A DNA stretch of 64,000 nt from Arenicellales bacterium (GTDB lineage: Bacteria > Pseudomonadota > Gammaproteobacteria > Arenicellales > JAJDZL01), in assembly GCA_965262855.1 (NCBI GenBank), contig OZ253563.1:546328-610327 (forward strand). Direction: 5' to 3'. The notes beneath the pieces are model-generated. The model saw nothing but the letters and a program-made list of their open reading frames with translations. It had not been told where the DNA came from and did no database searches. Within the stretch, counting starts at the first letter, position 1. Each line of letters begins with the position of its first letter. Shown piece after piece: positions 1 through 64,000 of this stretch. The position numbers and the translations under genes are program-made.

Positions 1-756
1 ATCTTGTCTGACGATTTCAAGCAGGGTGTCGAGGGCGAAAACTGCGTCTCCTCGAACCAGGTTGATCGCGGCGAGTTGATAGTGAGCATGCCAGTTATTT
101 TCGTCCTGCTGGATTTGGTCGCGCAATTCTTCTTCAGATGGGCTGTTTTCTGCAAGTTCGATGAACTCCAACGCTGCACTGATGGAATTGTACTCAGGAT
201 TATTGTGAGTTTCCTTTACCTTGGCGAGCGTCTCTTTAGAGTTTTGAAATTCCTGCTGGCGCAGGTAGAGATTTGCAAGACGAAGAAGAGCAGCGTCTGA
301 ATCATCGCTTTTTAACTGCTCAATGGCTTCGGAAACTCGACCTTGACTGACCAGATTTTGTATTGGATCTTCAGGCGGTTGATTTTGCTGAGCAACATGT
401 TTCGACAAAAATTGCTGAATGTTATTTTTAGGTTGTGCTCCCTGAAAGCCGTCTACAACTGCGCCATCTTTAATCAAAAAAACGGTGGGTACGCTACGCA
501 CAGAAAACTGCATCGCAAGCTCCTGTTGTTCGTCTATGTTGATTTTTGCCAGCTGAATTTCACCTGCATATTCGTTTGCAAGTTCTTCAAGGATTGGGGT
601 AAGGGTTTTGCACGGATCGCACCAGGGTGCCCAAAAATCTACGACAACCGGAACAGTTCTCGATTTTTCGACAACTTGCTCAAAGAAATTTTCGGCATCA
701 ACATCGACCATGTTCGAGGTTGGAATAGGAATTTCGTCACTGATCAACTGAACCAT
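1..756 (-). CDS. thioredoxin-domain plus TPR-like co-chaperone (YbbN/CnoX-like); 3' end lies outside the window
   Basis: The minus-strand frame is open from the ATG (complement of 754-756) to the window edge, which is why it is missing from the ORF track. My translation is MVQLISDEIPIPTSNMVDVDAENFFEQVVEKSRTVPVVVDFWAPWCDPCKTLTPILEELANEY... It shows a thioredoxin fold with a WCxPC site followed by a helical C-terminal part. The plus-strand ORFs 4-300 and 343-774 are its antisense shadows. Confidence 0.8.
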   Translation of the reverse strand, partial: MVQLISDEIPIPTSNMVDVDAENFFEQVVEKSRTVPVVVDFWAPWCDPCKTLTPILEELANEYAGEIQLAKINIDEQQELAMQFSVRSVPTVFLIKDGAVVDGFQGAQPKNNIQQFLSKHVAQQNQPPEDPIQNLVSQGRVSEAIEQLKSDDSDAALLRLANLYLRQQEFQNSKETLAKVKETHNNPEYNSISAALEFIELAENSPSEEELRDQIQQDENNWHAHYQLAAINLVRGDAVFALDTLLEIVRQD

Positions 757-789
757 GAACTTACCTCTGTTTGACAACAAAAATTCAAA

Positions 790-864
790 TGGCGCTCCCT
801 AGGGGGATCGAACCCCTGTTCCCGGCTTGAGAGGCCGATGTCCTGACCGCTAGACGAAGGGAGC
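790..864 (-). tRNA. tRNA-Glu, anticodon CUC
   Basis: The reverse complement is GCTCCCT TC GTCT AGCGGTCA GGAC A TCGGC CTCTCAA GCCGG GAAC AGGGG TTCGATC CCCCT AGGGAGC G CCA. It has a 7-bp acceptor stem, a 4-bp D stem, a 5-bp anticodon stem with loop C-T-CTC-A-A, a TTCGATC T-loop and an encoded CCA. Total length is 75 nt. Confidence 0.9.
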
Positions 865-943
865 AGACGTGCAACTAACATAAATAATAAATGGTATCAC
901 AAATAAAGATTTCAAATTTCTGCTCCCAACAGGTCGTTCATTG

Positions 944-2209
944 ATGGCGCTACCGAGGGTTATTGCGAATGCCGAGCATGGGATTTCACGTTCAAGATTA
1001 AGTTCTGGAGCGGTGGATGTCACCCGAATTCTGAAGTCTGCCGGTTTTTCAGCAGAACTTGTAGGAGGTTGTGTTCGAGATTTGCTGCTCGGCAAGAGTC
1101 CTAAAGACTTTGACGTCGCAACCAGTGCTACGCCGGAGCAGATTCAAGGGCTGTTTCGCAGATGTCGTGTATTTGGCCGTCGCTTTCGGCTCGCCGAGGT
1201 AAGAATCGGTGCTGAACTCATTCAGGTCGCTACTTACCGGTCAGCACCGGGTACCTCTAGACGTTCCAGCAGGGCGCGAAACATATCAGCGACCGGAAAA
1301 ATCTTGAAAGATAATAATTTTGGAAATATCGAAAAGGACGCATTCCGGAGAGATTTGACGATTAATGCTTTGTATCTGCATCCTTCAGATATGAAAATTT
1401 ACGACTACACGGATGGATTCCGAGATATGCAGGAGGGCGTCATCCGAGTGATCGGCAACGCAGAGCATCGATATCGAGAAGACCCGGTACGGATGCTCCG
1501 GGCAATCCGATTCGCAGCTTCGCTCCAATTCAAGCTAGAAGCGAATACAGTGCAACCTGTCGTTGAGCTTGCCAGCCTGCTCCGTGATGTATCGCATTCA
1601 CGTCTTGGTGATGAGTTCATAAAATTATTCTTTAACGGGCATGCGCACTCAACCTTTCAACTGCTCAACGAGCATGCTGTTTTTCCAATACTCTTTCCTG
1701 CCTATTCGGATAGCCGCGGGATTGGGGCGGATGACCGTGCAGTTCATTGGCTTAATCTGCTTTTTCAAGATACGGATCAGCGTGTACAAAGTGCGGAACC
1801 TTTGAGTATGGCATATACGATGGCAGCAATACTGTGGATGCCCTATTTACGTGCGATTCATGAGCGACGCCGGCGTTCTAGAAATAAGAATCACACGATA
1901 CACCCCATTGCAGAGAATATGCTGACTCAACAGAATCAAAGAATATTTATTTCGCGGATGCATGGGTATCGAATTCAGGATATCTGGCAGCTTCAGAAAA
2001 GGCTTGAAAATGAAAGTCCAGGGCGTAGTAGAGTAGTGCACGACAGAAGTTTTCGAGCTGCACTTCGTCTTTTTGAACTGCGGTCAAATTTCGGCGAGGT
2101 GGATGCGTCGCTGTGTAGGAAGTGGGTTGAACTTCGCACTGAAATGATGGAAAAAAGTCAAAAGAAAAAACGTCGGCCGCCACGAAAGAGAAGGACTCGC
2201 GGAGTATGA
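944..2209 (+). CDS. pcnB: poly(A) polymerase I
   Basis: The motif GGCVRDLLLGKSPKDFDVAT marks the nucleotidyltransferase core, and the C-terminal tail is basic. The gene is followed by folK, as in E. coli. The ATG at 944 sits directly after the TTG at 941 used in the ORF track. Confidence 0.9.
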   Translation: MALPRVIANAEHGISRSRLSSGAVDVTRILKSAGFSAELVGGCVRDLLLGKSPKDFDVATSATPEQIQGLFRRCRVFGRRFRLAEVRIGAELIQVATYRSAPGTSRRSSRARNISATGKILKDNNFGNIEKDAFRRDLTINALYLHPSDMKIYDYTDGFRDMQEGVIRVIGNAEHRYREDPVRMLRAIRFAASLQFKLEANTVQPVVELASLLRDVSHSRLGDEFIKLFFNGHAHSTFQLLNEHAVFPILFPAYSDSRGIGADDRAVHWLNLLFQDTDQRVQSAEPLSMAYTMAAILWMPYLRAIHERRRRSRNKNHTIHPIAENMLTQQNQRIFISRMHGYRIQDIWQLQKRLENESPGRSRVVHDRSFRAALRLFELRSNFGEVDASLCRKWVELRTEMMEKSQKKKRRPPRKRRTRGV

Positions 2210-2709
2210 TTGGACGAGTCGAAGCCATCGCTTATATCGGGGTTGGAAGTAATCTTGATGATCCGCAGCATCAAGTCATTCAAGCCATGAATGCGGTTGA
2301 TCAATCCAGACAATGCACGGTAATTGCAAGATCGTCGCTCTACGGGTCGGAGCCGGTGGGATTTTCTGATCAACCTGATTTCGTAAATGCAGTTTGCAAA
2401 ATTTCAACAACTCTGGCACCGCTGCCGTTACTCAAGCACCTGCTGAAACTCGAAAAAGCAATTGGTAGAATACGGGTCAGTCTGCCGAATCGGCCGCGCA
2501 GAATTGATCTTGATCTTCTGCTGTATGGGAGCGAACAGCTAGAGACTGCGGAGCTGATATTGCCGCATCCTCGAATACGCGAACGTCGATTCGTGTTGGA
2601 GCCACTGGTTGAAATCAGCCGGGATTTGGAGATTCCGGGAAAAGGAAATGCGCTTGATTTTCTTGAGATGTGTATGAATCAGCAAGTGAATAAACTGAAT
2701 TGTGAGTAA
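2206..2709 (+). CDS. folK: 2-amino-4-hydroxy-6-hydroxymethyldihydropteridine pyrophosphokinase
   Basis: The 167-aa product reads AYIGVGSNLDDP...RPRRIDLDLLLYG...LPHPRIRERRFVLEPL, which is typical of HPPK. It overlaps the pcnB stop by 4 nt. Confidence 0.9.
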   Translation: MIGRVEAIAYIGVGSNLDDPQHQVIQAMNAVDQSRQCTVIARSSLYGSEPVGFSDQPDFVNAVCKISTTLAPLPLLKHLLKLEKAIGRIRVSLPNRPRRIDLDLLLYGSEQLETAELILPHPRIRERRFVLEPLVEISRDLEIPGKGNALDFLEMCMNQQVNKLNCE

Positions 2710-2768
2710 CATATTGCGATACATGGATTGCTTGAAAAAAAGCAACGAGAAATAGGAGAAAACTGCTT

Positions 2769-3998
2769 ATGAACATACCTGGACAACCTAGCCGCGTGCT
2801 TTCCGGCATGCGGCCGACGGGTCGTCTTCATCTCGGACACTATCACGGTGTCATCAAACCATGGATCGAACTGCAGCACCTCCACGAGTGTTACTATTTT
2901 GTCGCTGACTGGCATGCACTGACTACCGAGTATGAAGTTGGATCTGCATTTTCCATGAAGGACAATGTCTGGGATATGATTATCGACTGGCTCGCTGCAG
3001 GCGTTGACCCGGAGCTTGCTACGATATTTATTCAGTCTCGGGTTCCCGAACATGCCGAACTGTTTCTTTTATTGTCCATGGTGAGTCCACTCGGCTGGCT
3101 TGAGCGCGTGCCCAGTTTTAAGGACCAGCAAGAAAAGCTGAAAGACAGGGAACTGTCGACACTCGGATTTCTGGGCTATCCTGTTTTGCAGAGTGCGGAT
3201 ATTCTGATATACCGAGCATCGAAGGTTCCGGTTGGAGCGGATCAGGTGCCTCACATCGAAGTGACTCGAGAAATTGCTAGACGGTTCAATGTCATATTTG
3301 GCCGAGAGCCTGATTTTCGAGAAAAAGCAGAGTTGTCGATTAAAAAGCTTGGTAAAAAGCTGGGGAAACAATATCGCGAGTTTCAACAAGCCTATACCGT
3401 ACGCGGTAACAGAGAAGCGTTGGAAAAAGCTCAACTGCTATTGGAACAAACTCACAACTTGTCTCGAGGAGATCGTGAACGACTCATGGGATATCTGGAA
3501 GGAACCGGCAGGCAGATTCTTACCGAACCTGAGGCGATGGTACCCGAAAATGTTGCATCCAAAGTTCCCGGCTTGGATGGACAGAAAATGTCCAAATCTT
3601 ATGGCAACGCGATTTATCTTCGTGACGACCCCGATCGAATTGAAAAATCTATACGATCCATGCCGACTGACCCAGCACGAATTCGTAGAAATGATCCTGG
3701 CGATCCGAAAAAGTGTCCTGTATTTGATCTGCATGTAATCTATTCAAGTGAAGAAGTACGAAAATGGGTTTGTGAAGGCTGTACGACAGCTGCAATTGGT
3801 TGTCTGGAATGCAAAGCCCCTTTGATCGATGAAGTGTTGAAAGAACAGCGTGATCACGCGGAACGTGCGAAACCGTATATTGAGGATCCGGATTTTCTCA
3901 AGAGAGTCATTGCAGACGGCTGTGAGCGTGCAGGCGCCGTTGCAGAAGCAACCATGAGCGACGTTCGAAGGTATGTCGGAACCAGTGGATATCGATGA
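2769..3998 (+). CDS. trpS: tryptophanyl-tRNA synthetase, long form with a C-terminal Cys cluster
   Basis: It has the class I HIGH-type motif GRLHLGHYHG and KMSKS at residues 273-277. An insertion of about 80 aa precedes KMSKS. Cysteines lie at residues 316, 335, 338, 345 and 348. Confidence 0.9.
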   Translation: MNIPGQPSRVLSGMRPTGRLHLGHYHGVIKPWIELQHLHECYYFVADWHALTTEYEVGSAFSMKDNVWDMIIDWLAAGVDPELATIFIQSRVPEHAELFLLLSMVSPLGWLERVPSFKDQQEKLKDRELSTLGFLGYPVLQSADILIYRASKVPVGADQVPHIEVTREIARRFNVIFGREPDFREKAELSIKKLGKKLGKQYREFQQAYTVRGNREALEKAQLLLEQTHNLSRGDRERLMGYLEGTGRQILTEPEAMVPENVASKVPGLDGQKMSKSYGNAIYLRDDPDRIEKSIRSMPTDPARIRRNDPGDPKKCPVFDLHVIYSSEEVRKWVCEGCTTAAIGCLECKAPLIDEVLKEQRDHAERAKPYIEDPDFLKRVIADGCERAGAVAEATMSDVRRYVGTSGYR

Positions 3999-4791
3999 TT
4001 TGGATGAAAATGTAGTTAACATAAAGCAGACTTCCTCTGCCAGAAAAGACAGGGAAATCCCGAGTGATCTCTATATCCCGGCCGATGCGCTTGAGGTAAT
4101 CACTCAAGATTTTGAGGGGCCGCTGGATCTTCTGTTGTACTTGATACGAAAAAACAGTTTCGACGTGTTGAACATCCCTGTAGCTGAAGTTGCGGAACAG
4201 TACGCAAAATACATTGATTTGATGCAGAAAATTCAGCTGGAACTGGCAGGCGAGTATCTGGCGATGGCGGCTACCCTGGCTCAGATCAAGTCCAGGCTTT
4301 TGCTGCCTCCGAGACAGAGAGAAACAGAGGATGAAGAAGAAATTGATCCGCGCCTCGAACTAGCATTGCGGCTGCAGGAATATGAAAAGATCAGGGCGAT
4401 CGCAGAACTGCTGGATAAACGACCGAGAATTGGCCGAGAAATCTTCAGCGTTCATGCACATGGAACACCGGTTCAGACCACAGCAGAATTTGAAAAGGTT
4501 GAACTAGCGTATTTAATCGAAGCATTTCAGGGTGTTCTGCAACTGGCTGAGAGCAGTTCATCTATCGTCATGCATCGGGAAACCATGTCGGTGAAGGATA
4601 AAGTTGAATCAATTGTTGAAGTATTAAGGGTTGCCGGACAACTTCCATTTGGAGATTTATTTGACCGTCGAGAAGGAAAGGCCGGAATTGTCGTTGCATT
4701 TCTGGCGATATTGGAATTGATCAATTCAAAACGAGCCTACGCCATACAGGCTACAGCCGATTCCCCCATCCATATTCATTTGAACGAATAG
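3973..4791 (+). CDS. scpA: segregation and condensation protein A
   Basis: It carries the FEGPLDLLLYLIRKNSFDVLNIPVAEVAEQY motif and is directly followed by scpB. Confidence 0.85.
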   Translation: MSEPVDIDDLDENVVNIKQTSSARKDREIPSDLYIPADALEVITQDFEGPLDLLLYLIRKNSFDVLNIPVAEVAEQYAKYIDLMQKIQLELAGEYLAMAATLAQIKSRLLLPPRQRETEDEEEIDPRLELALRLQEYEKIRAIAELLDKRPRIGREIFSVHAHGTPVQTTAEFEKVELAYLIEAFQGVLQLAESSSSIVMHRETMSVKDKVESIVEVLRVAGQLPFGDLFDRREGKAGIVVAFLAILELINSKRAYAIQATADSPIHIHLNE

Positions 4792-5361
4792 ATGACCGTT
4801 AATTATCGCAAACTCAAAAATATTGTCGAAGCTGCGGTACTGACTTCGGAAATACCAGTATCCGTGGAGCAAATTCGCAGTCTTTTTTCCGATGAAGATA
4901 AACTGGATACGCTTGATGTGGAGCGAGTGCTGCTGGAGATGGAGAGAGATTGCGACAATCGAGGTGTGATGCTCAAAAGAATCGACAATGGTTACCGGTA
5001 TCAGTCGCGTGAAGAGTTTGCGCCGTGGCTGCGCAAACTATCCGAAATTCGTCCGCGTCGATACTCCAGAGCACTGATGGAGACTTTATCGATCATTGCG
5101 TTCCGACAGCCGGTAACACGCGGAGACATTGAAAATATTCGAGGTGTATCGGTATCCACAGAAATCATGCGAACTCTGTTGACCAATGAGTGGATTGAGC
5201 AGGCGGGTTATAAACAGGTGCCAGGCCGTCCAGCACTGTTTCGTACGACACGAAAATTTCTTGAGTATTTCAACCTTGAATCTCTTGACGAACTGCCAGC
5301 GCTGGATTTGCTTGAAAGACAAGCTGCTCGCGAAGTCGAATCGAGTGCGAGTGAGAGTTGA
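4792..5361 (+). CDS. scpB: segregation and condensation protein B
   Basis: It carries the SRALMETLSIIAFRQPVTRGDIENIRGV motif. Its start abuts the scpA stop. Confidence 0.85.
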   Translation: MTVNYRKLKNIVEAAVLTSEIPVSVEQIRSLFSDEDKLDTLDVERVLLEMERDCDNRGVMLKRIDNGYRYQSREEFAPWLRKLSEIRPRRYSRALMETLSIIAFRQPVTRGDIENIRGVSVSTEIMRTLLTNEWIEQAGYKQVPGRPALFRTTRKFLEYFNLESLDELPALDLLERQAAREVESSASES

Positions 5362-5405
5362 GTGCACTCCTGATCAACACGTTCAGTTCTGGTTGATGTA
5401 AAAGC

Positions 5406-6152
5406 GTGAGCGAACGAGTTCAGAAGTTTCTGGCTCGGTCCGGATACGGATCCCGCCGCCAGATTGAAAAGTGGTTGGTCGAAGGTAGAATTCGCTCAGA
5501 TGAAGGGATTTATTCGCTTGGCGATAAAGTAGTCTTGAATGATATTGTGATTCTCGATGGCCAGCGGATTCGAGTTACAAGCTCAAATTCACCGACTCGA
5601 GTCATAGCCTATCACAAGAAAGAAGGAGAAATCTGCACTCACTCCGACCCTGCCAATCGTCCGACGATTCTGGAATCAATACCTTCGATAACTGAGGGTC
5701 GCTGGGCTACGGTCGGACGATTAGACCTCAACACGACTGGATTGATACTAATTTCAAATGATGGTGATCTCGTTCATGGACTAATGCATCCAAGCAGTCA
5801 GATTGAGCGCGAGTATTTGTGTCGTGTACTGGGCGAGACAAGTTCAAAAACGTTACAGAAATTGCGTAACGGAGTTCAATCAAACGGCGAATTTCTTCGA
5901 TTCGATCATATTGAACTCGTGTCAGGCAAGGGCGCTAATCAGTGGTATCGCATCCGGTTGACTCGCGGCAAGAATCGAGAAATTCGCCGTGCTTGGGAAG
6001 CAGTTGGCCACCGCGTCAGTCGACTAAAGCGAATCCGTTACGGCCCCATACATTTGAGGAAGAATCTGAAACAGGGAGAGTGGGCTGAACTGGATCAGAA
6101 TCAGATCGCGATACTCAAAGCGATTGCCAACCCGAATCCCTTGACTTCGTAG
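5406..6152 (+). CDS. rluB: 23S rRNA pseudouridine synthase B; the last codons are supplied by the IS insertion
   Basis: The N-terminus is an S4 domain (RVQKFLARSGYGSRRQIEKWL) and the catalytic motif is GRLDLNTTGLILISNDGDL. It starts with GTG. The C-terminus reads ...ANPNPLTS*, whereas the duplicated downstream copy reads ...ANPNPQL*. Confidence 0.85.
   Translation: MSERVQKFLARSGYGSRRQIEKWLVEGRIRSDEGIYSLGDKVVLNDIVILDGQRIRVTSSNSPTRVIAYHKKEGEICTHSDPANRPTILESIPSITEGRWATVGRLDLNTTGLILISNDGDLVHGLMHPSSQIEREYLCRVLGETSSKTLQKLRNGVQSNGEFLRFDHIELVSGKGANQWYRIRLTRGKNREIRRAWEAVGHRVSRLKRIRYGPIHLRKNLKQGEWAELDQNQIAILKAIANPNPLTS
5969..6139. repeat. 171-bp direct repeat, copy 1 (rluB 3' end)
   Basis: Base-by-base comparison shows it is identical to 8131-8301. 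It abuts the left end of the IS-like insert. Confidence 0.95.
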
Positions 6153-8130
6153 AAAACTCGATTTTTACTCGATTTTCCGGATTTCATTTTTCAATATTAT
6201 CATCATCTTGCAAGCGTCCATCCTGAAAAACAGCGATGTAGTGCCCTCATCAAAATAATACTTGCATATCAATCCGGACTGATGTATAACTTCATCCATG
6301 TTTGTAAGAAAGAAATTCGATGCCGCCCGAAACCGATACCGGGTGCAGATCGTGCAGAGCTTCCGCGACGGCAAGAAGGTGCGCCAGAAGATTATCCGCC
6401 ATGTCGGCACCGCGCCCGGCGGCGCCCAGCTGACAAAGCTGATGGAGCTCGGCGAGTTCATCAAGGAAGATCTCCGGCAGCAGTCCAATCCGCAGCAGGA
6501 GCTGTTCACGCCCAAGCAATACGCGGATCTTCTGAGCCAGTGCCGACGCAACCGCAAAGCGGCGCACCTCGGCGTCGACCTTGGACAGTGCCGGGAACAA
6601 AACCGCCTGAACATCGGCGTGCGCGAAGCATTCGGCCGGCTTTACTCGAGCATGGGCTGGGACCGCCTGCTCGGTTCCCGCAAAGCCAGCGCCAATCGCA
6701 TCATCAAGGAACTGGTGCTGGCGCGCATCGCCCAGCCGCGGTCGAAACGCGGCACCGTCATGGAGCTGGCAAGAGACGGCGGCGTGACGCTGAATCTGGA
6801 CTGGGTCTATCAGTCCATGGACTATCTTGACCCGCGGGTGATTGACAGCATACGCCGAAACGCGTCGGCCCGGGCTGAGGAACTTTTCACGCAGCCGATC
6901 GATGTCCTGTTCTATGACACCACGACACTTTATTTTCAAAGCGACCGGGAAGACTACGGCCAAAACAAAGATCCTCTTCGCTTCAAGGGCTACAGCAAGG
7001 ACGGCAAGCCGCATCGAACCCAGGTGGTGCTGGCATTGCTGGTGACCCGCGGCGGGATTCCGCTGGATTATGAGCTTTATCCGGGCAACACCTACGAGGG
7101 CGACACGCTGTGCCGGGCGCTCGATGGCATCACCGAACGATACGATGTGAGCCGGGTGACCGTGGTGGCCGATGCCGGGCTGTTCAGCCACAGCAATCTT
7201 GAATGGCTGCGCGAGCGCAACCTGCCCTACATTGTGGGGTTTCGCGCCAAGAATGCGACGCGCAAGCTCAAGGAGCAGATTCTCGATGCCGACGGCTATG
7301 AGGGCTATATGTTCGACCAGGATGGTGAGGCTCAGTGCAACTGCAAGATCATCGCCCGCGGCGAGGAGCGAATCATCGCGACTTATTCAAAGAAGCGGGC
7401 GAGAAAAGACCGCCACAGCCGAGAGCGGGCGCTGGAGAAGCTGCTCAAGCGCCTGAAGCGTAGCGCAAAGCCGCTCAGCTTGGTGTCAAAAGGACATGCG
7501 CGGTTTCTCAACGTTCCATCTGACGGCGAGGCCACGGTCAATGAGGAAAAAGTGGCACAGGCCGCGCGCTGGGACGGCATCCACACCATCATCGCCTGGG
7601 GCAACGATCAGCTCAGCACCACCGAGCTGCTGCACCAATACCGTCAGCTGTGGCACATCGAACGCGGATTTCGCACCAACAAGCACGATCTGAGGATCCG
7701 ACCGATCTTTCATTGGACAAGCCGGCGCATCCGAGCCCATATCGCCATCTGTTTCATGGCGTATTGCTGTGTGCAGCACATGAGCCACCGGCTCCAGGCG
7801 CTCGGACATCCGATGAGTCCGGAATCGATGCGGCGCGAACTGAACCACCTGCAGGTCAGCATTCTGGAAAACCACCAAGACGACCGCAGATTCGCGATAC
7901 CGAGCAACGCGTCGGCGCAAGCCAGACGGATCTATCGCTGTGTGAACCTCAAGTGGAGCACCGTACCGTTTGAGATCAAGCCCATGTGACAACCGACCTG
8001 ATCCTTGCCAAATCGCTGCTGACACTGTGGCGCAATCTGACCGGTTTTGGTACCAACCTCAAAATGTAGTGCCCACATTTGAACCTCGATTCAATTAAAA
8101 CAACTATTTACAGCGAAAGTTCTATTAACT
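6140..8130 (+). mobile_element. IS1634-family-like insertion sequence (1991 bp between the long direct repeats)
   Basis: A single 563-aa transposase ORF sits in sequence bounded exactly by the 171-bp duplication. The core is GC-rich and the ends are AT-rich. I could not find terminal inverted repeats by eye, so the exact termini are inferred only from the repeat boundaries. Confidence 0.7.
6298..7989 (+). CDS. DDE transposase, IS1634-family-like
   Basis: The 563-aa N-terminus, MFVRKKFDAARNRYRVQIVQSFRDGKKVRQKIIRHVGTA, matches the pattern I recall for IS1634-family transposases. The C-terminal part (...YRQLWHIERGFRTNKHDLRIRPIFHW...) is typical of the IS4/IS1634 DDE region. Family assignment is from memory, not from a search. 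Confidence 0.8.
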   Translation: MFVRKKFDAARNRYRVQIVQSFRDGKKVRQKIIRHVGTAPGGAQLTKLMELGEFIKEDLRQQSNPQQELFTPKQYADLLSQCRRNRKAAHLGVDLGQCREQNRLNIGVREAFGRLYSSMGWDRLLGSRKASANRIIKELVLARIAQPRSKRGTVMELARDGGVTLNLDWVYQSMDYLDPRVIDSIRRNASARAEELFTQPIDVLFYDTTTLYFQSDREDYGQNKDPLRFKGYSKDGKPHRTQVVLALLVTRGGIPLDYELYPGNTYEGDTLCRALDGITERYDVSRVTVVADAGLFSHSNLEWLRERNLPYIVGFRAKNATRKLKEQILDADGYEGYMFDQDGEAQCNCKIIARGEERIIATYSKKRARKDRHSRERALEKLLKRLKRSAKPLSLVSKGHARFLNVPSDGEATVNEEKVAQAARWDGIHTIIAWGNDQLSTTELLHQYRQLWHIERGFRTNKHDLRIRPIFHWTSRRIRAHIAICFMAYCCVQHMSHRLQALGHPMSPESMRRELNHLQVSILENHQDDRRFAIPSNASAQARRIYRCVNLKWSTVPFEIKPM

Positions 8131-8301
8131 CAAGAATCGAGAAATTCGCCGTGCTTGGGAAGCAGTTGGCCACCGCGTCAGTCGACTAAAGCGAATCCGT
8201 TACGGCCCCATACATTTGAGGAAGAATCTGAAACAGGGAGAGTGGGCTGAACTGGATCAGAATCAGATCGCGATACTCAAAGCGATTGCCAACCCGAATC
8301 C
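8131..8301. repeat. 171-bp direct repeat, copy 2
   Basis: It is identical to 5969-6139 and abuts the right end of the IS-like insert. Confidence 0.95.
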
Positions 8302-8311
8302 GCAGTTGTGA
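8131..8311 (+). pseudogene. orphan 3' fragment of rluB (duplicated target sequence plus the native stop)
   Basis: It is in frame with the rluB C-terminus and ends ...AAC CCG AAT CCG CAG TTG TGA. It has no start codon or upstream coding sequence. Confidence 0.8.
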
Positions 8312-8326
8312 TTGTAGGCACCTTGT

Positions 8327-8986
8327 TTACATCCACAGTTGCGCTGGAATTTCAGCTACAGCGTCGACGAGATAATCAGCGCCCCAGGATTTTGGGTCGT
8401 CATGCGGGGGAATATAACCATAAGTGACTCCAATGGTGTGCAGCCCGGCATCACGACCAGCTTCAATATCTCGTATTGAGTCCCCTATGAATACCGATGA
8501 GTTTGGTGATATTCCTGCCAATTTACATGCATAAATTACCGGTAGCGGATTTGGTTTTCTTTGCGGTAACGTGTCTCCACCTACGATACAGGCGACGCTG
8601 TTTCTCAAACCTAGATGTTCAACGATTTGAACAGTCAGATATTCCGGTTTATTCGTTACGATTCCCCACTGTATGCCGGTATCATTCATTTTTTCCAAGA
8701 TTGCGTCAATTCCGGGAAACAACACAGTTTCCGAATAGAGATTTTGTTCATATAAATCCAGAAACTCTTCTCTGAGTTCCTGGAATCCATTTTCTTCTGG
8801 AGCGCAGTTGAAGCCTAGCCGAATCAGGGCAGGTGTGCCGTTTGAAATGTGTGGGCGCAAGTGTTCAAAAGGAAGAGGCTCTTTTGACTTGCTCGCTCTC
8901 AATAAATTCAGCGCATTGACCATGTCACGCGCCGTGTCAGCCAGCGTTCCGTCAAAATCGAAAAGAACCAGCGGATACTTGTTCAA
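8327..8986 (-). CDS. HAD-family phosphoglycolate phosphatase-like hydrolase
   Basis: It has the HAD motif I LVLFDFDGTLADT. I place the start at the TTG whose last bases overlap the ubiG stop (TTGA). The 332-aa ORF-track version runs into ubiG and is too long. Confidence 0.75.
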   Translation of the reverse strand: MNKYPLVLFDFDGTLADTARDMVNALNLLRASKSKEPLPFEHLRPHISNGTPALIRLGFNCAPEENGFQELREEFLDLYEQNLYSETVLFPGIDAILEKMNDTGIQWGIVTNKPEYLTVQIVEHLGLRNSVACIVGGDTLPQRKPNPLPVIYACKLAGISPNSSVFIGDSIRDIEAGRDAGLHTIGVTYGYIPPHDDPKSWGADYLVDAVAEIPAQLWM

Positions 8987-9684
8987 GTTCGTTCGCAATG
9001 CGCGAGGTAATTGATTTCGATGCCCGGTCCGAGTCGAAATGAGCGAGAAACGGGATTGTAGTGTAATCCGGTGATATTTTGCATTCTGATTCCGGCACTT
9101 CGGCACCATCGATTGAGTTCGGAAGGTCGAATGAAATTCTTGTGCTGATGGGTTCCGCGCGGCAGAAGGTTCAGAACATATTCGGCGCCGACGATTCCAA
9201 GTGCCCAACTTTTTGGCGTACGATTCAGTGTGGAAAAGAAGATACTTCCGCCTGGCTTGATGACAGCACCGCAGGCATTGATCGCTGAAATCGGGTCGGG
9301 GACATGTTCGAGCATCTCCATGCATGTCACAATATCGAATTTCTCCTCAATTTGGTCTGCATAGTTTTCTATTGTTGTACACACATATTCGACATTTAAC
9401 TGACTTTCGTGGAGATGAAGTTTAGCAATCTGCAGTGTTTCTTCACTGATATCAAGTCCGGTAACCAAGGCGCCTTCGCGGGCCAGCGATTCTGATAGAA
9501 TGCCACCACCGCAGCCGACATCCAGAATTGTTTTTCCTTCAATTGGCGAATGATTGCGAATAAATTCCAGCCTGAGAGGATTTAGCATGTGAAGCGGGCG
9601 AAATTTGCCCGAGGGATCCCACCATTGCTCGGCAATGTTTGAAAATTTACGAACTTCTGCTGTGCTTACGTTCAGTGCGTTCAT
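8983..9684 (-). CDS. ubiG: ubiquinone biosynthesis O-methyltransferase
   Basis: It has the SAM-binding motif ILDVGCGGGILSESLA and FDIVTCMEMLEHVPDP. I chose the ATG at 9684 (MNALNVSTAEVRKF...), which lies just downstream of the mtaD stop at 9692-9694. The order mtaD-ubiG-gph matches Pseudomonas. Confidence 0.85.
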   Translation of the reverse strand: MNALNVSTAEVRKFSNIAEQWWDPSGKFRPLHMLNPLRLEFIRNHSPIEGKTILDVGCGGGILSESLAREGALVTGLDISEETLQIAKLHLHESQLNVEYVCTTIENYADQIEEKFDIVTCMEMLEHVPDPISAINACGAVIKPGGSIFFSTLNRTPKSWALGIVGAEYVLNLLPRGTHQHKNFIRPSELNRWCRSAGIRMQNITGLHYNPVSRSFRLGPGIEINYLAHCERT

Positions 9685-9691
9685 GATTGCA

Positions 9692-11020
9692 TTAAAAGGA
9701 GCTAAGTGTGTTCGAGATTTTAGCGTGCCATCGGTTTGCAATTTCAAGGCACTGTGCCTCATCAATGCATGTCAATACCTGATTATCAAGAACCTGTTTC
9801 CCCCCAATCCAGACGTCTGTGACTTGATCTCTGGAAGCGGCATGGACAATTTGAGATACAGGGTCATAAATCGGTGAACAGTATATGCTGCTCAAGTCAA
9901 TCGCGGTGATGTCGGCGAGTTTTCCAGGCTCAAGAGAACCGGTTGACAGGTCAAGTCCCAGGCTTTTGGCGCCATTGATTGTAGACATGCGGAGTGCTTC
10001 GTGAACAGATACGTTTGAAGCGTCTGCAGACTTTCCTTTTGCAAGCAACGCAGCAAATCGCATTTCTTCCAACATGTTCAAACTATTGTTACTGGCAGCG
10101 CCATCTGTTCCGATAGCAACATTGACATTGTGTTTTAGCAGGTCGCTGACCGGACTGATTCCACAGGCAAGTTTTAGATTTGATTTTGGACAGTGGGCGA
10201 TGTTACTGTTGGATTCCGCAAGAAGACTAATTTCTTCGTCAAGCAGTTGGGTAACGTGAACTGCAATTAATCGAGAATTCAGCATTCCCAGTTTTTGCAG
10301 GCGTTCTATGGGACGTACTCCGTGCATTTTGATGGAATCTTCAATCTCCTGCGCGGTTTCGTGGACATGAATATGTACTCCGAGGCGCTGTTCTGCAGCT
10401 AGGCCGACTATTTTTTCAAGGGTGTCGTCAGAGACTGTGTAGGGTGCATGTGGTGCAAACATGGTTGTAACGAGTTCTGAAGCTCTGAATCGATCATGCA
10501 GTTCCATGCCTTTGCTGAGATATTCCTCTGCCGAATTTGCCCATTTAGTCGGAAATTCAAGCGCGATCATGCCAAGTGTGATTCTCATATGTGTTTGTTC
10601 TGCGACCTCACCGACAACTTCTGGAAACAGGTACATGTCGTTCAAGCAAGTGGTGCCGCTACGAATCGACTCGGCGATCGCTAGTGTGGTGCCATCTCGC
10701 ACAAAATCCGCGTCTACCCATTGTCCCTCTAGCGGCCAGATGCGCTGCTGAAGCCAAGTGTCCAGCGAGACGTCTTCAGCGGCCCCGCGAAATAGCGTCA
10801 TCGCTGCATGTGTATGTGCGTTTATAAACCCAGGGATAACTGCGTGATTGGACAAACAAACATGGTTGGCGGCGCTAAATATTTTGTTGGCTTCCACGGT
10901 AGGCAGAATTCGTTGAATTTTGTCGGCGACTATGACAATGCTGTGATGGTCAAGAGTGCTGTTTGAAGCGTCAACGGGGATTACCCATCGTGCGTCAATC
11001 ACTGTATCTGCAAATTCCAT
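9692..11020 (-). CDS. mtaD: amidohydrolase-family 5'-methylthioadenosine/S-adenosylhomocysteine deaminase
   Basis: The 442-aa product has the metal-binding motif GFINAHTHAAMTLFRG and later ...HVHETAQE... and ...IGTDGAASNN..., which is the TRZ/ATZ deaminase pattern. Confidence 0.8.
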   Translation of the reverse strand: MEFADTVIDARWVIPVDASNSTLDHHSIVIVADKIQRILPTVEANKIFSAANHVCLSNHAVIPGFINAHTHAAMTLFRGAAEDVSLDTWLQQRIWPLEGQWVDADFVRDGTTLAIAESIRSGTTCLNDMYLFPEVVGEVAEQTHMRITLGMIALEFPTKWANSAEEYLSKGMELHDRFRASELVTTMFAPHAPYTVSDDTLEKIVGLAAEQRLGVHIHVHETAQEIEDSIKMHGVRPIERLQKLGMLNSRLIAVHVTQLLDEEISLLAESNSNIAHCPKSNLKLACGISPVSDLLKHNVNVAIGTDGAASNNSLNMLEEMRFAALLAKGKSADASNVSVHEALRMSTINGAKSLGLDLSTGSLEPGKLADITAIDLSSIYCSPIYDPVSQIVHAASRDQVTDVWIGGKQVLDNQVLTCIDEAQCLEIANRWHAKISNTLSSF

Positions 11021-11264
11021 GCGACAAAAGTATAATTCAAATGACCGGCTGGAGCGCAGCCATTCCGATCTCCGTTAGTGGCGAAAATAAGCCATTCAAA
11101 ACATTGTTTTTGATCTCCGTCAGTTCGGCAATTTCACCAGTCTGATCGTACTGAAATATGTTAAAATCATTGCCAGTTATGACTGTATTCTCTCACCCGC
11201 TTTCAAGCGCTAATTTCGCCGCTTGCATACCGCAAAATTCGTTTATTCATAAAAGTTCAAACTA

Positions 11265-13874
11265 GTGCCTGTTTTCGCCAAAAGAACATATTCCGCTGAC
11301 CTCGAAAAGGAGATGCGGCAGTCCTATCTGGATTACGCCATGAGCGTAATTGTAGGGCGCGCTTTACCGGATATTCGAGACGGTTTGAAGCCGGTTCATC
11401 GCCGAATTCTGTATGCGATGAAGGATCTCGGAAACGACTGGAACAAACCTTATAAGAAATCCGCTCGAATTACCGGTGACGTTATCGGTAAATATCACCC
11501 GCATGGAGATACCGCAATCTACGATGCAATTGTGCGAATGGCACAGGATTTTTCCATGCGCTACCCCTTGGTAGACGGCCAGGGAAATTTCGGTTCAGTC
11601 GATGGAGATGCACCAGCAGCCATGCGTTATACAGAAGTGCGTCTTTCCCGTATTGCACATGAACTGCTAGTTGATATTGATAAGGAGACGGTCGACTTTG
11701 GCCCGAATTACGATGACACGGAAGAACAGCCTCTTGTGCTTCCGACCCGATTGCCGAATTTGCTGCTGAATGGCTCTGAAGGCATTGCAGTCGGGATGGC
11801 GACGAAAATTCCGCCTCATAATCTAACCGAAACCATAAATGCATGTCTTGCTTTGATAGAGGACAACAGCCTGACCGTCAAACAGTTGATGGAACACATA
11901 CCGGGTCCGGACTTTCCGACTGCAGGAATAATTAACGGGCAGTCCGGAATAATTGAAGCTTACAACACCGGGCGCGGTTCCATACGCCTCCGTGGTAAGG
12001 TTGAATTTGAAGCCATCGGGAATTCAAACAAACAGGCCATCATCATCACTGAGCTTCCTTATCAGGTGCTCAAAGCACGATTGATTCAACAGATAGCGGA
12101 ACTCGTGAAAAGCGGTGTTCTGGATGGAATCTCCATGGTTCGGGATGAATCCGACAAGTCGGGAATGCGAGTTGTAATCGAATTGAAAGCCGGTACGAAT
12201 CCGGAAGTTGTAGAGAACAATCTTTACAGCAGTACCCGACTTGAGTCTAGCTATGGAATCAATCTCGTTGCACTGGCGAACAATCAGCCTAGACTATTTG
12301 ATTTAAAACGTTTATTGAACGGCTTTATCCGGCATCGCCGTGAAGTCGTTACGCGTAAACTGGAATTTGAGCTAAGAAAGGCGGTAGCGCGCGCTCACAT
12401 TTTGGAAGGCCAAGCAGTAGCGCTATCCAATTTGGACGAAATGATTGCAGTCATTCGCGCTGCAAGGGGTGGTGCGGAGGCAAAAGAAAAGCTGATGGAA
12501 AGATTCTGGAATTCGGATGTCGTTTCGCAGTTGCTCAAAGAAAATGAAATTGACAGAGCTTCAGATTTGTCAGCTCCGAAGCGGTATGGCGTGTTCGAAG
12601 AAGGTTATCGATTGTCCGAGAGTCAGGCCGTTGCAATCCTGCAGATGCGTCTGCAGAATTTAACCGGACTGGAGCAGGAAAAAGTGTTTGAAGAGTTTAA
12701 GGAGATTCTTGCTCAAATCGACAAGACACGACGAATTTTGCGCTCCCCGGTATTGTTGCTGAAACAAATATCGGATGAATTAAGAGAATTGCGCGAACTT
12801 TATGGCAGGAACGATAGGCGCCGAACAAGAATCGTGGAAAACGCACTCGACTTGAGCAATGAAGATTTGATTGTGCGAGAAGATGTTGTTGTTACAATTT
12901 CACACTCAGGGTATGCAAAACAGCAGCCACTGTCTGAATATCGTTCGCAGATTCGGGGAGGAAAGGGCAAAACCGCTACAACCCATAAAACCGATGATTT
13001 CGTCAGCAGAATGTTTGTTGCCAATACGCACAATACACTGCTGTGCTTTACCAATCTCGGCAAAGTGTACTGGACCAAAATTTATCGGCTGGAACGTGCA
13101 GGTCGTACCGCCCGAGGCCGGCCACTCGTCAATGTTTTGCCTGCGTTGGCAGGAAATGAAAATGTAACCGCAGTGTTGCCGCTGGAAAAACACAACGACG
13201 GCAAATATATATTTATGGCTACACGTCGCGGTACCGTTAAAAAGTGTAATTTGGAGAGATTTTCGAAAATCAGATCGAACGGATTGCGCGCAATCAAGTT
13301 GAAAGAAGGAGACGAACTCGTCAACGTAGGAATTACCAGTGGAAAAGCCGATATTCTACTGGTCAGTAGCGCGGGGCGCATGATCCGGTTCGACGAATCC
13401 AGTATCCGGGCAATGGGACGGACAGCTGCAGGCGTGCGAGGACTGAAACTGGAACAGAATCAGCGGCTGATTTCCATGATTTGCGTTGAGCCGAGTGATG
13501 AAGACCGAACTGTGCTGCTGGTAAGTTCAGATGGCTGCGGCAAGCGTACAAACCTGAGCGAATTTCCAAAGAAAAAAAGGGCAGGCAAAGGTGTGGTAGT
13601 ACTACCAGCCAAAAAACGCAGTGAAACGAAAATGATTGATGCATTGCTGGTGAATGACAGCGATCAGATAATTCTGATCACTGATGGTGGAACGCTGATC
13701 AGAACCGAAGTCTGCAAAATTGCAAAATATTCGAGAATAGCTGCCGGGGTTCGACTGATTAACCTGAATGAGGAACAGTCACTTGTCGGTGTCGCAGCAA
13801 TCACTGACAATAATACTGACGAAGACGACGAAATATCGGGTGATAGCAACACCGTTTCGCAAACTGACGAGTAG
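11265..13874 (+). CDS. gyrA: DNA gyrase subunit A
   Basis: The 869-aa product reads [33 protein letters not shown]...[14 protein letters not shown]. It starts with GTG. Confidence 0.95.
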
Positions 13875-13889
13875 CAGCATTTCTCGATC

Positions 13890-14969
13890 ATGGAATTGAA
13901 ATCCCTAAATTCCATCAGAATGGAAATCGATGCAATTGACGTCCAGTTGCAAGATCTGATCACCGAACGTGCGCGTCTCGGCAAACAGGTGGCTGAAGTC
14001 AAAAGCAGGCAGAAGAATCCGCAGTATTTCGTGCCCGAAAGGGAAGCGCAGATCATACAAGGTGTGTTGAAACGAAATGACGGAACTCTGCCCGACGACA
14101 GCATGGCACAAATATTTCGTGAAATCATATCGGCTACTCGATCCATTGAACATCCAACTCGTATCGCAGTTTTGGGACCTGCAGGTACATTTACTCAATC
14201 AGCAGTACATCTGTTTTTCGGTCATGCCGTTGATGAGGTTTTCGAACCAACGATTGATGAAGTTTTTGATGCCGTAGAGGTTGGAAGAGCTGAATTCGGA
14301 GTCGTTCCGGTAGAAAATTCAGTTGGAGGTGTCGTCAACAGCACATTCGACAGAATGCTCGATTCTTCTCTTCGTCTTTGTGGGGAGGTTGAAATTCTAG
14401 TGCATCACACACTAATCAGTTCAGCTGAATCAATTTCTGAGATTAAAACTGTACAAGCGCATCCACAGGCATTCTTGCAGTGTCGTAAGTGGCTGAGTGA
14501 GTATCTTCCAAAAGCCAAACAGGTATCAGCAGCCAGCAATACCGAAGCTGCGGTCAATACTCAAGGTGACCCTGCCGCTGCCGCCATCGGTAACGAAGCA
14601 GCCGCAGAAATTTATGGCATGAATGTTATTCAGACCAATATTGAAGACCAAATAACCAATACAACTCGATTTCTGGTTATCGGGAATATTGATGTAGATG
14701 CAACGGGCAACGACAAGACCAGCATTCTGATCTCGAAGAAAAACGAGCCTGGATCCTTGGTAAGACTTCTTGAACCGTTTGCGCGCTACGGCACCAACAT
14801 GACAAAAATCGAATCCCGTCCTACCCGTAAGGGAATGTGGGAATATGTATTCTTCATTGATTTTGAAGGGCATGCTACTGATTCTTCAGTTGTGAAGCTG
14901 TTCGAAGAATTGAAGGCTGAAGCTCCCTTGTTCAAGTTATTGGGATCTTATCCAAGATCAACTCGCTGA
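13890..14969 (+). CDS. pheA: bifunctional chorismate mutase/prephenate dehydratase (P-protein)
   Basis: An N-terminal chorismate mutase helix region is followed by a PDT domain and an ACT domain containing TKIESRPTRKGMWEYVFFIDFEGH. Confidence 0.9.
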   Translation: MELKSLNSIRMEIDAIDVQLQDLITERARLGKQVAEVKSRQKNPQYFVPEREAQIIQGVLKRNDGTLPDDSMAQIFREIISATRSIEHPTRIAVLGPAGTFTQSAVHLFFGHAVDEVFEPTIDEVFDAVEVGRAEFGVVPVENSVGGVVNSTFDRMLDSSLRLCGEVEILVHHTLISSAESISEIKTVQAHPQAFLQCRKWLSEYLPKAKQVSAASNTEAAVNTQGDPAAAAIGNEAAAEIYGMNVIQTNIEDQITNTTRFLVIGNIDVDATGNDKTSILISKKNEPGSLVRLLEPFARYGTNMTKIESRPTRKGMWEYVFFIDFEGHATDSSVVKLFEELKAEAPLFKLLGSYPRSTR

Positions 14970-16087
14970 TGTCCACTAAATTTGATGCCTACAGCTTGGC
15001 GACTTCGGGCATTCGGGACTTAGCCCCCTACGACCCCGGAAAACCCCTAGAAGAGTTGGAGCGTCAGTATGGAATTTCAGGTGCGATCAAAGTCGCTTCA
15101 AACGAAAACCCGCTCGGTCCGTCTCCTCGTGTAGTGGAGTTAATCAATCGCCAAATATCAGGCATTCATCGATATCCGGATGGTGCAGGCCATGAACTGA
15201 AAAAAGCACTCGCTGCCCGTCACAGTGTGGACATGGATCAGATCTGTCTCGGCAATGGTTCAAACGATTTGTTAGACATGATAGCTCGAGTTTTCGTCGG
15301 CCCAGGCAAGGCGGGAATTATTTCGCGACACGCCTTCATCGTCTACTATCTTTCACTGGTTTACGTTCATGCGGATATTCGAATTATCGATGCCAAAGAC
15401 TACGGTCATGATCTTTCAGCGATGGCAGCGGCAGTTGATACGAATACACAACTTATGTATATCGCCAATCCGAATAATCCTACCGGTACCTGGTCGAGAA
15501 CTGATGAGTTGAGAACCCTGTTGAATCATGTGCCTTCTTCGGTCATTGTGGTTGTAGATGAAGCTTATGCCGAATATGTTGCCGAGCCCGAATATCCGAA
15601 TTGCATTGACTGGCTTTCGGAGTATCCGAACCTGATAGTAACCCGTACATTTTCAAAAATATTTGGACTGGCGGGATTGCGCATCGGCTATTCGGTTTCA
15701 AGCCCTGAAATCAGTAATCTCCTGAACCGGGCTCGACAGCCATTTAACTGCAATAGTCTGGCATTGGCCGCTGCCGTAGAAGCACTGGAAGACAGGGAGC
15801 ATGTTGAATACAGTCGCAAGATGAATCTTGAGCAGATAAGAGCGCTGTGTATGGGATTTTCTAAATTAGGGTTGAATGTAATTGATTCAGTGGGAAATTT
15901 TGTGTGTGTCGACCTGCAGCGTCCATCAGCACAAGCCTATGAGAGCCTACTTCATTGCGGGGTAATCGTACGTCCGCTCGGAGGATATGACATGCCGAAC
16001 CATTTGCGTGTGACGGTAGGCACTGAAGCTGAGAACAATCGAGTTCTGGATGGATTTCGGCAGCTTCAGGAGAATAGAGTGATTTGA
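14969..16087 (+). CDS. hisC: histidinol-phosphate/aromatic aminotransferase
   Basis: It has the motifs ASNENPLGPSP and TFSKIFGLAGLRIGY (PLP lysine). Confidence 0.85.
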   Translation: MSTKFDAYSLATSGIRDLAPYDPGKPLEELERQYGISGAIKVASNENPLGPSPRVVELINRQISGIHRYPDGAGHELKKALAARHSVDMDQICLGNGSNDLLDMIARVFVGPGKAGIISRHAFIVYYLSLVYVHADIRIIDAKDYGHDLSAMAAAVDTNTQLMYIANPNNPTGTWSRTDELRTLLNHVPSSVIVVVDEAYAEYVAEPEYPNCIDWLSEYPNLIVTRTFSKIFGLAGLRIGYSVSSPEISNLLNRARQPFNCNSLALAAAVEALEDREHVEYSRKMNLEQIRALCMGFSKLGLNVIDSVGNFVCVDLQRPSAQAYESLLHCGVIVRPLGGYDMPNHLRVTVGTEAENNRVLDGFRQLQENRVI

Positions 16088-16094
16088 CTACAAA

Positions 16095-16985
16095 ATGTTT
16101 CAACTGAATAAATTACTGATAATCGGCGTGGGCCTGATTGGAGGGTCACTGGCACTGGCATTACGCAAAGCCGGAGCAGTACGGGAAATAGTCGGCGCTG
16201 GAAGAACGCTTGAAAGCTTGGAGAAAGCGGTCGAACTAGGCGTCATTGATCGATTCACTCGGAACATCACAGAGGAAGTTCCGGGCTCGGATGTTGTTGT
16301 TGTTGCAACTCCAGTGCTGTCATTCGATGCAATGATTCAGACTATCGCGCAGTCGAATTACCATAATTCGATTGTAACAGACGTCGGAAGCGTCAAGAAG
16401 CAGATCGCAGAATCAGCTGAACGGCATTTCAGTACCGATTATTCTGGCTTCATCGGGGCGCATCCGATTGCCGGTGCAGAACATTCTGGTGTATCCGCTG
16501 CATTCGCGGATTTATTTCATGGGAAGCGCACAATACTTACACCGACGGATAGGACTGGCGATGAAGCAGTTGAGACGGTGCGAAACATGTGGGTTACCGC
16601 CGGTTCAGTGGTCAGTGATATGAACGTGAATCTTCATGATGACCTTGTCGCTGCAAGCAGTCATCTTCCTCATCTGGTCGCATTCGGCCTAGTGCACTAT
16701 ATCGCCAATCACCAAAGCAATCGAGAGTGTTTCGATTTGGCCGCCTCCGGATTTTACGATTTCACACGCATTGCATCCAGTGATGCCACAATGTGGCACG
16801 ATATTAGTATGGCAAATTCGGAAGCAATTGCGAGAGAGCTGGAAGGTTACATCAACGAATTGAGTGCCATCTTAAGAAGTGTTACCAATCGAGACAGTGC
16901 GACTCTCGAGAAAATTCTTACCACTGCAAAATCTACCCGTGATCGCAATCTCGCCCTGTGGCAAGATAGCGGATCACAAAACTAA
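16095..16985 (+). CDS. tyrA: prephenate/arogenate dehydrogenase
   Basis: It has the Rossmann motif IIGVGLIGGSLALALRKAG and sits between hisC and aroA. Confidence 0.8.
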   Translation: MFQLNKLLIIGVGLIGGSLALALRKAGAVREIVGAGRTLESLEKAVELGVIDRFTRNITEEVPGSDVVVVATPVLSFDAMIQTIAQSNYHNSIVTDVGSVKKQIAESAERHFSTDYSGFIGAHPIAGAEHSGVSAAFADLFHGKRTILTPTDRTGDEAVETVRNMWVTAGSVVSDMNVNLHDDLVAASSHLPHLVAFGLVHYIANHQSNRECFDLAASGFYDFTRIASSDATMWHDISMANSEAIARELEGYINELSAILRSVTNRDSATLEKILTTAKSTRDRNLALWQDSGSQN

Positions 16986-16994
16986 AGTCGTATC

Positions 16995-18305
16995 TTGACC
17001 AGTTTCAGAATTCGTCCCGGCACACCGCTGGCAGGCCGAATCTCGGTTCCCGGTGACAAGTCCATTTCACACAGGACAGTGCTATTGGGTTCAATCGCAC
17101 GTGGAATGACGCGCATAGATGGACTGTTGCTCGGTGAAGATGTACAAAGGACGATTGATGCTTTCCGGGCGTGCGGTGTGGACATCGAGAAAAACGGACC
17201 CAGCGTAGTCATAGAAGGCAAGGGGTTATATGGATTGAGAGAGCCGGATTCGGCTATTTACTGCGGAAATTCCGGTACCAGCCTGCGATTATTGACTGGG
17301 CTCTTTTCAGGTCAGCAGTTTCCAGTGCAATTTACAGGGGACGAGTCGTTATCGGCGCGCCCGATGCTTCGTGTTGTCGAGCCGCTGCGACGGATGGGGG
17401 CATCAATCGAATTATCAGAGTCAGACACGCCGCCAGTAACCATTACCCCTGTCAGTGAGTTAAAGCCGATCGAGTGGACGCTGCCTGTTGCCAGTGCCCA
17501 GGTGAAATCAGCCATTCTACTGGCAGGCTTGTATAGCCGTCTTCAAACGCACGTATTTGAACCAAGATTCACTCGCAATCACACTGAAATTCTGTTGCGT
17601 AAATTCGGTTGCCCTGTTGAGAGTCGAAATGGAAAAATTTCGGTTAAGGGAGGTGTCGAACTAAAAGGACAGCAACTACGAGTGCCAGCAGATTTTTCCT
17701 CTGCAGCTTTCTTTATCGTTGCTGCTCTGTTGATTCCTCACTCGGATATTACTCTCACTGGAGTCGGCATCAATCCGACTCGAATCGGTCTTTTGGAAGT
17801 ATTGGAATCCATGGGAGCTTTGTTTGAATTCAGCAATCATCAAACAGTCGAAATGGAACCCGTCGCCGACCTGCGCGTTCGAAGTGTCGATCACTTGAAG
17901 GGCGTCGATGTAAGTCCCGAAGTGATTCCAAGAATGATTGATGAAATTCCGATACTTGCAATCGTTGCGGCAAATGCACAAGGCAGAACCGTTCTTTCCG
18001 GTTGTGAAGAACTGCGGGTCAAGGAGAGCGATCGAATCCATTCGATCGCAAGAGGGCTGGAACAACTTGGAGTTACCGTTGAGGAACAGCCGGCTGGCAT
18101 GATAATTGAAGGAGGCACCATGGATGGTGGCGTCGTGAACAGCCTTGGCGACCACAGAATTGCCATGGCATTCGCAATTGCGGGGGCAGTCGCTGCAGCG
18201 GAAGTGCAGGTGCAAAATTGCCAATGCGTAGATACATCATTTCCGGGATTTTCGAATCTTGCGAGAAACGCTGGAATGAATATCGTCGTGGAGTCGGGTG
18301 ATTGA
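16995..18305 (+). CDS. aroA: 3-phosphoshikimate 1-carboxyvinyltransferase (EPSP synthase)
   Basis: It has the motifs PGDKSISHR and GNSGTSLRLL. The product is 436 aa. Confidence 0.9.
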   Translation: MTSFRIRPGTPLAGRISVPGDKSISHRTVLLGSIARGMTRIDGLLLGEDVQRTIDAFRACGVDIEKNGPSVVIEGKGLYGLREPDSAIYCGNSGTSLRLLTGLFSGQQFPVQFTGDESLSARPMLRVVEPLRRMGASIELSESDTPPVTITPVSELKPIEWTLPVASAQVKSAILLAGLYSRLQTHVFEPRFTRNHTEILLRKFGCPVESRNGKISVKGGVELKGQQLRVPADFSSAAFFIVAALLIPHSDITLTGVGINPTRIGLLEVLESMGALFEFSNHQTVEMEPVADLRVRSVDHLKGVDVSPEVIPRMIDEIPILAIVAANAQGRTVLSGCEELRVKESDRIHSIARGLEQLGVTVEEQPAGMIIEGGTMDGGVVNSLGDHRIAMAFAIAGAVAAAEVQVQNCQCVDTSFPGFSNLARNAGMNIVVESGD

Positions 18306-19024
18306 TGGCTGATTCCGAGGGTGTAGTTGTAACAATTGATGGCCCTGCAGGTTCTGGCAAAGGAACAGTGGGGCAGAAATTGGCGTTGCGCTTGGGATGG
18401 AATTTCTTGGATAGCGGTGCTCTGTATCGGACATGCGCGTGTATCGTAAGCGAGAATTCGTTGCCAGTTTCGCAGATCGAGTCAATCGTTGAGCATTTGC
18501 ATGCAATTGATTTTCGAAGCGTTGCTTCCCCTTTTGGAGGTGAGGCCAGCGTATATCTGGGTGGACTGGAAATCAGCGAACGGATTCGCACTCCACAGTG
18601 CGGCCGTCTGGCTTCGGAACTGGCAGTTCATCCGGAAATCCGCCAGGTTTTGCTATCGATACAGAGGAACTATAATCGTTCACCCGGACTGGTGGCGGAT
18701 GGCAGAGACATGGGAACTGTGGTATTTCCTGATGCTGCATTCAAAGTGTTTCTAACTGCAAATCTCCGTTCCCGGACACAAAGAAAGTACAATCAATTGA
18801 AGAATCAAGGAATTCAAGTCAACTATGATAATATATACAATGAGATCAGGAGTAGGGATGAGCGGGATTCAACTCGCAGTCATGCACCATTGACAACGCC
18901 TGAAGGTGCATTAACTCTTGATACTTCATCAATGGATGCAGATGAAGCGTTAATGAGTGTATTGGATGGTTTGAATACGATTTTGGAAAAATCAGGAGAG
19001 ACTCAATATGGAAATACACTTTAA
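18305..19024 (+). CDS. cmk: cytidylate kinase
   Basis: It has the P-loop IDGPAGSGKGTV. The ATG at 18305 overlaps the aroA stop. Confidence 0.9.
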   Translation: MADSEGVVVTIDGPAGSGKGTVGQKLALRLGWNFLDSGALYRTCACIVSENSLPVSQIESIVEHLHAIDFRSVASPFGGEASVYLGGLEISERIRTPQCGRLASELAVHPEIRQVLLSIQRNYNRSPGLVADGRDMGTVVFPDAAFKVFLTANLRSRTQRKYNQLKNQGIQVNYDNIYNEIRSRDERDSTRSHAPLTTPEGALTLDTSSMDADEALMSVLDGLNTILEKSGETQYGNTL

Positions 19025-19052
19025 TTTTTAACCTGGAGAACTGAATTAACTA

Positions 19053-20732
19053 ATGGAATCATTTACTGAATTGTTTGAGGAAAGCATCAAAGACACTGAA
19101 ATGCGGGCTGGCGAGGTAATACTCGGCAAAATTGTTCATGTCGGCAGAGAGAATGTCATCGTAAGTGCCGGATTGAAATCCGAAGCGGAAATTCCGCTGT
19201 GGCAGTTTAAAGACATGAAAGGCGAATTCAGCGTGAAAGTCGGTGACGAAGTAGAAGTTGAAATCGAAGCTGTAGAAGATGGAAATGGTCGTACACGTCT
19301 ATCAAGAGAAAAAGCATGCAGGGCTCGCGCTTGGGAGAAAATTGAAAAGGCTTTCGAAGATCAAAGCGTCATAACTGGACTGATCACGAGCCGAGTAAAA
19401 GGTGGATTTTCCATATCGATCGATAATATCCGAGCTTTCCTACCGGGCTCCCTCTATGGTTCCAGGATATCAATTGATGATGAAGAGTTTGAACTTGAGA
19501 CCGACCCTGTTGAATTTAAGATTATCAAACTCGACCGTGCCAGAAACAACGTTGTTGTTTCTCGTAAAGCCGTATTGGAAAAAGAATTGTCAGAAGAGCG
19601 AGATGCTCTTCTTTCTTCACTGGAAGAGGGTCAGACCATCGAAGGCGTGGTAAAGAATCTGACCGATTATGGAGCATTTATCAACTTGGGTGGCATCGAT
19701 GGGTTGCTGCATATTACTGATCTGGCGTGGAAGCGGATTAAGCATCCTTCGGATATTCTGACTATCGGCGAGACAATTAACGTCAGAGTTCTCAAGTGCG
19801 ACCGTGAACGCTCACGAATCTCGCTTGGCTTGAAGCAGTTGACTGAAGATCCGTGGTCGAATGTTAACAGGCGCTATAAGATTAGTGATCGTTTGTACGG
19901 TAAGGTCGCTAGTATTGCCGATTACGGTGCGTTCGTTGAAATTGAAGAAGGCATCAAGGGACTGGTGCACGTATCTGAAATGGATTGGACCTCTAAAAAT
20001 ATCCACCCTCATGCCGTTTACAGTATTGGAGATGAAGTAGAGGTGATGATCCTGTCAATCGACATGGAACGCCATCGAATTTCTCTTGGCATCAAACAGT
20101 GTATGCAGAATCCATGGGTAGATTTTGCTGCTAGCCACGAAAAAGGCGAAAGAATCAAAGGTGAAATCAAATCGCTGACTGACTTTGGAATCTTCGTATC
20201 GCTTGAGCAGGGAATCGACGGCCTTGTTCATATCAACGACCTCAGCTGGAATGATGATGGTGAAGAGCAGATCCGCAATTTCAATAAAGGTGATGACATT
20301 GAAGTTGTCATATTGACGATTGATGCTGAACGGGAGCGAATTTCATTGGGATTCAAGCAGATTCAAGAAGATCCATTTACCAGTTTCCTTTCGGAACACG
20401 GTAAAGGTGCAACTGTGCAAGGTATTGTTGCCGAAACCGATGATAGAGGGGTAACTGTGAAACTTTCGGCTGGTGTCTTTGGGGTAATTCGCAACATTGA
20501 GCTGGCCAAGAGCAAGCACAGAGAAGCGAAGGAAGCATTGGAAATTGATCAGGAAATCACCTCCAAAATTCTGAGCATTGATCGAAAAAATAGAAAAATC
20601 TCACTCTCAATTAAGACATTGGAACTGGATGCGGAAGGTCACGCATTCGAGGAATTTGCCACAGAAGAAGTTGCACCAGTACGGACACTAGGGGAGAAAC
20701 TGAAAGAGAAATTCTTCACATCTTCGGAGTGA
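19053..20732 (+). CDS. rpsA: 30S ribosomal protein S1
   Basis: The 559-aa product has six S1 repeats (for example DYGAFINLGGIDGLLHITD and DYGAFVEIEEGIKGLVHVSE). Confidence 0.95.
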   Translation: MESFTELFEESIKDTEMRAGEVILGKIVHVGRENVIVSAGLKSEAEIPLWQFKDMKGEFSVKVGDEVEVEIEAVEDGNGRTRLSREKACRARAWEKIEKAFEDQSVITGLITSRVKGGFSISIDNIRAFLPGSLYGSRISIDDEEFELETDPVEFKIIKLDRARNNVVVSRKAVLEKELSEERDALLSSLEEGQTIEGVVKNLTDYGAFINLGGIDGLLHITDLAWKRIKHPSDILTIGETINVRVLKCDRERSRISLGLKQLTEDPWSNVNRRYKISDRLYGKVASIADYGAFVEIEEGIKGLVHVSEMDWTSKNIHPHAVYSIGDEVEVMILSIDMERHRISLGIKQCMQNPWVDFAASHEKGERIKGEIKSLTDFGIFVSLEQGIDGLVHINDLSWNDDGEEQIRNFNKGDDIEVVILTIDAERERISLGFKQIQEDPFTSFLSEHGKGATVQGIVAETDDRGVTVKLSAGVFGVIRNIELAKSKHREAKEALEIDQEITSKILSIDRKNRKISLSIKTLELDAEGHAFEEFATEEVAPVRTLGEKLKEKFFTSSE

Positions 20733-20758
20733 TAAACTCAAACTAAAGGGATTCTAGA

Positions 20759-21058
20759 ATGACTAAACAGGAACTGATTAGCGCATTGGCAGAAGGTGAG
20801 GGCAGTGAACTGTCGAGAGAAGATGTACGCATGGCTGTAGATGTGATTCTAGACTGCATTTCTGATGGATTAGCAGAAGGGAAGCGAGTCGAAATTCGCA
20901 GGTTTGGAAGTTTGCAGTTGCGCTACCGAGAAGCAAGACGTGGACGAAATCCAAGAACCGGTGATTCGGTTACAGTCGAGGGAAAATATTTCCCTCGATT
21001 CAAGCCAGGTCGGAATCTGAGGGAGCGGGTGAACAACCCCTCGCAGGGTGTGGATTAA
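20759..21058 (+). CDS. ihfB: integration host factor subunit beta
   Basis: The 99-aa product reads MTKQELI...RFGSLQLRYREARRGRNPRTGDSVTVEGKYFPRFKPG. Confidence 0.9.
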   Translation: MTKQELISALAEGEGSELSREDVRMAVDVILDCISDGLAEGKRVEIRRFGSLQLRYREARRGRNPRTGDSVTVEGKYFPRFKPGRNLRERVNNPSQGVD

Positions 21059-21118
21059 TCGGGAGAGCGTTCCCGCAATCGCCTCTTCGTAATTGCTTCA
21101 TCTCTTTCTGAGGCTTGC

Positions 21119-21367
21119 TTGAAAAAGTTTATTCTTGCCGTTATCGTTGCGGTTGCTTTCTTTGTCGGGGTGACGTTTACGATCAAGAATTCGCAGGTTG
21201 TCGAGCTATCCTACTATTTTGGTATACATTGGAACGGCCCCCTGTCCTGGTTAGTCATTGTTGTATTTATTTTTGGCGTACTTACGGGAATACTGGTCTA
21301 TTTGACCGCTTCGCTTAAGAAAAAAATATTCTCCGACGCAAGTAGTTCAAGAAAGGGAGAGAGTTAA
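21119..21367 (+). CDS. lapA: lipopolysaccharide assembly protein A (DUF1049-type small membrane protein)
   Basis: The 82-aa product has two hydrophobic helices and lies directly upstream of lapB, as in E. coli. It starts with TTG, 5 nt after a GAGG. Confidence 0.6.
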   Translation: MKKFILAVIVAVAFFVGVTFTIKNSQVVELSYYFGIHWNGPLSWLVIVVFIFGVLTGILVYLTASLKKKIFSDASSSRKGES

Positions 21368-21371
21368 GTCC

Positions 21372-22568
21372 ATGGAACCGGCGTGGTTGATTTTATTACT
21401 GCCAATTGCGGCGGCATCCGGCTGGATAGCCGCAAACTCGTCTAAGTTCCAATGGCGAAGACGCAGCAAAATTCCATCTGTTTATTTGCAGGGCATTAAC
21501 TATCTGCTGAATGAACAGCACGACAAAGCGATTGAGCTTTTTCTCGATATGCTGGAAGTTGACAGTGAAACCATAGAAATTCATCTTACCTTGGGCAATC
21601 TGTATCGTCGACGAGGAGAGATTGAGCGTGCAACTCTGATTCATGAGAATCTAATAGATCGCTCTGACCTGACTGGCGAGCAAAAAGTTCAAGCGATTTT
21701 CGAACTGGGATATGATTTTTATACAGCTGGCATTCTGGACCGTGCAGAGAAGATTTTCACCGAGCTGTCCAAAAATGGAAGGTACCAGGAGCAGGCAAGC
21801 GAGATTCTTCGCGACATTTATGAGCAGGAAAAGGAATGGAATAACTGTATCAAGATTACCAATAATCTGAACCAAATTTCATCCAAAGATTATTCGCCTT
21901 TACTTGCGCAGTATTATTGCGAGAAAGCAGAGGAGGCGATTCGGGAAGGGCGCTACGATCAGGCTCAAGAGTACCTTAAGGAATCGACTTCAATCGATGC
22001 AAATTGCGTTCGTGCGATACTTCAATTGGGACGGGTTAAGGCAATTCGTGGAGATCACCAAGCGGCGATATTAATCTGGCGAACGATTGAGCAAAAGAAT
22101 CCGAAATTCGTCCCTGAAACGGTTGAGTTGGTGACCGAAAGTTACAGGGCTATTCATAAAACTGGCGAATTGACAGATTACTTGCGGGCGACTGCAGAGG
22201 CTGCATCAGATTCGGAGTTGGCAATTGCGTATGTTGATGCACTTGAAGCACAGAAAAAGGATGAATCTGCGGAAAAATATCTGATCAACTGGATTCGGAA
22301 TCATCCATCCGTTCATTGTCTGCATCGACTGATTCTTTTAAAGCTTAAGATGCCTGCTGGGTTAGTCCCGACCAGTGACTTCAAATTAATAGAGAAACTG
22401 ATACATCAAGAGATCGATACTGCGCGACGCTACAAATGCCAGAGATGTGGCTACTCAGTAAAGACACTGCACTGGCAGTGTCCAGGCTGTCGAGGCTGGA
22501 ATACAATCGTTGCAGACCGGCACTCGGAACTGCCAGCAAAATCAATTTCCTTGGAGACAGAAGTCTAG
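21372..22568 (+). CDS. lapB: lipopolysaccharide assembly protein B (TPR plus rubredoxin-type zinc finger)
   Basis: It has an N-terminal TM helix, TPR repeats and the C-terminal motif CQRCGYSVKTLHWQCPGCRGW. Confidence 0.85.
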   Translation: MEPAWLILLLPIAAASGWIAANSSKFQWRRRSKIPSVYLQGINYLLNEQHDKAIELFLDMLEVDSETIEIHLTLGNLYRRRGEIERATLIHENLIDRSDLTGEQKVQAIFELGYDFYTAGILDRAEKIFTELSKNGRYQEQASEILRDIYEQEKEWNNCIKITNNLNQISSKDYSPLLAQYYCEKAEEAIREGRYDQAQEYLKESTSIDANCVRAILQLGRVKAIRGDHQAAILIWRTIEQKNPKFVPETVELVTESYRAIHKTGELTDYLRATAEAASDSELAIAYVDALEAQKKDESAEKYLINWIRNHPSVHCLHRLILLKLKMPAGLVPTSDFKLIEKLIHQEIDTARRYKCQRCGYSVKTLHWQCPGCRGWNTIVADRHSELPAKSISLETEV

Positions 22569-22590
22569 AAAGCTTCGGCTAGCGGAATTC

Positions 22591-23382
22591 ATGAGTTCGA
22601 TGTCAATCGCGATTATCGGGGGTTCCGGTTCCGCCTTGTTGCTGCCAGACATGATAGTTGATGAACAAATCAACATCGCAACGCCATTCGGCAAACCATC
22701 TTCCCCCATCATTCGAGCCACTAGTAGTGGCGCTCAATTTTATCTTCTGTATCGACATGGAGTTGAACATTCCATCCCGCCCCACAAAATCAATTATCGT
22801 GCAAATATCTGGGCTTTGACAGAGCTTAGAATCGACGTGGTTGTAGCAATTGCCTCAGTTGGCGGAATACGCTCAAGCTTAAAACCAGGAGACCTGCTTT
22901 TACCCGATCAACTGATTGACTATACCTGGGGCCGAGAATCGACTTTCTTCGATGGGGAGGATGGCTCTGTCGGGCATCTTGAGATGACTACGCCTTACTC
23001 TGTCCAAGTAAGAAGCGCTTTGTTGAAAGCAGCTGATAATTGCGGCGTTGAACTAGCAGACGGTGGAGTTTACGCAGCTACACAGGGACCGAGATTTGAG
23101 ACGCCCGCAGAAGTGAACCGGATAGAAACAGATGGAGGCGACGTTGTTGGCATGACTGGTATGCCGGAAGCGGCACTTGCAGCCGAGAAGGGCTTGTGCT
23201 ATGCCTGTGTGACACTGATTGTAAATCCTGCAGCAGGGCGAGGTGACGGCCACATTACCGATGAGGAAATCAGACGCTCAATGGAGCGAGGGATTGGAAA
23301 TCTCAATATTCTGTTGCAAAAAACGCTTGATAGCGTAACTTTGTCGGAAAAATATTATTCCGAGTCTTTGGTTATGCGATAG
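22591..23382 (+). CDS. S-methyl-5'-thioinosine/5'-methylthioadenosine phosphorylase (PNP family)
   Basis: The sequence MSSMSIAIIGGSGS...PPHKINYRANIWAL...GVYAATQGPRFETPAEV...VGMTGMPEAALA closely resembles the Pseudomonas PA3004-type enzyme as I recall it. I prefer the internal ATG at 22591 to the ORF-track start at 22510, which overlaps lapB. Confidence 0.85.
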   Translation: MSSMSIAIIGGSGSALLLPDMIVDEQINIATPFGKPSSPIIRATSSGAQFYLLYRHGVEHSIPPHKINYRANIWALTELRIDVVVAIASVGGIRSSLKPGDLLLPDQLIDYTWGRESTFFDGEDGSVGHLEMTTPYSVQVRSALLKAADNCGVELADGGVYAATQGPRFETPAEVNRIETDGGDVVGMTGMPEAALAAEKGLCYACVTLIVNPAAGRGDGHITDEEIRRSMERGIGNLNILLQKTLDSVTLSEKYYSESLVMR

Positions 23383-23394
23383 CTCAAGATTGAG

Positions 23395-24066
23395 CTATTG
23401 CACATAAGATTCAGGTGATTTCAGTCGACTTGTCGTAAAAATCACGCCGAATTTCGGGTGATCAAAGTAGTGAACTTCGTCGATCTGAACTCTTCGACGT
23501 TCGTTGAGCCTGAATCTGGTTTTCCTTTCGTAGAGTGTCACTGATTCAGACAGGTAGACTGTTTCTTTGCTTATATCTGGAATCGGATTGTAAATCGCAT
23601 CAATTTCAAACTGCAACAGTTGCTGCACCTCATAGACGAGAATTTCCCCTGACAGCAAATATTGGGGAACAATCTGCAGTTCCGAGTGCTCAATGTCGAG
23701 TGGCACCGGTATGGTTCTTGATTTTCTCACTGGTTCCTGAGTCCAGCTCAGAAAATTCAAAAGTTCGTAATCAGGGTCATTTTCCAACAGTTTGGCAATT
23801 TTGGTGAGACGAGTCGCCTGCACTGGTATTGGTTGGGCACTGGAAGTTGGATTGTCGTTAGATGTGAAATTATCTTCGGTTGGAGCTTCAAATTCATCCA
23901 CCCTTATGAATGTGCCAGGCTGTTGAAACCATTCACTATCCTTTACTGAAGAGCTGTTGTTTGCAAATACTATCACTTCGATATGCACAGGCGAAGCTTT
24001 GGCTGTAACGGCTAAACCGAGTAATAGGCAGGCTGCAAGAATTTGTATTGTGCGAGCGAACGTCAT
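23395..24066 (-). CDS. secreted CsiV-like (peptidoglycan-binding family) protein
   Basis: It has a signal peptide (MTFARTIQILAACLLLGLAVTAKA), the motif HIEVIVFANN near the N-terminus and EVHYFDHPKFGVIF near the C-terminus. It sits between the phosphorylase and the mfd region, as in Pseudomonas. The family call is from memory. Confidence 0.5.
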   Translation of the reverse strand: MTFARTIQILAACLLLGLAVTAKASPVHIEVIVFANNSSSVKDSEWFQQPGTFIRVDEFEAPTEDNFTSNDNPTSSAQPIPVQATRLTKIAKLLENDPDYELLNFLSWTQEPVRKSRTIPVPLDIEHSELQIVPQYLLSGEILVYEVQQLLQFEIDAIYNPIPDISKETVYLSESVTLYERKTRFRLNERRRVQIDEVHYFDHPKFGVIFTTSRLKSPESYVQ

Positions 24067-24383
24067 GGATTTATGAAGGGCAATTCAAAGTCAAAGTGAA
24101 TCTCTATAAGAATTCGAAAGTCGTCTGAAACCTTAATATGGTGTTGTTATCATCTTCGTAGTTTCTGCTCTGGCCATTGAGTTGATGAAAACTAGTTCTG
24201 GCAAAAATCGGGGAGTAATTCATTATTGAAAAAACAAATTGCAAAATAGGGATAATAGCGTAATTCACGTAAACTTGGGACAATTTGTTTGGTGCGATAC
24301 TTCTACCAGGATTAGACCATTGCAGGTCCGAGTTTCTAAGGCTTTCAAAACATTCAATAGCTAACATTGATTAATATTTCAGC

Positions 24384-24932
24384 ATGACAACACAAAAAAT
24401 ACTCAAAATGGGCGATCCTCGTTTGTTTGAACAATCCAAGCCCGTAAATAAATCTGAATTGCCGGAACTGAAAGAGATTGTTACCGACATGATCGAAACT
24501 ATGAGCGCTGTTGATGGCGCTGGACTTGCAGCTCCGCAAATTGGAGTGATGAAGCGGGTAGTGATATTTGGTGTCGAAAACAATCCAAGATATCCCGACG
24601 CGGAGGAAGTACCGTTTACTGTCTTGGTCAATCCTGAAATTGAAGTGCTGGATGACGACATGCAGTACGGGTGGGAAGGGTGTCTCAGCGTGCCAGGAAT
24701 GCGAGGATTAGTGGCTCGAAATACAAATATTCGATATTCGGGAATTGATTTGAACGGCAATCCTATTGACAGGACAGTGACGGGGTTTCATTCTCGTGTT
24801 GTGCAGCATGAATGTGATCATCTTGATGGCATACTTTATCCAATGCGGATAGAAGATATGCGTAATTTTGGATTTGAAGATCAATTGGCAAATATTCAGG
24901 TTGATTGTCCACCGCCGAAGGGCTCGGATTAA
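24384..24932 (+). CDS. def: peptide deformylase
   Basis: It has the three PDF motifs [17 protein letters not shown] and HECDHLDG. Confidence 0.9.
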
Positions 24933-25145
24933 ACTACACATGTATGAAAACTAGCTGTGGTAGAGTTGACAGAGAATACGTAACTCTAATGGAACAGACT
25001 ATTCAGATGGGTTTTGCCAATGTACAGTGTGATAGTAATTCCTAGAGATGTCTCTTTTGTTGGCTGTCAAGATTTATTTGACGATCAATATAACCAAGCG
25101 GCAAATACATTGCGGCCAGAAAATTAAGGATGAGTAAATTTATTG

Positions 25146-25154
25146 TTGATATAT
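25146..25154. repeat. 9-bp target-site duplication TTGATATAT (left copy)
   Basis: The identical 9-mer at 26502-26510 directly flanks the other IS terminus. Confidence 0.85.
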
Positions 25155-26501
25155 CACTGGTGTCCCGTTTAAATATCGAATAAATTCAATTGCTTAGGCT
25201 GATCGACGAAGTACGTAGTGTAATCGAAAGCCGTAAGCAATTGATATAAAGTCGTTTTTTCGAACAAAGTGGTGTCTAGAATTTGTAATATTTTGTAGAG
25301 ACTGACATCCAAATTCATTCGTTTGCGGATGATTGCGATCAATACGTAAACCGAAATAGCGATCCAGATTTGGGTTTTTACCGCATTTTCAGTTCGACCG
25401 TAAAACTTTTTGATCCGCAGGTGTTGCTTTATCCATTTAAAAAACAACTCAACATGCCAACGGTTTTTGTACAGTTCTGCGATGGTCAGTGCCGGCAAAT
25501 AGGTATTGTTGGTGAGAAATACCAAAGTCTTGTCCCGGCTTCGGTCGTGGTATTTGATGCGCCTTAACTGATCCGGATAATGTTGTGCGGTATTCACTCC
25601 GGTCAAAGACACGGTTTGGTCGTAGATCAACCCTTCGCTGCGATCATTTCGATGCGAGTAGATGCGGCGCATTTGGGTATTGGTTTTGGCGCGTATGACA
25701 AAAAAGGAGCCAAGTTGATGCAACTCGTAGAGGCGTTCAAAATCCAGGTAGGCACGGTCCATCACGTAGATGGAACCGGCTTCCAGGGTCATTGCATCAA
25801 GAATGTTGACATCGTGAAGTTTGGCTTCAGTGATTTCAACGAATGTGGGTATGTTGCCTTGCAAATCCAGCAGAGTATGAACTTTGATGCCGGATTTGGT
25901 GGTACGAAACCGTGCCCAGGGAAATAACGACAAACACAAATCGATGGTGGAGGAGTCCAGTGCGTAGACGGTTTGGTCCAGGTCCATCTGGAAGTCCTCA
26001 TGGGTGTGCAGCCGTCGAGCCGAGGCAATCAGTCGCTGAGCAAAGTCAGCGTAGATGTGCCAATTTCTCTTTTCATTGGCTTTGGCCAAGGTGCTTTTCG
26101 AGATGCCGTTGGGGAAGCCGAGGTGATACAATTTTTCTGCATGGGCGCGCAGGCAGATTTCGATTTCCCGTAAACTGGTGCGGTGCGTTAGTTGTGCGAT
26201 GGCCATGGCGCGGAACTGTTGCGAGCATCGAAACGAGCGAACCTTGCGGTTGCCTCGGTAGCGTTGCACGCATCGGTCGAAAGTAGTCCAGGGTAAGTGT
26301 GTCATGATTTGTGAGAAGACAAATTGATCTTGATACATAGTCTGCGAATTCCTAATTGATAATGAACTGTGGCGGGGTGGTTGACAGTATGGCGATTTTG
26401 ACGCCGTTCACGTCAAGTCGACACCACCACAAAACAGGAGATTATTCTAATATTATCAATTAGATGAAAAGCATGTTTTGATCAATAACGGGACAGTAGT
26501 G
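25155..26501 (-). mobile_element. IS4-family insertion sequence (1347 bp)
   Basis: The terminal inverted repeats are CACTGGTGTCCCGTT (25155-25169) and the reverse complement of 26487-26501, CACTACTGTCCCGTT (13 of 15 identical). It has 9-bp direct repeats and a single transposase ORF. Confidence 0.85.
25169..26338 (-). CDS. IS4-family DDE transposase (DUF4372-type N-terminus)
   Basis: The 389-aa product begins MYQDQFVFSQIMTHLPWTTFDRCVQRYRGNRKVRSFRCSQQFRAMAIAQL... and has C-terminal ...YKNRWHVELFFKWIKQHLRIKKFYG. Both are typical of this IS4 subgroup. Confidence 0.85.
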   Translation of the reverse strand: MYQDQFVFSQIMTHLPWTTFDRCVQRYRGNRKVRSFRCSQQFRAMAIAQLTHRTSLREIEICLRAHAEKLYHLGFPNGISKSTLAKANEKRNWHIYADFAQRLIASARRLHTHEDFQMDLDQTVYALDSSTIDLCLSLFPWARFRTTKSGIKVHTLLDLQGNIPTFVEITEAKLHDVNILDAMTLEAGSIYVMDRAYLDFERLYELHQLGSFFVIRAKTNTQMRRIYSHRNDRSEGLIYDQTVSLTGVNTAQHYPDQLRRIKYHDRSRDKTLVFLTNNTYLPALTIAELYKNRWHVELFFKWIKQHLRIKKFYGRTENAVKTQIWIAISVYVLIAIIRKRMNLDVSLYKILQILDTTLFEKTTLYQLLTAFDYTTYFVDQPKQLNLFDI

Positions 26502-26510
26502 TTGATATAT
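26502..26510. repeat. 9-bp target-site duplication TTGATATAT (right copy)
   Basis: It is identical to 25146-25154. Confidence 0.85.
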
Positions 26511-26598
26511 ATAAATATTTCTCTTACACAGTTAACACCCGTAGTTGTATCATTTAGTCTTACTACTAACATTTAAAGATAATTTGAGGTACATGCTT

Positions 26599-27804
26599 AT
26601 GTCAAACGAAAAACCTAAATCAGATAACCTTGAGCATCAACTGGATCGCAGAGATTTTCTGAAAGCTTCAACTATATTGCCGACGACAGCAGCGCTAGGT
26701 GCGTTTGCCATGGCTGGCAATCAGGCAGCCTACGCGTATGGTACTTCCGATGCTGGGGAACGCTCAGGCTTGCACTCTTCCATGAGTGAGGAGGAAATTG
26801 CTGCACTTCCGCGTGTCAAGCAAGAACTTGTAGCACCACCAAATGCCCCGGAACATGAGCAGATCGCAAGCACCGGACCCAAAGTGGTTGAAGTGACGAT
26901 GGTTACTCATGAAATGCAATGGAAAGTAGATGATTCAGGTGCTGAAGTCTGGGCGCTTACATTCAATGGTTCTGTTCCAGGTCCGTTGATCATCTGTCAC
27001 GAAGGTGACTTTGTCGAACTGACGCTGATCAACCCCAAGGAGAGTGTATTGGAGCATAATATTGACTTCCATGCATCAACAGGTGCACTCGGAGGAGGCA
27101 CTCTTACACATGTGCAGCCGGGTGAGCAGACAGTGCTCCGATGGAGAGCAGTCAAACCAGGTGTATTCGTGTATCACTGTGCCCCAAGCGGAGTGATGAT
27201 TCCCTATCATGTTGTACACGGCATGAACGGTGCGCTAATGGTTTTACCGCGCGACGGTTTGAAGGATAAGGATGGCAACCAACTGAGTTACGATCAAATT
27301 TTCTATGTTGGTGAGCAGGATTTTTATATTCCGAAAGACGAGGACGGTAACTACAAGACGTATAGTGCGCCCCTCGCAAATTTTGGTGATGTTTTACCAT
27401 TGATGGCTAAATTGATTCCATCTCACGTAGTTTTCAACGGTAAAGTTGGCGCAATTACGGGTGACAATGCATTTAAGTCGAAAGTTGGCAGCACAGCGCT
27501 GTTCATCCATGCACAGTCAAACCGCGATTCACGTCCTCATCTGATAGGCGGTCACGGTGATTACGTCTGGGAAACTGGATCATTTTCCGATGATCCTGCG
27601 ACTGGATTGGAAACATGGTTCATACGAGGTGGTTCAGCTGGCGCTGCTTTGTATAAGTTTCGACAACCAGGCATCTATGTGTATCTCAGCCACAATCTGA
27701 TTGAAGCTATTCAGTTGGGAGCGGCATCACATGTTGTTGTCGAAGGTGACTGGGACGATGGTTTGATGAAACAGGTTCAGAAGCCGGGGCCGATGTCAGG
27801 CTGA
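26599..27804 (+). CDS. nirK: copper-containing nitrite reductase
   Basis: It has a Tat-type signal (DRRDFLKAS) and copper-ligand regions [15 protein letters not shown] and [26 protein letters not shown] chose the ATG at 26599, which lies 8 nt after a GAGGT. Confidence 0.9.
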
Positions 27805-28041
27805 ATTCAGATTCCTGTGGGAGTTGAACGGATGAAGTGATGAGGCGATTGCCGGCACTGACAATTGTCTGTGTTATTGTTGGCTGCTTGGGTGCCGTGG
27901 CAGGTTTTGTATTTGCCAACTGGTACCCAGCATGTCACGGTAGGCGCCTCTGCTTCATTGCAAAGAGACGTATATTCTGGTGGTACTGGTGAATTAGAAC
28001 TTATCTACTCATTGATTCGGCTCACCCGGGAGGGAACAGAT

Positions 28042-31000
28042 TCAATTTGTAGCATGCTGTTGGGTACTATTCACTCCCTTTGGCGTAATAGTGTCCAGAA
28101 TGAAGAATGCTTTCTTTATTCTGTCGTCTTCTGAATCAAGCGAGTGAGTAAGAAGAATCGCCGAATCCGGTTTGCTGAGTTTCACAGATCCCGGATAATT
28201 TGCAATCAAGTGGTTGAGTCCGTTCACATCAAAGTTTGCTTGTGCTCCGAATACAATCCGGCCTGAGTGCGAGCCAATATTGAATTTCACAATTCCCAGT
28301 ATTTTTGAGTGTAGTTGCAGACTGCTGATATGGAATAGCAGTGAGACTTCTTTCGGAAATCGACCGAATCGGTCGAGCATTTCCGCCTTTAGTTGATTGA
28401 GTTTTTCACTATCGCTTGCCGTTGCGATTTTTCGATAGAGTGTCAATCTCAAGTTCACATTTGGAATCCATTTTTCAGGAATTAGTGCTGGTGCATGTAG
28501 ATTGATTTCAGCGCTATCCTGCTTGGCAATTGGAGAACTGTCGAGAATTTGTTTGGAATGAGACCTTTTGAGCGTCAATACAGCATCCTTCAGAAAGTCT
28601 GAATACATGGCATAGCCGATATCATTGATTGCGCCGCTTTGCTCTTCCCCGAGCAGCGCTCCTGCTCCACGTATTTCCAAATCGTGTGCGGCTATTACGT
28701 ACCCCATTCCCAGTTGATCGAAAGCTTCGATTGCCTCTAGCCTGCTCCTCGCATCGCCTCGAATATACTCTTTGTTTGGGACCAGCAGATAAGCATAAGC
28801 TTGATGATGCGATCGTCCGACACGGCCTCGCAGTTGGTGAAGCTGTGCCAAACCGAATTTGGATGCTCTGTCGATAATGATTGTATTGGCAGTAGGTATG
28901 TCGATACCACTTTCTATAATCGTACTGCACACGAGAACATCGAACTTCTGCATATAGAAGTTTTTCATGACTGCTTCAAGCTTGAGTTTCGGCATTTGTC
29001 CGTGTGCAACATCAATAGTCGCTTCTGGGACAATTTTTGCGAGCTCTCTTGCAGCTTGCTGAATGGATCTGACTTCATTGTAGACGTAGAAAATCTGTCC
29101 TCCTCGCCCCAATTCTCGCTGGCATGCTTCGCGAATAATTTCAGGTTGCCAACTCTTCAGGAATGTTCGAACACTGAGCCGGTTGTCTGGGGGTGTTGCG
29201 ATAATCGAAATGTCACGAATTTCATTCATGGCCATACTCAAGGTACGCGGAATAGGGGTTGCCGTGAGTGTAAGGATATCGACATTGGTACGGAGTTTTT
29301 TAAGGTGCTCTTTTTGTCGAACTCCGAATCGGTGTTCCTCATCAATGATGACCAGACCCAAATTGGAGAATGCAACATCACTCTGAAGCAATCTATGAGT
29401 TCCAATGGCGATATCAACTTTGCCGGTTTTCAAATGGTGCATGACATCTTTTATGTCGGAACTCTTTCGCATTCGGGACAACAGTTCTATGCGGATACCC
29501 ATTTCTGAAAAACGATCCTGAAATACATCGAAATGCTGCTGAGCCAAGAGTGTAGTCGGGACAATTACTGCGACCTGGTAGCTGTTCGCAACTGCGACCA
29601 GTGCCGCACGCATGGCAACCTCAGTTTTCCCGAACCCGACATCACCGCATATAAGTCTGTCCATTGGCCGACTCAAACTAAGATCATACAGCACCTGTCC
29701 TATGGCATCCTTTTGGTCCGGGGTTTCACGATAGGTAAAGCGAGAGACGAAGTTCTGATAGTCCTCTTCGGGTACAGGCATACAATTCCCTTTGCGAGAA
29801 TCTCTTAGTGACTGAATCTCCAGCAGTTCAGCGGCAATGTCAAAAACTTTTTCACGGGCTTTTCTTCTTGCCTTGTCCCAATTTTTCGAGCCCAGTGAAT
29901 TCAGCACGATCTCTTCGGATTTACTGCCAACAAAGCGACTAACGTAGTCGATTGAATAAACAGGGACATAGAGTGTTTCATTGTTTCGGTATTCTATAGT
30001 CAGGAATTCTGTTGGTGACCCCGTGAGATCCATCGTTACGAGTCCCCGATACAGGCCAATTCCATATAGTTCGTGAACGACGGGTTCCCCAATTTCCAGC
30101 TCTTCCATGGAGGCGATAAGGGCTTCCGGACTTCTTACCCGGGTGGTTGGTTTCGGAGCCTGAATTCGTCTTCCGAATAGTTCCGAACTTGTGATGATTT
30201 GCAATCCATCTTCAGGAATGTGTAGTCCTGCATGCAGTCTTGAAACTGAGATAGCAAGTTGTGAAGTGCACTTGATAAAGTCGTCCCATGTTTCGACACG
30301 GGCATATGGAATCTCAATGTTTTTAAGAGCGATTTCGACCGTCTCGCGTTGCCCCAGACCGTCAACACAAATCAGTGTTTTCAGTTTCACTGATTTAAAG
30401 TGGTTTTGCAGTGTTAGTTCGAGCTTTACGTTTCGATTTTGTACTGAAATTTCTAGTGGTTGTTCGGTCTGAAAATTGTGAATGCAGGAGTGTGACATCC
30501 CATTGATTTGTACATTTGCGTGCAATTTAAGCTGATCTTCCAGTTGGGTGGGAGATAGATAGAGCATATTCGGTAACAAGGGAAGCCGTGAGACACGATT
30601 GCTCGCAATCTGAAAGCGCTCATTTACTTGCTGCCAAAAATGATTGGCACCGCTCTGGCAGTTCTCCATTGTGAAGTAGATGGAGGAAGAAGGAATGTAG
30701 TCGAAAAGTAAAGAAGTACTACGGTAGAAAAGCGGGAGATAAAATTCCGTACCATTTGGCAATTGTTTCGAGTCGATTCCATTGTAGACTTCGTTCTCGC
30801 GAGGATCACCGTCTAAATGCTCGCGAATTCCTTGACGAAGAGACCGAATGCTCTCATCGTTTATTGGAATTTCTCCGCCCGGGAGAATTTCGATGCTTTC
30901 GATTTTCTGATTTGACAGCTGTGTTTGCGCATCAAAAAAGCGAAGTGTGTCAATGCTGTCTCCGAACAGTTCAATACGAATGGGATCGGCTGCTCCCGTG

Positions 31001-31539
31001 GGATACAGGTCAACCACGCCGCCGCGAAAGGCATATTCTCCAGCTGCTTCTACTTGCTTAACATCTCGATACGATGCCTGGTTCAGTTGATCGCGAAGTG
31101 CTTCAATATTTAGAATGGAACCGGTTGAAAGTGCAAAGCTGTTTGCTGCGATGTAATTGACAGGGGGGAGCCTTTGCATGAGATTGTCGACGGATACGAC
31201 AACAATTCCGCGAGCAAGCAATGGTAGCTTGCTGAGAAGACTTATTCTCTGAGACACGATGTCCTGGTGCGGACTGAAGGTGTCATACGGAAGACACTCC
31301 CAGCCCGGAAAAAATAGGATAGGAACGCTTTCTGAACTAAAAAATTTCAGCGACTCCACAAGCACTTCTGCTTCTCGACTGGTACCCGTCACTACCACAG
31401 CCAGTTCAGAGTGTCTGCCGGCAGCTGCTGCGATAGCGAGTGCATCAGCGCTTCCATACAATTCACACCACGATACGCTTGCATCTTCGACTTGAATAGT
31501 CGGAGGATCAAGTGGAGAAATTTTGTGATTTTGATTCAC
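28042..31539 (-). CDS. mfd: transcription-repair coupling factor
   Basis: The 1165-aa product has the helicase motif I DVGFGKTEVAMRAA plus DEEHRFGV and the TRG motif region. It starts with GTG. Confidence 0.95.
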   Translation of the reverse strand: MNQNHKISPLDPPTIQVEDASVSWCELYGSADALAIAAAAGRHSELAVVVTGTSREAEVLVESLKFFSSESVPILFFPGWECLPYDTFSPHQDIVSQRISLLSKLPLLARGIVVVSVDNLMQRLPPVNYIAANSFALSTGSILNIEALRDQLNQASYRDVKQVEAAGEYAFRGGVVDLYPTGAADPIRIELFGDSIDTLRFFDAQTQLSNQKIESIEILPGGEIPINDESIRSLRQGIREHLDGDPRENEVYNGIDSKQLPNGTEFYLPLFYRSTSLLFDYIPSSSIYFTMENCQSGANHFWQQVNERFQIASNRVSRLPLLPNMLYLSPTQLEDQLKLHANVQINGMSHSCIHNFQTEQPLEISVQNRNVKLELTLQNHFKSVKLKTLICVDGLGQRETVEIALKNIEIPYARVETWDDFIKCTSQLAISVSRLHAGLHIPEDGLQIITSSELFGRRIQAPKPTTRVRSPEALIASMEELEIGEPVVHELYGIGLYRGLVTMDLTGSPTEFLTIEYRNNETLYVPVYSIDYVSRFVGSKSEEIVLNSLGSKNWDKARRKAREKVFDIAAELLEIQSLRDSRKGNCMPVPEEDYQNFVSRFTYRETPDQKDAIGQVLYDLSLSRPMDRLICGDVGFGKTEVAMRAALVAVANSYQVAVIVPTTLLAQQHFDVFQDRFSEMGIRIELLSRMRKSSDIKDVMHHLKTGKVDIAIGTHRLLQSDVAFSNLGLVIIDEEHRFGVRQKEHLKKLRTNVDILTLTATPIPRTLSMAMNEIRDISIIATPPDNRLSVRTFLKSWQPEIIREACQRELGRGGQIFYVYNEVRSIQQAARELAKIVPEATIDVAHGQMPKLKLEAVMKNFYMQKFDVLVCSTIIESGIDIPTANTIIIDRASKFGLAQLHQLRGRVGRSHHQAYAYLLVPNKEYIRGDARSRLEAIEAFDQLGMGYVIAAHDLEIRGAGALLGEEQSGAINDIGYAMYSDFLKDAVLTLKRSHSKQILDSSPIAKQDSAEINLHAPALIPEKWIPNVNLRLTLYRKIATASDSEKLNQLKAEMLDRFGRFPKEVSLLFHISSLQLHSKILGIVKFNIGSHSGRIVFGAQANFDVNGLNHLIANYPGSVKLSKPDSAILLTHSLDSEDDRIKKAFFILDTITPKGVNSTQQHATN

Positions 31540-31975
31540 GTCTCAAATCAGCGGATGTATGAACAATGTACCGAACAAGTAAAAGAAATTATATTTAACG
31601 ATAGAAAGTAAACGACAAAGCTTCTGTAACTTACGTTCACAGAATTAAGGAACACAATGGCACTGAGCCCAATCTCATTGATGAAGTCAACAGATTCAAG
31701 ATGCGCCCATATGTTTGCAATCACTCATCATGCACATAACACCATAAGATCTGACACTTAGCTTCTCACCACCTCAATCTACTTTTTGAAGGCCCACTAT
31801 ATAATTAGCCAGAGTAACTGTGCATGCCTGTGTTTTGACTGTTTACGGAGTGCTCCCTGGAAGTCTAGGCATCTAGCTTTTTGTAGACACAGTTTCCAAG
31901 TTACCAATTTAGACTACTTATACTAGTGCAACGCCTACTTACAGACTGCGGTCATCTATTGGATAGAATATAGAT

Positions 31976-32689
31976 ATGGTCAGCCAAGTCAATGAATCCC
32001 CGTTGAATCGCTACTGGGGTTTGATACCAGCAGCAGGAATCGGCCAACGGATGGCGGCATCCATACCCAAACAATTCATGAAACTAGGTAATAAAACTCT
32101 CCTTGAACGGACTGTAGAATCACTAGCAAGCCATGAAAAGATTGAAGGGATATATATCGGGTTATCGGCAGATTGCGAGCGCAGTGAATGGGTGAAGTCC
32201 TTGCATCCGAAAGTCATTGACATATACGAAGGAGGGGCATCTCGCGCTGAAACCGTGTTGAATGGGACGAGGTACCTTCTTGAAAATGGTTGTTCAGAGA
32301 GTGATTGGATTCTCGTTCACGATTCCAATCGACCATTTTTAAGTCTGGATGAAATCTCTTCTTTGCTGTCGAAAGTTGGAGAAGACTTGAATGGCGGAAT
32401 ACTAAGCGAGCCTATTCATGACACTGTCAAGCTTGGCTCCTCGAGTCGAATTTCCAAAACCTTGCCGCGAGGTGAGCTTTTTCGAGCACAGACACCGCAA
32501 ATGTTCAAAATTGGTATCTTGAATAAAGCTTTAACCAAATGCCTACAGTCTGGAACTGAGGTTACTGATGAAGCACAGGCAGTGGAACTGCTTGGCTACC
32601 ATCCAATTCTTGTCAGAGGCAGTTCATCAAACATCAAGATCACGACTGCTGATGATATGAACATGGCTCATGTAATGGTGAACTTGTAA
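31976..32689 (+). CDS. ispD: 2-C-methyl-D-erythritol 4-phosphate cytidylyltransferase
   Basis: It has the N-terminal motif IPAAGIGQRM and ...VHDSNRPF... It is followed by ispF. Confidence 0.9.
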   Translation: MVSQVNESPLNRYWGLIPAAGIGQRMAASIPKQFMKLGNKTLLERTVESLASHEKIEGIYIGLSADCERSEWVKSLHPKVIDIYEGGASRAETVLNGTRYLLENGCSESDWILVHDSNRPFLSLDEISSLLSKVGEDLNGGILSEPIHDTVKLGSSSRISKTLPRGELFRAQTPQMFKIGILNKALTKCLQSGTEVTDEAQAVELLGYHPILVRGSSSNIKITTADDMNMAHVMVNL

Positions 32690-32722
32690 TGCAAATCTTA
32701 AGCTCCATTCAGGAAAAATAAT

Positions 32723-33199
32723 TTGAACTTCAGAGTCGGATTTGGATTCGATGTACATGAGTTTGCCAAGGACAGGAAACTCATACTCGGCGGCGTAGAT
32801 ATTCCCCACACTGTGGGGCTTGCAGGGCATTCCGACGCTGACGCAGTTGTACATGCAGTTGTGGATGCACTACTGGGTGCGGCGGGACTCGGAGATATTG
32901 GTGTCCATTTTCCAGATACCGATCCTCAATACAAGGATGTAGACAGCCGATTCTTTCTTCGGAAGATTGCTGGGGATATTGTTAGGTTAGGTTACTCGGT
33001 CTCCAATGTCGATATTACAGTGGTTGCTCAGGCCCCGCGATTGAGTCCTTATATCTCCGAGATGAAAAGGAACATTGCTCGGGATTTGGAAATTTCCAAA
33101 GAACAGGTCAATGTAAAAGCGACGACTACCGAGAGTCTTGGATTTATCGGGCGGGAAGAAGGTGTCGCTGTTTGGGCTGTAGTGTCAATGACATCCTGA
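32723..33199 (+). CDS. ispF: 2-C-methyl-D-erythritol 2,4-cyclodiphosphate synthase
   Basis: It has GFGFDVHEF and GHSDADAVVHAVVDALLGA. It starts with TTG. Confidence 0.9.
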   Translation: MNFRVGFGFDVHEFAKDRKLILGGVDIPHTVGLAGHSDADAVVHAVVDALLGAAGLGDIGVHFPDTDPQYKDVDSRFFLRKIAGDIVRLGYSVSNVDITVVAQAPRLSPYISEMKRNIARDLEISKEQVNVKATTTESLGFIGREEGVAVWAVVSMTS

Positions 33200-33243
33200 C
33201 TAGGGCCAGTAACTAAGGACGGATAGGAGGTTTACGTTGCTAT

Positions 33244-33777
33244 TCAGCCTTTGCTTTTTTTCAACAGAATGTACTTCGCCCCCGAGCTGCCGTCATTTAG
33301 CAATGCGTTGCAGTAGCCAAGTACATATTTGTTCATTGCCAGTATTTTTTGCGTAGTGAGTTTGACTTTGGATATGCCGTCGGGAGAATTTAATCCTTTC
33401 CCATGGACAATTTTTACGCATCGGAAACCAGAGTTGACGGAATCCGCAAGGAAACGACGAACAATCTTTGCCGATTCCTCCACTGTATAACCGCGAACAT
33501 AAACGGAATCCTGTCGATGGAACTTTCCTTGCTTTAATCGGGTAAAGTCCCGCTTGGCAAGTCCGGGTTTACGGAATTCTTCGTCGCCGTCAATTTCCAC
33601 CTTGGAAAGATCCGGGAATTCCGCCAGGGATTCTCTGAGGACACTCTGCTCTTCGGCAACGGTTTTCTCGTTATTTGGTAAAGGTTTCAGTTTGTTGTGT
33701 TCAATTTTCTCGGCTTGATTCAGTTGAGTCACGCGGAGTTTTTCCATGGCAGACTCGAATGTGTCGGAGGGTTTCAT
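33244..33777 (-). CDS. Smr-domain protein (SmrB-like endonuclease)
   Basis: The 177-aa product has the C-terminal Smr pattern ...VYVRGYTVEESAKIVRRFLADSVNSGFRCVKIVHGKG... Confidence 0.7.
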   Translation of the reverse strand: MKPSDTFESAMEKLRVTQLNQAEKIEHNKLKPLPNNEKTVAEEQSVLRESLAEFPDLSKVEIDGDEEFRKPGLAKRDFTRLKQGKFHRQDSVYVRGYTVEESAKIVRRFLADSVNSGFRCVKIVHGKGLNSPDGISKVKLTTQKILAMNKYVLGYCNALLNDGSSGAKYILLKKSKG

Positions 33778-33800
33778 TTTCAGTCAGCAAGTGCAATTCG

Positions 33801-34793
<993 letters not shown>

Positions 34794-35180
34794 TCAGATT
34801 GGAATCCCTCAGAATCCTTTCCGTCTGCTGAATGAACATTCAATTTGAAACCCCAGCAACAATGATTTTGGAGGCGAACCGTGCGCTGAATAGCACAAAA
34901 GAAATTATAAACCAGAATTTGCAAGAGTTTTGGTTCGACATAGAACCCAAATCCGAAATTAGAAACTGAATTTTATGGTCGAATGACACATTTTAGCGAT
35001 TGATCTGCATTTTGCCGACCGATTGTCGCTGGTTTCGGTTCGACAAGCGCCATTTGCTCAATTTTACGGCTTGACCGGCATATCGGCAGCATTGTCACCG
35101 TTGTGCAAAGGTGCACAACCCTTGCCAGTGTTGGCAATCGAATCGATTTGCAGTGTCTTACCGCCGCCGAAGGCGGCAAT

Positions 35181-36548
35181 TCAGATGCGAAGCGGGTAAC
35201 TTCGAATCGCCAGCACTGCTTCTTCGATTATCTCCAAGTAACCGCCGCCGAGATTCAGTGTCCATTGCCTGGCATGGCGCACAATTTGCCCGGCAACCGC
35301 ATACAACTTCATCCGTATGGTAGGCGCTCGGGCCGTCGCCCACTTCATCGGCAACACCATACGCATCAAGGCAAACAGATTGTATGCCAGCGAACTGAGC
35401 TTGAACCACGCCGCATTGGCATGAAAATCACCACACGGCAGATTCGCACCTGAAAAATCACTTCGAAGTTCTTTGATCCTGTTTTCCGAAGTCTCGCCTC
35501 GCAGGTTGTACCACTGCACAATGTCGCTGTCTGACTTGCTTTCCATGTTGGTGGCTATCGCACGATAGATGTAAATGCCGTGAGACACACTGTTGTCTTC
35601 CCCATCGATGAAGGTTTCAAGATTCACATTTTCTCCTTCGTCAATGCGTTTTTTCTGCACCACAAGTGTAAATGCCTTTTCAGTCTCGCACATCGTATGC
35701 ACAGTGCGCGCAACCTGTTCGGTTCGCGATTCGGTTCCATCAGCCATAATCAATGGCTGCCAGTCCCTTTCCTTAATGCTGCTGATCGATTCTTTGAGCG
35801 TCGCATCCATCTTCGCTCGTATCGCAAATCTCTTGTCGTTCTGCATCAGGTAATTGATCACTTCGCTTTGGTAGCCGGCCGCATCGATGCGTACCTTCGT
35901 TACCGCAACTCCTTCCGGCAAAGCCGTCTCACAACGCTTGATGAATTCCAGATTCTGCTTGTTCGGCGGTTCGTTACCGTCCCGGAATTCCACTTCAACA
36001 ACCTGATCAGTCTCTGTAATGTGACCCACCATCGGTGTGTAGCCCTTGTGTTTTTTGTAAGTCCACTTCGCCTCGCGCTTGTTCGACTCGATCACTGTCG
36101 CATCGATGTCCAACGTCACCTGCTTTCGTCCGCCAAGTCCGGCAGCCAGCAAGTGTCTGTTGATTTCAGTCAACCCTGCCATCGCCTTGCTGTCACTGCC
36201 AGTGCGGCGAAGAAAATTTCCAAGTGTTCTGGCACTCGGCAACTTGTCGCAGCCGAAAAGTTTCAACAGGGGTTTTTCTTTTACCAAGTCCGAGATATCA
36301 TCGAGGCACTTGCCGCCGTTATGAAACAACAGCATCATGAGGTCGAAAATACCCGAGGGGCGGTAGCCGCGGTTGCTGCCAGCGGCTGGCAGGTGCCGCT
36401 CAGCGACTTCGGAAAGCTGCAGGCGGTTAATCAGCTCCGGAACGGTCACCAAACCGGCGCGGGAGGTCAAAATATTGTTGGTTTTTTTGAATTTATAGTT
36501 TACACTTTGCATAAGCCTTGTACCTCTGAGTTTGATGATTGGTTTCAC
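35181..36548 (-). CDS. IS1380-family-like DDE transposase
   Basis: The N-terminal region reads ...NILTSRAGLVTVPELINRLQL...LMMLLFHNGGKCLDDISDL..., which is typical of IS1380-type transposases (from memory). The ORF-track start is a GTG at 36548. An ATG at 36512 (MQSVNYKF...) preceded by AAGG is the more likely start. Confidence 0.8.
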   Translation of the reverse strand: MKPIIKLRGTRLMQSVNYKFKKTNNILTSRAGLVTVPELINRLQLSEVAERHLPAAGSNRGYRPSGIFDLMMLLFHNGGKCLDDISDLVKEKPLLKLFGCDKLPSARTLGNFLRRTGSDSKAMAGLTEINRHLLAAGLGGRKQVTLDIDATVIESNKREAKWTYKKHKGYTPMVGHITETDQVVEVEFRDGNEPPNKQNLEFIKRCETALPEGVAVTKVRIDAAGYQSEVINYLMQNDKRFAIRAKMDATLKESISSIKERDWQPLIMADGTESRTEQVARTVHTMCETEKAFTLVVQKKRIDEGENVNLETFIDGEDNSVSHGIYIYRAIATNMESKSDSDIVQWYNLRGETSENRIKELRSDFSGANLPCGDFHANAAWFKLSSLAYNLFALMRMVLPMKWATARAPTIRMKLYAVAGQIVRHARQWTLNLGGGYLEIIEEAVLAIRSYPLRI

Positions 36549-36597
36549 CCATCGGGTGAAACCTGTGGTTGAGTGAAAGCTTTATTGTACAAGGCTT
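36513..36597 (-). promoter_or_regulatory. nested stem-loop structure immediately 5' of the transposase ATG (candidate RBS-sequestering element)
   Basis: A perfect 11-nt inverted repeat, AAGCCTTGTAC (36513-36523) with GTACAAGGCTT (36587-36597), encloses a perfect 10-bp hairpin, GGTTTCACCC-ATC-GGGTGAAACC (36541-36563). The proximal arm covers the AAGG directly before the ATG at 36512. Confidence 0.5.
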
Positions 36598-36956
36598 TTT
36601 TATTGTTTTCAGATTTCTATCTTCCGATCAGGGTAGAAGCCAATACAGAGTGCAAGCAAACTACGTAGTGTTCTTAAACACAGTGTCAGTTGTAAGCACA
36701 AGATTCAGGAGTTGAAACAAAATACTCACTTCATAAATCAATCTAATCATTGATTTATGCTTGTTTGTGAGAAACAAATTGAGTCGGCTTTTGTGATGAA
36801 AATTTGTTGCGCCTCCATTTCTGTCACTATCCGAACATGAAACTAATTTATAATTGCATCTGAGTGCACAAATTGCAGTGCAATATGCACCAACAAGAGT
36901 TTCTCAAGTAAATTTCAACTTACTTTTTTCCTGCGGCTTCACAGCAATTCTTTGGT

Positions 36957-39377
36957 TTGGCTGGCAAAGTAAAATCAACATTCTTTCGCATTGGCAGTGA
37001 ATTTCTGATGCTTCTGCTTTGGGCATTGGCATTAACTCTCGCTGCGATTTTTTTGACTTATTCTCCTGCCGATCCCGGATGGAATGCGTCTAACTCTCCG
37101 GATGAGATTTCCAATATTGGTGGAGTCATTGGTGCCTACATCGCAGACATCGGCTTATATCTATTTGGATACTTTGTAATCTTCATCCCTGTGGGTATCG
37201 CCCAATTTGGATGGAATTACCAGAGAAAGTGGAAGCGGCAGTACAGCGGGGGTGGGCAGATTTTCCTTCCAATATTGTTCTTTGTCGGCTTTGTTCTGAC
37301 ATTGTTCGGGGGGTGTGGTTTGGAAAGCCTATACGGCACATACCAGACGGGTTTTCATCGTGGTGGAGTTTTGGGTTATGAAGTTACTAAGCTTGCAGCA
37401 GCTTATATTCAAGAGTCTTGGGCCGTCTTATTGTTTGTTGGATTCTTCGTAGTTGGCACCAATTCGCTCGGTTTTTTTCCCTGGATTCGAGTATTCAACT
37501 TCACCGGAAATTTATTCTTCGCTCTCTGTCAGAATTTGTTTGCACTTGATAGAGTCGAGAGAAGACAAGCAATTTCACGGAAGAGATTTGCCGCACCGAT
37601 TCGCAGCGAGGATAGGTCAGGTGGTTTTCGATTACGTGGCGGGCTTGGAAAAACGAAATTGAAATCACAAGACAAAAGTCAGCAATCAAAGCCACCGCTT
37701 CAAGCTGAAAAGCAGAAACCGCGAGTTTCAGGTGACAAACGGCGCACTGAGCCAATCATCGTTCCATTGAAAGGTCAGATTTCGCCAGTCCAATCCGAAA
37801 ATAAATCACAATCTTCATTGGAAAAGTCAGTAACCCCATTGCGAATGAAACGGACGGCGCCCGCGAAGAAGACCACAGATGCGTCAAATAAATCTCCGTC
37901 TGCACAGCAGGCATTTCCGGATACCTCGATACTGGATCCTTCAGAAAAATTCACCAATGCCTATTCACAAGAAGAAATTAATGAAATGGCTGCCAAGATT
38001 GAGTCCATGCTGGGAGATTTCAATGTTCAGGTGGCTGTTCGAGGAGCACATCCCGGGCCGGTTATCACGCAGTTCGAAATTGATCCAGCGGCGGGCGTCA
38101 AAGCAAGCCAGATTGTAAACCTTTCCACTGACCTTGCTCGACAGTTGACAGTTATGAGCGTTCGTGTTGTTGACAATATTCCGGGAAGCTCGTACGTCGG
38201 GTTGGAAGTCCCGAATACGAAGCGCGAATTAGTTCGTCTGATTGACGGACTGGATTCGGATGAATACAAGAACTCGAAACATCCTCTGACGATGGTTTTG
38301 GGCAAGGATATTAGCGGTCGCACAGTAGTCTCGAACCTCGCAGCTATGCCACATTTGCTGATTGCAGGTACTACGGGAGCTGGTAAATCGGTTTGTTTGA
38401 ACGCGATTCTGCTGAGTTTTCTTTTCAAGTCAACACCGGACGATCTTCGATTGATCATGATTGATCCCAAGCGGCTTGAACTATCGATATACGAGGGAAT
38501 TCCGCATTTGCTCGTGCCAGTAATCACTGAAGTAGCAAAAACAGACAATGCGCTGAACTGGTGTATTTCCGAAATGGAACGTCGCTTCGAGATCATGGCC
38601 CATCTGAGTGTTCGGAACATGGAGAATTGCAATGAGATGATACGTAATTCCAAAAATCCGATTCCAGACCCTACAGCAACGGACCCTGAGCTGGCCAAGC
38701 CGCTTGTACCCTTCGCCTATATTGTCGTCATCATTGATGAATTGGCCGATTTGATCATGTCCACCTCCAAGAAATCTGAGGAATTGATTATTCGGATTGC
38801 ACAGCGAGCGCGCGCAGCAGGTATTCATCTGATTGTTGCAACACAACGTCCTTCCACCGATGTGATACGCGGCACACTCAAGGCAAATATTCCAACGAGA
38901 ATCGCGTTCAAGGTAGCTTCAAACGCTGATTCTCGAACGATTCTTGATCAACCGGGCGCTGAACATTTGTTGGGAGCGGGGGACATGTTGTTTATTCCAC
39001 CTGGAAGTGCGTCGGCTAAGCGTGTGCATGGTGCGTTTGTAGACGATGATGAAGTCAAACGAGTCGTTGATAACGTCAAACGCTCAGGAGAGCCTGTGTA
39101 CGACGAAAGCATGGAAGCGGCATTGAACAATGAGGTTGGTTCCAATTCTAGCAATGGCAGATTTGGATTGAATGATGAAGAGGATGAACTTTACAATGCT
39201 GCTCTGGATTTTGTGGTGCGTTCCAGGCGACCGACTATATCTTCGGTTCAGCGGCATTTGCGCATTGGCTATAACAGAGCCGCAAGAATTATTGAGAACA
39301 TGGAGGCAGCCGGGGCGATCAGCCCGCTTCAAGCTGGTGGAAAGCGAGAGGTTCTAATTCCGCCGCCGGAGAAATGA
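36957..39377 (+). CDS. ftsK: DNA translocase FtsK
   Basis: It has N-terminal TM helices, a low-complexity linker, the Walker A motif GTTGAGKSV, and a gamma domain (LYNAALDFVVRSRRPTISSVQRHLRIGYNRAARIIENME). It starts with TTG. Confidence 0.9.
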   Translation: MAGKVKSTFFRIGSEFLMLLLWALALTLAAIFLTYSPADPGWNASNSPDEISNIGGVIGAYIADIGLYLFGYFVIFIPVGIAQFGWNYQRKWKRQYSGGGQIFLPILFFVGFVLTLFGGCGLESLYGTYQTGFHRGGVLGYEVTKLAAAYIQESWAVLLFVGFFVVGTNSLGFFPWIRVFNFTGNLFFALCQNLFALDRVERRQAISRKRFAAPIRSEDRSGGFRLRGGLGKTKLKSQDKSQQSKPPLQAEKQKPRVSGDKRRTEPIIVPLKGQISPVQSENKSQSSLEKSVTPLRMKRTAPAKKTTDASNKSPSAQQAFPDTSILDPSEKFTNAYSQEEINEMAAKIESMLGDFNVQVAVRGAHPGPVITQFEIDPAAGVKASQIVNLSTDLARQLTVMSVRVVDNIPGSSYVGLEVPNTKRELVRLIDGLDSDEYKNSKHPLTMVLGKDISGRTVVSNLAAMPHLLIAGTTGAGKSVCLNAILLSFLFKSTPDDLRLIMIDPKRLELSIYEGIPHLLVPVITEVAKTDNALNWCISEMERRFEIMAHLSVRNMENCNEMIRNSKNPIPDPTATDPELAKPLVPFAYIVVIIDELADLIMSTSKKSEELIIRIAQRARAAGIHLIVATQRPSTDVIRGTLKANIPTRIAFKVASNADSRTILDQPGAEHLLGAGDMLFIPPGSASAKRVHGAFVDDDEVKRVVDNVKRSGEPVYDESMEAALNNEVGSNSSNGRFGLNDEEDELYNAALDFVVRSRRPTISSVQRHLRIGYNRAARIIENMEAAGAISPLQAGGKREVLIPPPEK

Positions 39378-39378
39378 C

Positions 39379-40029
39379 ATGAAAATATTTAGCAAAAAAT
39401 CTCTTGTACGCATACTGGCACTGCTGGTATTGATTGCACCTACAGTAGCAATTTCTTCCGCATCATTGGATAGACTGTCCAAGTTTTTCGAGCAGGACAG
39501 CACCTATTTCGCAGAATTCTATCAGGTGATTCTTGATGAAGGGCTGTTTTTGGTGGAAGAGAGTGTCGGCTTGCTGTGGTTGTCTCGCCCGAATCGATTT
39601 CGTTGGGAGTATTCCGAACCGTTCGCTCAGACAATCGTCAGTGATGGAATAAATATTTGGGAATATGATGTTGAGCTGGAACAGGCAACGGTTCGAAAAT
39701 TTACTGATGTTGTCGATCGTAGTGCCGCACAAATCTTAGCTGGTACAAACGATCTTGAAGAAAATTACATTGTCGAAGATCTGGACATTCAAGGGCAGTT
39801 GGCCTGGGTTTCAATCCAGCCGAAAACTGAGGAATCTGCCCAGTTTCAATCCATGCGACTTGGATTTGATGAACGGAGTCTGAGGAATGTAGAAATTCTG
39901 GATACATTGGGAAACACTACGAGACTCCAGTTACTTGATGTCGTCCAGGGTTCTGAATTCGATGAGGCAACCTTTCAGATTGTTCTACCGCAAGGTGTAG
40001 ACCTGATCGATGCACGTGAAGAGGAATAG
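39379..40029 (+). CDS. lolA: outer-membrane lipoprotein carrier protein
   Basis: The 216-aa product has a signal peptide and ...LWLSRPNRFRWEYSEPFAQTIVSDGINIWEYD... It sits between ftsK and rarA, as in E. coli. Confidence 0.85.
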   Translation: MKIFSKKSLVRILALLVLIAPTVAISSASLDRLSKFFEQDSTYFAEFYQVILDEGLFLVEESVGLLWLSRPNRFRWEYSEPFAQTIVSDGINIWEYDVELEQATVRKFTDVVDRSAAQILAGTNDLEENYIVEDLDIQGQLAWVSIQPKTEESAQFQSMRLGFDERSLRNVEILDTLGNTTRLQLLDVVQGSEFDEATFQIVLPQGVDLIDAREEE

Positions 40030-40071
40030 CGAGTTGAAGCAACCTCAATTGCCAAAAATCAATTTCTCAAT

Positions 40072-41409
40072 TTGGACAAATCAGATATCAACAATTCTAA
40101 GAGTTATCGTCAACTAACTCCGCTTGCGGAGCTTCTGCGACCCGAAACAGTCGATGATGTTTTTGGTCAAAATCATCTACTGTCTGCTGGCAAGCCATTA
40201 CGAACAGCAATCGAAGCTGGAATTCCCCACTCCATGGTTTTGTGGGGGCCTCCAGGAAGTGGCAAGACCACTCTCGCTCGAATTATCTCCGGCTCGCTCA
40301 ATGCTCAAATTCTGACTATCTCGGCTGTCAAAAGCGGAATTCAGGATATCCGAAAAGCGGTCGAGTCGGGCAGCAGTGCAAAGAGTCAGGGAAAGGCAAC
40401 GGTGTTGTTCGTCGACGAGGTTCACAGATTCAACAAAGTTCAACAAGATGCTTTTCTGCCTCATATTGAAAATGGAGACCTAATATTTATCGGAGCTACA
40501 ACTGAAAACCCAGGATTCGAGTTGAATGGTGCGCTTCTGTCGAGGTTGAAAGTTTATGTGCTAAAACTTCTACAGATTGAAGATGTTCGAAAAGTTCTAC
40601 ATCGAAGTCTGACTGTCGGCTCTGATGTACTGCCTGATAACTTTTCCATTTCAGAGCAGGCTCAAGCTATTTTCGTGGAAGCTTCGGGTGGAGATGCAAG
40701 AAGAGTATTGAATTACATTGAAGTGGCTGCTGGAATCGTGGAAAGCGAAAAAGACACAACTGTATCGGCGAATTTAGCCGCCGAAGTTGTTGGCGAGCCA
40801 ATGGCCAGATTCGACAAACGAGGCGACATATTTTACGAGCAGATATCAGCGCTTCACAAATCAGTGCGGGGGTCTGATCCCGATGCCTCACTATATTGGC
40901 TCGCGCGAATGCTGGCAGGTGGATGTGACCCGATCTATATCGCAAGAAGGGTTGTTCGCATTGCCAGCGAAGACATTGGAAATGCTGATCCACATGCACT
41001 CAATGTTGCACTCAACGGTTGGGAAACCTATCAGAGATTGGGTACACCTGAAGGAGAGCTGGCAATCGCACAGGCGGTAATTTATCTGGCCTGCTGTCCG
41101 AAGAGCAACGCAGTGTACGAGGCATTTGGAAAAGCACACAATGACGCAAAGATATTTGGTGATCTTGAAGTGCCGCTTCACCTGCGAAACGCACCGACGC
41201 AGTTGATGAAGGAATTGGGGTACGGCGAAGAATATCGCTATGCTCACGACGAACCCGGTGGAATCGCGACAGGTGAGAACTACTTTCCTGAAGGAATGCG
41301 ACAGACGAGATATTATCAACCCGTTGAGCGCGGTGTGGAAAAGAGAATCAAGGATTATCTGCAGGCTATTCGACAGCAACAGGGTACAAAGTCCAAGCAC
41401 ATTGGGTAG
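40072..41409 (+). CDS. rarA: replication-associated recombination protein A (AAA+ ATPase)
   Basis: It has LWGPPGSGKTTLARII and VLFVDEVHRFNKVQQDAFLP, plus a MgsA C-terminal domain. Confidence 0.9.
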   Translation: MDKSDINNSKSYRQLTPLAELLRPETVDDVFGQNHLLSAGKPLRTAIEAGIPHSMVLWGPPGSGKTTLARIISGSLNAQILTISAVKSGIQDIRKAVESGSSAKSQGKATVLFVDEVHRFNKVQQDAFLPHIENGDLIFIGATTENPGFELNGALLSRLKVYVLKLLQIEDVRKVLHRSLTVGSDVLPDNFSISEQAQAIFVEASGGDARRVLNYIEVAAGIVESEKDTTVSANLAAEVVGEPMARFDKRGDIFYEQISALHKSVRGSDPDASLYWLARMLAGGCDPIYIARRVVRIASEDIGNADPHALNVALNGWETYQRLGTPEGELAIAQAVIYLACCPKSNAVYEAFGKAHNDAKIFGDLEVPLHLRNAPTQLMKELGYGEEYRYAHDEPGGIATGENYFPEGMRQTRYYQPVERGVEKRIKDYLQAIRQQQGTKSKHIG

Positions 41410-41502
41410 AGCTTTACAAATCTAATTCGATTGCGAATTCACATTTTATAATCTGCTTGACAGTTCTGAATTCCATCCATATTACGACAGTTCGAGGGCA
41501 AA

Positions 41503-42783
41503 ATGCTTGATCAACAGGTACTTCGTAACGAGTACAAGTCAATCGCAAAGAAGCTCAAGCCGAGAGGTTATGAGTTCGACATAGCTTATTTTGAAGATCT
41601 CGAATTCCGCAGAAAATCTATCCAGTCAGACACAGAAGCGGCTCGAAACAGGCGAAATCAGCTTTCCAAAGAAATTGGAGCGATGAAATCTTCCGGTGAA
41701 GATGTATCTGATTTGATGGTCGAAGTAGCGAATGTCGGCACGGAACTTAGTGACTTTGAGGAACAGTTCGCCTTAATTCAAAATGAAATTCATGCCTTTC
41801 AATCGAACATCCCCAACATTGCTCACGACTCAGTTCCGATCGGCAACTCCGAAGAAGATAATGAGGAGATCCGAAAGGTTGGAAAAATCAGAGAATTCGA
41901 TTTCGAGCCTAAAGATCACGTTGCTCTGGGTGAAGGGCTAGGAATGCTTGATTTTGAATTGGCCGCAAAACTTGCAGGGTCGAGATTTGTCGTAATGCGT
42001 CAGAAGCTTGCCGCACTTCATCGAGCAATATCGCAATTGATGATCGATACACATACTCGAGAGCACGGCTACGAAGAAATCAATCTTCCATTTATTGTCA
42101 ATGCAGACATACTGTACGGTACTGGGCAACTTCCAAAGTTTCAAGATGATCAGTTTCATCTTGAGGATTCCCGTGATTTTTACTTGATTCCAACTGCGGA
42201 AGTTCCGTTAACCAATATTGTCAGGAATTGCATTCTTGAACCGGCGGATTTGCCCATGCAGTTTGTTGCGCATACTCCTTGCTTTCGTCGGGAAGCCGGC
42301 TCATATGGCAAGGACACCCGTGGCATGATTCGTCAGCATCAGTTTGAAAAAGTTGAACTTGTTCATATTGTCAGTCCGGAAACTTCATATGCGGTTCTAG
42401 AAGAACTAACCGCAAATGCAGAGCAAATTCTCAAACTGCTAGGTCTGCCTTATCGCGTTATCGTGTTGTGTACCGGCGATATGGGATTCAGTGCGGCAAA
42501 GACTTACGACATTGAAGTCTGGCTTCCTGGTCAGCAGAAATATCGGGAAATTTCGTCTTGCAGCAACTGTGAGGGTTTCCAGGCTCGCAGGATGAAAGCT
42601 CGCTGGCGCAATCCGCAGACGAAGCGTCCGGAACCAATGCATACTTTGAACGGCTCCGGTCTAGCTGTAGGTAGGGCATTTATTGCCGTGGTGGAGAACT
42701 ACCAGAACGAAGATGGTAGTATTGACGTCCCTGATTTGCTTAAACCTTATATGGGAGGAATCAGCCGAATTGAACCTCGTTGA
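41503..42783 (+). CDS. serS: seryl-tRNA synthetase
   Basis: It has an N-terminal coiled coil and the class II motifs ...TAEVPLTN... and [25 protein letters not shown]. Confidence 0.95.
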
Positions 42784-43149
42784 GCACTCTGTAACAACAA
42801 CTCCTATCGTGCTGATGAGTTAGAACCAATTGGCAGAAAGGAATACTCTCATATTAGAATGAGACTTGTGTCGGTTTCGTCTGTCGCTGTGCCTAATTGA
42901 TACTCCTGTATTATTCTGTTTGCATTTGGATCTGTGAATTTTGGATGCTTTTGGTCGATACACGTGTAAATAATTCCAACAGTAATGCCATCTGCTGGTT
43001 TCGTTTTCTTCCGATTTGCGAGCCGATAATTGCAACGGCTTGATATATCGTATGTTACGCTTAGTGTTGAACGTGCATGTTGGTAAAGATCATGCGATAT
43101 AGCAAAATTTTCCAGCGTCACACGGCAATGTTTTATAACGGGTTTTACC

Positions 43150-44679
43150 ATGATTATCGATGAAATTCTAATGGGGAGTTTACAGTTTCTCTCTGCACTA
43201 TTCATTTTTGCAGTAGGTATGGGTGTTGCGGTTGTTACAGTAATTTTCATCATAGACGTAAGACAGACGCGCGATGCGGTCAGAAGAAATTATCCAGTTC
43301 TGGGAAGATTTCGTTATCTATTTTCAATGCTTGGCGAATTTTTTCGCCAGTATTTCTTCGCAATGGACCGTGAAGAAATGCCCTTCAATCGAGCTGAAAG
43401 GGATTGGATAGAACGCTCTTCAAAGAATGTGGACAACACCGTCGCGTTTGGTTCTACGCGAAGTTTGTCTCCTGTTGGCACGACGATTTTTGTGAACTGC
43501 CCGTTCCCCACTTTGACAGAACATGCGGTTGCAATGGTGCCGATGTTGATCGGACCTTACAGCAGAAATCCCTACAATGCTCCTTCATTTTTCAATATTT
43601 CCGGCATGAGCTATGGAGCGCTTTCGACTCCCGCAGTACGTGCGCTGTCGAAAGGCGCCAAATTGGCTGGCTGCTGGTACAACACTGGAGAAGGCGGGCT
43701 TTCAAGCCATCACCTTGAAGGGGGATGCGACATTGTGTTTCAGATCGGAACGGCAAAATATGGCGTTCGCGATAAGGAAGGAAATCTGGATGCGGACAAA
43801 CTCCGGGAAGCCGCTGCCCACGAACAAGTCAAGATGTTTGAGTTGAAACTCAGCCAAGGTGCTAAACCTGGCAAGGGCGGAATATTGCCGGCAGCTAAGG
43901 TCACTGAAGAAATCGCCGCAATTAGAGGCATACCGGCAGGCGAAGCGTCGATCTCTCCTAATCGTCATCCTGAAATCGACAATATTTCCGATCTTCTCGA
44001 CGTGATTGAGAAAATTCGTGATATTTCCGGCAAACCGGTCGGTTTTAAATCCGTTTTCGGCAATTTCGAATGGCTTGAAGAAATTTGTTTGGAAATTCAT
44101 GCGCGCGGTATTGAAAGCGCTCCCGATTTCATTACTGTCGATAGCGGTGATGGCGGCACGGGTGCGGCACCCATGCCATTAATGGACAATGTCGGTTTAC
44201 CCGTGCGCGAGTCGCTTCCCTTGGTATCTGACGTCCTGCACAAATATGGACTGCGCGAACGAATCAGGACAATTTCGTCGGGCAAGCTTGTCAACCCGTC
44301 AGAGGTTGCGTGGGCGATTGCTACTGGTGCCAATTTTGTGACATCAGCGCGAGGCTTCATGTTCGCGCTCGGTTGCATTCAATCACTCAAATGCAACAAG
44401 AATACCTGCCCAACAGGGGTCACGACACACAATCCAAGGCTTCAAAAAGGCCTGAACCCTGCTGACAAATCGGTAAAGGTAGCCAATTACTGCAAGAAAC
44501 TGATCCAGGAAGTTCAGATCATTTCCCATTCGTGTGGCGTCGTGCGGCCGCGTTTGATGAACAGGGGACACGTTCGAATTGTTCAAAGCGATGGAAAATC
44601 AACTCCGATGCATGTGCTTTATCCACACCCTGTTGTTCTTTCTGAATATACGGCAGTCGGTAGTGATCGTTCTATTTGA
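43150..44679 (+). CDS. FMN-binding glutamate synthase family protein (GltB domain 2-like, membrane-anchored)
   Basis: The 509-aa product has an N-terminal TM helix, then ...RNYPVLGRFRYLF..., ...ISGMSYGALS... and ...LKLSQGAKPGKGGILP... Confidence 0.8.
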   Translation: MIIDEILMGSLQFLSALFIFAVGMGVAVVTVIFIIDVRQTRDAVRRNYPVLGRFRYLFSMLGEFFRQYFFAMDREEMPFNRAERDWIERSSKNVDNTVAFGSTRSLSPVGTTIFVNCPFPTLTEHAVAMVPMLIGPYSRNPYNAPSFFNISGMSYGALSTPAVRALSKGAKLAGCWYNTGEGGLSSHHLEGGCDIVFQIGTAKYGVRDKEGNLDADKLREAAAHEQVKMFELKLSQGAKPGKGGILPAAKVTEEIAAIRGIPAGEASISPNRHPEIDNISDLLDVIEKIRDISGKPVGFKSVFGNFEWLEEICLEIHARGIESAPDFITVDSGDGGTGAAPMPLMDNVGLPVRESLPLVSDVLHKYGLRERIRTISSGKLVNPSEVAWAIATGANFVTSARGFMFALGCIQSLKCNKNTCPTGVTTHNPRLQKGLNPADKSVKVANYCKKLIQEVQIISHSCGVVRPRLMNRGHVRIVQSDGKSTPMHVLYPHPVVLSEYTAVGSDRSI

Positions 44680-44792
44680 TTGATGTTGCCTGTTGGATTC
44701 AGATTGGAAATTCGTGTGAAATGCCAGTAACAGCTTTCGTATTCCCATTAAATTTCAAGAGCATAACTTTGAAATCGATATCAGTTTATACC

Positions 44793-46232
44793 TCAGCGGT
44801 TGCCTGATTTTGATTTCTTAGGCAGGTAAAGATCCGTAATCGTTCCTTCATACGTTTCAGCGGCAAATCCAATCGTTTCTGAAAGCGTCGGATGGGCGTG
44901 AATGGTCAGTGCAATATCTTCTGCATCAGAGCCCATTTCAATCGCCAATGCTGCTTCTGCGATTAGTTCTCCTGCGTTCGTACCTACAATCCCGGCGCCA
45001 ATCAATCTGTTGGTAGTCGGATCAAACAGAAGTTTGGTAGTTCCCTCTGGGCGGGACATCGACAGTGCCCTGCCGCTGGCGCGCCACGGAAAGACAGCAT
45101 TCTCAAAGGGTGTACCGGTTTTTTTGGCTTCTCTCTCGGTCAGTCCAACCCAGGCAATTTCAGGGTCAGTGTAGGCCACCGACGGTATGATGGAAGTGTC
45201 GAAGCCGGAATTCATTCCAGCAATGACTTTTGCTGCAACTTTGCCCTGATGGCTGGCTCGGTGCGCCAGCATGGGCTGTCCGGTAATATCGCCAATTGCA
45301 AAGATTCCTTCTACGTTTGTTCGCTGTTGTCGATCGACTGGAATGACGCCATTTTCATCAACTTCGATTCCAGCGGCAACGGCACCGATTGAATTTCCGT
45401 TTGCCGTTCGACCGACCGCGGTCAGTATCATATCGAAGCTGTCTTCAGTTCTTTTTCCATTGCTTTCAAATACAACCTTGAGGTTGTCCTTGTTGGCATC
45501 AACGGAAACGACGGCAGTCTTGAGCATGATTTGTTGGTAATTTTTCTTGATACGGGCAGTAAGAGGTTTTACGATATCTGCATCAGCTTCGACGATAAGG
45601 CTGTCCATGATTTCCACTACGGTAATCGAACACCCGAGCTCGTGATATACGGTTGCCAACTCAAGTCCGATGATTCCACCACCGATGATCAGGAGTCGTT
45701 CAGGAACTTTCTGCAGTGACAGAGCACCGGTTGAATCGACAATACGAGGATCGTCTGGCAAGAAAGGCAAAGAGGATGGGCGAGAGCCGGCGGCAATCAC
45801 AGCGTCTCGAAAAAAAACTTTTTTTACACTGTTTTCATCAACTACGTTAATGGATTCTGAACTGGAAAATTGACCGTATCCAGTAATGACTCTAACGCCT
45901 CTTTGTTTCGCTAGCGCGGCCAGGCCTCCTGTCAGTTGACCGACGACTTTGTCCACCCAACTACGAAGCTTCTGAGGATCAATGTCGGGATTCTCAAATG
46001 TGACTCCACAGTCTTTGATTTCACTCGCTTCGCAGATGACCTTTGCCACATGAAGCAAAGCTTTGGATGGTATACACCCGACGTTGAGGCAAACACCGCC
46101 AAGCTGCGGATAGCGCTCAATTAAAACCGTTTTTTTGCCAAGATCAGCCGCTCGAAACGCAGCGGTGTATCCGCCGGGACCGGCACCAAGAACCGCAACA
46201 TCGGCGTGAATATTCGAATCGTTGTCGTTCAA
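44793..46232 (-). CDS. lpdA: dihydrolipoyl dehydrogenase (E3)
   Basis: It has GAGPGGYTAAFRAADLG and the redox disulfide motif GGVCLNVGCIPSKALL. It lies directly downstream of aceF. The apparent start is TTG. Confidence 0.9.
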   Translation of the reverse strand: MNDNDSNIHADVAVLGAGPGGYTAAFRAADLGKKTVLIERYPQLGGVCLNVGCIPSKALLHVAKVICEASEIKDCGVTFENPDIDPQKLRSWVDKVVGQLTGGLAALAKQRGVRVITGYGQFSSSESINVVDENSVKKVFFRDAVIAAGSRPSSLPFLPDDPRIVDSTGALSLQKVPERLLIIGGGIIGLELATVYHELGCSITVVEIMDSLIVEADADIVKPLTARIKKNYQQIMLKTAVVSVDANKDNLKVVFESNGKRTEDSFDMILTAVGRTANGNSIGAVAAGIEVDENGVIPVDRQQRTNVEGIFAIGDITGQPMLAHRASHQGKVAAKVIAGMNSGFDTSIIPSVAYTDPEIAWVGLTEREAKKTGTPFENAVFPWRASGRALSMSRPEGTTKLLFDPTTNRLIGAGIVGTNAGELIAEAALAIEMGSDAEDIALTIHAHPTLSETIGFAAETYEGTITDLYLPKKSKSGNR

Positions 46233-46272
46233 GACGTTCAGGTTCGTTGATTAACTGTAGAAAAGGATGCGA

Positions 46273-47610
46273 CTACAACAGAATCCGTCTTGAATCGTAT
46301 AGCAGTTCGCAGACAAACTTTGTGAATCGTGCTGCTTCGGCACCGTCAATTACTCTGTGATCGTACGAAAGTGACAATGGCAGCATAGTCTTCCACTCCA
46401 TGCCGTCTTCGGCTGGCACTGCTATCTGATGATTCCTGCTAACTCCTAGAATCGCAACCTCCGGAGGATTGATGATTGGCGTAAAGAAACGCCCGCCAAT
46501 ACCACCAAGGCTTGAAATCGTGAAACAGCCGCCTTGAAAATCAGAAGGTGTCAGTTCTCCGTTTCGAGCTTTTGCGCCGAGCGCTTGCAGCATTCTCGCG
46601 ATGTCCAGCACACCTAAAGTCTGAATATCTCTGATTACTGGAACGACCAATCCGTTTGGTGTATCAACGGCAACACCAATATTAAAGTATTTCTTTAAGA
46701 TTAGGCTTTGGCCATCTGGAGATAAAGATGAATTGAAATTCGGATATTGCTGAAGGGCATTGATAATGGCTTTACAGATGAAAGCCAGAATCGTTACTCG
46801 AGTACCGGCAATTTTCTCCTCGGCATCAATCGCTTTACGAAACAGTTCAAGTTCGGTAGTGTTTGCTTCATCATGATGTGTGACGTGCGGAATATCTAGC
46901 CACGAACGGTGCAGACGATCTCCGGTGATTCGCTTGATTTTCGACAGTTTGAGAATTTCGGTTTCACCAAATTTAGAGAAATCGACCTCTGGAATAGGGG
47001 GTGGGCCAAATCTGTATCCGCTGTCTTGTGAAGCACCGTCCTGCATTCGTTGTTTGACTTGATTTTTGATATCATCCCGAGTGATTCGCCCTTTCGCGCC
47101 TGTCCCTCTGATTTGAGATAAATCAACTCCCAGTTCTCTTGCAAATCGTCGTACGCTCGGACTCGCGTGGGGAAGAGTGCCTTTCGATCGCTCGACAGGT
47201 GGTGGCAGGGTTGGAGGCGGAGGTGGTACGTAATAATCGTTCTGAGACTGTTTGTCATCTTCAACAGCCATATCCGTTTCTTCTGTAACAGGCGCTGTTG
47301 TGATTTCCTCAGTAGTCGCCTCTTCAACAGCCGGTTCAGGTTGTTCCGAAGTTTCTTCTACAGTTTCCCCAGATGCCGCGACACTCAACAGATGATCGCC
47401 TTCTGAAATCTTGTCACCTAAATTGACAACTAAATCTATGACTTTACCTGCGACTGGAGACGGTACATCCATCGTCGCCTTGTCGCTCTCTAAGGTCAGG
47501 ACTGAATCATCGACGGCAACTGTATCACCGACTGCAACATGCAATTCGATGACTTCTACATCTGTGAAGTCTCCGATGTCTGGCAACAGTACTTTGCTAG
47601 GTTCGCTCAT
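46273..47610 (-). CDS. aceF: pyruvate dehydrogenase E2, dihydrolipoyllysine acetyltransferase (single lipoyl domain)
   Basis: It has the lipoyl motif LESDKATMDVPS, an E3-binding region and the catalytic motif SLSYDHRVIDGA. Confidence 0.9.
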   Translation of the reverse strand: MSEPSKVLLPDIGDFTDVEVIELHVAVGDTVAVDDSVLTLESDKATMDVPSPVAGKVIDLVVNLGDKISEGDHLLSVAASGETVEETSEQPEPAVEEATTEEITTAPVTEETDMAVEDDKQSQNDYYVPPPPPTLPPPVERSKGTLPHASPSVRRFARELGVDLSQIRGTGAKGRITRDDIKNQVKQRMQDGASQDSGYRFGPPPIPEVDFSKFGETEILKLSKIKRITGDRLHRSWLDIPHVTHHDEANTTELELFRKAIDAEEKIAGTRVTILAFICKAIINALQQYPNFNSSLSPDGQSLILKKYFNIGVAVDTPNGLVVPVIRDIQTLGVLDIARMLQALGAKARNGELTPSDFQGGCFTISSLGGIGGRFFTPIINPPEVAILGVSRNHQIAVPAEDGMEWKTMLPLSLSYDHRVIDGAEAARFTKFVCELLYDSRRILL

Positions 47611-47712
47611 CGATATAGACTGTGAAAGTGATAATCAAATTACCTCCAAAGGGTAGTATCTTTAAAAATGTGAGAGATGTGACGGTTAAAGGGACTAATC
47701 CACTCGCTCAGT

Positions 47713-48600
47713 CTACATGGCTTCTTCCTGTTGAAGAGCAAAGATGGAAGTATACCCTCCTGACCAGTCGGGTGGTATCTGACACGGCCGCTCATCGTGA
47801 TGTGCCCAGCGAGCCGTTTGTCCCCTTACAATGGTTTGATAATATCTAGAGTCTGTGGGAACCGGGGTATAAGGCATTGCGTCCGCAGATGAATATGCAT
47901 TTAGTAGAAGAGGGCGCCCTATGGATGAACGGTTTGGCATTGACGAATGCAGCATTCTGCAGTTGTGGATCGTGAGAGACCCTGCCGGACCGCTAAGCTC
48001 CATAGCACGACTTGTATCGAGTTTACCAGCATCTTCGGCTGACAGGCATCCGGTCCATTGCCCGGAATCGTTGTACTGATCATAGAGTGGCTTCTTGTGG
48101 CTCTTGGGAAGCACAACAAGTGGTCCCTGTTCGTAATTGCACTCGTACAGATACAGGCCGACAGTCAGCGGACTGTAATTGGTATGCGGCCAGAATTGAA
48201 TGTCCTGATGCCATTTGACTTCTTCCCCGCCGTGCGCCCACTTAAAATTCAGTTTCGAGTGATGAAATTTGACATCTGGGCCGACCAGATCAGCCACAAT
48301 ATCTGTAATCAGCGAACTGGATGCATATTCCCAGTAGGCATCGTGATGGTCATTCGGACTGGTAAGCCTTCGCAGGCGTGGATCTTCCGGAGAATGGCTA
48401 TTTTCCAAGTCCCATATGCTATCCGAAATCGTAATTTCTCGGCTTCGTTCAATCATTTCATTCGTTGCATCGCGCAGTCGATTCAACCAGTTTTCCGGCA
48501 CCGCTCTCTCAACCAAAAGATAACCGTTGTCAAAATAGAAACGCCGTTGTTCGTCCGTCAGCGACAAAGGCGGATGTTGGAGAATTTGATTAATTTCCAT
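47713..48600 (-). CDS. phytanoyl-CoA dioxygenase (PhyH) family Fe(II)/2-oxoglutarate oxygenase
   Basis: The 295-aa product has an HxD facial-triad candidate in VKWHQDIQFW and a distal His in TIHNCRMLHSS. The substrate is not assignable. Confidence 0.75.
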   Translation of the reverse strand: MEINQILQHPPLSLTDEQRRFYFDNGYLLVERAVPENWLNRLRDATNEMIERSREITISDSIWDLENSHSPEDPRLRRLTSPNDHHDAYWEYASSSLITDIVADLVGPDVKFHHSKLNFKWAHGGEEVKWHQDIQFWPHTNYSPLTVGLYLYECNYEQGPLVVLPKSHKKPLYDQYNDSGQWTGCLSAEDAGKLDTSRAMELSGPAGSLTIHNCRMLHSSMPNRSSIGRPLLLNAYSSADAMPYTPVPTDSRYYQTIVRGQTARWAHHDERPCQIPPDWSGGYTSIFALQQEEAM

Positions 48601-48614
48601 TTTCTGTACCTCTA

Positions 48615-49937
48615 TCAGTTGAACCCCAGTAGTTTATCAGGCAGCCACAAAACGATTTGCGGAAATGCAATTACCACACACAAAGTGACAAGTTGTAACA
48701 GTATAAACGGAGTCATGCCTCGAAACATGTGTTGCAACGTAATTTCTGGCGGACTAATGCCTCTCAAGTAGAAAATCGCAGGTGCCATTGGCGGCGTAAG
48801 GTAGCTGGTTTGAATAATGATCAGGAACAACACGCAGAACCAAACCGGGTCGTAACCCATGTGTGTGATCACAGGGATGAATACGGGAATGAAAATCAGC
48901 AGGATTGAAATCCATTCCAAAACGAATCCGGCAAGAAAACTAATCGCCATAAATAACGCAAGAGTCGCCCAGTTGGGCAGGTTTGATTCTCGAATCAACT
49001 CCTCAACCAGAAAAACACCGCCTGATGCAATAAACACACCCGAAAACATGCTGCCGCCAAGCAGAATCAACATGATCATACAGGTTACTTTGAGAGACTT
49101 GATCAAAGCTTCATTCAGAACCGCAATAGAAAACCGTCGATAGAATATCGTCAGCAAAATCGATCCGAAAGCACCCATTCCAGCCGCTTCGGTCGGCGCT
49201 GCCCAACCGAACATAATCGAACCAAGAACCGCGAAAATCAGCAACAGCGGTGGAATCAGCGCACGGGCGGTGATGGAAAGCTTCTCCAGCAGCCTAGGAT
49301 CATCTGGTGAGGGAGGTATACGTGCGCCATCTGAGGGTCTCAGTGTGCATCGTACGATGATGTAAACAATGTAGAAGAATGCCATGAGTAAACCAGGAAA
49401 AACCATTCCGACGAAAAGGTCACCGACCGAAACATCGGCGACAGGTCCGAGCACCACAACCACAACAGAAGGGGGAATTATGGTGCCGAGAGAACCCCCG
49501 GCGCATATCGTTCCGGAAATCAGTCCTTTGTGATACGCATACTTCATCATGATAGGAATCGCGAGAAGCCCGACTACAGTCTCTGTGGCTCCGATAACGC
49601 CTGTTGAAGCCGCAAATATCACGCACATTACGATTGTTCCAACAGCCAATCCGCCTGGCAAGCGTCGAGTCCAGATATGCACCGCTTCGAACAGTCGTTC
49701 TGCAATACCTGATCTTTCCAGCATTGACCCCATGAACACGAACAATGGAACCGCAGCTAGAACGAAATTCGATGCAACAGCATCGACTTTTTCGGCGAAC
49801 TGAAAAATTACTGGAGTGCCAAACGTAATCAGACCAAAACCAAGTGCAACCCCCATCAATGAAAATGCAACTGGGAATCCGGCAAACAAAACCAGCAGGA
49901 TCGCCGGGAACATGGCTAGGGCAAGATACTCACCCAT
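48615..49937 (-). CDS. dctM: TRAP transporter large permease
   Basis: The 440-aa polytopic membrane protein overlaps the dctQ stop by 8 nt. Confidence 0.85.
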   Translation of the reverse strand: MGEYLALAMFPAILLVLFAGFPVAFSLMGVALGFGLITFGTPVIFQFAEKVDAVASNFVLAAVPLFVFMGSMLERSGIAERLFEAVHIWTRRLPGGLAVGTIVMCVIFAASTGVIGATETVVGLLAIPIMMKYAYHKGLISGTICAGGSLGTIIPPSVVVVVLGPVADVSVGDLFVGMVFPGLLMAFFYIVYIIVRCTLRPSDGARIPPSPDDPRLLEKLSITARALIPPLLLIFAVLGSIMFGWAAPTEAAGMGAFGSILLTIFYRRFSIAVLNEALIKSLKVTCMIMLILLGGSMFSGVFIASGGVFLVEELIRESNLPNWATLALFMAISFLAGFVLEWISILLIFIPVFIPVITHMGYDPVWFCVLFLIIIQTSYLTPPMAPAIFYLRGISPPEITLQHMFRGMTPFILLQLVTLCVVIAFPQIVLWLPDKLLGFN

Positions 49938-50490
49938 TGGAATTTACATTTGCGATATTCGTTGGGTTGAGCAGTGTGTGAACTGCTCGAATCAATTCAG
50001 CGACAGCCTGTATGGATAGGACCAGAAAACCAACGAAGAAAACCACACGAAAGGGCCAAATGACTGGATTCCATGCAGATTCCCCGGACAGTTGTCCAGA
50101 ATTGAACGCACCAAGAGCATAGTTGGCCAGTCGATAGGACAGCCAGAAACTTAGTGGCAGAAACAGAAATGTATAACCGAGTGTGTCGACCAGCGCCTGC
50201 AGTCTAGGGCTGAATCGAGAATATAGGACGTCAATTCGTATATGGGCCTTTTCCCGCAGTGCGAATGCTGATCCGAGCAAAAAATTGGCTCCGGTCATCA
50301 TATAGCCAATTTCATAAGCCCAAATGGTTGGTGCATTGAACAGGTAACGGGAAAAGACCTCGTAGATCGTTGCAACAATCAGGGGCAAGACGATCCATGC
50401 AGCAAGCAAGCCGACACTACCGCTGAATCGATCAGCAATGCGAAGCAGAGAGTGCATCAGTAAATTGAAGTGTCCCGCAAAAACGGGCAA
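49930..50490 (-). CDS. dctQ: TRAP transporter small permease
   Basis: The 186-aa product has four hydrophobic helices and lies between the binding-protein and DctM genes. Confidence 0.8.
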   Translation of the reverse strand: MPVFAGHFNLLMHSLLRIADRFSGSVGLLAAWIVLPLIVATIYEVFSRYLFNAPTIWAYEIGYMMTGANFLLGSAFALREKAHIRIDVLYSRFSPRLQALVDTLGYTFLFLPLSFWLSYRLANYALGAFNSGQLSGESAWNPVIWPFRVVFFVGFLVLSIQAVAELIRAVHTLLNPTNIANVNSNG

Positions 50491-50547
50491 CGAGCAGTTG
50501 CCGGGAAATACAAAAGAGTTCCCGGCAATGCTCTATTCAAGTTGAAT

Positions 50548-51615
50548 TTAATTTGCAGAAGCTACGTTTCGGTAACGGGCTGCGTCTTTCCAAAGTTCTT
50601 CATAGGCCAGCTGGCTACTGTATGCATTGTCGAACCAGGCGTTTTCAGCGCTTTGGGCTTTACCCCAAGCAATTGCTTGAGTTTTTACGCTAACTTGAAC
50701 GTCTTTGTCGAGTTCAATTATTTCGTTGCCCGCATCGCGGAAAAACTGCAGTGCTTTGGCATCTTCATGACCAATGCGCGTCCAGCTTTCAAAAGTCGTG
50801 ATTTTCGCTGCCAAGTCAACCAGTGCCTGGTCTTTTTCAGAGAGGGCGTTATACGCATCAACATTCACAACCAGTTCAAAGGGCGCAACTGGTTGATGTA
50901 CACCTGGAATCACCACATACTTGGCAATCTTGTGAAAACCGGGCGAGATATTCTCGTACAAGGTTCCCCATTCGGTTGCGTCAATCGTTCCTCGTTCAAG
51001 GGAGGAATAGACTTCCGCACCCGGCATGGTTACCGGTGCGGCTCCCATGCTCTGGGAGATTTCAAGCCATGCGCCTGCCGTTCGAACTTTCAAGCCTTTC
51101 AAGTCAGCCATGGTCTTTACAGCCTTGTTGGAGTGCAGGAACGCTTCAGCGGTACGGATGAACAGCGGCATAGACACCACGCCGAACTTCTCCATTCGAA
51201 AGTCGCGCCACATTTGCAGCCCGCCGCCTTCATATAACCAATGAAGCATTCTTTCGGAATCCATTGAGCCGGCAAAGCCGCCGAAGACTACGGTTGCTTT
51301 GTCTTTACCCCAGTCATATCCCATCCAAGTATGGCCTGCTTGAGCAATTCCGGTTGAAACAGTTTCTGATACATTCAGGGCTTTACCCAAAGTACCGCCA
51401 GGAAATACCTGAACTTCGATGCGCCCGTCGGTCAACTGATTGACTCTGTCGGCGAAGGCGTTTGCGCCGAGTGCCATAAGCGGTCCACCGCCCCAGGAAG
51501 TCGCCATTTTCCATTTGTGCTCCGCTTCTGCAAGCGTGACAGCACTTGTCAATGTCATACAGATTGCCAGCAAGCCGGCGGCGGTACGCGTTAAAAATTT
51601 ACTATACGATTTCAT
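50548..51615 (-). CDS. dctP: TRAP transporter substrate-binding protein (DctP family)
   Basis: The 355-aa product has a signal peptide, then ...HKWKMATSWGGG..., and LKGLKVRTAG, which contains the Arg position used for carboxylate binding in characterised DctP-type proteins. Confidence 0.85.
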   Translation of the reverse strand: MKSYSKFLTRTAAGLLAICMTLTSAVTLAEAEHKWKMATSWGGGPLMALGANAFADRVNQLTDGRIEVQVFPGGTLGKALNVSETVSTGIAQAGHTWMGYDWGKDKATVVFGGFAGSMDSERMLHWLYEGGGLQMWRDFRMEKFGVVSMPLFIRTAEAFLHSNKAVKTMADLKGLKVRTAGAWLEISQSMGAAPVTMPGAEVYSSLERGTIDATEWGTLYENISPGFHKIAKYVVIPGVHQPVAPFELVVNVDAYNALSEKDQALVDLAAKITTFESWTRIGHEDAKALQFFRDAGNEIIELDKDVQVSVKTQAIAWGKAQSAENAWFDNAYSSQLAYEELWKDAARYRNVASAN

Positions 51616-51674
51616 AAGTCATTTACCCTCATTAGTTAAAGTTATTTGAATAGTTTAAGCCATTGTTAAATCAG

Positions 51675-51995
51675 TTAGCAGCTCTGATTGTCGTAATTCA
51701 CATCCTCCAATCTTGACAATGCTTCATCGATGTCTACACCGGTCAGTTCCCACTCATTGTCCAGTTCGGCAATGATTACCTTCATAAAGTAGCCGGAGAG
51801 TTTCAATGCTTTTTTGTCTTCGCCCAAGTGGTCGGCCAGAATTGCCAAAGCAAGTTGCTGTGGAGAATTTCCTTCATAGGTCCATTCAAAACCCAAGTCA
51901 GTAAATTGCTTGATGTCGTATCGTTCGTCCAGAGGTTGTCCATCTACTGTAACTTTAATCCCGTCGATCGTGCGGTCACCAGAATATGTTTTCAT
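51675..51995 (-). CDS. hypothetical 106-aa cytoplasmic protein
   Basis: The ORF is co-oriented and tightly spaced inside the block. The sequence MKTYSGDRTIDGIKVTVDGQPLDERYDIKQFTDLGFEWTYEGNSPQQLALAILADHLGED... resembles a conserved domain of unknown function (possibly DUF6166, from memory only). Confidence 0.5.
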   Translation of the reverse strand: MKTYSGDRTIDGIKVTVDGQPLDERYDIKQFTDLGFEWTYEGNSPQQLALAILADHLGEDKKALKLSGYFMKVIIAELDNEWELTGVDIDEALSRLEDVNYDNQSC

Positions 51996-52066
51996 TGAAC
52001 TTTAACAGTCTGCCAATCTGAAAATATTTATTAGCGCTTAGACTCGCTTGACTCAGTGGATTATGT

Positions 52067-52933
52067 CTATATCTGTTTGCGTTGCTCTACCAAGCTGAGA
52101 AATTTTTCATATTCTTCCTGCGGTGTTGGGTAGCTATGATCTTCATCGGGAAATACACCTTGTTTGACTTCGTCGACGTACTGCTTGATTCCATCTACTG
52201 CCACTTCCGTCAGAGTTGCATAGCGCTTGGTAAATTTTGGCTTGAAATCGGTAAATACACCTAGCAGGTCGTAGCAGAGCAGTATCTGTCCGTCGGTGCC
52301 CGAGCCCGCACCGATTCCTATGGTAGGAATTTCAAGCTGTTGAGAAATAACCTCCGCAATTTTTGCTGGAACTGCTTCAAATTCCAACATGAAGCAACCG
52401 GCATCCTGGATGGCAAATGCATCTTCAAGTATCTTCATAGCACTCTCAGCAGTTCTGCCTTGAATTCTGAATCCACCAAACATGGCAACAGTGTGAGGGG
52501 TCAGTCCTATATGTGAAGCAGTCGGTATGCCTGCATCGACCAAAGCCTTTAGGATATGTGCCTGACTCTTGCCTCCTTGTGGCTTGACGGCATCACAACC
52601 AGCGTCCTGCATGAAACGAGTTGCGTTCACCAGTGCCCGGTCTGGCGTGTTGTAACTCTGATAAGGCATGCAACCCAGAACGAAAGTGTTCGGAGCGCCC
52701 CGCCTTACCGCCAGCGAGTGCATGATCATCATTTCCATGCTCGCGGGAATGGTGTTGGGATGTCCATGTGCGATCATAGCGAGACTATCGCCCACAACGG
52801 CAACGTCCACTCCTGCCATTTCAGCCCACTGTGCGGAAGTGTAATCCGGAACCGACATATAAACCATCTTTTCACCAGTGGATTTGGAATTCCGGATTTC
52901 ACTGATTGTTCTCTTGCTCACCTCAGAAGTCAT
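52067..52933 (-). CDS. panB: 3-methyl-2-oxobutanoate hydroxymethyltransferase
   Basis: The sequence ...VAVVGDSLAMIAHGHPNTIPASMEMMIMHSLAVRRGAPNTFVLG... aligns with E. coli PanB as I recall it (VGDSLGM..GH.ST.PV....H..AV.RGAPN). The product is 288 aa. Confidence 0.85.
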   Translation of the reverse strand: MTSEVSKRTISEIRNSKSTGEKMVYMSVPDYTSAQWAEMAGVDVAVVGDSLAMIAHGHPNTIPASMEMMIMHSLAVRRGAPNTFVLGCMPYQSYNTPDRALVNATRFMQDAGCDAVKPQGGKSQAHILKALVDAGIPTASHIGLTPHTVAMFGGFRIQGRTAESAMKILEDAFAIQDAGCFMLEFEAVPAKIAEVISQQLEIPTIGIGAGSGTDGQILLCYDLLGVFTDFKPKFTKRYATLTEVAVDGIKQYVDEVKQGVFPDEDHSYPTPQEEYEKFLSLVEQRKQI

Positions 52934-52954
52934 TGGATTCCGACGAGAAAAGGG

Positions 52955-53134
52955 TTAACTCTTTTTCTTGCCGCCTGCTTCGGGAAATACCCACATGGCA
53001 ATGACCATGAAAATGGACAATCCTGCTCCTACATATGCCAATTGAGAATCACCAAGAGTGGATTCAAAATAGAAAAAGCCACCACCCGCAAGCAGCGTAA
53101 GGGCGGAAACCATCAATTTAATGTGGACAGGCAT
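52955..53134 (-). CDS. 59-aa two-helix membrane micro-protein (below the ORF-track cutoff)
   Basis: My codon-by-codon translation is MPVHIKLMVSALTLLAGGGFFYFESTLGDSQLAYVGAGLSIFMVIAMWVFPEAGGKKKS*. It starts 10 nt after the hydroxylase stop and ends 21 nt before the panB start, so it fills the gap. I saw no clear Shine-Dalgarno sequence. Confidence 0.4.
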   Translation of the reverse strand: MPVHIKLMVSALTLLAGGGFFYFESTLGDSQLAYVGAGLSIFMVIAMWVFPEAGGKKKS

Positions 53135-53144
53135 ATTGCAGAAT

Positions 53145-53918
53145 TCAGGCTTCTAGCCCCACTGGTGAAGAAGACACAACATCCGGGCGTTTAGGTGTGC
53201 CGCGCAAGTTCGTTTTCAGGTGCTTTTCGCTATAGCCATTGAAAAGGTGCCCAAGCAGGCCTCGGTTCAGATCAGAGGTGCCAAACATCCAGTCTGCAAT
53301 TGGAAATGTCAGGTTCATGTTCACTTCCATCATCAGACGTGAGTTATGGTGCGCTGTGTGATGTCGTCTAATGGTATTTACCAGCGGCATGTTGCGTACG
53401 AACCAGTTTTCATCAACATGGCAACAAAAATGCATGAATTCATAAATGATGTAAATTCCGGTTGTGGAGCACATGAACAGCCACGCGACATTCGGTGTCA
53501 GCACATAGTAAAGGACGACGGCTCCTGGAATTGAAATTAGAATGAATACTACGAGTGCATAAGGGGGAAAGAAAGTGACTCGCCAATCCTTGTGATCCCG
53601 GAATCGCATCTCGTTGTCAGTAAAGAACTGGTGATGCTGCAGAGTATGACGTTTGTAAATTGCGATTAGCCCGGAAAATCTCTGAGGTCGATGCATAACT
53701 TTCTGATGCAAGTACCATTCAAAAATGTTGCATGCAAGCAGAAAACCCGGTACGGTTGCCCATTCCCACCATCGAACGTTTTCCAGATGTTGGATATATA
53801 GCCCAATTGCCGTCAAACCAATTGCATAAATGATAAATACATGCATCGGTCCGTTGTACCATCCCGCAACCCGGCTTCTATATTCGCGTCTGTAATTCCC
53901 CTGTTTTTCGGTCATCAT
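53145..53918 (-). CDS. fatty acid hydroxylase/sterol desaturase superfamily membrane di-iron enzyme
   Basis: It has the histidine boxes HQKVMH, HTLQHH and HHTAHH and several TM helices. The product is 257 aa. Confidence 0.8.
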   Translation of the reverse strand: MMTEKQGNYRREYRSRVAGWYNGPMHVFIIYAIGLTAIGLYIQHLENVRWWEWATVPGFLLACNIFEWYLHQKVMHRPQRFSGLIAIYKRHTLQHHQFFTDNEMRFRDHKDWRVTFFPPYALVVFILISIPGAVVLYYVLTPNVAWLFMCSTTGIYIIYEFMHFCCHVDENWFVRNMPLVNTIRRHHTAHHNSRLMMEVNMNLTFPIADWMFGTSDLNRGLLGHLFNGYSEKHLKTNLRGTPKRPDVVSSSPVGLEA

Positions 53919-54184
53919 GATTGATATCCTCCAATTCTCAAAAATTTACAGTTCAGAATTCTTGATTTCTTTTTGGCAGCCTACTTGAATGCACTCAGGA
54001 ATTTTGCTGAATATTATTCCAATAAGCTATTGATGTTTATTTTATTTTAACATCACTGAAACAAGAATTGTGCTGAATTGTAGATGGACTTGGAGCTTTG
54101 ACAGAACCCGATTCAAGATCAATTCAACAACTATTTGTCGTCACATCTGAATACTGTTTTTACAGCTTCCTGGAATATCCGGAT

Positions 54185-56851
54185 TCACGAAACTGAGGGA
54201 TCGGGTTTAGATGGATCAATACCGAATTTCTTGAACGCCTTTGTAACTTCCGTAACCTTGATGCTGCCGTCATCTGCAAGCGCTTTCAAGGCAGTTGCGC
54301 AAATGTGATAGCGATTTACCTCAAAGAAAGTGCGCAAGTTCGCGCGGGTGTCTGAGCGGCCGAAACCATCTGTACCGAGCACGGAGTAACGACGCGGGAC
54401 AAATCCTCGAATCTGGTCCGGGTACATCTGCATGTAGTCAGTGGCAGCGATCACAGGACCTGCTGTGTCTGTGAGACACTGTTCGACATAACTGGTGCGA
54501 GCTTTTTTGTTGGGATTGAGCCGATTCCAGCGTTCTGCCGACTGGCCGTCCCGAGCAAGCTCATTGAAGCTCGTCACACTCCATATATCGGCTGCGACTG
54601 AATAATCAGACTCCAGAATTTCAGCAGCAGCAATTGCTTCCCGCAATATCGTGCCGCTGCCGAGAAGCTGCACTCGATTAGAGTGATCACTTGTTGAACG
54701 ATTCAGCAAATACATGCCCTTGATGATGCCTTCTTCAGCCTTATCTGGCATCGGCGGATGGGCATAGTTTTCGTTCATGCACGTAATGTAGTAATAGATT
54801 GCTTCCTGATCTTGATACATGCGTCGAAGCCCGTCATGAATAATCACTACCAGCTCGTAAACGTATGCGGGGTCATAAGAGACGCAAGTTGGAATCGTTG
54901 CGGCAAGAAGGTGGCTGTGGCCGTCCTGATGCTGCAGACCTTCACCAGCCAATGTGGTCCTGCCTGCAGTTCCTCCGATTAAGAACCCACGTGTCTTGAT
55001 ATCCGCTGCAGCCCATGCAAGATCGCCGACGCGCTGAAAGCCGAACATGGAGTAGAAAATATAGAACGGAATCATGTTTACGTCGTGATTGCTCGCTGCG
55101 GTGCCGGCGGCTATCCAAGAGCACATCGCTCCAGCTTCGTTAATTCCTTCCTGAAGCACTTGACCTTCCTTGGACTCACGATAGAACATAAGTTGATCTG
55201 CATCTTCTGGTTTGTACAGCTGTCCTAGTGGCGAGTAAATTCCCAACTGACGAAACATGCCTTCCATTCCAAAAGTCCTGGATTCGTCAGGTACAACGGG
55301 TACGATGTTCTTGCCGATGTTTTTGTCCCGAAGCAAGCTCGTCAAGATTCGTACAAAACCCATGGTTGTAGATATTTCCCGGTTTCCAGTTCCCTTAAGT
55401 TGCGTGTCGAAAATGCTGATATTCGGAATTTCGAGTCGCTTTCTTGCGCGACGCCGAATTGGCAGTGACCCGCCGAGTTGTTTGCGCTGTTTGAGCATGT
55501 ATTGAATTTCAGGACTGTCGTCGGGCGGTCGATAGAAGGGTGCTGAAACGAGTTCTTCGTCGGTAAGTGGAATTCTGAACCGATCACGAAAGGAAATCAG
55601 AGAATTTTCTCCAACTTTTTTCTGCTGATGGGTAATGTTCTGGCCTTCGCCTGCTTCTCCCATTCCGTAACCTTTTACAGTTTTAGCAAGAATTACGGTT
55701 GGCTGTCCAGAGTGCTTGACCGCGGCTGCATAAGCTGCAAATACCTTGTGAGGGTCATGTCCACCGCGATTCAGTCGCCAGATATCCTCATCGGTCATAT
55801 TGGAGACCATAGCGCGAAGTTCATCGTATTTGCCGAAAAAGTGTTCTCGCGTATATGCGCCGCCTTTTGCCTTGAATGCCTGGTATTCTCCGTCTACCGC
55901 TTCTTCCATTCTTCGACGCAGTAAACCCTTGGTGTCTCGCATCAGTAGTGGATCCCAATAAGACCCCCATATCAGTTTGATGACGTTCCATCCGGCGCCC
56001 CGAAACTCTCCTTCAAGCTCCTGAATAATTTTCCCGTTCCCGCGAACCGGACCATCAAGTCGTTGTAGATTGCAGTTCACGACAAAGATGAGATTGTCCA
56101 GCTTTTCTCGTCCAGCAAGCGATAGTGCCCCCATGGACTCTGGCTCGTCCATTTCACCGTCGCCGACGAATGTCCACACTTTTCGATTGGCCGTGTCGCA
56201 AAGCCCTCGATTATGTAGATACTTCATAAACCGAGCCTGATAAATTGCCATGATCGGACCGAGCCCCATGGAGACCGTCGGGAACTGCCAAAAGTCTGGC
56301 TTCAGTCGCGGATGAGGGTAAGAGGGTAAGCCATCGCCTGTGGCTTCTTGCCTGAAATTGATCAGATCCTCTTCGCTCAGCCGTCCTTCCAAATAAGCTC
56401 TGGCATAGATACCGGGAGCGGAATGTCCCTGAATGAAGATTAGATCTCCGCCATGGGTTTCGCTCGGGGCGTGCCAGAAATGATTGAAGCCTACATCGTA
56501 AAGGGTGGCAGATGAGGCAAAACTCGCAATATGGCCGCCGAGCTCAGTAGATGTCTGATTCGCACGCACCACAATGGCAAGTGCATTCCAACGAATCAGC
56601 GAGCGGACACGCCACTCGATTGCGTGGTCCCCGCTGCTACGCTCCTCCTGAGCTGCGCTGATTGTGTTGACGTAGGCAGTGGTTGGCCGATGTGGGATGT
56701 GAACACCGGATCGCCTGGCACTGTCAATCAACTGTTCAATCAGAAAATGAGCACGTTCATGCCCTTCGCGGTCAATTACACTCGAGAGTGAATCCAGCCA
56801 TTCCTGAGTTTCGTAGGGGTCAATATCTGTCGGAAGATTTTTGTCGGACAT
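54185..56851 (-). CDS. aceE: pyruvate dehydrogenase E1 component (homodimeric type)
   Basis: The 888-aa product begins MSDKNLPTDIDPYETQEWLDSL and has a ThDP-binding region ...GDGEMDEPES... Confidence 0.95.
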   Translation of the reverse strand: MSDKNLPTDIDPYETQEWLDSLSSVIDREGHERAHFLIEQLIDSARRSGVHIPHRPTTAYVNTISAAQEERSSGDHAIEWRVRSLIRWNALAIVVRANQTSTELGGHIASFASSATLYDVGFNHFWHAPSETHGGDLIFIQGHSAPGIYARAYLEGRLSEEDLINFRQEATGDGLPSYPHPRLKPDFWQFPTVSMGLGPIMAIYQARFMKYLHNRGLCDTANRKVWTFVGDGEMDEPESMGALSLAGREKLDNLIFVVNCNLQRLDGPVRGNGKIIQELEGEFRGAGWNVIKLIWGSYWDPLLMRDTKGLLRRRMEEAVDGEYQAFKAKGGAYTREHFFGKYDELRAMVSNMTDEDIWRLNRGGHDPHKVFAAYAAAVKHSGQPTVILAKTVKGYGMGEAGEGQNITHQQKKVGENSLISFRDRFRIPLTDEELVSAPFYRPPDDSPEIQYMLKQRKQLGGSLPIRRRARKRLEIPNISIFDTQLKGTGNREISTTMGFVRILTSLLRDKNIGKNIVPVVPDESRTFGMEGMFRQLGIYSPLGQLYKPEDADQLMFYRESKEGQVLQEGINEAGAMCSWIAAGTAASNHDVNMIPFYIFYSMFGFQRVGDLAWAAADIKTRGFLIGGTAGRTTLAGEGLQHQDGHSHLLAATIPTCVSYDPAYVYELVVIIHDGLRRMYQDQEAIYYYITCMNENYAHPPMPDKAEEGIIKGMYLLNRSTSDHSNRVQLLGSGTILREAIAAAEILESDYSVAADIWSVTSFNELARDGQSAERWNRLNPNKKARTSYVEQCLTDTAGPVIAATDYMQMYPDQIRGFVPRRYSVLGTDGFGRSDTRANLRTFFEVNRYHICATALKALADDGSIKVTEVTKAFKKFGIDPSKPDPSVS

Positions 56852-56990
56852 CTTTACTTCAAGTCAAATTCAATAATAGTGAGTTTATACAAGTACCAGT
56901 TGAATGTTGGAGGGATATTTTCGCATTGTCCTGGCTTGTCGGTGCATAGTTATACTGTCTGATGAACTTTGTGCAATTTTAATCGACTTT

Positions 56991-59840
56991 CTACAATGTC
57001 TCAGGCTGAAAAATTTGGCTCAAGCATCGTCCTGTGTGAGATTCTTTCACTTTCGCTATCTGCTCAGGTGTTCCACTCGCTACGATTCTGCCACCTTCAT
57101 CGCCGCCTTCCGGCCCAAGATCGATAACCCAATCGGCAGTTTTTATTACTTCAAGATTGTGTTCGATGATAATGACTGAATTGCCTCGGTCGCGCAATTC
57201 CAGAATGACCGAAAGAAGCTGTTTGATATCTTCAAAATGCAATCCAGTAGTAGGTTCGTCCAGAAGATACAGAGTGTTTCCGGTGTCGCGCTTGGATAAT
57301 TCAAGAGATAGTTTCACGCGTTGTGCTTCACCTCCGGAGAGTGTGACGGCACTTTGTCCAAGCCGTAAATAGTCAAGTCCTACATTGCGCAGCGTTAGTA
57401 GCTTTCGTGCTATGTGTGTAACTACACTAAACAGTTCCAGTGCTTCGCCAACTGAAAGTTCGAGGATTTCGGCGATATTCAATCCTTTGTATCTGATTTC
57501 CAGCGTTTCACGGTTGTAGCGCGAACCTTGGCAGGTGTTGCAACGCACAAACATGTCGGGCAGAAAATGCATTTCTACACGAACCAGTCCATCTCCTTTA
57601 CAGGCTTCGCAGCGTCCTCCAGGAACATTGAACGAAAAGCGACCCGGTTTGTATCCGCGAGCACGTGCCTCCACAGTGCGGGAGAATAGGGTGCGGATAT
57701 CTCCAAACAGTCCTGTGTAGGTTGCTGGATTGGAACGCGGCGTGCGTCCGATCGGCTGTTGATCAATCCGTATGGTCTTGTCAATCTGGTCAAGACCAAT
57801 GATTGTGTCATGTTCGGCGGCAGTCAGCTTGGAGCGATTGATTCTGGAGTAAATTGCGGGATAGACTGTTTCGTTGATCAGTGTCGATTTTCCGGAGCCT
57901 GACACTCCAGTTACGCAGGTAAAGAGCCCTACAGGGATATTGACATTGATGTTTTTCAGATTGTTACCGCGGGCGCCTTCAATGCGCAGGATTCTGTCGA
58001 GGTCAAATGGTACTCTGACGAGTGGAATTGGTATTTCATTGTTTCCCGAGAGGTAGTTGCCAGTCAGAGATTCTCGACAATTTTCGATTTGATCGGGAGT
58101 GCCGACCGCAATGACGTGACCGCCGTCGGCTCCGGCTCCGGGTCCGAGATCAACGATAAAATCCGCATTTCGTATCGTTTTCTCATCATGCTCAACGATG
58201 ATCAGCGTGTTGCCCAAATCTCTCAGGCGATTCAAGGTATCAATTAGTTTCTGATTGTCTCGATCGTGCAGTCCTACGGATGGCTCATCCAGCACGTAAG
58301 TCACTCCAACCAGTCCGGAGCCGACCTGGGAAGCTAGTCTGATTCTCTGTAGTTCGCCGCTGGAAAGCGTGTTGGTTGCTCTTTCCAGTGCGACATAGGT
58401 CAATCCTACATCGGCGAGAAACTGAAGTCGATGGGCAATATCGCGAACAATTCTTTCCGCGATCGGCGTTTTCTGTTGATCATAGGTCATGGATCGAAAC
58501 AATTCAATCGCCTGGCTCACAGTTAGTTTGGTGATTTCGTAGATTGGAAGACTGTTAACGAACACATTTCGGGGACCGACGCTCAATCGAGCACCATTGC
58601 AACTGGAACACGGAAGAGTGACAAGATACATGGAAAGACTTTCTTTGACAGCTTCGGACGTAGATTCTCGAAGACGTCGTTCAAAATTTGGCATGACACC
58701 TTCAAAAGGTCGATGGCTGCGATAGGTTCGACCGTTGATGCTCAGATAACGCATTGAAATTTTCTCCTCTCCGCTGCCAAATAGCACAATATTCTGGATG
58801 TGTGAGGGGAGTTGGTTGAAAGGCTGATCAAGATCAAAATTGAAGTGTCTGGCAACCGATTGAAGCATGCTGAAATAGTAGGCATGACGAGTATTCCACT
58901 CTGCCAGTGCACCCGAGGAAATGCTGAGTGTGGAATCAACAATAATCTTGTTCACATCGAAGCTGGATATTTTGCCCAATCCGTTGCAGGTCTGACAAGC
59001 GCCTCGTGGATTATTGAATGAGAAAATTCTTGGTTCCAGTTCATCCAGAACGTAGCCACAATAGGGGCAGCCGTAGATTGAACTATAAAGAGTTCCGGTA
59101 GGCTCAATTGAGCCGTCAGATAAAATTTCGCAGCAAAGAACCAACCCATCTGACAGCTGGGTAGCAACTTCAACTGAATCCGCCAATCGCTGTCGAATAT
59201 CGCCGTTAATCACTAGGCGATCGACGACGACTTCGATTGTGTGATTCACATTTTTATCCAGCTTGGGCGTCTGTTCGATCTCATATACCTGTCCGTCAAT
59301 TCGCAAGCGTACATATCCGAGTTTGCTCAAATGCGCTACGGTCTGTTCATGTTCACCTTTGCGGTCTCGAACTACAGGGGAGACCAGTGCAAATCTCGAT
59401 TGTTCCGCTAGAGACATAATTTGATCTACGATTTCGCCGATTGATTTTGCAGCGAGAACGGTTTTGTGTTTCGGGCAGCGTGGTTCACCTGCACGAGCAT
59501 AGAGAAGCCGCAAGTAGTCATAGATCTCGGTGACCGTACCGACGGTTGAGCGTGGGTTAAAGCGGGTGGCCTGTTGGTGTATGCTGATTGCGGGTGACAG
59601 CCCTTCAATGGAATCAACATCGGGTTTGTCCATGATGGATAAAAAATGCCTGGCATAAGCAGACAGGGATTCCACATATCGCCGCTGACCTTCAGCATAA
59701 ATTGTGTCGTAAGCAAGCGATGACTTTCCGGAACCTGAAAGTCCGGTTATTACGTTGAGTTTATTGCGAGGAAGCTCAACGGTGATATTTTTCAAGTTGT
59801 GCGTTCGGGCGCCTCGGACGATGATATTTTCCGATTGCAT
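56991..59840 (-). CDS. uvrA: excinuclease ABC subunit A
   Basis: It has two ABC modules ([11 protein letters not shown] and [11 protein letters not shown]) and zinc-finger Cys pairs. I prefer the ATG at 59840 ([19 protein letters not shown]), which is preceded by AGGA, to the TTG at 59867. Confidence 0.95.
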
Positions 59841-60138
59841 CTTTAATTCCTGTGGAATTTTAGGCAAACCTAATATGTTACATTTACTGAGGTGAGATTC
59901 GCAATGTGTAGGGATAATTCGTCATCAACAGGTCACAAGTCGTGTGGCAATGTGCTTGCGAAGGCAATTTGTTGTTATGGGTTGTTCGATGTTAAGCAAT
60001 GATTTACTTGAGCGAATATTTTTCGAGTAACATTCGCAATAATATTTGACTCCCGGGCCTCCAGAAAACAGGTTGTTTTGAAATCTGTTGGCAAAGACGA
60101 GGATTAACACACTGAATTGAGGTTGCAAGTTACTCAGC

Positions 60139-61329
60139 GTGTCTGAGAACGGATTTACAAAATTTGAAAAGAAGTCAGTAAGTGCGCTGTCCGCCGTATT
60201 GGCGTTGCGTATGGTCGGACTTTTTCTGATTCTACCAGTACTGGCGTTGCATGCGACTGAGTTGGCCAACACGACACCATTTTTGATCGGTGTTGCGCTT
60301 GGCGTCTATGGTTTGACTCAGGCACTCTTGCAAGTGCCATTTGGCGCGGCATCCGATCAATGGGGCAGAAAGCCGGTTATCACGCTTGGACTGATCATCT
60401 TTGCCATCGGCAGCATCATCGCCGCCGAATCAAATTCCATATACGGCATAATCGCAGGCCGTGCACTACAGGGCGGCGGTGCCATAGCAGCGGTTGTGCT
60501 TGCGTTCGTTGGAGATTTGACACGTGAAAATCAACGCACCAAAGCCATGGCAATCATGGGTGTCACAATTGGATTCGCATTTACTCTTTCTCTGATGTTG
60601 GGTCCGCTTCTGGATAATTGGGCTGGAATTCGGGGACTGTTCTGGATCTCATGTGCGATGGCTGTAGCTGGCTTGCTTTTGGTTTGGCTGGTCGTGCCGC
60701 GTGAAGATTCATTCATCTCGCATGGCTCCAGCAGTGGTTCGGTTTCAGGATTCAGGCAAATCATTGTTAACAAAGATTTGCTTCGACTGTACGCAGGTAC
60801 ATTGACAATTCACGCAGTTCTGACCTCGTTGTTTCTGGCATTTCCAACCAAACTTGTAGAAGTATCGGAATTCACCCGGTCAGATACATGGAAGGTATTT
60901 GTGCCGGTACTGCTTCTTTCGTTTTTGGCGATGATTCCATTCATTCGCATGAGTTCCCGGAAGAATCGATCGCATGTCATGGTGATTACTGCAGCACTGA
61001 TGCTCCTTGCGGCGCAGTTCAGCCTTTTTGTAGGGGCCGGAAACCAGTCCGTAGGGTTTCTGATTTTCGGGCTTTGGCTGTTTTTTGTTGGTTTCAATAC
61101 ATTAGAGGCAATTTTCCCATCGACTACAATTGGAAGTGCACCTCATAACATGCGAGGAGCAGCCATGGGCGTTTTCAATACATGCACTTTTTCAGGTGCA
61201 TTTATCGGTGGAGTTTTAGGCGGGATTGTTTATGGCAGTTATGGTTCAAGTGGTGTATTCGTGTTTTCTGGAATTGCTATACTGCTATGGATTGCAGTTG
61301 CAATAATATTTCGCCCAATCGAGTCTTGA
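60139..61329 (+). CDS. MFS transporter
   Basis: The 396-aa product has about 12 hydrophobic segments and the motif [13 protein letters not shown] between TM2 and TM3. It sits between uvrA and ssb, as in Pseudomonas. It starts with GTG. Confidence 0.8.
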
Positions 61330-61403
61330 AGTTTGATCACTTCGATACCAAATACGATGAGAGAATTGCCGAAAATACTATTAGCACAAAAGAGGATAGA
61401 ACC

Positions 61404-61871
61404 ATGGCGCGCGGTGTAAACAAAGTAACATTAATTGGACATCTGGGTGATGACCCGGAACAAAGACGTACCCAGAACGGCGGACTGGTAGTGAACCTGC
61501 GTATTGCCACCACTGAATATTGGAACGACGCAGAGACCCGAGAAAGAAAGGAGAAAACCGAGTGGCACCGTGTCGTAGTTTTTGGAAAACTGGCTGACAT
61601 CGCAGGTCAATATCTGCGAAAGGGGAGTTTGGTGTATATCGAGGGAAGACTACAGACGCGAAAATGGGAAGATACGCGTAGCGGCCAAACACGATACACG
61701 ACCGAGATTGTAGCAAGAGAATTAAATATGCTGGATTCGAGATCATCAGACAATCGGCCGAGTGCAGATTACGACCGTAGCGAGAGCGATTCCCAAAAAC
61801 CTGAAGCCGGGGGTGGTTCTACAGCTTCAACTGCGATCGCAGATGACCCGATTGAAGATATACCCTGGTAG
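61404..61871 (+). CDS. ssb: single-stranded DNA-binding protein
   Basis: The sequence is [40 protein letters not shown]... with an acidic C-terminal tip, DDPIEDIPW. The ORF-track start at 61182 overlaps the MFS gene, so I chose the ATG at 61404 after AGAGGA. Confidence 0.9.
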
Positions 61872-61903
61872 TACTAAACTGCAGGAAGTGCTTGCAGCTG
61901 GAC

Positions 61904-62368
61904 TCATTCACCGAGTGCGTTTCTAGCACGTAATTTCGCCGCGATGTAGTCGGACTGAGGAATGTGAAGCAGTCCTTTGACTTTGCGCATTAAATGTTGC
62001 TCATGAGGGTCGAGACGCTGATCGCTCAATACGACTTTCCACATCTCTTCAATCAAGTTAATTTTTTCTTCATATTTCCAGTTATCGTTGATCAATTTCG
62101 TGATTTCATAAAGACACGTTGCATGATCAAGTTCATTTTGCGCAAGTCGGATGGTTTGTTCAATACTGTCTGGACTAATGCCGAGATGGGTCACAAGTGA
62201 CTGTTCTATTTGTCGGAGCTCTTCTTCATCAATTTTATTATCGGCCTGTGCTGCTTCGAGAAGAAGGGCAGTAGCAGCAAATGACGTCGCTTGCACTACA
62301 TCCGTTTGGGAGTTAGATTCTTCGACGATCAGTAAATTTTCCAATCGGTTCTTGATTACAGAAAACAC
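61904..62368 (-). CDS. TerB-like (tellurite-resistance TerB family) protein
   Basis: The 154-aa helical protein reads ...LLLEAAQADNKIDEEELRQIE... and ...MWKVVLSDQRLDPHEQHLMRKV..., which resembles TerB-like domains. The call is from memory. Confidence 0.55.
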   Translation of the reverse strand: MFSVIKNRLENLLIVEESNSQTDVVQATSFAATALLLEAAQADNKIDEEELRQIEQSLVTHLGISPDSIEQTIRLAQNELDHATCLYEITKLINDNWKYEEKINLIEEMWKVVLSDQRLDPHEQHLMRKVKGLLHIPQSDYIAAKLRARNALGE

Positions 62369-63085
62369 TATTTCATAATTACCATGATTAGCACGAATAG
62401 ACTCTTGGAAGCCATTTATGAATTTTATGTGGGATTACTACATAAATTCTAGGAAACAGCCACATTTAAGAGGTAATGCAGATTTAATTCAATGTGCAAA
62501 ATTATCGATCATTTGCAGAGCGACAGTCAATTTCAATGTCCGGCAGTGAGGGGACAAAGCGGAGTGAACGGTTTTCATTTCCTTCTGACAATTCAATCGC
62601 ACCGTACATTCTGTGCTCCGCTTGCCTGTTTGGTCAGAACGGCACCGGAAAGTAAACCTTAGTTGAGGCATTTAGTTATTATTGATTTTTTCAGAGGGAG
62701 TATGACTCGATGGCCGGAACATGCATTTGGACGAGCAGAAAGAAAAACGAAATAGGAAAGAACTGTGGAAGAAATCTACTACAGATAGTGCTCTCCATCT
62801 CTCAACTGCAACTCAACTGAATTCTACTCACTTGTGGTAAATTATTATAATTCCTCGTTCAAGGACTTCTAGCTATAAAAAATTTTCCAAGACATTTTGT
62901 CGATCGAAATACCTCGCAATTTTTTACTAATCGAATTTCCAACCCCAAACGATTGTGCAAACTGAATTCGTATCAATTCTGGTATATATACACTGTAACT
63001 TGAATTGTGTGGATCTAGCCGATTCGATCTATACATATTAAAGTAACATTGCAGGCGATTAAATTTTTGGGTGAATTGAAAGCAC

Positions 63086-64000
63086 ATGTCTATCCAAATT
63101 AACGAAGATCAAGTTACCAAAAAACGCAGAATCGGTGTTGTTGGTGTCGGACACATGGGTGCTTACCATGCGGGGCACTACGTCGCACATGAGAATGTGG
63201 AACTTGTCGGCGTTGTCGATATTGATGTTGACAAAGCGAAAGCCGTCGCCGCTTCTTGCAATTGTGCCTATTTCACAGATTCCAAAGAGTTAATCGGAAA
63301 GGTTGATGCTGTCAGTATTGTAGTACCTTCCTCCGCCCATCTTGAAGTCGCTGAAGTTTTTCTCTCAGAAGGCGTTCACGTTCTAATTGAGAAGCCACTG
63401 GCATCGACAGTAACGGAAGCAGAGCAAATTGTTGAGCTGGCAGATAAATTCAACACAAAACTTCTTGTAGGACATCAGGAGCGCTTCAATTCAGCCATTA
63501 TGGAACTGGTTGGACGAATAGAAACCCCAAAGTACATAGAGGCGCATCGAGAAGGACAGTTTGCTGGAAGAGGAGGGGATGTCGATGTCATCATTGACTT
63601 GATGATTCATGACATTGATCTGGTACTCGCACTGATCAAGCATCCTGTTGTATCGGTATCTGCGCTTGGTGCGTCAGTAGTAACTTCACACATTGATATC
63701 GTAAACGCTCGCCTGGAGTTTGAAAACGGCTCTTTTGCTAACGTAACCGCATCTCGCGCTTCCAATGAAAGAGTTCGAAGTTTCCAGGTATACACGCCAA
63801 GTCAGTATCTCAAACTTGACCTGTTGAATCAGACCATTAAGCTTATCCCAACCGGAAGTGACGCCCACAACGGCGGCAAAAATATCACGGTCGAAAAATC
63901 GATTGATGTCAAACCCAATCAAACCCTGAAGATGGAAATCAATCACTTTGTAGATATTCTGGAGAACGGCACTCCACCTTATGTGACTGGCGAAGATGGA
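63086..64000 (+). CDS. Gfo/Idh/MocA-family NAD(P)-dependent oxidoreductase; 3' end lies outside the window
   Basis: The frame is open from the ATG at 63086 to the window end, so it is absent from the ORF track. It has the Rossmann motif RIGVVGVGHMG and the family motif VLIEKPLA. Confidence 0.8.
   Translation, partial: MSIQINEDQVTKKRRIGVVGVGHMGAYHAGHYVAHENVELVGVVDIDVDKAKAVAASCNCAYFTDSKELIGKVDAVSIVVPSSAHLEVAEVFLSEGVHVLIEKPLASTVTEAEQIVELADKFNTKLLVGHQERFNSAIMELVGRIETPKYIEAHREGQFAGRGGDVDVIIDLMIHDIDLVLALIKHPVVSVSALGASVVTSHIDIVNARLEFENGSFANVTASRASNERVRSFQVYTPSQYLKLDLLNQTIKLIPTGSDAHNGGKNITVEKSIDVKPNQTLKMEINHFVDILENGTPPYVTGEDG

Follow-up and report, generated by a model that had tools for sequence, protein, structure and literature searches.

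IS1634 of Mycoplasma mycoides subsp. mycoides SC, reportedly described by Vilei, Nicolet and Frey in 1999, is the founding member of the IS1634 family. In IS4-family elements such as IS10/Tn10 and IS50/Tn5, staggered strand transfer is followed by gap repair, which produces the target duplication. IS1634-family elements are 1500–2000 bp long, with the terminal consensus C-----YT, a degenerate YREK motif that generally lacks the arginine, and an exceptionally long distance from the second D to the E; typical members generate an AT-rich target duplication of 5–6 bp (PMC2266710). For ISGka5 of Geobacillus kaustophilus, a duplication of 6 bp was observed experimentally (PMC8024623). IS1634 and IS1549 instead have direct repeats of 8–514 bp that vary from copy to copy (PMC2266710). 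The formation of long direct repeats on insertion by IS1549 of Mycobacterium smegmatis (Plikaytis, Crawford and Shinnick 1998) is given here as summarized in the family review (PMC2266710). That review, from 2008, noted the lack of any proposed model for the long, variable duplications (PMC2266710), and no later model was found in the literature searched. Within a limited literature coverage, no report was found of long duplications by IS1634-family elements outside mycoplasmas and mycobacteria.

The element analyzed here, located in the 64-kb stretch of DNA under study (the window), is an Arenicellales (gammaproteobacterial) addition to the known IS1634/IS1549 elements with long, variable direct repeats. 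Likened by profile and published description, it shares with IS1634 the transposase family (by HMM), the size class, the C-----YT ends, and the long variable repeats. The two differ in host, which is a mollicute for IS1634 and an Arenicellales-like gammaproteobacterium here, and in copy number, with about 60 IS1634 copies in PG1 (PMC3053259) versus one copy of the window-type element per genome examined. Repeats in the window lineage extended to 1,356 bp and were never shorter than 22 bp in 29 cases, a range different from that of IS1634 and IS1549. IS1549 is also an IS1634-family element with long repeats, but its host is actinobacterial; the Mycobacterium and Rhodococcus plasmid relatives all showed less than 60% amino acid identity to the window transposase. 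Ordinary members such as ISGka5 resemble the window element in family, DDE chemistry, degenerate YREK, and long N3–C1 spacer, whereas their duplications are fixed at 5–6 bp, compared to 167–171 bp in the window and none below 22 bp in the 29 related insertions. IS4-family elements likewise have a related DDE_Tnp_1 domain and terminal inverted repeats. In those elements, however, the stagger is set to about 9 bp by the transpososome, while the window lineage varies over two orders of magnitude. This variable stagger would imply that the two attacks on the target lack geometric coupling.

Direct repeat and element boundaries

The 171 nt at window positions 5969–6139 recurred at 8131–8301 with 100% identity in a repeat search, string comparison, and blastn, in agreement with the earlier note. 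The bases flanking the two copies differed (left, G versus T; right, C versus G). As only 64 kb of sequence is involved, a chance origin of a perfect 171-mer was ruled out and the repeat is real. The copies are separated by 1991 nt, which contain a single long ORF (6298–7989, + strand) encoding a transposase of 563 aa.

The earlier note had described a 171-bp duplication around a 1991-bp insert. The bracketing was retained and the two lengths were refined. The element ends were set where similarity to the copies L001, L002, L014, and L015 stops (five copies including that of the window). The element proper thus occupies 6140–8134 (+ strand), 1995 bp from CTTGAC at 6140 to GTCAAG at 8134. CAAG (5969–5972 and 8131–8134) forms both the first 4 nt of the repeat and the last 4 nt of the IS. 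Because these bases are common to the IS end and the target, the duplication proper is 167 nt (left copy, 5973–6139; right copy, 8135–8301), or 171 nt with CAAG, and its boundary is ambiguous over 4 nt.

The G+C content was 56.7% for the IS versus 47% for the window. No second copy of the IS was found in the 64-kb window, and neither known RNA families nor a sigma-70 promoter consensus was detected within the IS or its surroundings. Exact-protein look-ups gave no match with the window transposase or with UbiG, and a match with ScpB.

Transposase, terminal sequences and family assignment

The transposase matched NCBIfam NF033559 (transpos_IS1634) over residues 29–552 with 348.7 bits against a cutoff of 100. 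The IS1634-like character proposed earlier was thus borne out, and a different transposase family, which the earlier note had named as a result against it, was not indicated, since the runner-up NCBIfam family (IS1380) reached just 31 bits. The protein carries the Pfam domain DDE_Tnp_1, and D207, D292, E455, and K462 were invariant or nearly so in an alignment of 13 homologues. Its motif Y448-RQ-L451-WHI-E455-RGFRTN-K462 has L in place of the YREK arginine, and the D292–E455 spacer is 163 aa; both features match the family description (PMC2266710), so the transposase conforms to the family in this respect.

The length of 1995 bp and the terminal inverted repeats also agree with the family length and the C-----YT consensus. 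The element begins with CTTGACTT... and ends with ...AAGTCAAG. The left terminal inverted repeat CTTGACTTCGTAGAAAACTCG (6140–6160, + strand) and the right one (8114–8134, − strand; reverse complement CTTGAGTTAATAGAACTTTCG), whose final CAAG is also target, matched at 15 of 21 positions, compared to 16 of 21 in L001. A repeat search also detected a subterminal motif, ATGTAGTGCCCTCAT, at 6236–6250 (+ strand), 98 nt from the left end, and a second copy, ATGTAGTGCCCACAT, at 8064–8078 on the same strand, 70 nt from the right end. In each of the five IS species, the form TGTAGTGCCC was conserved, 77–99 nt inside the left end. For the right-hand copy, L042 has the variant TGTTGTGCCC. This same-strand arrangement may make the two element ends functionally asymmetric.

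The duplication lengths of 167–171 bp in the window and 22–1,356 bp in relatives depart from the typical 5–6 bp. This does not bar family membership, because IS1634 and IS1549 are known exceptions (PMC2266710). Judged by profile, motifs, and ends, the element is a member of the IS1634 family.

Empty site and effect on rluB and gph

The interrupted gene, rluB (5406–6152, + strand), is an ORF for a 23S rRNA pseudouridine synthase of 248 aa with Pfam S4 and PseudoU_synth_2 domains. NCBIfam RluB was its best match with 258 bits, under the equivalog cutoff of 290, and the TIGR00093 cutoff was passed. The convergent gene at 8327–8986 (− strand) encodes a gph/mupP-like HAD phosphatase (Pfam HAD_2), also matches the NCBIfam phosphoglycolate phosphatase and MupP models, and is uninterrupted.

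The empty site that the earlier note expected in relatives was found in eight metagenome contigs (L006–L013). Their flanks were 99.7–100% identical to the window, the 171-nt segment was single-copy, and rluB encoded 247 aa ending in NPNPQL*, with gph 15 bp downstream. L006 was 100% identical over window positions 1–6139 and 8131–13523 (flanks of over 11.5 kb) and contained the segment once; its gene call at 7374–8033 maps to gph at window 8327–8986. The single-copy state of the target before insertion was checked, and confirmed, at the window insertion only.

At the left joint, the IS end provides the final three rluB codons and the stop (L-T-S-*), giving ...NPNPLTS* (248 aa) in the window versus ...NPNPQL* (247 aa) at the empty site. 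RluB was therefore altered only from NPNPQL to NPNPLTS, as the joint falls three codons ahead of the rluB stop; comparison of the window ORF with the empty-site allele confirmed the tail change read earlier. At the right joint, gph retains its native downstream sequence, and the right-hand copy is the dead rluB 3′ fragment already noticed at 8131–8311 (+ strand), without a start codon and with the original stop TGA at 8309–8311. Wide duplications of this kind soften the impact of an insertion, since native sequence is left to both neighbours.

The 100% repeat identity had also been read as a sign of a recent event. The identity stands, but recency is not its sole reading, since gene conversion could maintain it. 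Likewise, the empty alleles could represent either the ancestral state or reversion. Homologous recombination between the two 167-bp repeats should be able to remove the element precisely.

Long direct repeats in related insertions

Direct repeats of 22–1,356 bp (median 131) were found at 29 independent insertions of five IS species with 43–98% amino acid identity. Repeats were measured directly in 27 insertions, and L016 and L024 were reconstructed across later nested insertions. In all 27 directly measured cases, the repeat was perfect and abutted an element of constant length exactly. Other IS copies with long, variable repeats, as anticipated earlier, occurred both among the closest relatives and in four more distant species. 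The window-type element had repeats of 167, 109, 685, and 102 bp, and an 81%-identical relative had 256 bp. Ten copies of the P0010-type element within one assembly had repeats of 33–858 bp. The repeats were 22–258 bp for the P0013 type, 85–889 bp for the P0014 type, and 54 and 1,356 bp for the P0080 type. Thus, a single element was flanked by very different repeat lengths from copy to copy.

Long repeats were present in 29 of the 30 insertions examined; L042 has intact ends, yet no flanking repeat was found within 3.8 kb. As an internal control, two other IS families nested in repeats of the same assemblies had duplicated 10 bp in one case and about 9 bp in the other. Five distant IS1634-family plasmid loci showed no long repeat. 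They are only a weak control, because no clean 5–6-bp duplication was visible there either. The best matches among the plasmid relatives of the transposase had about 26–28% amino acid identity. The element was present in one copy per genome in each of two chromosome-level relatives and in one copy in the window. Long duplication is a trait of the element's lineage.

The closest relatives of the element sit in Arenicellales genomes and metagenomes. The locus L003 carries a partial IS with a 547-bp repeat of 88% identity, and the duplication at L043 copies the whole genes ribH–nusB.

Base preference, microhomology and periodicity at the joints

The first base of the repeat was A in 19 of 27 insertions and the last base was T in 22 of 27. 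The preferred A adjoined the IS end at 41 of 54 half-sites, against a background of 0.24. In the first 42 half-sites, the A/T preference was seen at 31 (p = 1e-11), with 16/21 and 15/21 at the two joints. The left joint of the window has C instead of the preferred T. The A/T preference echoes the AT-rich 5–6-bp duplications of the family (PMC2266710). That both boundaries favor the same base suggests that the transposase selected two strand-transfer sites separately.

Junction microhomology was at chance overall (k ≥ 1 in 17 of 54 junctions versus 13.5 expected, p = 0.17) and was dropped as a mechanistic clue. An overlap of 4 nt between IS end and target (k ≥ 4) occurred twice, in the window and in L044, versus 0.21 expected (p = 0.02, marginal). 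The CAAG overlap of the window is probably coincidental. The repeat lengths showed no helical periodicity (Rayleigh p > 0.29 at 10–11 bp), and a scan of periods from 5 to 120 bp yielded none that outperformed jittered nulls (p = 0.36 for the best).

Proposed mechanism and alternative explanations

Since close and distant relatives copy 22 to 1,356 bp, the locus is a genuine, new case of a transposition behavior that is rare but has been reported before. From the sequence comparisons, an intact, probably active IS very probably entered the 3′ end of rluB recently, and the target was then probably duplicated by two-site strand transfer and repair. The DDE transposase would join the two 3′-OH ends of the element to opposite target strands. 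The two sites would be selected separately, with an A beside each (T on the complementary strand), and would not be held to a fixed 5–9-bp stagger. In the window, these sites would lie 167 bp apart, following positions 5972 and 6139 of the sequence without the insert. Between the nicks, the DNA flanking the element on either side would be left single-stranded. Filling-in by host repair or strand-displacement synthesis would then duplicate the whole interval. Only duplications would be seen, because the 5′-stagger polarity alone yields a viable simple insertion.

The same IS and event could also be explained by integration of the ends during target replication, either at a fork or with each end in a different sister duplex, or by integration of one end and template switching at the second joint, with replication duplicating the interval. 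Strand separation over as much as 1,356 bp would be difficult unless a helicase or polymerase took part, the family lacks a published mechanistic model (PMC2266710), and the marginal excess of 4-nt overlaps also fits this explanation. However, overall junction microhomology was at chance, and the A/T preference and precise IS termini shared by both joints fit two transposase strand transfers and not a polymerase switch. Sister-duplex targeting is compatible with the A/T preference. On balance, we regard a replicative origin as unlikely. In a two-step origin, short-duplication insertions at two nearby sites, on sister chromosomes or by re-insertion, would be followed by unequal homologous recombination that leaves a single IS between the two copies of the interval. 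Duplications are known to arise by unequal crossing-over of IS copies. Recombination of IS1634 copies gives large duplications in M. mycoides (PMC3053259). Nevertheless, this origin needs two hits within 167 bp by an element that is single-copy in the window and in both chromosome-level relatives. It must also have recurred in 29 of 30 insertions, leaving exact abutment each time, and neither a reciprocal deletion allele nor a short duplication at any joint was visible. A two-step origin is strongly disfavoured.

An assembly artefact, in which reads from a population mixed for the IS were mis-joined and added the IS and a second 171-nt copy, has in its favor that the source is probably a metagenome-assembled genome and that public samples also contain IS-free alleles with identical flanks. 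However, the same architecture was found at 29 separate sites in a number of independent assemblies that include chromosome-level ones and differ in contig-naming style. The junctions matched conserved IS termini to the base, normal duplications were seen for other IS families within these contigs, and, at 2.3 kb, the structure would fit within a typical long read. The behavior has also been reported for two family members (PMC2266710). Mis-assembly at the rluB locus, which was excluded only indirectly, is therefore considered extremely improbable, and neither of the other results that the earlier note had listed as refuting its reading was seen.

Beyond transposase-directed two-site strand transfer at this locus, it is conceivable, although somewhat doubtful, that the elements form an undescribed IS1634-family clade of marine and metagenomic bacteria that always transposes by two uncoupled strand transfers, with duplications of 22 bp to at least 1.36 kb. 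Such a clade would comprise transposases 43–98% identical to that of the window, ends of the form C(C/T)TGA(C/G)TTC, and a preferred A at each joint. All members would have the same-strand subterminal motif TGT(A/T)GTGCCC about 70–100 nt inside both ends.

Implications

The long, variable duplications of IS1549 and IS1634 date in the literature from 1998–99. The exact empty site and the 28 further insertions provide a base-resolution data set that constrains the mechanism behind such duplications. It covers the length range, the symmetric A/T preference, and the absence of helical phasing and of microhomology, and it points to elements that can be tested in the laboratory. For annotation, IS finders that expect duplications of 2–14 bp will misplace the ends of such elements, and the copied gene fragments will enter annotations as pseudogenes or false paralogues. 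For the host genome, wide duplications can copy whole genes and should allow exact reversion via recombination. If the tentatively proposed clade exists, homologous recombination between its long perfect repeats would allow insertions to be reversed, and its members would be a ready natural system for explaining long, variable target duplications.

An IS1634 family element inserted at rluB

The 171-nt segment at 5969–6139 recurs with 100% identity at 8131–8301, as confirmed by a repeat search and sequence comparison within the window, and the bases immediately outside the two copies differ on both sides. Between the copies lie 1991 nt with a single long ORF (6298–7989, + strand) encoding 563 aa, in agreement with the perfect repeat and bracketed transposase gene described in the earlier note. 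With 56.7% G+C versus 47% for the whole window, the insert appears foreign, and neither it nor its protein occurs a second time in the 64-kb window. Upstream of the insert is rluB (5406–6152), whose product contains S4 and PseudoU_synth_2 domains and best matches the RluB model. Downstream, on the strand opposite to rluB, profile matches identified a gph/mupP-like HAD phosphatase gene. A start-less 3' fragment of rluB is stranded at 8131–8311.

The ORF product scored 348.7 bits (residues 29–552) against NCBIfam NF033559, "IS1634 family transposase", whose cutoff is 100, with the runner-up IS family at 31 bits. It contains the Pfam domain DDE_Tnp_1, and D207, D292, E455, and K462 were invariant or nearly so in an alignment with 12 homologues (42–81% identity). 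The motif Y448-x2-L-x3-E455-x6-K462 is a YREK signature without the arginine, and the D292–E455 spacing is 163 aa; both the missing arginine and a long D–E spacing are given for the IS1634 family (De Palmenaer et al. 2008, PMC2266710). The IS1634-like character first suspected from the transposase was thus borne out, and all testable family features were present except the typical duplication of 5–6 bp. The best annotated plasmid-borne family members share 26–28% identity with the window transposase.

True ends of the element and the empty site

A scan of species-representative genomes revealed transposases 96–97% identical in two chromosome-level MAGs of Arenicellales, an order within Gammaproteobacteria (L001 and L002), and protein search with contig look-ups added L014 (98%) and L015 (an 81% relative). 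Similarity among the copies starts exactly at 6140 (CTTGACTTCG...) and stops at 8134 (...AAGTCAAG), and therefore the element is 1995 bp long. Its imperfect terminal inverted repeats, CTTGACTTCGTAGAAAACTCG and CTTGA(C/G)TTAATAGAACTTTCG, match at 15–16 of 21 positions and fit the family consensus C-----YT (PMC2266710). Since the IS ends at 8134, CAAG at 8131–8134 is the IS terminus, which also matches 5969–5972. The 1991-bp insert claimed previously is accordingly correct as the spacing between copies, but not as the element, and the duplication proper is 167 nt (5973–6139 and 8135–8301). Overlaps between IS ends and target occurred at chance level (at least 1 nt in 17/54 junctions versus 13.5 expected), with a marginal excess only at 4 nt or more (2 versus 0.21 expected), and the 4-nt CAAG overlap of the window is probably coincidental.

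Look-up of the exact ScpB protein of the window yielded L006–L013, eight contigs belonging to independent metagenome assemblies in ENA. All eight encode a 247-aa RluB followed after 15 bp by the convergent phosphatase gene, and none carries the transposase. Window 1–6139 is 100% identical to L006 1210–7348, and 8131–13523 is 100% identical to L006 7178–12570; the remaining seven contigs show 99.7–99.98% identity to the window flanks. The segment L006 7178–7348 is present once in L006 and twice in the window. Presence of the IS thus coincides with presence of the duplication, and near-identical strains differ at this locus. The empty site had been predicted in this form, with a single segment and an RluB ending in NPNPQL 15 bp from gph. 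As also anticipated, the RluB tail reads ...IANPNPQL* at the empty site and ...IANPNPLTS* in the window: at the left joint, three codons ahead of the rluB stop, the terminal QL is exchanged for LTS, with L-T-S-stop encoded by the left end of the IS.

Repeat lengths across related elements

For each retrieved copy, repeat length was taken as the longest exact match directly adjoining the conserved IS ends. The variable long repeats expected at other copies were found among the closest relatives (96–98% aa identity to the window transposase, L015 81%; IS of 1995 bp, 1999 bp in L014 and 1981 bp in L015): 109 bp in L001, 685 bp in L002, 102 bp in L014, and 256 bp in L015, compared with 167 bp in the window. 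Four more distant IS species, named by transposase, gave similar results. The P0010-type (51%; 1980 bp; ten copies in one assembly) had repeats of 33, 60, 89, 225, 239, 387, 397, 664, 676, and 858 bp; the P0013-type (52%; 1978 bp) of 22, 25, 29, 31, 93, and 258 bp; the P0014-type (52%; 1961 bp) of 85, 90, 91, 131, 142, and 889 bp; and the P0080-type (43%; 2117 bp) of 54 and 1,356 bp. Over 29 independent insertions, the median was 131 bp and none was shorter than 22 bp. The perfect 1,356-bp repeat (L043, 2484–3839 and 5957–7312), which flanks a 43%-identical relative, copies the complete ribH (DMRL synthase) and nusB genes; this transposition event therefore made a whole-gene duplication.

The 44%-identical relative at L042 3952–5909 lacked a flanking direct repeat within 3.8 kb and showed no evident 5–6-bp duplication. 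Its terminal repeats are intact (CTTGACTTCAGACAT...GGAAGTCAAG); the site may have been rearranged, the event may have been of deletion type, or the repeat may be very long. Five distant IS1634 family copies (26–28% identity) on alphaproteobacterial plasmids showed no long repeat. In other Arenicellales MAGs, decayed relatives are flanked by diverged repeats, 173 bp at 87% identity in L005 (3645–3816 and 6592–6764) and, tentatively, 547 bp at 88% in L003 (3536–4046 and 5232–5769), where the repeat structure and the match to the transposase overlap. These may be old insertions with duplications that have been retained.

The typical family duplication is 5–6 bp and AT-rich (PMC2266710), and ISGka5 experimentally generated 6 bp (PMC8024623). 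In the literature consulted, long variable repeats, 8–514 bp, were reported solely for IS1549 and IS1634, and no mechanistic model existed "so far" (PMC2266710). The window element behaves as published for these two, and lack of the 5–6-bp duplication is a known exception that the family founders also show.

Joint sequence and a possible mechanism

When the IS ends were set by conservation, A was the target base immediately past the right end in 19/27 insertions, and T the one immediately ahead of the left end in 22/27. Read outward from the element, 41/54 half-sites had A (background 0.24), including 31 of the first 42 (p=1e-11; 16/21 and 15/21 per joint). These bases belong to the target, not the element, because they are present in both repeat copies. 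That both joints share one preference, that the termini are precise to the base, and that microhomology is not in excess all argue for a transposase strand-transfer site at each repeat boundary.

Repeat lengths were roughly log-uniform across two orders of magnitude, with neither 10–11-bp phasing nor other periodicity. The median was 30 bp for the P0013-type (L027–L033) versus 313 bp for the P0010-type (L016–L025; Mann-Whitney p=0.016, small samples). Length distributions may thus be element-specific, which hints that spacing is set by the transposase or the host. From the joint preference, the precision, the lack of excess microhomology, and the length spread, we infer that each IS end would choose its own A/T site, the two attacks falling on opposite strands with 5' polarity, after which host synthesis would copy the interval between the two attack sites. 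By reasoning on strand-transfer chemistry, the opposite polarity would give no simple insertion.

The long interval could instead be separated if the element integrated while the target DNA was replicating, whether at forks or into sister duplexes, a reading to which we assign a low probability. That two ordinary insertions lay close together and recombined unequally is highly improbable, since it requires two hits within 167 bp by an element found once in each genome examined, and would have to recur at 29/30 sites. Mis-assembly is unlikely as well: the architecture recurs at 29 sites in independent assemblies, the junctions are precise, the behaviour has reported precedent, and other elements in the same contigs have normal duplications. 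The long repeat of L016 was later interrupted at 6176–7391 by an element of 1,216 bp that made a 10-bp duplication, and that of L024 at 2014–3367 by a 1,354-bp ISL3 element with a duplication of ~9 bp; ordinary duplications are therefore recoverable in the same assemblies. The assembly containing L016–L025 (ERZ25069296) is rich in IS200/IS605, ISL3, IS66, IS1595, and IS4-like genes, suggesting ongoing expansion of insertion sequences in that genome.

Transposase-binding sites are normally inverted. Here, a subterminal motif, (A)TGTAGTGCCC, lies in an unusual same-strand arrangement at 6236–6250 (98 nt inside the left end) and 8064–8078 (70 nt inside the right end). As (A)TGT(A/T)GTGCCC, it occurs in the same orientation ~77–99 nt inside the left and ~67–70 nt inside the right end in 5/5 IS species, at matching positions in L001, L015, L016, L028, L037, and L043, and as the variant TGTTGTGCCC in L042 (near 4026–4041 and 5838–5853). 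The related AAAATGTAGTGG is found near the right end of the plasmid IS1634 family elements (26–28% identity). Neither an Rfam family nor a sigma-70 consensus promoter was detected in the IS region.

Consequences, age, and spread

The phosphatase gene would retain 167 bp of native downstream sequence. Perfect repeats of 167 bp should suffice for RecA-dependent recombination, which would excise the element and leave the ancestral sequence precisely as it was; because such loss is conceivable, the empty alleles may be ancestors or revertants. The recent event proposed from the 100% repeat identity holds as to its recency, but not on identity alone, which is also compatible with gene conversion: that the filled/empty difference is very recent is shown by the L006 flanks, 100% identical over 11.5 kb.

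The copies in L001 and L002, two different species-representative Arenicellales genomes, and in the metagenome contig L014 (96–98% identical transposases) occupy unrelated sites, with a single copy found per genome in the L001 and L002 genomes. Together with a G+C content ~10 points above host DNA, these copies point to recent horizontal spread, not vertical inheritance. The long-repeat behaviour itself was already known, and what is new is the host group, Arenicellales-like Gammaproteobacteria. The element is part of a broader clade in which the long-repeat trait appears constant, reaching up to 1.36 kb, and this clade is good material for the unsolved mechanism of long duplication.

What the first reader, a model, noticed from the sequence alone, without database searches (positions are those of the whole stretch)
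47611..54184. The pyruvate dehydrogenase cluster is split by a 6.6-kb co-directional block (TRAP transporter, PhyH oxygenase, PanB, di-iron hydroxylase and two small unknown proteins)
aceE (54185-56851) and aceF-lpdA (44793-47610) are normally contiguous. Here eight same-strand genes lie between them: a fatty-acid-hydroxylase-type membrane enzyme, a 59-aa membrane micro-ORF, panB, a 106-aa orphan, dctP, dctQ, dctM and a PhyH-family dioxygenase.
- Gaps inside the block are 10-71 bp. There is a 266-bp gap after aceE and a 102-bp gap before aceF.
- Spot GC counts within the block were 40% and 48%, bracketing the ~45% of housekeeping lines, and I see no mobility genes or flanking repeats. It does not look like a recent mobile insertion.
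- A possible unifying theme is 2-oxoacid handling. DctP-type TRAP systems include 2-oxoacid importers, PanB consumes 2-oxoisovalerate, and PDH consumes pyruvate. The binding protein keeps the carboxylate-binding Arg context (LKVRTAG).
- The roles of the two oxygenases and the small proteins are unknown.
- This is the best candidate in the window for an undescribed functional unit, but functional coupling is my inference.
Basis: inference. Interest (0 to 1): 0.55.

Follow-up and report, generated by a model that had tools for sequence, protein, structure and literature searches.

The report
Uncharacterised transporter-oxygenase operon splitting PDH genes
The eight genes that interrupt the pyruvate dehydrogenase cluster of this marine Arenicellales bacterium are a widely shared but uncharacterised gene set (a transporter, two oxygenases and an altered PanB enzyme) that lies elsewhere in other bacteria, so its position inside the PDH cluster reflects lineage history, not shared function.

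Summary
aceE (54185-56851) and aceF-lpdA (44793-47610) are separated by eight co-directional genes: FA_hydroxylase, a 59-aa membrane protein, PanB, DUF6166, DctP, DctQ, DctM and PhyH.

The block is a real functional unit. The same families co-occur, in shuffled order, in Alpha-, Beta- and Gammaproteobacteria, usually with a GntR/FCD regulator.
- 54 of 80 loci found through PhyH carry at least one partner gene.
- 20 of 80 carry the full set.

The link to PDH is not general.
- None of 59 loci outside Arenicellales has aceE or aceF nearby.
- Within Arenicellales the block also occurs elsewhere.
- The aceE|aceF junction holds PhyH alone, a decayed block, or unrelated cargo, depending on the species.

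New points:
- The "PanB" is a tight paralog clade, 81-90% identical across classes. Two near-universal active-site carboxylates are replaced in every copy (Asp84 to Cys, Glu114 to Gln).
- The binding protein keeps the TakP-type arginine and cation site used for alpha-oxo or alpha-hydroxy acids.
- DUF6166 has no structural relative in the PDB.
- I found no literature on this gene set.

Best reading: an uptake-plus-oxidation module for a small alpha-substituted carboxylate. The substrate is unknown.

The parts
53145..53918 (-). Membrane di-iron hydroxylase of the FA_hydroxylase superfamily (257 aa)
   Evidence: Pfam PF04116, E 3e-8. Histidine boxes H71x4H, H91x3HH, H163x3H and HH186x2HH, plus hydrophobic segments. 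No PDB relative. Co-occurs with PhyH in 44 of 80 loci.
52955..53134 (-). 59-aa two-segment membrane protein (m59), a constant neighbour of the hydroxylase
   Evidence: No Pfam or NCBIfam hit. tblastn finds it directly beside FA_hydroxylase in 31 loci, with the conserved motif AMWxFPE(T/A)G.
52067..52933 (-). PanB* : a PanB-family paralog (288 aa) with an altered active-site pentad, D-C-K-Q-E
   Evidence: PF02548 E 5e-95 and TIGR00222 287 bits. About 45% identical to E. coli PanB 1M3U. Asp84 to Cys and Glu114 to Gln in all 23 block-type copies. 128 of 138 complete sequences among the 150 nearest 50%-cluster representatives plus the window copy have D-D-K-E-E. Copies are 81-90% identical across classes.
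51675..51995 (-). DUF6166 protein (106 aa), function unknown
   Evidence: PF19663 E 8e-29. 1069 homologs, all unnamed. AF2 model with pLDDT 81.6. No Foldseek or HMM relative in the PDB. Paired with PhyH in 42 of 80 loci.
50548..51615 (-). TRAP solute-binding protein DctP, TakP / lactate-binding subgroup (355 aa, with a hydrophobic N-terminus that looks like a signal peptide)
   Evidence: PF03480. Best PDB matches are TTHA0766 (deposited as a lactate-binding protein), TakP and a keto-acid-binding protein. R178, E157, E215, W216 and Q241 match TakP Arg177, Gln156, Glu214, Trp215 and Glu240 (PMC1839085). Signal peptide: direct reading of the sequence, not a prediction tool.
49930..50490 (-). TRAP small membrane subunit DctQ
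   Evidence: PF04290 E 9e-24. The public gene call uses an internal start, giving 175 aa.
48615..49937 (-). TRAP large permease DctM
   Evidence: PF06808 and TIGR00786 305 bits. Overlaps dctQ by 8 bp.
47713..48600 (-). Fe(II)/2-oxoglutarate dioxygenase of the PhyH family (295 aa)
   Evidence: PF05721 E 1.5e-27. H131, D133, H218 and R229 are invariant. Nearest structures are proline hydroxylase H11, GriE, human PHYH and EctD. More than 5000 homologs, 60-70% identical across phyla.
54185..56851 (-). aceE (PDH E1), upstream flank of the block
   Evidence: TIGR00759 1465 bits.
44793..47610 (-). aceF (one lipoyl domain) and lpdA, downstream flank
   Evidence: aceF domains: Pfam. lpdA: ORF coordinates and the Pyr_redox Pfam domains of the identical gene call in L001. 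PhyH-aceF adjacency in 13 of 21 Arenicellales loci.

Best explanation
The block is a self-contained, anciently acquired accessory module that exists independently of PDH.

Most likely mechanism:
1. The TakP-type TRAP system (DctPQM) imports a small carboxylate that carries an alpha-oxo, alpha-hydroxy or alpha-nitrogen group, bound through Arg178 and a co-bound cation.
2. The PhyH-family Fe/2OG dioxygenase and the membrane di-iron hydroxylase, with its 59-aa partner, hydroxylate the compound using O2.
3. PanB*, a PanB-family aldolase-type enzyme with a remodelled metal site, makes or breaks the C-C bond next to a 2-oxo group, probably moving a C1 unit to or from tetrahydrofolate. The product would be an ordinary 2-oxoacid.
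4. DUF6166 is an obligate small partner of unknown role.

In most lineages a GntR/FCD regulator controls the set. In Arenicellales the module landed in, or was kept at, a permissive junction between aceE and aceF, and there it has since been trimmed, lost or joined by other cargo.

Shown here: gene identities, conservation of the set, independence from PDH, the PanB* substitutions and the binding-site residues of the binding protein.
Inferred: catabolic direction, order of steps, folate involvement and substrate class.
For: Conservation of the set, among 80 genome loci retrieved through PhyH:
- 54 carry at least one partner gene, 38 carry at least two of FAH, PanB* and DUF6166, and 20 carry the full set.
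- Carriers include Arenicellales, other Gammaproteobacteria (including Marinobacter), Rhodospirillales, Hyphomicrobiales, Azospirillum and Burkholderiales.
- At least six different gene orders are seen.
- A GntR/FCD regulator lies in or beside the set in about 30 loci.

Independence from PDH:
- 0 of 59 non-Arenicellales loci have aceE or aceF.
- L023 and L024 hold the intact block elsewhere.
- Genomes whose PDH locus holds only PhyH keep FAH-PanB*-DUF6166 at another site.
- L007 has a truncated DctP and lacks four of the genes.
- L088 and L022 have other genes at the junction.
- In the PhyH tree the Arenicellales are monophyletic. The full block at non-PDH sites is basal, and the sister gammaproteobacteria share the same gene order.

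Chemistry:
- The binding protein keeps the TakP ligand and cation residues (PMC1839085).
- PhyH keeps the HxD...H...R set. Its nearest structures are small-molecule hydroxylases acting on amino acids or zwitterions.
- FAH has the full histidine boxes.
- PanB* keeps D45, K112 and E181 but has C84 and Q114 in every copy.
- In five or six Rhodospirillaceae loci a corrinoid protein, MtaA/CmuA-type methyltransferases, a Pterin_bind enzyme and DUF1638 are inserted in the set. This fits a C1-to-folate theme.
Against: - No substrate, transcript or activity data exist.
- The window's block has no dehydrogenase, CoA ligase or regulator, so the pathway is incomplete as written.
- No electron donor for the di-iron enzyme is encoded.
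- The TRAP genes are missing from several carriers, so uptake is not an obligate part of the set.
- PhyH is often solo, or sits with other gene sets: APH kinase plus enolase, or DHDPS/DAO/Pro_racemase/FMN-demethylase. It may therefore serve more than one pathway.
- PhyH lies beside aceF in 13 of 21 Arenicellales loci. Pure chance placement does not explain why it stays there.
- The roles of Asp84 and Glu114 in canonical PanB rest on my recollection of the 1M3U and 1OY0 structure papers. The papers I could read confirm only the active-site Mg2+ and the metal dependence (PMC7770189, PMC13488298).
Confidence: 0.6

Rival explanations
1. The block is functionally coupled to PDH. The TRAP system imports pyruvate or other 2-oxoacids, the enzymes convert branched or hydroxylated 2-oxoacids to pyruvate, and aceE-aceF-lpdA then oxidise it. 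All of it would be expressed as one aceE-to-lpdA unit.
For: - All genes are co-directional with short gaps, and no convincing terminator is found.
- TakP-type binding proteins bind pyruvate and other alpha-keto acids (PMC1839085).
- PhyH sits directly upstream of aceF in 13 of 21 Arenicellales loci.
Against: - The linkage is absent from all 59 non-Arenicellales loci, and from two Arenicellales genomes that hold the intact block.
- The block is decaying in a 95%-identical relative.
- The same junction holds NERD, TauE and a xanthine/uracil-type permease, or GNAT and enoyl-CoA hydratase, in other species.
- The transporter tracks PhyH, FAH and PanB*, not PDH.
Confidence: 0.12
2. The set is biosynthetic rather than catabolic. 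PanB* and the two hydroxylases would build or modify a small hydroxy-acid or a lipid-linked product, such as a pantoate-like unit or a hydroxylated membrane lipid, from an imported precursor.
For: - PanB is a biosynthetic family.
- FAH and its 59-aa partner are membrane proteins of a lipid-modifying superfamily.
- The window's block has no downstream catabolic enzymes.
Against: - A high-affinity importer plus a GntR/FCD regulator is the usual signature of a catabolic operon.
- The accessory genes are catabolic in type: Fe-ADH, ICL-like lyase, hydrolase and demethylase systems.
- No ligase, synthetase or exporter is present.
Confidence: 0.15
3. There is no unit. An ordinary housekeeping panB and unrelated genes happen to lie between aceE and aceF.
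For: - PanB* passes the NCBIfam equivalog cutoff.
- Block composition is host-like.
Against: - The same families co-occur across classes in shuffled order.
- PanB* forms one tight 50%-identity cluster with a unique C84/Q114 signature.
- m59 and DUF6166 are constant companions.
Confidence: 0.03

Closest known systems
TakP (Rhodobacter sphaeroides) / TTHA0766 TRAP transporters for alpha-keto acids and lactate
   Same: - A complete DctP, DctQ and DctM set.
- The binding protein is most similar to this subgroup (E 1e-34 to 1e-39).
- The Arg salt bridge and the cation-binding positions are kept: E157, E215, W216, Q241 (PMC1839085).
   Different: - The relationship is distant (E 1e-34 to 1e-39).
- The Gln156 and Glu240 pair is swapped to Glu and Gln.
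- The ligand is unknown.
- The transporter is embedded in an oxygenase and PanB* gene set, unlike takP.
Ketopantoate hydroxymethyltransferase PanB (E. coli 1M3U, M. tuberculosis 1OY0)
   Same: - Same fold family, full-length match, about 45% identity.
- Scores above the TIGR00222 cutoff.
- D45/S46, K112, E181 and the HxGLTP motif are kept.
   Different: - Asp84 to Cys and Glu114 to Gln in every block-type copy. 128 of 138 complete sequences (nearest family representatives plus the window copy) keep Asp and Glu.
- 81-90% identity across classes, against about 36-52% to other PanBs.
- The genomic partners are oxygenases and a transporter, not panC, panD or panE.
PhyH-family small-molecule hydroxylases (trans-3/4-proline hydroxylase H11, GriE leucine 5-hydroxylase, EctD, human PHYH)
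   Same: - Same fold.
- Same HxD...H iron triad and 2OG-binding Arg.
   Different: - 15-25% identity to these structures.
- Scores far below the EctD equivalog cutoff (46 against 336 bits).
- The substrate is unknown.
E. coli-type pdhR-aceE-aceF-lpd operon
   Same: aceE, aceF and lpdA are in the same order and orientation.
   Different: - aceE and aceF are separated by 6.6 kb here.
- No pdhR-like regulator was identified next to aceE; uvrA lies directly upstream.
- The junction content varies across Arenicellales.
Corrinoid methyltransferase systems that deliver methyl groups to folate (CmuAB, Mtg/Mta type)
   Same: In five or six Rhodospirillaceae versions of the module, a corrinoid protein, MtaA/CmuA-family methyltransferases and a Pterin_bind enzyme are inserted between PanB* and DUF6166.
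   Different: - Absent from the window.
- All scores are below the equivalog cutoffs.
- Their link to the module's substrate is inferred.

Membership tests
PanB / ketopantoate hydroxymethyltransferase (EC 2.1.2.11) | Full-length match to PF02548 and TIGR00222 above the curated cutoff | tested here: met
   PF02548 318 bits. TIGR00222 287 bits against a cutoff of 207.55.
PanB / ketopantoate hydroxymethyltransferase (EC 2.1.2.11) | Conserved active-site pentad Asp45-Asp84-Lys112-Glu114-Glu181 (E. coli numbering) | tested here: not met
   The window protein and all 23 block-type copies have D-C-K-Q-E. 128 of 138 complete sequences among the nearest representatives plus the window copy have D-D-K-E-E.
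PanB / ketopantoate hydroxymethyltransferase (EC 2.1.2.11) | Catalyses 2-oxoisovalerate + CH2-THF -> ketopantoate, and serves pantothenate synthesis (sole panB, or linked to panC, panD or panE) | not testable with these tools
   No panC, panD or panE and no second panB in the 64-kb window. Whole genomes could not be searched.
Fe(II)/2-oxoglutarate dioxygenase, PhyH family | PF05721 match, with the HxD...H iron triad and the Arg that binds the 2OG C5 carboxylate | tested here: met
   PF05721 E 1.5e-27. H131, D133, H218 and R229 are invariant in 27 homologs. Foldseek probability 1.0 to PhyH-family structures.
Ectoine hydroxylase EctD | Score above the TIGR02408 equivalog cutoff | tested here: not met
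   46 bits against a cutoff of 336.5.
TRAP transporter, TakP-like alpha-keto / alpha-hydroxy acid subgroup | All three subunits, DctP, DctQ and DctM, encoded together | tested here: met
   PF03480, PF04290 and PF06808 in consecutive genes.
TRAP transporter, TakP-like alpha-keto / alpha-hydroxy acid subgroup | Carboxylate-binding Arg177 and cation ligands (Gln156, Glu214, Trp215 O, Glu240) | tested here: met
   R178, E157, E215, W216 and Q241 by alignment offset. The Gln and Glu pair is swapped (residues from PMC1839085).
TRAP transporter, TakP-like alpha-keto / alpha-hydroxy acid subgroup | Binds an alpha-keto acid or lactate | not testable with these tools
   Needs ligand-binding assays.
Fatty acid hydroxylase superfamily (membrane di-iron oxygenases) | PF04116 match, histidine boxes and membrane segments | tested here: met
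   PF04116 34.6 bits against a cutoff of 31. HX4H, HX3HH, HX3H and HHX2HH boxes, plus hydrophobic segments.
Contiguous aceE-aceF-lpd PDH operon | aceE directly followed by aceF | tested here: not met
   A 6574-bp, eight-gene interruption here. In 12 of 21 related loci both aceE and aceF lie within the fetched flanks, always with PhyH, alone or with other genes, between them.
Mobile element / genomic island | Integrase or transposase, flanking repeats, tRNA target or atypical composition | tested here: not met
   No such genes or repeats, and composition equals the host. One distant copy, L085, is flanked by several transposases.

The most novel reading that the evidence does not exclude
The module encodes an undescribed O2- and folate-linked pathway. 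A Cys84/Gln114 PanB variant, a new activity in the PEP-mutase/isocitrate-lyase superfamily, would work with a 2OG dioxygenase, a membrane di-iron hydroxylase with its 59-aa subunit, and DUF6166. Together they would hydroxylate a small branched or methylated alpha-substituted acid, such as an osmolyte or a component of recalcitrant marine dissolved organic matter, and remove C1 units from it, yielding ordinary 2-oxoacids.
Probability: 0.3. Interest if true: 0.7.

Novelty: new variant of a known kind. Interest (0 to 1): 0.5.

Why it matters
- It defines a widespread gene set with no assigned function. PhyH has more than 5000 homologs and DUF6166 more than 1000, from marine, sponge, soil and freshwater bacteria.
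- It flags a PanB look-alike that the NCBIfam equivalog cutoffs, which NCBI uses to name proteins, would label as the pantothenate enzyme even though two near-universal active-site residues are replaced. That would mis-score vitamin B5 prototrophy in metabolic reconstructions of these bacteria.
- Cultured Azospirillum and Marinobacter strains carry PhyH orthologs, and single Azospirillum formosense and Marinobacter loci carry related but PanB*-less versions of the set. Much of the module is therefore testable in culture, while PanB* itself would first need expression from a metagenomic sequence.
- The PDH split itself is a lineage curiosity. It shows that the aceE|aceF junction tolerates cargo throughout Arenicellales.

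Tried and rejected
- **Homarine or picolinate-type catabolism.** The published homABCDER operon uses different enzyme families.
- **Phosphonate metabolism.** This was suggested by a PEP_mutase-family gene and an Fe-ADH in the Azospirillum locus and by weak PhnY and PhnR hits. The PEP_mutase-family protein lacks the EDKxxxxxNS mutase motif (the motif is from my own knowledge), and all hits fall far below their cutoffs.
- **Regulatory RNA or riboswitch in the gaps.** No Rfam match.
- **Promoter and terminator scans.** At or below chance.
- **Mobile-element origin.** No repeats and no compositional signal.
- **Fold of DUF6166.** A confident model but no PDB neighbour.
- **PDB relatives of FAH.** None.
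- **Literature on DUF6166 or on the gene combination.** Nothing found.
- **Published confirmation of the roles of PanB Asp84 and Glu114.** The structure papers are not in the library. Only metal dependence is confirmed.
- **Identity of the GntR/FCD regulator.** Only weak, non-diagnostic hits.

Full report
**1. Observation**

The minus strand of window 44793-56851 reads as follows:
- aceE (54185-56851)
- a 257-aa FA_hydroxylase protein (53145-53918)
- a 59-aa ORF (52955-53134)
- PanB (52067-52933)
- a 106-aa ORF (51675-51995)
- DctP (50548-51615)
- DctQ (49930-50490)
- DctM (48615-49937)
- PhyH (47713-48600)
- aceF (46273-47610)
- lpdA (44793-46232)

They add that the 106-aa "orphan" is Pfam DUF6166 (E 8e-29).

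The gaps are as reported: 266 bp after aceE, 102 bp before aceF, and 10-71 bp inside the block, with dctQ and dctM overlapping by 8 bp.

Block GC (0.472) equals window GC (0.471), and the block's tetranucleotide usage lies within the window's own spread. There are no flanking repeats of note, no tRNA nearby and no mobility genes.

**2. Source and relatives**

The window is identical to an ENA metagenome contig. Its closest genomes are Arenicellales MAGs, with PhyH 94-97% identical.

I scanned one genome per species with the PhyH protein, which returned 80 loci with 10-kb flanks. I then mapped all block and PDH proteins onto them with tblastn.

**3. The block is a conserved unit**

Of the 80 loci:

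| Feature near PhyH | Loci |
|---|---|
| At least one partner gene | 54 |
| At least two of FAH, PanB, DUF6166 | 38 |
| The TRAP genes | 35 |
| The complete set | 20 |

Many of the remaining contigs are short. Carriers include Arenicellales, other Gammaproteobacteria (among them a Marinobacter), Rhodospirillales and Rhodospirillaceae, Hyphomicrobiales, Azospirillum formosense, and Burkholderiales including Bordetella.

Gene order differs between lineages:
- FAH-m59-PanB-(GntR)-DUF6166-DctPQM-PhyH in gammaproteobacteria.
- PanB-GntR-...-DUF6166-DctPQM-PhyH-FAH-m59 in many Rhodospirillaceae.
- Several further orders elsewhere.

Repeated clustering in shuffled order across classes is strong evidence for functional coupling.

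A GntR/FCD regulator, absent from the window, accompanies the set in about 30 loci. The 59-aa ORF is found directly beside FAH in 31 loci, with two hydrophobic segments and a conserved AMWxFPE(T/A)G motif. It is therefore a real gene.

**4. The PDH position is lineage-specific, and the junction is variable**

None of the 59 non-Arenicellales loci has aceE or aceF within the fetched flanks. Thirteen of the 21 Arenicellales loci have aceF next to PhyH. Within Arenicellales the arrangements are:

| Arrangement | Loci |
|---|---|
| aceE - full block - aceF | Only the window's close clade (L005, L006, L008) |
| aceE - truncated DctP (187 aa) - DctQM - PhyH - aceF | L007, 95% identical; the block is decaying |
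| aceE - PhyH - aceF, nothing else between | Six species; two of these genomes keep FAH-PanB-DUF6166 at another locus without a TRAP system |
| aceE - NERD - TauE - permease - PhyH - aceF | L088 |
| aceE - GNAT - enoyl-CoA hydratase - FAH - m59 - PanB - DUF6166 - PhyH - aceF | L022 |
| Intact block at an unrelated site | L023, L024 |
| DUF6166-PhyH pairs elsewhere | Six loci |

A neighbour-joining tree of PhyH makes the Arenicellales copies monophyletic. The non-PDH full blocks are basal, and other gammaproteobacteria with the same gene order are sister to the clade (no bootstrap).

The simplest history is an ancestral full module, placement at the aceE|aceF junction early in the order, and later trimming and cargo turnover at that site. 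PhyH's persistence next to aceF remains unexplained, and I record it as such.

Promoter and terminator scans are at chance and no Rfam element is present. Transcript structure therefore cannot be decided here.

**5. The "PanB" is not a standard PanB**

It passes the TIGR00222 equivalog cutoff and is about 45% identical to E. coli PanB.

In all 23 block-type copies, the E. coli ADLPF motif (Asp84) reads GCMPY, and KIEGG (Glu114) reads KPQGG. Asp45/Ser46, Lys112 and Glu181 are retained.

In a search of 1.84 billion cluster representatives, the block type collapses to a single full-length 50%-identity cluster. There is then a gap to a 52% relative (an Ala84/Gln114 type), followed by ordinary PanBs at 36-47%. 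Of the 138 complete sequences in that alignment (the nearest representatives plus the window protein and the E. coli reference), 128 have D-D-K-E-E. Only the block type has D-C-K-Q-E.

Block-type copies are 81-90% identical between Alpha-, Beta- and Gammaproteobacteria. That is more conserved than any other protein of the set.

PanB is a divalent-metal enzyme with Mg2+ in the active site (PMC7770189, PMC13488298). That Asp84 and Glu114 belong to the metal site is my recollection of the 1M3U and 1OY0 structure papers, and I could not verify it in the library. Whatever their exact role, replacing two near-universal carboxylates by Cys and Gln marks a distinct subfamily, which I call PanB*. Assigning ketopantoate synthesis to it is unsafe.

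**6. Other components**

*Binding protein.* The best PDB matches are Thermus TTHA0766 (deposited as a lactate-binding protein), several Protein Structure Initiative TRAP binding proteins, TakP, and a "ketoacid-binding protein". TakP binds pyruvate through Arg177 and Tyr100, together with a Na+ ion held by Gln156, Glu214, the Trp215 carbonyl and Glu240 (PMC1839085). The window protein has R178, Y100, E157, E215, W216 and Q241 at the corresponding positions. The arginine-plus-cation site for alpha-oxo or alpha-hydroxy carboxylates is therefore retained, with a Gln/Glu swap.

*PhyH.* It has the invariant H131-x-D133, H218 and R229. Its nearest structures are trans-3/4-proline hydroxylase H11, leucine 5-hydroxylase GriE, human PHYH and EctD, at 15-25% identity. 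It is far below the EctD equivalog cutoff.

*FAH.* It has the full set of histidine boxes and membrane segments but no solved relative.

*DUF6166.* It has 1069 homologs, none of them named. It gives a confident AF2 model (pLDDT 81.6) with no Foldseek or profile match in the PDB. No Cys or His is invariant, so it is unlikely to be a redox partner.

**7. Accessory genes elsewhere give hints but no answer**

- In five or six Rhodospirillaceae loci, a corrinoid protein, MtaA/CmuA-type methyltransferases, a Pterin_bind enzyme and DUF1638 are inserted between PanB* and DUF6166. This is a methyl-to-folate system. With PanB* belonging to a folate-dependent family, it suggests a C1/folate theme.
- Azospirillum and Marinobacter versions carry an Fe-ADH. 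Azospirillum also has an ICL-like lyase, which lacks the PEP-mutase EDKx5NS motif, and Marinobacter an alpha/beta-hydrolase.
- An APH-family kinase plus an enolase paralog sits beside PhyH in eight loci.
- In four Rhodospirillaceae loci, a 67-70% identical PhyH sits with a second PhyH, a DHDPS-family enzyme, a D-amino-acid-oxidase-type enzyme and an FMN demethylase-like protein. A CDO-like cupin is present in three of them and a proline-racemase-family protein in three. One locus has FAH-m59 embedded in the set.

These contexts fit small hydroxy, oxo, amino or imino acids that are hydroxylated and then cleaved. They do not fix the compound.

**8. Explanation**

The best-supported reading is a discrete accessory module. 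It would import a small alpha-substituted carboxylate through the TRAP system. PhyH, and FAH with its m59 partner, would then hydroxylate it using O2. PanB* would process the neighbouring C-C bond, probably exchanging a C1 unit with folate, to give a common 2-oxoacid.
- The gene identities, the conservation of the set, its independence from PDH and the active-site features are shown.
- The direction, the step order and the substrate are inferred.

My confidence by part:

| Claim | Confidence |
|---|---|
| Conserved module independent of PDH | about 0.9 |
| Catabolic uptake and oxidation of an alpha-substituted carboxylate | about 0.55 |
| Any specific chemistry | 0.3 or less |

The rival that the block feeds PDH keeps some weight (0.12), because PhyH and aceF stay adjacent and TakP-type proteins bind pyruvate.

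**9. Comparison, novelty and score**

Every component except DUF6166 and m59 belongs to a known family. The combination, the PanB* subfamily and the DUF6166 and m59 partners are not described in any paper I could find. Sources that name the FAH, DctP or PhyH proteins give only generic labels; the window's own PanB* cluster carries no name.

I rate it a new variant of a known kind, namely a TRAP-linked catabolic-type operon.
- Interest is 0.5. The PDH split is a lineage curiosity.
- The module and PanB* are a solid lead, and related PanB*-less versions can be tested in cultured Azospirillum and Marinobacter.

Noticed in passing
window 52067-52933 (and L004-L085 copies): The PanB paralog has Cys in place of Asp84 and Gln in place of Glu114 in every copy, yet it scores above the NCBIfam PanB equivalog cutoff. 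Annotation pipelines will therefore call it the pantothenate enzyme.
   Followed up: yes
L007 7490-8053: In a 95%-identical Arenicellales relative, DctP is truncated to its C-terminal 187 aa, and FAH, m59, PanB and DUF6166 are missing. The block is being lost there.
   Followed up: yes
L088 2714-10001; L022 5730-7615; L021 2722-4467: In other Arenicellales the aceE|aceF junction carries unrelated cargo upstream of PhyH: NERD, TauE and a Xan_ur_permease, or GNAT and enoyl-CoA hydratase.
   Followed up: yes
window 43150-44679 (+ strand): A 509-aa Glu_synthase-domain gene lies between lpdA and serS only in the window's close clade (L001, L005, L006, L008). In the other PDH loci, lpdA is followed directly by serS. 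This is a second lineage-specific insertion next door.
   Followed up: partly
L089 / L090 8107-10315: Genomes whose PDH locus holds only PhyH keep FAH-PanB-DUF6166 elsewhere. There it sits next to a zinc ADH, an SBP_bac_5/Opp-type ABC system and a Peptidase_S15 gene, without a TRAP system.
   Followed up: partly
L086 10001-17577; L025, L029, L032: A 67-70% identical PhyH sits with a second PhyH, DHDPS, DAO and an FMN/Pyr_redox demethylase-like protein, plus a CDO-like cupin and Pro_racemase in three of the four loci each. The layout resembles hydroxyproline or N-methyl-proline catabolism. L029 has FAH-m59 embedded in the set.
   Followed up: partly
L038, L044, L045, L047, L052, L059, L070, L081: An APH-family kinase and a full-length enolase paralog (TIGR01060, 479 bits), sometimes with an ICL-like lyase, lie next to PhyH in alpha- and betaproteobacteria.
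   Followed up: partly
L085 733-20906: One copy of the module is surrounded by several transposase genes (DDE_Tnp_1, IS110, IS1595, rve). This suggests the set can be mobilised in some genomes.
   Followed up: no
window 46273-47610: aceF is short (445 aa), has a single lipoyl domain, and scores below the TIGR01348 long-form cutoff (509 against 552 bits).
   Followed up: no
L053 265-1518 and 6719-8086: One alphaproteobacterial locus has two non-canonical PanB homologs side by side. One is the block type (C84/Q114) and the other is a 49% relative with A84/Q114.
   Followed up: partly
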